From Archangiaceae bacterium (GTDB lineage Bacteria; Myxococcota; Myxococcia; Myxococcales; Myxococcaceae), in the NCBI GenBank assembly GCA_043750125.1, contig JAYVCD010000319.1:1-17949 (forward strand): a DNA stretch of 17,949 nt, written 5' to 3'. The translations under genes and the position numbers were made by a program. The notes beneath the pieces were generated by a model that saw only the letters and a list, made by a program, of their open reading frames with translations, was not told the DNA's origin and did no database searches. Shown piece after piece: positions 1 through 17,949 of the stretch; position 1 is the stretch's first letter; the number at the start of each line of letters is the position of its first letter.

Positions 1-121
1 GTCGTTTGATCCCCCGGGGATCCCGAGCCAGCGCTTTGACCTCGTGACCGAGATCCAGAGCACGCGCGATCAGAAGATCGCCCAGCTTTCCGCTCGCACC
101 CAGAATCGCCATTCGGGCCAT
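1..121 (-). CDS. NAD(P)-binding Rossmann-fold oxidoreductase (atypical SDR/NmrA/BVR-B-like), 5' part only, runs off the window edge
   Basis: Not in the ORF track. Manual translation from ATG at 121 gives MARMAILGASGKLGDLLIARALDLGHEVKALARDPRGIKR, with a GASGxxG dinucleotide-binding motif and the typical GHEVxALxRxP strand. Confidence 0.85.
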   Translation of the reverse strand, partial: MARMAILGASGKLGDLLIARALDLGHEVKALARDPRGIKR

Positions 122-164
122 GTTCCACTGAACCTACCACGTGGGCGGCTGGGCCCTTTCCTGC

Positions 165-1853
165 TCACGCCTCGTCTTTCTTTCGGGCCCGGGTCAAGCC
201 GTACTGCGACAAACGGGTGACCAGGGTGCGACGCGAGACGCCCAGCAGCTCTGCGGCACGGGTCTGATTGCCCTCGCATTTTTCGAGGGCCTCGAGGACG
301 ACCCGCTTCTCGGTGGCCTCGCGCTCGTCGCGCAAGTTGCTGCCTGAGGAAGCGGTCGGGGCAGCCGCGGAAGTGACCGCGCCCGATTTTCCGAGCGCGA
401 GCGCGGCCGCGTTGATGGGCCCTTCACCACACAGCAACTCGGCGCGGATGATCACGTTGCGAAGCTCGCGAATGTTTCCGGGCCACGGCCAGGCCTTCAA
501 GGCGCTGAGCGCTTCGGCGAGAAATTCCGGCACCGGTCGTCCGTCACGGGCGGCGGACTCTGCAGCGAAGGCACGGGCGAGGGGCTCGATCTCAGCCACG
601 CGGTCGCGCAGCGGAGGGATCAGGACCGAGATTCCATTGACCCGAAAATAGAGGTCGGCCCGAAAGGCTCCGCGGGCGACTTCGGCTTCGAGGTCCCGGT
701 TGGTGGCGAAGACAAAGCGCACGTCGATGGGCTCGCTCTTCAAGCCCCCCACCCGCATCACCGCGCGGTCCTCGAGCACCCGAAGCAGCTTGGCCTGAAT
801 CGCGGGAGAGATTTCCCCGATCTCATCGAGCAGCACGGTGCCGCCTTTGGCCGTCTCGAGCAGCCCCGGCTTGGTCTTGATCGCACCGGTGAAGCTGCCT
901 TTCTCGTGACCGAACAGCTCGCTTTCGAGCAACGATTCGCTGAGCGTGGTGCAGTTGAGCTTCACGAACGGCCCGGCGGCGCGCTTGCTGCGGCGATGGA
1001 CTTCGGCCGAGAGCACTTCCTTTCCGCTGCCCGTCTCGCCCAGCAGAAGCACGTTGATCGTGCTGGGCGCGATCCGGTCGAGCAGTCGATAGATCGCGGC
1101 CATCGCATCATCGCGAACCACGAAGCCGGGAGCCGGTGCGGCGGCCGGTCTGACACAGGCGGCGAGCAGCTCGTCGGCGGTCGAGCCATCGCGGGGCGCG
1201 GCCGCTGAGCCTGCGCGGACCCGAGCCCCGGCAGCGACCAACTTCGCCGAAACCTTCTCGAGCAGTTGCTGGCCCTCGTCGCCCGATTTGCCCGGGACCA
1301 GCACCTCGAACTGCCCGGGGCCGAAGCTTGCGACCACGTCGGTCGCGGCGAGCTCGGCTGACAGCACGTCCTGGGCAATTCCCGGTGCGGCCACGACTTG
1401 AATTCGAAACAGCGCGAACGGGGGACTGGCCCGGCCGATCGCCTCGATGAAGTGGGCATGGGTAATCAGCGTCCAGGGCCGGCTGCGATCAGACAGCTCG
1501 TCGTGCTGCAAGACCACCAGGGTCTTGCCCAGCTCGATGGTGTCGCCGGCGCTGAGGGTCACGGTCTCGTTTGCCGCCAGCCTTCGCCCGCGGACGACGG
1601 TGCCGTTCGCTCCTCCGAGGTCTTGAACGGTGACCTGCTCTGAGAGGTGAAGGGTGGCGTGCCGCCGCGAAGCCGAGATGTCGTCGAGGCGAATGTCTGC
1701 GGCGTCATCGCGCCCGAGAGTGACCGAGCCGGTCTTGGGCAGTGCGTGAGACGAGCTGCCCTCTTCTGACACGACGACCAGTCGCCACCGATTGGGACGC
1801 AAGGAGACGGACTTGCTCTGAAGGCGTTCGGTCGGAAGCTGCGAGCGCGACAT
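165..1853 (-). CDS. Sigma54-dependent enhancer-binding protein: FHA, degenerate GGDEF-like domain, AAA+ and Fis-type HTH (~562 aa)
   Basis: FHA motifs (LGR, SRRHA, DLGGANGT); Walker A GETGSGKE; ESELFGHEKGSFTGA; Walker B LLDEIGE; FRADLYFRVN; WPGNIRELRN; C-terminal GNQTRAAELLGVSRRTL. ATG at 1853 preferred over TTG at 1862. Confidence 0.93.
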   Translation of the reverse strand: MSRSQLPTERLQSKSVSLRPNRWRLVVVSEEGSSSHALPKTGSVTLGRDDAADIRLDDISASRRHATLHLSEQVTVQDLGGANGTVVRGRRLAANETVTLSAGDTIELGKTLVVLQHDELSDRSRPWTLITHAHFIEAIGRASPPFALFRIQVVAAPGIAQDVLSAELAATDVVASFGPGQFEVLVPGKSGDEGQQLLEKVSAKLVAAGARVRAGSAAAPRDGSTADELLAACVRPAAAPAPGFVVRDDAMAAIYRLLDRIAPSTINVLLLGETGSGKEVLSAEVHRRSKRAAGPFVKLNCTTLSESLLESELFGHEKGSFTGAIKTKPGLLETAKGGTVLLDEIGEISPAIQAKLLRVLEDRAVMRVGGLKSEPIDVRFVFATNRDLEAEVARGAFRADLYFRVNGISVLIPPLRDRVAEIEPLARAFAAESAARDGRPVPEFLAEALSALKAWPWPGNIRELRNVIIRAELLCGEGPINAAALALGKSGAVTSAAAPTASSGSNLRDEREATEKRVVLEALEKCEGNQTRAAELLGVSRRTLVTRLSQYGLTRARKKDEA

Positions 1854-1894
1854 GACGGCCAACCTAGCCCGGATCGATCACCAGAAGAGGCAGC

Positions 1895-3412
1895 TCACGG
1901 CAGGGGTTGCTTCGTTTCCAGAGAACGTCGCAGCGCATCGGCAAAAGCCTCATCGGTCCACGGACGGAACAACTGCGCCGAGGCATTGAGCAAGATGCCG
2001 ACCAGGAACTCGGTGGTGTTGTCCACCGGCGACAGCAGCACGACCTTGAAGTCCGGCCGCTGGGCCTGCATTGCGGCGATGCGCAGCTTGGCTGCGTCGG
2101 TGAGGCTCGCGCTGTCGACCACCAGCGCGTGGGGAGCCGGCACCTCGTCGAGCGCAGCGATCACATTCTGGCGAACCAGGGCAGTGAGCTTTCGCGCGTC
2201 GATCAGCCGCGCGAGCCGAACGCGATCAGCCGGGTCCGGCTCGATCACGACGATTCGGTTGATCACTCCCGGGGCTTCGCCTCCCGCCAGGCGCTGCAGC
2301 AGCGTGTTGCGGGCGACACGGCGCAGCACCAGTTGCTCGATCAGGGTGGCCAGGTCGGCAGTGTCGAAGGGCTTGGTGACGTACGCGTCGGCGCCGAGGT
2401 GATGCATCTCTTTGGCGGACTCGCGCGACGAGTAGCCGGTCATCATCACCAGAACTACGTCCTGGCTCTGGGCTCGAACGGCACGGGCCACCTCGACGCC
2501 ACTTTTTCCGGGAAGATTTTTGTCGGTCACGACTGCATCGAATGTCGCGCTCCCGATCATCATCAGCGCCTCTTCCGCCGAAGCGGCTGAGACCACGTGG
2601 TAGCCGTACCCCTGCAAGCCGCGGGTGAGAATGGTGCGAATCGCAACGTCGTCCTCGACGAGAAGAATCCGGCGTGACGCGGGGGCGGGGGCGGGGGCGG
2701 GCTTTTCGGCTGCAGGCTGAACCCCCAGCGTGATGCGCAGCTCGGTCTTTGCCCAGGGCAATCGGCCGGGATCTCTGGCGTCGACGATCATCACTTCGCC
2801 GCCGACCGATTCCATCATCCGCCGGGCGATGGCCAGCCCAAGCCCACTGCCCTTCTCGCGCGGTTTGGTGGTGAAGCGCGGTTCGAAGACGCGCTCGGCG
2901 GCCTCGGGCGTGATTCCCGAGCCCTCGTCGCTGACCCGAACGTCGACCCGCCCGTCGCCCCGGACGTTGGTCATCACCCGCACCCCAAGCCGGCCCGTGC
3001 TGCCCAGATCCTCGAGCGCGTCGAGGGCATTGTGGACCACGTTGATCAGCGCATGAAGCAACGTGCTGGGAGTCCCAAAGGCGAAGACTTTTTCCGACAG
3101 CGGCGCTGCGGTGAACTGCTTGCCCAGCTTCTGAAGCCGCAACATGCACAGGTCGATCGCCTGCGCGACGATCGGGCCGACCTCGAAGCGGGTCGGAGGA
3201 TCCTGGTCGGGCGACAGCAGCAGTTGGTACGACGCGAGCAGATCTTCGAGCCGCTTGACCTGGCCCAGCACCATCGGCCACTCGGCCTGCCGAATCAGCT
3301 CTTCGCCCATCGCCTTTTGAACCAGCTGCAGTCCGAGCTTGATCCCCATCAGGGGGTGGCGGATCTCGTGGATCAGACCCGCAGCAAGCAGGTCGGTCGT
3401 GTCATTGGCCAT
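1895..3412 (-). CDS. Cytoplasmic hybrid histidine kinase: HisKA, HATPase, REC and a degenerate second REC
   Basis: H-box HEIRHPL; N-box NVVHNALDA; G1 DEGSGI; F-box FEPRFTTK; G2 GSGLGL; receiver ILLVEDD...VVTDKNLPG...MMTG...YVTKPF; second receiver-like domain IVVIEPD...LVVD...LFRPW. Confidence 0.92.
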   Translation of the reverse strand: MANDTTDLLAAGLIHEIRHPLMGIKLGLQLVQKAMGEELIRQAEWPMVLGQVKRLEDLLASYQLLLSPDQDPPTRFEVGPIVAQAIDLCMLRLQKLGKQFTAAPLSEKVFAFGTPSTLLHALINVVHNALDALEDLGSTGRLGVRVMTNVRGDGRVDVRVSDEGSGITPEAAERVFEPRFTTKPREKGSGLGLAIARRMMESVGGEVMIVDARDPGRLPWAKTELRITLGVQPAAEKPAPAPAPASRRILLVEDDVAIRTILTRGLQGYGYHVVSAASAEEALMMIGSATFDAVVTDKNLPGKSGVEVARAVRAQSQDVVLVMMTGYSSRESAKEMHHLGADAYVTKPFDTADLATLIEQLVLRRVARNTLLQRLAGGEAPGVINRIVVIEPDPADRVRLARLIDARKLTALVRQNVIAALDEVPAPHALVVDSASLTDAAKLRIAAMQAQRPDFKVVLLSPVDNTTEFLVGILLNASAQLFRPWTDEAFADALRRSLETKQPLP

Positions 3413-3424
3413 GGAATCCCCAGC

Positions 3425-4162
3425 CTAGAGCGCTTCGAGCAATTCTTGGACGACTGCGTTCACGGTTCGACTCGACGTGACGCATTGGCGGCGGGCCTTG
3501 GAGTACAGCGGCTCGCGTTCCTTCAACCGCCGCTTGAGCTCGCTCATCGCGTGGGGCCGGTTCTGCATCGGCCGCAGGTCTCCCTGCTTCACCACCCGGG
3601 TCCAGTGTTCTTCGGGGGTCGCCTTGAGCCACACCGTCTGGGTGCGGGCCAACAACAAATTGAAGGCCTGAGGAGAAGTCACCAGTCCTCCGCCGGTGGC
3701 GAGAACGCCGCGAGGGTGGGACTCGAGGAACCGGGTGAGCGCGTTGAGCTCGAGCTGGCGAAAGTATTCTTCCCCGTGAATCGAAAACAGCTCGGGCAGC
3801 CTCATTCCTGCTGCGCTCTCGACCATTTGGTCCAGCTCGTAGAACCCGACCCCCAGTCGATCGGCCAGCGCCTTGCCGATGCTGCTCTTCCCGGCGCCGC
3901 GCAGCCCGAGCAAGGCGATGACTCCGGGGGAAGGCGCCTGGGTCGAGGGCTCGAAAAAGCCCACCAGGGGCATTCGCAGCGCCTGCGCCACCTGGGCCAG
4001 ATTGAGCACCGAGATGTTCGCCCTGCCCGCTTCGAGCTCACCCAGGAAACGCTCGGACAGCCCGGCCGCTTTCGCCAGGCCCTTCATCGTCAAGCCCAGC
4101 TGTTGACGGTGGGCCCGCACCTTTCGTCCCACGTCTCGCAGCAGCGGTTCCTCACGCACCAT
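3425..4162 (-). CDS. boxR: BoxR/BzdR-family repressor (XRE HTH plus shikimate-kinase-like benzoyl-CoA sensor)
   Basis: N-terminal HTH (LAKAAGLSERFLGELEAGRANIS) fused to a shikimate-kinase-like domain (LLGLRGAGKSSIG, ATGGG, WLKATPEEH, QGDLRPM); divergent from boxC. Confidence 0.9.
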   Translation of the reverse strand: MVREEPLLRDVGRKVRAHRQQLGLTMKGLAKAAGLSERFLGELEAGRANISVLNLAQVAQALRMPLVGFFEPSTQAPSPGVIALLGLRGAGKSSIGKALADRLGVGFYELDQMVESAAGMRLPELFSIHGEEYFRQLELNALTRFLESHPRGVLATGGGLVTSPQAFNLLLARTQTVWLKATPEEHWTRVVKQGDLRPMQNRPHAMSELKRRLKEREPLYSKARRQCVTSSRTVNAVVQELLEAL

Positions 4163-4165
4163 TTG

Positions 4166-4210
4166 CGCACTATACTGCGTTTATAGCGCCGTCGCACGCA
4201 CTATGTTGCT
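4166..4210. promoter_or_regulatory. Divergent boxR/boxC promoter with two operator-like boxes
   Basis: CGCACTATACTGCG (4166-4179) and CGCACTATGTTGCT (4197-4210), 31 bp apart. They resemble the TGCA-based operators of BzdR/BoxR and overlap -10-like hexamers (TATACT +4171, TATGTT +4202, TATAGT on the minus strand at 4174-4169). Confidence 0.65.
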
Positions 4211-4245
4211 TGCAGGGGAAGGGCCGACTATGCGAGATCGAGTTC

Positions 4246-5913
4246 ATGGCTCACGACAATGTGGTTGAGACGCTGGCGTCCTTCGAGACGGACCCGTCGA
4301 AGTACAAACATTGGAAGCTGCAGTTCGAAGGAGAGGTCGCCCGGCTGTCGATGGACGTGAACGAGAACGCCGGCTTGAGGGCAGACGACTACGTGCTGAA
4401 GCTGAACAGCTACGATCTGGGCGTCGACGTGGAGTTGGCGGACGCGGTGCAACGCATCCGGTTCGAGCACCCGGAAGTGCGGGTGATCGTGGTGACCTCG
4501 CTGAAGGACAAGATCTTCTGCGCGGGGGCGAACATCTTCATGCTGGGCAGCAGCAGCCACCCGTGGAAGGTCAACTTCTGCAAGTTCACCAATGAGACCC
4601 GGCTCTACCTCGAGGACGCATCGGCCCACTCGGGGCTGAAGACGATCGCGGCCTTGAATGGAACTGCGTCGGGCGGCGGCTACGAGTTGGCCCTGGCGTG
4701 CGATGAAATCTTGCTGATCGACGATGGGAATTCCGCGGTTTCCCTGCCCGAAGTTCCGCTGCTCGGAGTGTTGCCCGGCACCGGAGGCCTCACCCGGGTC
4801 GTCGACAAGCGCAAGGTGCGCCGGGACCAGGCGGACTTCTTCAGCACCACCGCCGAAGGAATCAAAGGCAAGCGGGCGGTCGACTGGCGGCTGGTGGACC
4901 AGGTGGTCCCCAAGAGCCGGTTTGCCCAGGCGGTGGCCGAGCGGACAAAAGCGCTCGCGGCCCAAAGCGATCGACCGAAAGATGCGAAGGGTCTGATCTT
5001 GACGGCGCTGCAGCCAAAGCTGAGCGCGACTGCGCTCGAGTACAAGTACGTGACGGTCAAGCTGAACACCTCGCCCCGGGTCGCCGAGTTGACGGTGCGG
5101 GGACCAGACGGGGCGCCTCCTGAGAATGGCGAGGCCCTGCAGGCGCTGGGCTGCGATGCGTGGGCGGTGCGTGCGTTTCGAGAGCTGGACGATGCGCTGC
5201 TGCGACTGAGAATCAACCACCTCGACATCGGAACGCTGGTGATGAAGACCACGGGCGATGCGAAGGCAGTGCTGGCGTGGGACCACTTCATCGCGAGCAA
5301 CGCCTCGAAACATTGGCTGGTGCGCGAAGTGCTTCATTTGCAGAAGCGGGTGCTGAAGCGACTCGATCTGACTGCGAAGACGCTCTACGCGTTCATCGAG
5401 CCCGGCAGCTGCTTTGCTGGCTCTCTGGCCGAGTTGGCGCTCGCCTCGGACCGCAGCTACATGCTCGACGATGCGTCGCGCCCGACGACGATCGCGCTGG
5501 GCCCGTTGAACGCCGGCTCTTTTCCGATGAGCAATGGCCTCTCTCGGCTGGACGCGCGGATGCTCGCGACTCCGGCGCGAGTTAAAGAGATCCTCGCCCA
5601 CTCGGGCCCCTTCAGCCCGGAAGCCGCGCTGGCGGAGGGGTTGGTCACGTTCACTCCAGACGAGCTGGACTGGGAAGACGAGCTGCGGGTGGCGATTGAA
5701 GAGCGGGCGGCGATGTCACCTGACGCGCTGACGGGAATGGAAGCCAACCTGCGCTTCGCGGGCCCCGAGACGATGGAAACCAAGATCTTCGGCCGGCTGA
5801 CCGCCTGGCAGAACTGGATCTTCCAGCGCCCCAATGCGGTGGGCGAGAAGGGCGCTCTCTCTCTGTATGGCCAAGCGGGCGTTCGTCCCACCTTCGACAT
5901 GCGGCGGACTTAG
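4246..5913 (+). CDS. boxC: 2,3-epoxybenzoyl-CoA dihydrolase (benzoyl-CoA-dihydrodiol lyase), tandem crotonase fold, ~555 aa
   Basis: Signature segments YKHWKL, LKLNSYDLGVDVELADAVQRIRFEHPEV, KVNFCKFTNETR, SLPEVPLLGVLPGTGG and ETMETKIFGRLTAWQNWIFQRPNAVG. ATG at 4246 chosen over TTG at 4210. Confidence 0.96.
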   Translation: MAHDNVVETLASFETDPSKYKHWKLQFEGEVARLSMDVNENAGLRADDYVLKLNSYDLGVDVELADAVQRIRFEHPEVRVIVVTSLKDKIFCAGANIFMLGSSSHPWKVNFCKFTNETRLYLEDASAHSGLKTIAALNGTASGGGYELALACDEILLIDDGNSAVSLPEVPLLGVLPGTGGLTRVVDKRKVRRDQADFFSTTAEGIKGKRAVDWRLVDQVVPKSRFAQAVAERTKALAAQSDRPKDAKGLILTALQPKLSATALEYKYVTVKLNTSPRVAELTVRGPDGAPPENGEALQALGCDAWAVRAFRELDDALLRLRINHLDIGTLVMKTTGDAKAVLAWDHFIASNASKHWLVREVLHLQKRVLKRLDLTAKTLYAFIEPGSCFAGSLAELALASDRSYMLDDASRPTTIALGPLNAGSFPMSNGLSRLDARMLATPARVKEILAHSGPFSPEAALAEGLVTFTPDELDWEDELRVAIEERAAMSPDALTGMEANLRFAGPETMETKIFGRLTAWQNWIFQRPNAVGEKGALSLYGQAGVRPTFDMRRT

Positions 5914-5941
5914 AAAACCCTTTTTCAAACTGGAGCCCTCG

Positions 5942-7360
5942 ATGAGCGACATCAACAGCGAAAAGATTCCGAACAACGTGAACCTGGGCTCGGATTTGAA
6001 GCTCCAGCGGGCCCTCGAGCAGTGGCAGCCGAACTTCATCGACTGGTGGAAGACGATGGGGCCCGAAGGGTTTCAGGGCCGCGATGTCTACCTGCGCACG
6101 GCGGTCAGCACCCACGCAGACGGCTGGGCGCACTTCGACTTCGTGAAGATGCCTGAGTACCGCTGGGGGATCTTCCTCTCTGACGCTGTGCCGGATCGAA
6201 AGATTGGCTTTGGCGATCTGATGGGCCAGCCGGTCTGGCAAGACGTTCCGGGCGAGCACCGCAACACGCTGCGGAGGCTGATCGTGACTCAGGGGGACAC
6301 TGAGCCGGCATCGGTCGAGCAGCAGCGCTCTTTGGGCACCACCTGCCCTTCGATGTACGACATGCGAAACCTGTTTCAGGTGAACGTCGAAGAAGGCCGC
6401 CACTTGTGGGCGATGGTCTACCTGCTGCAGCGCTACTTCGGGCGCGACGGTCGCGAGGAAGCCGACGGGCTGCTCGAGCGGCGCAGTGGAAACGTCGACA
6501 AGCCGCGAATTCTCGGAGCGTTCAACGAGCCGATCGACGACTGGCTGAGCTTCTTCATGTTCACGATGTTCACGGATCGCGATGGCAAGTTTCAGCTGCT
6601 GGCGCTGGCAGAGTCGGGCTTTGATCCCCTCTCACGCACGACCCGGTTCATGCTGACCGAGGAAGCGCACCACATGTTCGTCGGTGAGTCCGGCATTCAG
6701 CGCGTCGTGCAGCGCACGGCCGAGCTGATGAAGCTCGACCCCAACGAGGACGCGCGCAAGCAGGGCGGCGTGGATCTGCCGACGATCCAGAAGTATCTGA
6801 ACCTCTGGTATTCGCTGTCGCTCGATCTCTTCGGCTCGGAGATCTCGACGAATGCGGCGAGCTTCTTCGCCTCGGGTCTGAAGGGGCGGGCGAAGGAAGA
6901 GAAGTTCGAAGATCACGTCGCGATGGAAGGCGTGTACCCGATGGAAGTCTGGGACAACGGCGCCTTCCGGCACGAGGAAGTTCCGCTGCGCTCGGCGATG
7001 AACGAGGTGCTGCGCGACGGGTACGTCGAAGACTGTCAGCGCGGAGTGGATCGCTGGAACAAGGTCCTGACCGACCGTGGCATGTCGTTCAAGTTCACCT
7101 TGCCCAACCGAAGGTTCCACCGGCAGCAGGGAATCTTCGCGGGCAGCCACTTCGATTTCGATGGCACGCCGCTGTCGGCCGCGCAGTGGGAAGCGAAAAA
7201 AGACAGCCTTTTGCCTTCGGCTGCTGATCGCACATTCGTGAAGAGCCTGCAGAACACGGCGGTGACCGAGCCTGGAAAAATGGCGAACTGGGTCGCCGCG
7301 CCGCCTCGAGGAATCAACAGCAAGCCGCTGGAATTCGAGTACGTCCGAGCGGACCTCTAA
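5942..7360 (+). CDS. boxB: Benzoyl-CoA 2,3-epoxidase diiron subunit, ~472 aa
   Basis: KIPNNVNL, VYLRTAVS, QGDTEPASVEQQ, diiron ligand motifs VNVEEGRH, FTDRDGKFQL and MLTEEAHH, and C-terminal FEYVR. GGAG RBS precedes ATG 5942. Confidence 0.97.
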   Translation: MSDINSEKIPNNVNLGSDLKLQRALEQWQPNFIDWWKTMGPEGFQGRDVYLRTAVSTHADGWAHFDFVKMPEYRWGIFLSDAVPDRKIGFGDLMGQPVWQDVPGEHRNTLRRLIVTQGDTEPASVEQQRSLGTTCPSMYDMRNLFQVNVEEGRHLWAMVYLLQRYFGRDGREEADGLLERRSGNVDKPRILGAFNEPIDDWLSFFMFTMFTDRDGKFQLLALAESGFDPLSRTTRFMLTEEAHHMFVGESGIQRVVQRTAELMKLDPNEDARKQGGVDLPTIQKYLNLWYSLSLDLFGSEISTNAASFFASGLKGRAKEEKFEDHVAMEGVYPMEVWDNGAFRHEEVPLRSAMNEVLRDGYVEDCQRGVDRWNKVLTDRGMSFKFTLPNRRFHRQQGIFAGSHFDFDGTPLSAAQWEAKKDSLLPSAADRTFVKSLQNTAVTEPGKMANWVAAPPRGINSKPLEFEYVRADL

Positions 7361-7385
7361 AGCGCCGGTAAGGGTGACGGCGGCT

Positions 7386-7582
7386 GAAAAATGGGAGCGG
7401 GGGCGCGACCGTGTCCCGCTCACCACACCCTGCTGTGGTGAAAGGGCCAAGGTCGCTCTCGAACGCAAGGAGTGATCGCGCGGGCCCTGATTGACCTGGA
7501 CCAGTGGCTTTAGATCGACGCCGACCGTTGCAAGGGCGACGAGAGGGAACCCCCTGTTCCCGCCAATGCCCAACGAGCATCC
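7386..7582. ncRNA. Candidate structured non-coding RNA or element, family unidentified
   Basis: No credible CDS here. At least five local hairpins, plus an alternative rod-like fold closed by 7393-7403/7551-7561. On the minus strand a hairpin is followed by CCATTTTT ending near 7386. Confidence 0.45.
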
Positions 7583-7649
7583 GAACCTATACCGTGGCCG
7601 GCATTACTCGGTCGTGCGGCGAGGTTGCGCAACGACTGCGCGGGGGCGG

Positions 7650-7961
7650 GAGAACGAGGCCGAGAAGTCGAAGCCGCACCCGGACATCTTCGAAGTGGCG
7701 CTGAAGAAGCTGGAAGACCCGGTGCCAAAGAGCTGCGTGGTGATCGGCGACACGCCCTACGACGTGACGGCTGCAAAAAAAGCGCACCTGCGAACGGTGG
7801 GGTTGCTCTCGGGCGGGTTTCCAGAGAGCGCGTTGCGGGAAGCAGGAGCGGTGGCGATCTACGCCGACGCGCAAGCGCTGCTCGAGGCCTACCAGCGATC
7901 CGGAGATTCCGCGTTGGACGCTGCGCCTACGTACCGGGGTGTCGGTAGCGCAGCCCCTTGA
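7650..7961 (+). pseudogene. C-terminal fragment of a HAD-superfamily hydrolase (phosphoglycolate-phosphatase-like)
   Basis: Motif III (SKPHPDIF) and motif IV (VIGDTPYD...AAKKA...VGLLSGG) are present. No motif I DxD, motif II or cap domain is found upstream, and the upstream in-frame translation is not HAD-like. Confidence 0.75.
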
Positions 7962-8172
7962 CCAGGTAGCTGACACAAAAGATTACGCAGAGGGCGACGA
8001 CGGCGAGGTTGAAGTTGTCGCGAAAGCCCTGGTTGAGCCGGTAGACGGCGACGATCGCAAACGCTGCGGCCATGACGAAGTGGCGGACGGCTCCGGGGAC
8101 CTGACGGATCTGTCCAATCACCATCGCCACCCCGATCACGCACAGCGCCACGAAGTCGATACCCACATTCAT
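7927..8172 (-). CDS. Small membrane protein (81 aa, about 3 TM segments), function unknown
   Basis: Three hydrophobic stretches; ATG preceded by GAGGA on the minus strand; starts 18 bp downstream of the flippase-like gene. Confidence 0.7.
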   Translation of the reverse strand: MNVGIDFVALCVIGVAMVIGQIRQVPGAVRHFVMAAAFAIVAVYRLNQGFRDNFNLAVVALCVIFCVSYLVKGLRYRHPGT

Positions 8173-8190
8173 CGAAGGTCAGTCCTCATT

Positions 8191-9240
8191 TCAGGCGTTC
8201 GAGGCCTGCTCAGCTTCGAGCTTGCCGGTGATGCCGCGGAAGCTGCGTTGCGACAGGGTCATCAGCGCCAAGCCGAATAGGACCTGCTGCGAAATCTGGG
8301 TGACCCACAGCAGGTTGGCGAACGCGATCCCGCTCGAGTTCACTACCTCGTGGGGGAGGAAAACGGAGATCCCCAGCACGATGAACGCCTGGAAGGTGCC
8401 CGCGCTTCCGGGAGCTGCGGGGATCATCAGGCCGATGATCAGCACGCCCAGGACGACGAACGACTGGAAGGTCGTTAGGGACATCGGGACGCAGCCCAGG
8501 ACGGTGCTGTCGCAGTTGAAGGCCCGGGACAACAATGAAATCCCGACCCCGTTGAGGCCCCAATACAGCGCCGTCCAGAAGAAGAAGGCGAACAGGTTCT
8601 TCGCGTCGGGAAGCTGCTTCATCGCCCCGACGAAACCGTCGACGACGTGCGCGACCTTCTCGCCGAGCTTCGGAGAAATGCGCCCGGCGGTGGCTGCGAT
8701 CAGCCGCACCGCGCGATCGTGCTGCCAGCGGGCGAAGAGCAAGAAGACCAGGCCCCCTCCGAAGACGGCGAACATCAGGTTCGCGCCGACCAGGATCCGG
8801 TCGATCTGCCCGTGATCGTTCGAGACGAAGAACAGCAGCACCCGCAGCACCACGGCGACGATCATCCCGTCGACGATTCGCTCGAAGACCACCGAGGCCA
8901 TCGCGGCGCTGCGTCGAATGCTGCTGCGTTCGGCGATCAAGAAGGGCCGGGCGAATTCTCCCATTCGAAAAGGCAGAACGATCAGCATCATGAAGCCGAT
9001 TCCGGAGGCTTCGTTCAGCGGGCGAAAGCGGACCTTCTCGATGCCCGACAGCAGGTGGCCCCAGCGCAGGGTCCGGGCCAGATGTACCCCGGTGAGGATC
9101 ACGAGGTACGGGACCAACATCCAATAGTTGGCCGACTTGACCGAAGCCCACATCTCGTCCCAACGGGTGTCCTTGAAGGTCCACCAGAAGCAGCCGAGGG
9201 TGATGGCCAGGCTTATCGAGAACTTGAGGAACTTCTTCAC
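8191..9240 (-). CDS. Lysylphosphatidylglycerol synthase TM / flippase-like membrane protein (UPF0104/AglD2 type), ~349 aa
   Basis: Multi-TM protein with RTLRWGHLL, LPFRMGEFARP, SVVFERIVD and IPAAPGSAGTFQ motifs. GTG at 9240 (VKKFLKF) chosen because the longer ORF overlaps the upstream gene. Confidence 0.88.
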   Translation of the reverse strand: MKKFLKFSISLAITLGCFWWTFKDTRWDEMWASVKSANYWMLVPYLVILTGVHLARTLRWGHLLSGIEKVRFRPLNEASGIGFMMLIVLPFRMGEFARPFLIAERSSIRRSAAMASVVFERIVDGMIVAVVLRVLLFFVSNDHGQIDRILVGANLMFAVFGGGLVFLLFARWQHDRAVRLIAATAGRISPKLGEKVAHVVDGFVGAMKQLPDAKNLFAFFFWTALYWGLNGVGISLLSRAFNCDSTVLGCVPMSLTTFQSFVVLGVLIIGLMIPAAPGSAGTFQAFIVLGISVFLPHEVVNSSGIAFANLLWVTQISQQVLFGLALMTLSQRSFRGITGKLEAEQASNA

Positions 9241-9256
9241 GGGCGAAGGGCCTATA

Positions 9257-9973
9257 TCAAAGCAACGGTTCGCCGCGCAGCAACGCAGCAGGATTGTCGT
9301 CGAACAGCTTTTTGACTCTCGAAGCCCCCCACCCTTTTGCGAGGGCGGCAATGGCAGCTGCGACCCAATCTTCGGCGCCCACGGGCGAATGGAGATCGGT
9401 CGCGGCGATGGCGTACAGGTCGTCATCGAGGAAGGTCTTGGCGAGTTTCTGGGCGACCCGGCCATAGCGACCGGTGATCGCCCCGATGTCGAGCTGGAGC
9501 AGCGCGCCGGCATGCACCGCGGCCTGGGCGCTGCCCTTCTTCTCGAACTCGAGACAGCGCTCGGGGTGGGCGATCAGCGCAGTGACTCCTTTGACCTTCA
9601 TCCGAAAAATGATCTCGGTGAGCATCGGAAGCGCAGAGGTGTAGGGCGCCTCGACCAACAACGTATTGTTTCCAAGCTTGCGAGCGGTGGGCAGCCCGGA
9701 CATCAGCGTCTCGTCGAGGAAGAAGTGCTCGGCGTTGACGAACAACTCGAGGGGGATCGCGTGGAGCGCGAGCGCGGCCTTCAATTCGGTCAGCCGCTGC
9801 AGCGCCACTTCGGCGGTCGCGTACTCGGGCCGGTGATGGGGACTGGGAGCGGCGCGAACGAAGCCGAGGGCGACCAGGGCTTTGGCCATCGCCAACGAGT
9901 CTTCCATCGTGCGACAGCCGTCGTCGACCGCGGGAATGAGGTGAAGATGGAGATCGGTGAAGGCGCGCGTCAC
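9257..9973 (-). CDS. PHP-family protein-tyrosine phosphatase (CpsB/CapC/YwqE type), ~238 aa
   Basis: Metal-binding motifs DLHLHLIPAVDDG, SPHH, IAHPER and ATDLHS; C-terminal DNPAALLRG. Start taken as GTG at 9973. Confidence 0.9.
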   Translation of the reverse strand: MTRAFTDLHLHLIPAVDDGCRTMEDSLAMAKALVALGFVRAAPSPHHRPEYATAEVALQRLTELKAALALHAIPLELFVNAEHFFLDETLMSGLPTARKLGNNTLLVEAPYTSALPMLTEIIFRMKVKGVTALIAHPERCLEFEKKGSAQAAVHAGALLQLDIGAITGRYGRVAQKLAKTFLDDDLYAIAATDLHSPVGAEDWVAAAIAALAKGWGASRVKKLFDDNPAALLRGEPLL

Positions 9974-10002
9974 AGGGCTATATGCCGATAGGAAACGCGT
10001 GC

Positions 10003-10031
10003 TTGTCAACGCTGCTGCGAACCCCTAAGAC
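10003..10031 (+). promoter_or_regulatory. Putative sigma70-type promoter of the BMC operon
   Basis: TTGTCA (10003-10008), 17-bp spacer, TAAGAC (10026-10031), followed by a GGAGGA RBS before TTG 10059. Confidence 0.45.
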
Positions 10032-10058
10032 CTGCGTCCCTCTGGAGGAAGTACCACA

Positions 10059-10697
10059 TTGGCAACGTCGCTTCGGACGTACGTCTTTCTCGATTCGCTT
10101 CAGCCTCAACTTGCCGCGCACATCTGCACGACTTGCCGCGGCTACTACCCTGTCCCCTACGTCGCATCGCTGTTCGTTGAAATCGCGCCTGGAATGGCGA
10201 TTCACGGGCTGATCGACGTAGCGCTCAAGCAGACGAAGGTGCAGCCGGCGACCCTGGTCGTCGAGCGCGCCTACGGAATGCTCGAAGTGCACAGCGAGGA
10301 CAAAGGGGAAGTGCGCAGCGCGGGCGATGAGATCTTGAAAGCGCTCGGCTGCACCGAGAACGATCGAATCAAGCCCAAGCTGGTCTCGAACACGATCATC
10401 CGGGCGATCGAGCCGATGCACGCGATGATCCTCGACCGGATTCGATTCGGGTCGATGATCGAGCCGGGCCAGTCGCTGTTCATCCTCGAGTGCGAGCCTG
10501 CGGCCTACGCGGCGTTGGCGGCGAACGAGGCAGAAAAAGCGGCCGATGTTCGCCTGGTCGACGTGACTCCGTTTGGTGCCTACGGCCGGTTGTACATGTG
10601 CGGCAGCGAGTCCGAAGTCGACTCGGCGGCGGCAGCGGCGGTCGCAGCGCTCCAGGGAATTACGGGCAAAGAGCCGGCTGCGGGCAAGGAAAAGTAA
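10059..10697 (+). CDS. BMC-T shell protein, permuted double-stacking type (CcmP/CsoS1D-like)
   Basis: [19 protein letters not shown], pore-gating [16 protein letters not shown] and FGAYGRL; strong RBS with TTG start. Confidence 0.93.
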
Positions 10698-10746
10698 TCT
10701 TCCAACTTCTTCAACGACACTTTCACAACAAGCACAGAGGTAACGG

Positions 10747-11055
10747 ATGGCTGACGCGCTGGGAATGATCGAGTGTAAGGGTTTCGTGGGCATGGTCGAA
10801 GCTGCGGACGCGATGGTGAAGGCGGCCAAGGTCGAGTTGATCGGCTACGAGAAAATCGGCGGTGGCTACGTGACCTGCATCGTGCGGGGCGATGTCGCGG
10901 CGGTGAAGGCGGCCGTCGAGGCAGGCGCGCGTGGAGCTGAGCGCGTGGGCGAGTTGGTCTCGACCCATGTCATTCCGCGTCCGCACAACAACATCGACCT
11001 GGCGCTGCCTTTGGGCCGGCTGTCGGTCGCGAAGACAGAAAGCGGTCAGAGCTAA
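10747..11055 (+). CDS. BMC-H hexameric shell protein (EutM/PduA/CcmK family)
   Basis: ALGMIE...[11 protein letters not shown]...KIGGG.V...[11 protein letters not shown]...HVIPRPH; GAGG RBS after an A/C-rich leader. Confidence 0.97.
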
Positions 11056-11066
11056 GAGGCTGATCG

Positions 11067-11354
11067 ATGCTTCTGGGCAAAGTGGTGGGGACGGTGGTCG
11101 CCACCCGAAAAGAGCCGACGCTCGAGGGCAGCACGCTGCTGCTCGTGCGGGGGCTGGATCTGGACGCCAAACCGACGTCGACGTTGGTGGTCGCGGTCGA
11201 TGCGGTCGGAGCCGGCGTGGGCGAAGTGGTGCTCTACGCGTCGGGCTCGTCGGCCCGGCAGACCGAGCGGACCAAAGATCGCCCAGTGGACGCGACGATC
11301 ATGGCGATCGTCGATCAACTCGAAGTCGAAGGGACGCTCAAGTACGTCAAGTGA
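11067..11354 (+). CDS. BMC-P pentameric vertex protein (EutN/CcmL family)
   Basis: [35 protein letters not shown] and [11 protein letters not shown]. Confidence 0.96.
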
Positions 11355-11563
11355 AGCCCCGCCCCACCACTCCCCCCGCGGGCTGCGTCGTCACTGTCCG
11401 CGCCAAGACCTACAACGCGCTGATGAATGCGACTGCGAAGACGGTCGAGGCGTTCAAGGTCGAGAACCACACTGAGCCGGTGCTGGTGGTCTACGGCGAC
11501 AACGCGGCGAGCGTGTTTTGTGAGCAGCCCGCCCCTCCTTTGAAGTCAGGGCTGCCGTCATGA
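11351..11563 (+). CDS. Hypothetical 70-aa protein inside the BMC operon
   Basis: GTG overlaps the BMC-P stop (GTGA) and its TGA overlaps the AldDH start (ATGA). Third codon positions are strongly G/C. It is the 3' part of track ORF 10931..11563. Confidence 0.75.
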
Positions 11564-12990
11564 ACGAGACCCAGATCAACGCGATCGTCGAGCAGGTGGT
11601 GCGCCGCCTGTCGAGTGAGCTTGGCGCGCTTCCGTCGAACACCGCAGTGGCTGTTCCGCGCGGGGTTCCGGCCTTTCATCGCGGTCGCACCGGCGTCTTC
11701 GACGACATGGACTCGGCTGTCGCGGCGGCGCGAAAGGCGTTCGAAGCCTGGGGTCACACCGCGATTGAGACCCGGTTGAAGGTCGTCGAGGCGATGCGCG
11801 AGGCGACGCGACGGGCGGCGGCAGAGCTGGCGCAGATGGCGGTGACCGAGACGAAGCTCGGCAACGTCAAAGACAAGATCGTGAAGAACCTGTTGTGCGC
11901 GAACAAGACGCCGGGCCCGGACATTCTTCGGCCCACCGCGTTCTCGGGAGACTACGGGCTGGCGCTGATCGAGCGGGCACCGTTCGGAGTGATTGGCGCG
12001 ATCACGCCGACCACCAATCCGACTGAGACGATCATCAACAACAGCATCAGCATGATCTCGGGCGGCAACGCGGTCGTCTTCAACGTGCACCCCAGCGCGA
12101 AGGGGGTCTCGAACCATTTCGTGGTGTTGATCAACGAGGCGATCGTCGCGGCGGGCGGTCCTCCCAATCTGATCTGCAGCATGGCTGAGCCGACGATCGA
12201 GTCCGCCGGACTGTTGATGAAGCACAAGGGCGTTCGATTGCTGTGCGTGACGGGCGGCCCGGCGGTGGTGAAGGCGGCGATGACGTCGGGCAAGCGCGCG
12301 ATTGGAGCGGGGCCGGGCAACCCTCCGGCGGTGGTGGACGAGACGGCCGATCTGGCCCAGGCGGCCAGCGACATCGTCGACGGCGCTTCGCTGGACAACA
12401 ACATCGTCTGCATCGTGGAGAAAGAGATCTTCGCGGTCGCGTCGATCGCCGATGACCTCAAGGCGCAGATGGCGAAGGTCGGCGCTTTTGAAGTGATCGG
12501 TGCGGCGATCAACAAGCTCGAGAAGATGGTGGTCGACGACGGGCACCCGGCGAAAGACTGGGTGGGCCGGGACGCGACGAAGATTGCCGAGGCCGCGGGG
12601 ATTCGTGTTCCTTCCGGCACTCGGCTGTTGTTTGCCGAAGTGGACCCGACGCACGCCTTCATCCAGGCCGAGCTGTTGATGCCGGTGATTGGATTCTCGC
12701 GGCTGAAGACGGTGGAAGACTGCATTGCGGCGGCGGTTCAGGCCGAGCACGGCTTCGGGCACACCGCGACGATGCACTCGACGAACATCAACAACCTTCA
12801 CGAGATGGCGAAGGTGATCAACACCTCGATCTTCGTCAAGAACGGCCCCTCGTTCGCGGGGCTGGGGATGCGGGGCGAGGGCTACACCAGCTTCACCATC
12901 GCCTCGCCGACGGGAGAAGGCCTCACGACCGCGGTGAGCTTTACCCGCGAGCGCCGCTGCACGCTGAAGGACTCGTTCCGCATCGTCTAA
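11560..12990 (+). CDS. CoA-acylating aldehyde dehydrogenase (EutE/PduP family) with N-terminal encapsulation peptide
   Basis: PFGVIGAITPTTNP, VTGGPAVV, GAGPGNPP, catalytic NNIVCIVEKE, ELLMPV, HTATMHS and GEGYTSFTIASPTGEG; amphipathic helix [16 protein letters not shown] followed by a Pro/Ala linker. Confidence 0.95.
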   Translation: MNETQINAIVEQVVRRLSSELGALPSNTAVAVPRGVPAFHRGRTGVFDDMDSAVAAARKAFEAWGHTAIETRLKVVEAMREATRRAAAELAQMAVTETKLGNVKDKIVKNLLCANKTPGPDILRPTAFSGDYGLALIERAPFGVIGAITPTTNPTETIINNSISMISGGNAVVFNVHPSAKGVSNHFVVLINEAIVAAGGPPNLICSMAEPTIESAGLLMKHKGVRLLCVTGGPAVVKAAMTSGKRAIGAGPGNPPAVVDETADLAQAASDIVDGASLDNNIVCIVEKEIFAVASIADDLKAQMAKVGAFEVIGAAINKLEKMVVDDGHPAKDWVGRDATKIAEAAGIRVPSGTRLLFAEVDPTHAFIQAELLMPVIGFSRLKTVEDCIAAAVQAEHGFGHTATMHSTNINNLHEMAKVINTSIFVKNGPSFAGLGMRGEGYTSFTIASPTGEGLTTAVSFTRERRCTLKDSFRIV

Positions 12991-13548
12991 GTGGAGCTCC
13001 CCGGTCCAGCGCTCGGCCTCATCGAGCTCGAGTCGATCGCCCGCGGAATGGTGGTCGCCGACGCGTTGGTGAAGAAGGCGGCGGTCCGAATTTCATTCGC
13101 CGAAGCGGTGACTCCGGGAAAGTACCTGCTGATTTTTTCGGGGCCGCTGGGGGAAGTCGAAGAGTCGTTCAAGGCCGCGGAGCTTGCGGGCGGGGCGATG
13201 GTGATCGATCGCCTGTTGTTGGCGCAGCTGGCGGGTGGAGTGGCGCGGGCGCTGGATGGAAAGCCCGACCTGATGAGGCCGGGCGAGGCGGTGGGAATCG
13301 TCGAGACGCACACTGTCGCTGCGGCAATCAAGGCGGCGGACACGGCGGCCAAGCGGGCCAACATCCGGATCACCCGACTGCACCTGGCCAAAGGCATTGG
13401 CGGAAAGGGCTATTTCACGATCTCGGGATCCCAGGCCGACGTCGAAGCTGCGCTCGAAGGAGCCGGGGCGTCGATCGAACCGCACCTGCTGGTGACGACC
13501 GAGATCATCGAACGGCCGCACCGCGATCTTCAAGGTCCTGTGCTCTAG
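12991..13548 (+). CDS. BMC-T shell protein, single-layer PduT-like type
   Basis: Two BMC domains (ALGLIELESIARG...ADALVKKA...PGKY; VGIVET.TVAAAIKAADTAAK...GIGGKG...IIERPH); starts directly after the AldDH stop. Confidence 0.93.
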   Translation: MELPGPALGLIELESIARGMVVADALVKKAAVRISFAEAVTPGKYLLIFSGPLGEVEESFKAAELAGGAMVIDRLLLAQLAGGVARALDGKPDLMRPGEAVGIVETHTVAAAIKAADTAAKRANIRITRLHLAKGIGGKGYFTISGSQADVEAALEGAGASIEPHLLVTTEIIERPHRDLQGPVL

Positions 13549-13627
13549 GTTGCCGCGGTTGAGCTGCGGTTTTACGTTTTGAATTTGCCCTTACTTTTGA
13601 GCTGAGGCTCGGAGTGGCGGGGCGCAC

Positions 13628-13665
13628 GCGGACTGTCCACCCCCAGCGGACAGTCGGCATTTTCT
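13628..13665 (+). terminator. Possible intrinsic terminator (or palindromic binding site) downstream of the BMC operon
   Basis: Perfect 8-bp inverted repeat GACTGTCC (13631-13638) / GGACAGTC (13648-13655), extendable by two GC pairs and followed by ATTTTCT. Confidence 0.45.
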
Positions 13666-13722
13666 CCCTCGGGAGACTCGCGTGGTTCAAATGCTGCAGT
13701 GAGCCGGCGGATGAGGTTTCAC

Positions 13723-16455
13723 ATGCGTTCCTGCGTTCTGATGTTTGCCATTTGTTGGGTTGCCCTGGGCTGCGGAAACACATCCGTGGGCGTGGGGGCC
13801 GGTGGTGGGCGCGGTGGCAGTGGCGTCGGGGGTGGCAGTGGCGTCGGGGGTGGCAGCGGCGTCGGTGGTGGCAGTGGCGTCGGTGGTGGAGCCGGAACCC
13901 TGCGCTCGCACCCGAGCCAGCTCGAAGGCACGGGCTACTTCGCAGCGGTGGCCTGGTCGCCCGACGGGACCAAGGCCCTGCTGGGCGCGGACGTGGGCGG
14001 CATCTACATCTCGGACGGACTCTTCGGATCGCCCCTGGGACGCTTTCGCGGCTACTTCGCGGGACTGAACGACAACACCGGGTTCGACACCAAGCTCAAC
14101 CGCGGCAACGGCCTGCTCTGGCCCGACGACGACGTGCTGATCGCCGCGGTCGGCGCGAACACGGGCGGAGGGATCTTCTCCCGAGATGTGAGCGCGAGCA
14201 CGGTCGTGGGCCAATGGACGCTGCGCAGCTCGACCTTCTGGATTGACGCCGAAGGACCGCAAAACGCGGCCGCTTCGACCCGTGAAACCGGCCGCACGCT
14301 GGAGTACGCGCCGGGGACCGGCGTGCGATGGGCTGCAGTCCACCTCATGCCGGGCTCGACGGCAGACTATGGAATCGCCGTCTCGGCGAATCACGGACAG
14401 ACGTGGACCGAGCTGCTCGGCTCGACGACCGTCGCCGGCTGGAGCGCGACCCAGCGGGTGGTGTCGATGCGGTACCTGCCGGGCAATGACGTGCTGCTGA
14501 TCGCCTCTTCGGGCGAAAAGAGCGTCGCTTCGGCGAGCAGCTCGAATGTGCCTGCCTTCCAGAGCGGCTTCGCTGCCGGCGTCTGGCTGCTGAAGAGCGC
14601 CTCGACGGCCACTGCCGCGAATGTCGGCGCCAGGCTGGTTCGTCTCGACGACGCGGGCGGAGGCAACCCCGGTGGAGAGCCCTGGTTCGCGATGACCGCG
14701 GTCGAGCGGGGCACGGCGATCGAGGTCTACGCGGCGCTGTCCTCCAATAGTGCGCGTGCCAACTCGTTGGTGTGGCGCTCGACCTTCACCTTCAGCGCAG
14801 CCTTCGCGCCCTTGTCGCAGACGTGGGTCGACATCAGCCCGGCGAGCACGCTCGCGGCCACCGACGGCAAGTGGAACGATCTCGAGGCCTTTGTCTCGGG
14901 CGCCGCCACCCACCTGGTCGCAACCGCGTGGGCCGGCAGCAACTGCAAACCGGCGGCGGGCAGCTACTACGCCATGGGCGTCTCGGGCACGCGGACCTCG
15001 AAGAACATTCTCAATACCCAGATGCGGTTGTTGTCGGCGAACACCGCCACGGCCAGCGCGGCCTGGCAATCCCTGCTCGACGCAATCACTCTGGGGTGGG
15101 CCGCGGCTCCCGCGCCCGGCACTTCTTGAGGAGTCGCCGGTTCGGCCGCCGCGGGCACCCCGCTGCGCAACTTCGGCACCGGAGACGACTGGTTCCCCAG
15201 CATCAGCGGCGATGACGGCCTGGAGAACGCCCGCCCCGGCGCCAGCGCCTGGACGTCCGGCTCGATGCGGATCAGCCCCGACGGAACGAAGCTGATCGCC
15301 ACGGGCCGCGCGGGGGCGTACCTTTGCGACGCTCCCTTCGGCCCGCTGTCTGCAGTGCGCTGGTACGCGCTCAACTCTGGCCTGGGCAACACGTCCAACC
15401 ACCGGCTGGCGATGTACCGGGGACCCAACGCAGCGCACGCGGGCAAGTGGGCCTTCACGGACACCGATCGCACCGCATACGTCGGCCAGTTCGCTGCGCC
15501 CACCGCCACCACCCGGAACACTCTGTGCGTCGGACGACCGGCATCAGGCGTCACCGGCACGGGCGTGGGAGTCGCGCTCAACAGCAAGACGATGCGCCTG
15601 TTCGTGGGAAGCGCTGCCTCGGCTCCCCATGGAGGGGACTTTTCTGACAACGCCTGGGCGGGCCCGACTGCCGGCAACTTCGCCAACCTCCCGAACGGAA
15701 CGGGGGCGACGGGCTCGACCGCGCAGTTGCTCGCGTTCACCGATGCCGCCAACATTCAGCACGTCTACGCAGTGGCCGGAAACGCACTGGTCCACGGGTC
15801 TGGATCCGCTTTCACTTCGTGGACGACGGCCAAGACGCTCGCCGCCAGCTACGGGATCGATGACCACGTCACCCTGCGCTACGTGAAGAAAGGAGCCGCC
15901 GAGTACATCTTCCTCGCTCTGCCCGACGACGGCGTCTACCGCGCCACCGGGCCCAACTTCGACACCTTCACGCTGTGGTGGAACAAGTCGGTCAGCGGCT
16001 ACGACCGGCAGGCGTTTCCCTACCTGGCGTTCAGCAGCGAAGGAGTGGGTCGCCTCTTCGCCTCGTTCGGCCCCGACGGGGTGTGGCAGGTCGACCCGGG
16101 CGCGGCCGCAGGGTCCGGCACGGGTGCTCCGGCAGGTGCGGCGAAGCTCGCCTTCGGTCCCTTCACCGCCACCGGACGCTTCGCGCTCACCACCGAAGAG
16201 CTCACCGGAGACCTGGTCGCCGTTCGGATGAAGTGGACCCAGTCAGACCTGGCGGCAAAGCTCTACCGGGTGCCCACGCCGGTCAGCGGTCCGGGAACAA
16301 CCCAGGACCTCACCGATGCCGCGTTCGGAGATCTGGGGGTGATGGTGATGGACCTCGAAGCTTCCGACCCCTACGTCGGAGTGCTCTTCAACCATGCTGG
16401 AATCAACGGAGTCTGGCGAGGGCCCGGCTATCCCGGAGATACCCACGGCTTTTGA
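13723..16455 (+). pseudogene. Large lipoprotein, GH74/BNR-like double beta-propeller (~910 codons), interrupted by one in-frame TGA at 15127-15129
   Basis: Signal peptide with lipobox ALGC (Cys at 13771); Gly-rich linker; WSPDGTK/ISPDGTK blades; Asp-box SANHGQTW. Track ORFs 13699..15129 and 15265..16455 share a frame, and the sequence between them is open and coding-like. GAGG RBS precedes ATG 13723. Confidence 0.75.
13813..13884 (+). repeat. 18-bp tandem repeat x4 encoding (GGSGVG)4
   Basis: GGTGGCAG(T/C)GGCGTCGG(G/T) at 13813, 13831, 13849 and 13867. Confidence 0.95.
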
Positions 16456-16463
16456 TCTGCTCT

Positions 16464-17822
16464 TCAGGCGTAGCTGCCGCGGATGTGGCGGGTGGTCCAC
16501 TTCAGCTCTTCTTCCAGCTGGCGCGCGACTGAGAGCACGAGGCCATCGGCTCCGACCCGACCGATGAGCTGAACTCCGATCGGGTGGCGTTCGGTCGAGA
16601 TCCCCGCGGGCACGCTGATCGCGGGCTGACCGGTGAGGTTGAAGAGCGCAGTGAAGGCGCCCATCACCGCGGCGGCTCGGAAAGTTTCTTCCGGACCCAG
16701 GCCCTGCCACTGACCGATGCGCGGAGCCGCGATCGGCAGCGTCGGCGTCACCCACAGATCCACATCGCCGAACCACGCCCTCACCCGATCCGACAACCGC
16801 GCCGCTCGTCGAAACACTTCGTCGTCGCGAACGTGGCGCCCGGTCTCGCGCAACCACCGCGTGACCGGCTGAAGCGAGCTGTCGCGCACGAATGGAATGC
16901 GTGCAATCTGCCGCTGCCAGATGGGAAGCACCTCGTCGACGTTTCCTTCGGGCGGCGGGCCTTCTTCGACGTGGTGTCCCAGCTCTTCGAGCCGCTTGAC
17001 CACGTCGAGCACCGTCGCGGCGATCTCCGGAGTGCACTGGCCCAGCGGCGACGTCGTGGTGAAGCGAACCTTCAGGCCCGACAGAACGCGCTGCGAAGAG
17101 GCGAGGAAGGAAGTCCCCCTCTGGTGTCCGACGAGCACATCGAGCATCGCCGCGACATCGTCTACGGAACGGCCCAGGGGCCCGATGGTGATCATGTTCA
17201 CCGGATCAATGCGCCCGTAGTCGTTGGGCACGGCGTTGCGCGAAGCCTTGTGGCCGACGAGCCCGCAGAGCGCTGCTGGAATTCGAATCGACCCTGCCCC
17301 ATCGCTGGCTTGCGCGATCGGCAGCAGACCGGCCGCCACCGCCGCGCCTGAGCCCCCGCTGGATCCTCCCGGGGTGTGGGCCCGGTCCCAGGGGTTGCGC
17401 GTCGGCAGGTGGGTGGAAGGCTCGGTGACCGGCATCGCCCCCAACTCGGACGTGGACAGCTTTCCCATGATGACGAACCCCGCGCGCCGAATCGCGGCGG
17501 TGGTCACATCGTCGACGGGCGAAAAGAAATACCGAAACGACCGGGCGCCCATGCGGGTGAACGTCCCCCGAGCGAAGTTCAAATCTTTGATCCCGGTGGG
17601 CACGCCGTGAAACGCACCCCGCCCTTCCAACGGCGCGGCATCCATGCGGCGGGCCGTTGCCAGAGCGCTCTGTTCCAGGACCTGGACGAACGAGCTCAAC
17701 GCAGAGTCGTGGCGTGCGATCCGCGTGAGGTACAGCCTCACCAGCTCGGACGAAGAGAGCTTTCGTTCGCGAATCAGGCGGGCCTGTTCCAGTGCAGACA
17801 TCGACAACAGTTCAGTGCTCAA
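16464..17822 (-). CDS. Amidase-signature family enzyme (~452 aa)
   Basis: Ser-cisSer-Lys triad motifs GVPTGIKDL, TPGGSSGGSGAAVAAG and ASDGAGSIRIPA; FNLTGQPAISVP; PIGVQLIG. Start uncertain (TTG 17822 or ATG 17801). Confidence 0.92.
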   Translation of the reverse strand: MSTELLSMSALEQARLIRERKLSSSELVRLYLTRIARHDSALSSFVQVLEQSALATARRMDAAPLEGRGAFHGVPTGIKDLNFARGTFTRMGARSFRYFFSPVDDVTTAAIRRAGFVIMGKLSTSELGAMPVTEPSTHLPTRNPWDRAHTPGGSSGGSGAAVAAGLLPIAQASDGAGSIRIPAALCGLVGHKASRNAVPNDYGRIDPVNMITIGPLGRSVDDVAAMLDVLVGHQRGTSFLASSQRVLSGLKVRFTTTSPLGQCTPEIAATVLDVVKRLEELGHHVEEGPPPEGNVDEVLPIWQRQIARIPFVRDSSLQPVTRWLRETGRHVRDDEVFRRAARLSDRVRAWFGDVDLWVTPTLPIAAPRIGQWQGLGPEETFRAAAVMGAFTALFNLTGQPAISVPAGISTERHPIGVQLIGRVGADGLVLSVARQLEEELKWTTRHIRGSYA

Positions 17823-17949
17823 GGTGCGGCACCATAGCGAGTAGTGTGCGGCGGATGGTGCGTCGTGAAGGTTCAGAGCCAGCGGAAGCGCGAGCGACCG
17901 AAGGGGCGGAGCCACGCTGCACTTTTCCAGCGGGTGAAAGTCCCGTCCG

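Follow-up and report, generated by a model that had tools for sequence, protein, structure and literature searches.

A diverged small protein of probable 4-oxalocrotonate tautomerase descent encoded within an HO-type microcompartment operon of Myxococcaceae

Analysis of a contig from an Archangiaceae bacterium (GCA_043750125.1, JAYVCD010000319.1; the whole stretch of 17,949 nt is called the window) revealed a conserved small gene, ORF70, lodged between the BMC-P and aldehyde dehydrogenase (AldDH) genes of a bacterial microcompartment (BMC) operon. With a probability of roughly 70%, we regard its product as a diverged, non-catalytic member of the 4-oxalocrotonate tautomerase (4-OT) family, which was inserted into the operon and has a function independent of the microcompartment. 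The independent function is proposed because many relatives retain the gene under purifying selection after loss of the shell genes and AldDH.

The coding sequence and its neighbours

Pfam assigned the genes around ORF70 to BMC-T, BMC-H, EutN/CcmL, Aldedh and tandem BMC, in agreement with the identities that an earlier note, made from the letters of the window, had given to them. The operon is composed as follows:

10059..10697, + strand: CcmP-like BMC-T of the double-stacking type, which opens the operon (PF00936; NF053796 CcmP, E 3.5e-74, below cut-off)
10747..11055, + strand: BMC-H, hexamer shell protein (PF00936, E 1.3e-31)
11067..11354, + strand: BMC-P, pentamer, EutN/CcmL (PF03319, E 9.8e-31); its stop overlaps the ORF70 start
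11351..11563, + strand: ORF70, 70 codons, GTG start, TGA stop (overlaps, synteny, dN/dS and homology chain)
11560..12990, + strand: acylating AldDH (PF00171; NF011927, E 4.3e-195, above cut-off); its start overlaps the ORF70 stop
12991..13548, + strand: PduT-like BMC-T with tandem BMC domain, which closes the operon (PF00936 in two stretches; TIGR02526, E 7.9e-33, below cut-off)

ORF70 is coupled to its neighbours at both ends. The GTG at 11351 forms a GTGA overlap with the BMC-P stop codon (TGA at 11352-11354), and the TGA at 11561-11563 forms an ATGA overlap with the AldDH start codon (ATG at 11560). The coordinates and both overlaps given by the earlier note were borne out by the sequence, and the translation is identical to the one written there. 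GC contents of 0.61/0.51/0.83 were calculated for the three codon positions of ORF70, while GC3 of the neighbouring genes ranged from 0.79 to 0.87. Reading ORF70 in either shifted frame moved the GC peak to other codon positions; the GC-rich third positions, which had also been pointed out, occur in the ORF70 frame only. The N-terminal segment of the adjacent AldDH (MNE.QINAIVEQVVR(R/K)LS), which may be encapsulation-peptide-like, is kept across relatives (44 N-termini).

Synteny and purifying selection, both suggested by the earlier note as checks on the gene, came out in its favour. The median dN/dS of ORF70 was 0.34 in 60 pairs, with values below 0.5 in 47 pairs and above 1 in a single one. 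These pairs were restricted to a dS of 0.05-0.45, distant pairs being saturated (dN and dS ~1). Control calculations in frames shifted by one and two bases (35 gap-free pairs) yielded 1.38 and 2.52, respectively. When the window was compared with two genomes of the same genus, ORF70 showed dN/dS values of 0.31 and 0.33, as against 0.07-0.08 for BMC-P and 0.06-0.13 for AldDH. ORF70 therefore evolves about four times faster than these neighbours, yet it is constrained. Within the genus, identities of 71% and 64% (two genomes) were found for ORF70 versus ~92% for neighbouring genes. In a single-protein search, the two same-genus genomes matched at 73% and 72% identity, and homologues in two other genera at 38-41%. 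In other genera, the homologues again lie between BMC-P and AldDH. Public records label ORF70 homologues 'hypothetical protein' or leave them nameless. A look through sequencing runs listed six DNA entries from three studies and none of RNA. ORF70 is a real, conserved and unannotated small protein-coding gene.

Descent, predicted fold and active-site positions

Searches with the ORF70 protein and the profile of its protein family produced no usable match in Pfam, NCBIfam, PDB sequences or the ESM Atlas; the PDB sequence matches consisted only of antibody light chains (E 1.3-1.6). Against PF01361, ORF70 itself gave no match at E<=10, and 1 of 70 members of the protein family matched with an E value of 0.18. 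The earlier statement that ORF70 carries no BMC-H/T/P motif holds: all four shell neighbours match their families, while ORF70 has neither a Pfam nor an NCBIfam match.

A connection to a known family is provided by G037, the sole ORF70-positive genome outside the family of the window, which is placed in the same order but in a different family. In its operon, which has the same gene order, BMC-P and AldDH are separated by the gene of P0103, a protein of 69 aa with a Met-Pro start. P0103 matched 4-oxalocrotonate / 2-hydroxymuconate tautomerases of the PDB with E values of 1.9e-5 to 4.7e-4. It also matched PF01361 at E 0.0032 (17.8 bits, under the 22-bit gathering cut-off), with Pro2 placed on profile position 1. 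Eight relatives of P0103 (59-93% identity) include four named by JGI as 'phenylpyruvate tautomerase PptA (4-oxalocrotonate tautomerase family)' and one with PF01361. Alignment of the ORF70 family with the P0103 group by hhalign gave 97.8% (E 1.2e-12) over 56 columns, and alignment of the P0103 group with six canonical PF01361 proteins of related genomes gave 89.1% (E 2.2e-6), with Pro on Pro. Directly aligned with the canonical PF01361 proteins, the ORF70 family reached 0.4% (E 0.14). The HMM of the P0103 group retrieved many ORF70 members directly (E 7.5e-9 to 7e-4).

On account of the profile matches and the common operon position, we regard the ORF70 family and the P0103 group as orthologous and both as being of 4-OT descent. 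The link is remote and transitive, and its passing only through the P0103 intermediate is the main weakness of the descent claim. A novel fold is not supported. The earlier note had counted a match to a known family unrelated to BMCs as evidence against its reading; through the syntenic P0103, and remotely, ORF70 appears tied to just such a family, PF01361. Phd/YefM antitoxins (PF02604) have a similar strand-helix-strand-strand order. This candidate was rejected, as hhalign of the ORF70 family against six PF02604 proteins of related genomes gave 0.5% and was out of register.

The structure of ORF70 was modelled with AlphaFold2 from a 70-row alignment (mean pLDDT 78.3). The model reproduced the beta-alpha-beta-beta core that had been predicted from the letters and divides the protein into three parts:

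11351..11386, + strand: N-terminal Pro-rich extension, residues 1-12, genus-specific (hhalign register and column table; pLDDT 51 for residues 1-10)
11387..11524, + strand: folded core, residues 13-58 (strand beta1 13-17, helix 21-38, strand beta2 44-48, strand beta3 52-57; AlphaFold2)
11525..11560, + strand: C-terminal Pro-rich tail (pLDDT 65 for residues 61-70; length and sequence vary across the protein family)

Invariant or near-invariant columns of the protein family are V44, L45, V46, V47, Y48, A53 and E58. The N-terminal extension is also kept in the same-genus loci L002 and L003. Two cysteines bounding the core had attracted the attention of the earlier note. They are present in ORF70 (C12 and C57), but neither column is conserved across the family alignment, and C12 is replaced by Ser in both same-genus homologues.

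A comparison of the ORF70 model with solved structures (Foldseek against the PDB, VIA-align wide and a second look) returned no 4-OT chain among the matches listed, which were generic small alpha/beta proteins and de novo designs with a best Z of 6.0. A control model of P0103 (AlphaFold2, pLDDT 69.5) produced no significant Foldseek match, and no 4-OT was listed for it either. Since P0103, which is 4-OT-like by sequence, also retrieves no 4-OT, the structure searches are uninformative on the fold of ORF70.

A catalytic N-terminal Pro-1 is the hallmark of the tautomerase superfamily, and roles for Arg-11' and Arg-39'' in catalysis are described in sections of PMC5818174. The alignment of P0103 shows Pro at the start, Arg14 on Arg-11 and Met42 on Arg-39. 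In ORF70, Gly11-Cys12 fall on the Met-Pro position, where the codon is GGC and no start codon exists. An 8-residue gap covers the region of P0103 Arg14 (the Arg-11 loop), and Leu45 is aligned with P0103 Met42, the Arg-39 position. The aromatic residue corresponding to Phe-50 is retained, as F56 in ORF70 and as F or Y in relatives. The sole start that includes strand 1 of ORF70 is the GTG at 11351, which adds the Pro-rich extension. From the alignment we infer that ORF70 of the window is no Pro-1 tautomerase.

Inspection of the Pro-1 position in 68 unique sequences of the protein family identified three states: a start codon followed by Pro (33 sequences), a start codon followed by T/S/A/G/K (7 sequences) and no start codon at all (28 sequences, ORF70 of the window included). 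With Met-Pro in place in about half of the sequences, enzymatic activity may persist in the family at large. Met-Pro was kept in 12 of 16 unique sequences from BMC-less genomes (a 13th starts with Met-Pro but was gapped by the aligner) and in 16 of 46 operon-linked sequences; the rows are related, and the contrast is descriptive only.

Distribution and relation to the microcompartment

Among 1.84 billion proteins, the ORF70 profile retrieved 96 representatives at E<=0.001, all of them 50-115 aa long. Exactly one match to a nine-row profile was found in 164 of 201 genomes of Myxococcaceae (GTDB). In a sample of the phylum, ORF70 was present in 146 of 171 genomes of its own family and in the one sister-family genome (1/1), and a larger profile found it in none of 228 genomes from other families of the phylum.

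Eight out of eight related loci with both genes contain an ORF70 match between BMC-P and AldDH. The same position is occupied in 25 of the 40 closest loci of the genome_contigs collection and in L142-L146; the remaining 15 closest loci lack ORF70, one of them being cut short and two having a distant AldDH. No ORF70 was detected in 40 more distant loci, collected with BMC-P as the query and with titles that include Kofleriaceae, Haliangiales and Polyangia, nor in ten HO-type loci from five other families of the same order. In the latter ten, the genes are likewise arranged as BMC-T, H, P, AldDH, T, and the P-AldDH spacing is 13-295 nt. The earlier note knew of no such gene in the Haliangium locus; in agreement with this, BMC-P and AldDH of L092 (titled uncultured Haliangium sp.) lie 42 nt apart with no match in between.

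The co-occurrence of ORF70 and BMC-P was determined in the 201 genomes of the family. Both genes were found in 58 genomes, ORF70 only in 106, BMC-P only in 28 and neither in 9, where the 28 are an upper bound since some of them (e.g. G016 and G102) match the larger ORF70 profile, and where the counts include the unpublished genome G076 (both genes) and are not independent because the genomes are related. Five ORF70-bearing genomes were searched for PF03319 and five for PF00936, and none contained the respective family (0/5 positive each; in each case four single contigs and one genome 98% complete).

In these genomes, ORF70 stands alone and is oriented divergently from an operon coding for FHA and PP2C-cNMP proteins as well as a small protein with a signal peptide. 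This operon flanks BMC-T in many BMC-bearing loci, too. A partnership of ORF70 with it was considered and rejected, the nearest gene resembling an exported beta-barrel. The query used for the small outer-membrane-like gene found none in the genome of the window, where PP2C matches were located elsewhere and were partial only. The small outer-membrane-like gene is unrelated to the CpsB-like neighbour in the window.

Two genomes of one genus, G106 without shell genes and G169 with the full operon, have syntenic flanks and share four aligned segments:

PP2C gene: 90% identity
about 110 bp directly upstream of BMC-T: 75% identity
ORF70: 81% identity
downstream flank: 78% identity

Three blocks are absent from G106, namely the gene of a small outer-membrane-like exported protein, BMC-T/H/P, and AldDH/BMC-T. 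Deletion of the shell and AldDH genes around a retained ORF70 within one genus would be far more economical than the alternative, because the latter needs three insertions around ORF70. The ORF70 gene tree requires 5 context switches, at least 3 of which are forced by well-supported branches, and pairs of BMC-less genomes gave dN/dS values of 0.12-0.35 for ORF70. We conclude that the gene entered the operon a single time, before the two families separated, and was later neither necessary to the operon nor dependent on it.

We propose the following course of events. Before the window's family and one sister family separated, an HO-type operon (BMC-T, BMC-H, BMC-P, AldDH, BMC-T) would have acquired a 4-OT-family gene between its BMC-P and AldDH genes, and the new gene would have diverged fast. 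In the genus of the window, the GTG overlapping with the stop codon of BMC-P presumably took over as the start. The loop with the Arg-11 equivalent would have been deleted, the Arg-39 position would have become Leu, and the Pro-1 tautomerase function was probably lost, while the fold and the strand motif VLVVYG..A....E were retained as what selection appears to keep. The founder 4-OT is a hexamer, and the matching strands build its dimer and hexamer. As these strands form the subunit interfaces of 4-OT and the motif is retained in ORF70, the protein may serve as a small oligomeric module for binding or regulation. It is probably made together with BMC-P and AldDH via translational coupling. 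Coupling at both ends and the operon position fit a microcompartment-related role in this genome as well.

It is considerably less probable that the 4-OT-type insertion, specific to the order, marks a real link to the organelle, be it biochemical or physical. Either the ancestral HO-type organelle of these myxobacteria would have contained a tautomerase step on an enol or unsaturated carbonyl, or a dead fold would have been recruited as an oligomeric BMC factor, which took on a second job later. Recruitment followed by an organelle-independent job would explain why ORF70 outlived the organelle. An ancestral tautomerase step, if true, would be the first concrete clue to the chemistry of the HO-type organelle, the best-studied model shell.

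The earlier note had favoured a novel microcompartment accessory such as a shell-associated protein, an assembly factor or a cargo adaptor. As a dedicated accessory, ORF70 would work only with the HO-type organelle. The 4-nt overlaps with both neighbours, the shared position in the eight loci of other genomes, in 25 of the 40 closest loci and in L142-L146, and the open sheet face of the modelled beta-alpha-beta-beta core, which could take a partner, are consistent with this idea. The cross-table makes it unlikely, with ORF70 occurring without BMC-P in 106 of 201 genomes and BMC-P without ORF70 in 28 of 201, as do the retention of ORF70 in genomes without PF03319 or PF00936 (five each), the deletions within a single genus and the absence of the gene from 50 HO loci of other families (40 + 10). 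Purifying selection persisting in BMC-less genomes and the apparent descent from an enzyme family also argue against such a role. An encapsulation peptide is a terminal amphipathic helix connected to a folded domain by a linker. No terminal helix of this kind is present in the ORF70 model, the sole helix of which (21-38) lies inside the fold, and both tails are Pro-rich and of low confidence. Complex prediction for AldDH (27-row alignment) and ORF70 (70-row alignment) gave a score of 0.01 (mark 0.32) and speaks neither for nor against pairing.

We consider it more doubtful still that ORF70 is an active enzyme of the microcompartment pathway, which would act as a tautomerase or isomerase on an enol or unsaturated carbonyl upstream of AldDH and use a residue other than Pro-1. 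Such an activity would fit the 4-OT ancestry, the start codon with Pro in 33 of 68 relatives, the retained aromatic F56 and the adjoining, coupled aldehyde dehydrogenase gene, and a canonical tautomerase gene belongs to the ARO microcompartment type according to parts of PMC10470539. However, Pro-1, the Arg-11 loop and Arg-39 are all absent from ORF70, and both same-genus homologues carry Ser in place of the Cys12 that occupies the Pro position. Replacement or burial of Pro-1 in 35 of 68 sequences suggests that selection keeps something other than catalysis, and the rate at which ORF70 evolves is about fourfold that of its enzyme neighbours.

That ORF70 is a decaying remnant or a chance open frame, non-functional here, is highly improbable: long spurious frames are common in high-GC DNA, the frame is open from 10931, no Pfam or NCBIfam family matches and divergence within the genus is quick (71% and 64% vs ~92% for neighbours), but the within-genus dN/dS of 0.31-0.33 as against values above 1 in shifted frames, the GC3 of 0.83 confined to the ORF70 frame, the conservation of the genus-specific N-terminal extension itself, the single copy kept in 164 of 201 family genomes and the confidently predicted AlphaFold2 fold all stand against it.

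Significance and comparison with known systems

The ORF70 family, missed by Pfam and NCBIfam yet single-copy in about four-fifths of the sampled family genomes, gains an identity by this analysis. Its members represent a natural series in which catalytic residues are lost from an enzyme fold, with Met-Pro kept, replaced or buried depending on the lineage, and ORF70 provides a case of a gene that holds its position when the surrounding organelle operon is deleted. The mechanism remains a proposal; the finding fills an annotation gap and gives a testable lead, since a tautomerase-derived gene fixed in the HO operon of one lineage bears on a function called enigmatic in the main text of PMC8217296. 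Should ORF70 turn out to be a mere passenger, the result would still correct an annotation. We rate as new here a fast-evolving clade of putative 4-OT fold, often without Pro-1, which resides within an HO-type operon and persists after loss of the organelle.

The HO-type locus takes its name from Haliangium ochraceum (Sutter et al. 2021, PMC8217296); the main text of that paper states that its function 'remains enigmatic' and describes a 'characteristic BMC-P triplet'. The window resembles this type in the order BMC-T, BMC-H, BMC-P, AldDH, BMC-T and in its CcmP-like BMC-T, and the three EutN/CcmL genes per genome correspond to the BMC-P triplet. It differs from other HO loci by the additional gene that separates BMC-P from AldDH and that was detected in no families but the window's own and one sister family. 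The terms 'tautomerase', 'pfam01361' and 'oxalocrotonate' are absent from the main text of PMC8217296, although the locus diagrams of its Supplementary Data 2 may show the gene. Literature searches on myxobacterial or native HO microcompartments contained nothing relevant among the matches listed, and in the paper library searched, tautomerases and bacterial microcompartments are joined by a single paper, PMC10470539, parts of which treat the ARO-type loci.

ORF70 shares with the 4-OT/2-hydroxymuconate tautomerases (DmpI, XylH; PF01361) the size of about 60-70 residues and a beta-alpha-beta arrangement with a further strand, which is predicted in ORF70. Many of its relatives start with Met-Pro in register with Pro-1, and ORF70 has the aromatic residue of Phe-50. 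In contrast to 4-OT, it possesses an 11-residue N-terminal extension and Cys at the Pro-1 position, lacks the Arg-11 loop, has Leu at Arg-39, receives no PF01361 score and is located in a shell-protein operon instead of an aromatic meta-cleavage cluster. Superfamily members without Pro-1, none of them characterised, are mentioned in sections of Davidson et al. (PMC5818174). Compared with the Pro-1-less sequences described there, ORF70 belongs to the short 4-OT type and lacks the arginines as well.

A parallel is found in Actinobacteria, where ARO-type microcompartment loci carry canonical 2-hydroxymuconate tautomerase genes, as described in parts of PMC10470539. There, as in the window, a 4-OT-family gene lies alongside shell genes and AldDH. 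Unlike the ARO type, the window contains no such pathway genes, and ORF70 is highly diverged and survives the loss of the organelle.

AldDH N-terminus and diverged ORF70 copies

The first approx. 20 residues of the operon's AldDH form a conserved segment.

Window 11560-11625: N-terminal segment of AldDH, MNE.QINAIVEQVVR(R/K)LS

Comparison of the window AldDH with 44 related AldDH genes revealed that this segment is near-invariant across genera, both with and without ORF70, the 70-codon gene between BMC-P and AldDH, in the locus. The segment is followed by a Pro/Ser/Ala-rich linker, which is variable among the relatives.

Extreme divergence was observed for a subgroup of operon-linked ORF70 copies (loci L056-L058, L061, L062 and L071), which carry an insertion ahead of the last strand. 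At locus L070, the 226-nt gap between BMC-P and AldDH (3286-3511) displayed no match to the ORF70 family profile; it possibly represents an even more diverged or decayed ORF70 copy.

Related genes elsewhere in the same genome

Two other contigs of the genome from which the window derives carry genes related to those of the operon.

Contig C239, 715-963 and 978-1232: adjacent pair of EutN/CcmL genes, outside the window
Contig C361, 892-1071, minus strand: canonical PF01361 tautomerase (locus L178), outside the window

Together with the BMC-P gene of the window, the EutN/CcmL pair brings the genome to three BMC-P copies, the number typical of an HO-type locus. The tautomerase on C361 scored 72.7 bits against PF01361 and exhibits a Pro at its start. 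ORF70 is thus not the sole member of the tautomerase superfamily in this genome.

Genes flanking the operon

The following genes surround the operon in the window.

165-1862 and 1895-3412, minus strand: FHA-domain sigma-54 activator and adjoining hybrid histidine kinase/receiver protein
8191-9513, minus strand: LPG-synthase-like gene, listed as a 440-aa ORF
9257-10009, minus strand: CpsB-like ORF
13699-15129 and 15265-16455, plus strand: two large ORFs immediately downstream of the operon

A Pfam scan matched no family to either of the large downstream ORFs. In the first of them, Gly-rich GGGSGV repeats come after an initial hydrophobic segment. As listed, the LPG-synthase-like ORF overlaps with the CpsB-like ORF over approx. 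250 nt. Since the Pfam match of the former starts only at residue 100, the true start of this gene probably lies further downstream.

In other genera (loci L131-L146), the operon or a lone ORF70 without shell genes adjoins a conserved divergent cluster.

L134, 2-4915, minus strand: example of the conserved divergent cluster

The cluster contains an outer-membrane-barrel-like protein of approx. 200 aa with a signal peptide and an aromatic last residue, accompanied by an FHA protein, a PP2C-cNMP-binding protein and a large CarboxypepD_reg-repeat protein. In contrast, the window's genome harbors the CpsB-like phosphatase and the LPG-synthase-like gene in place of this cluster.
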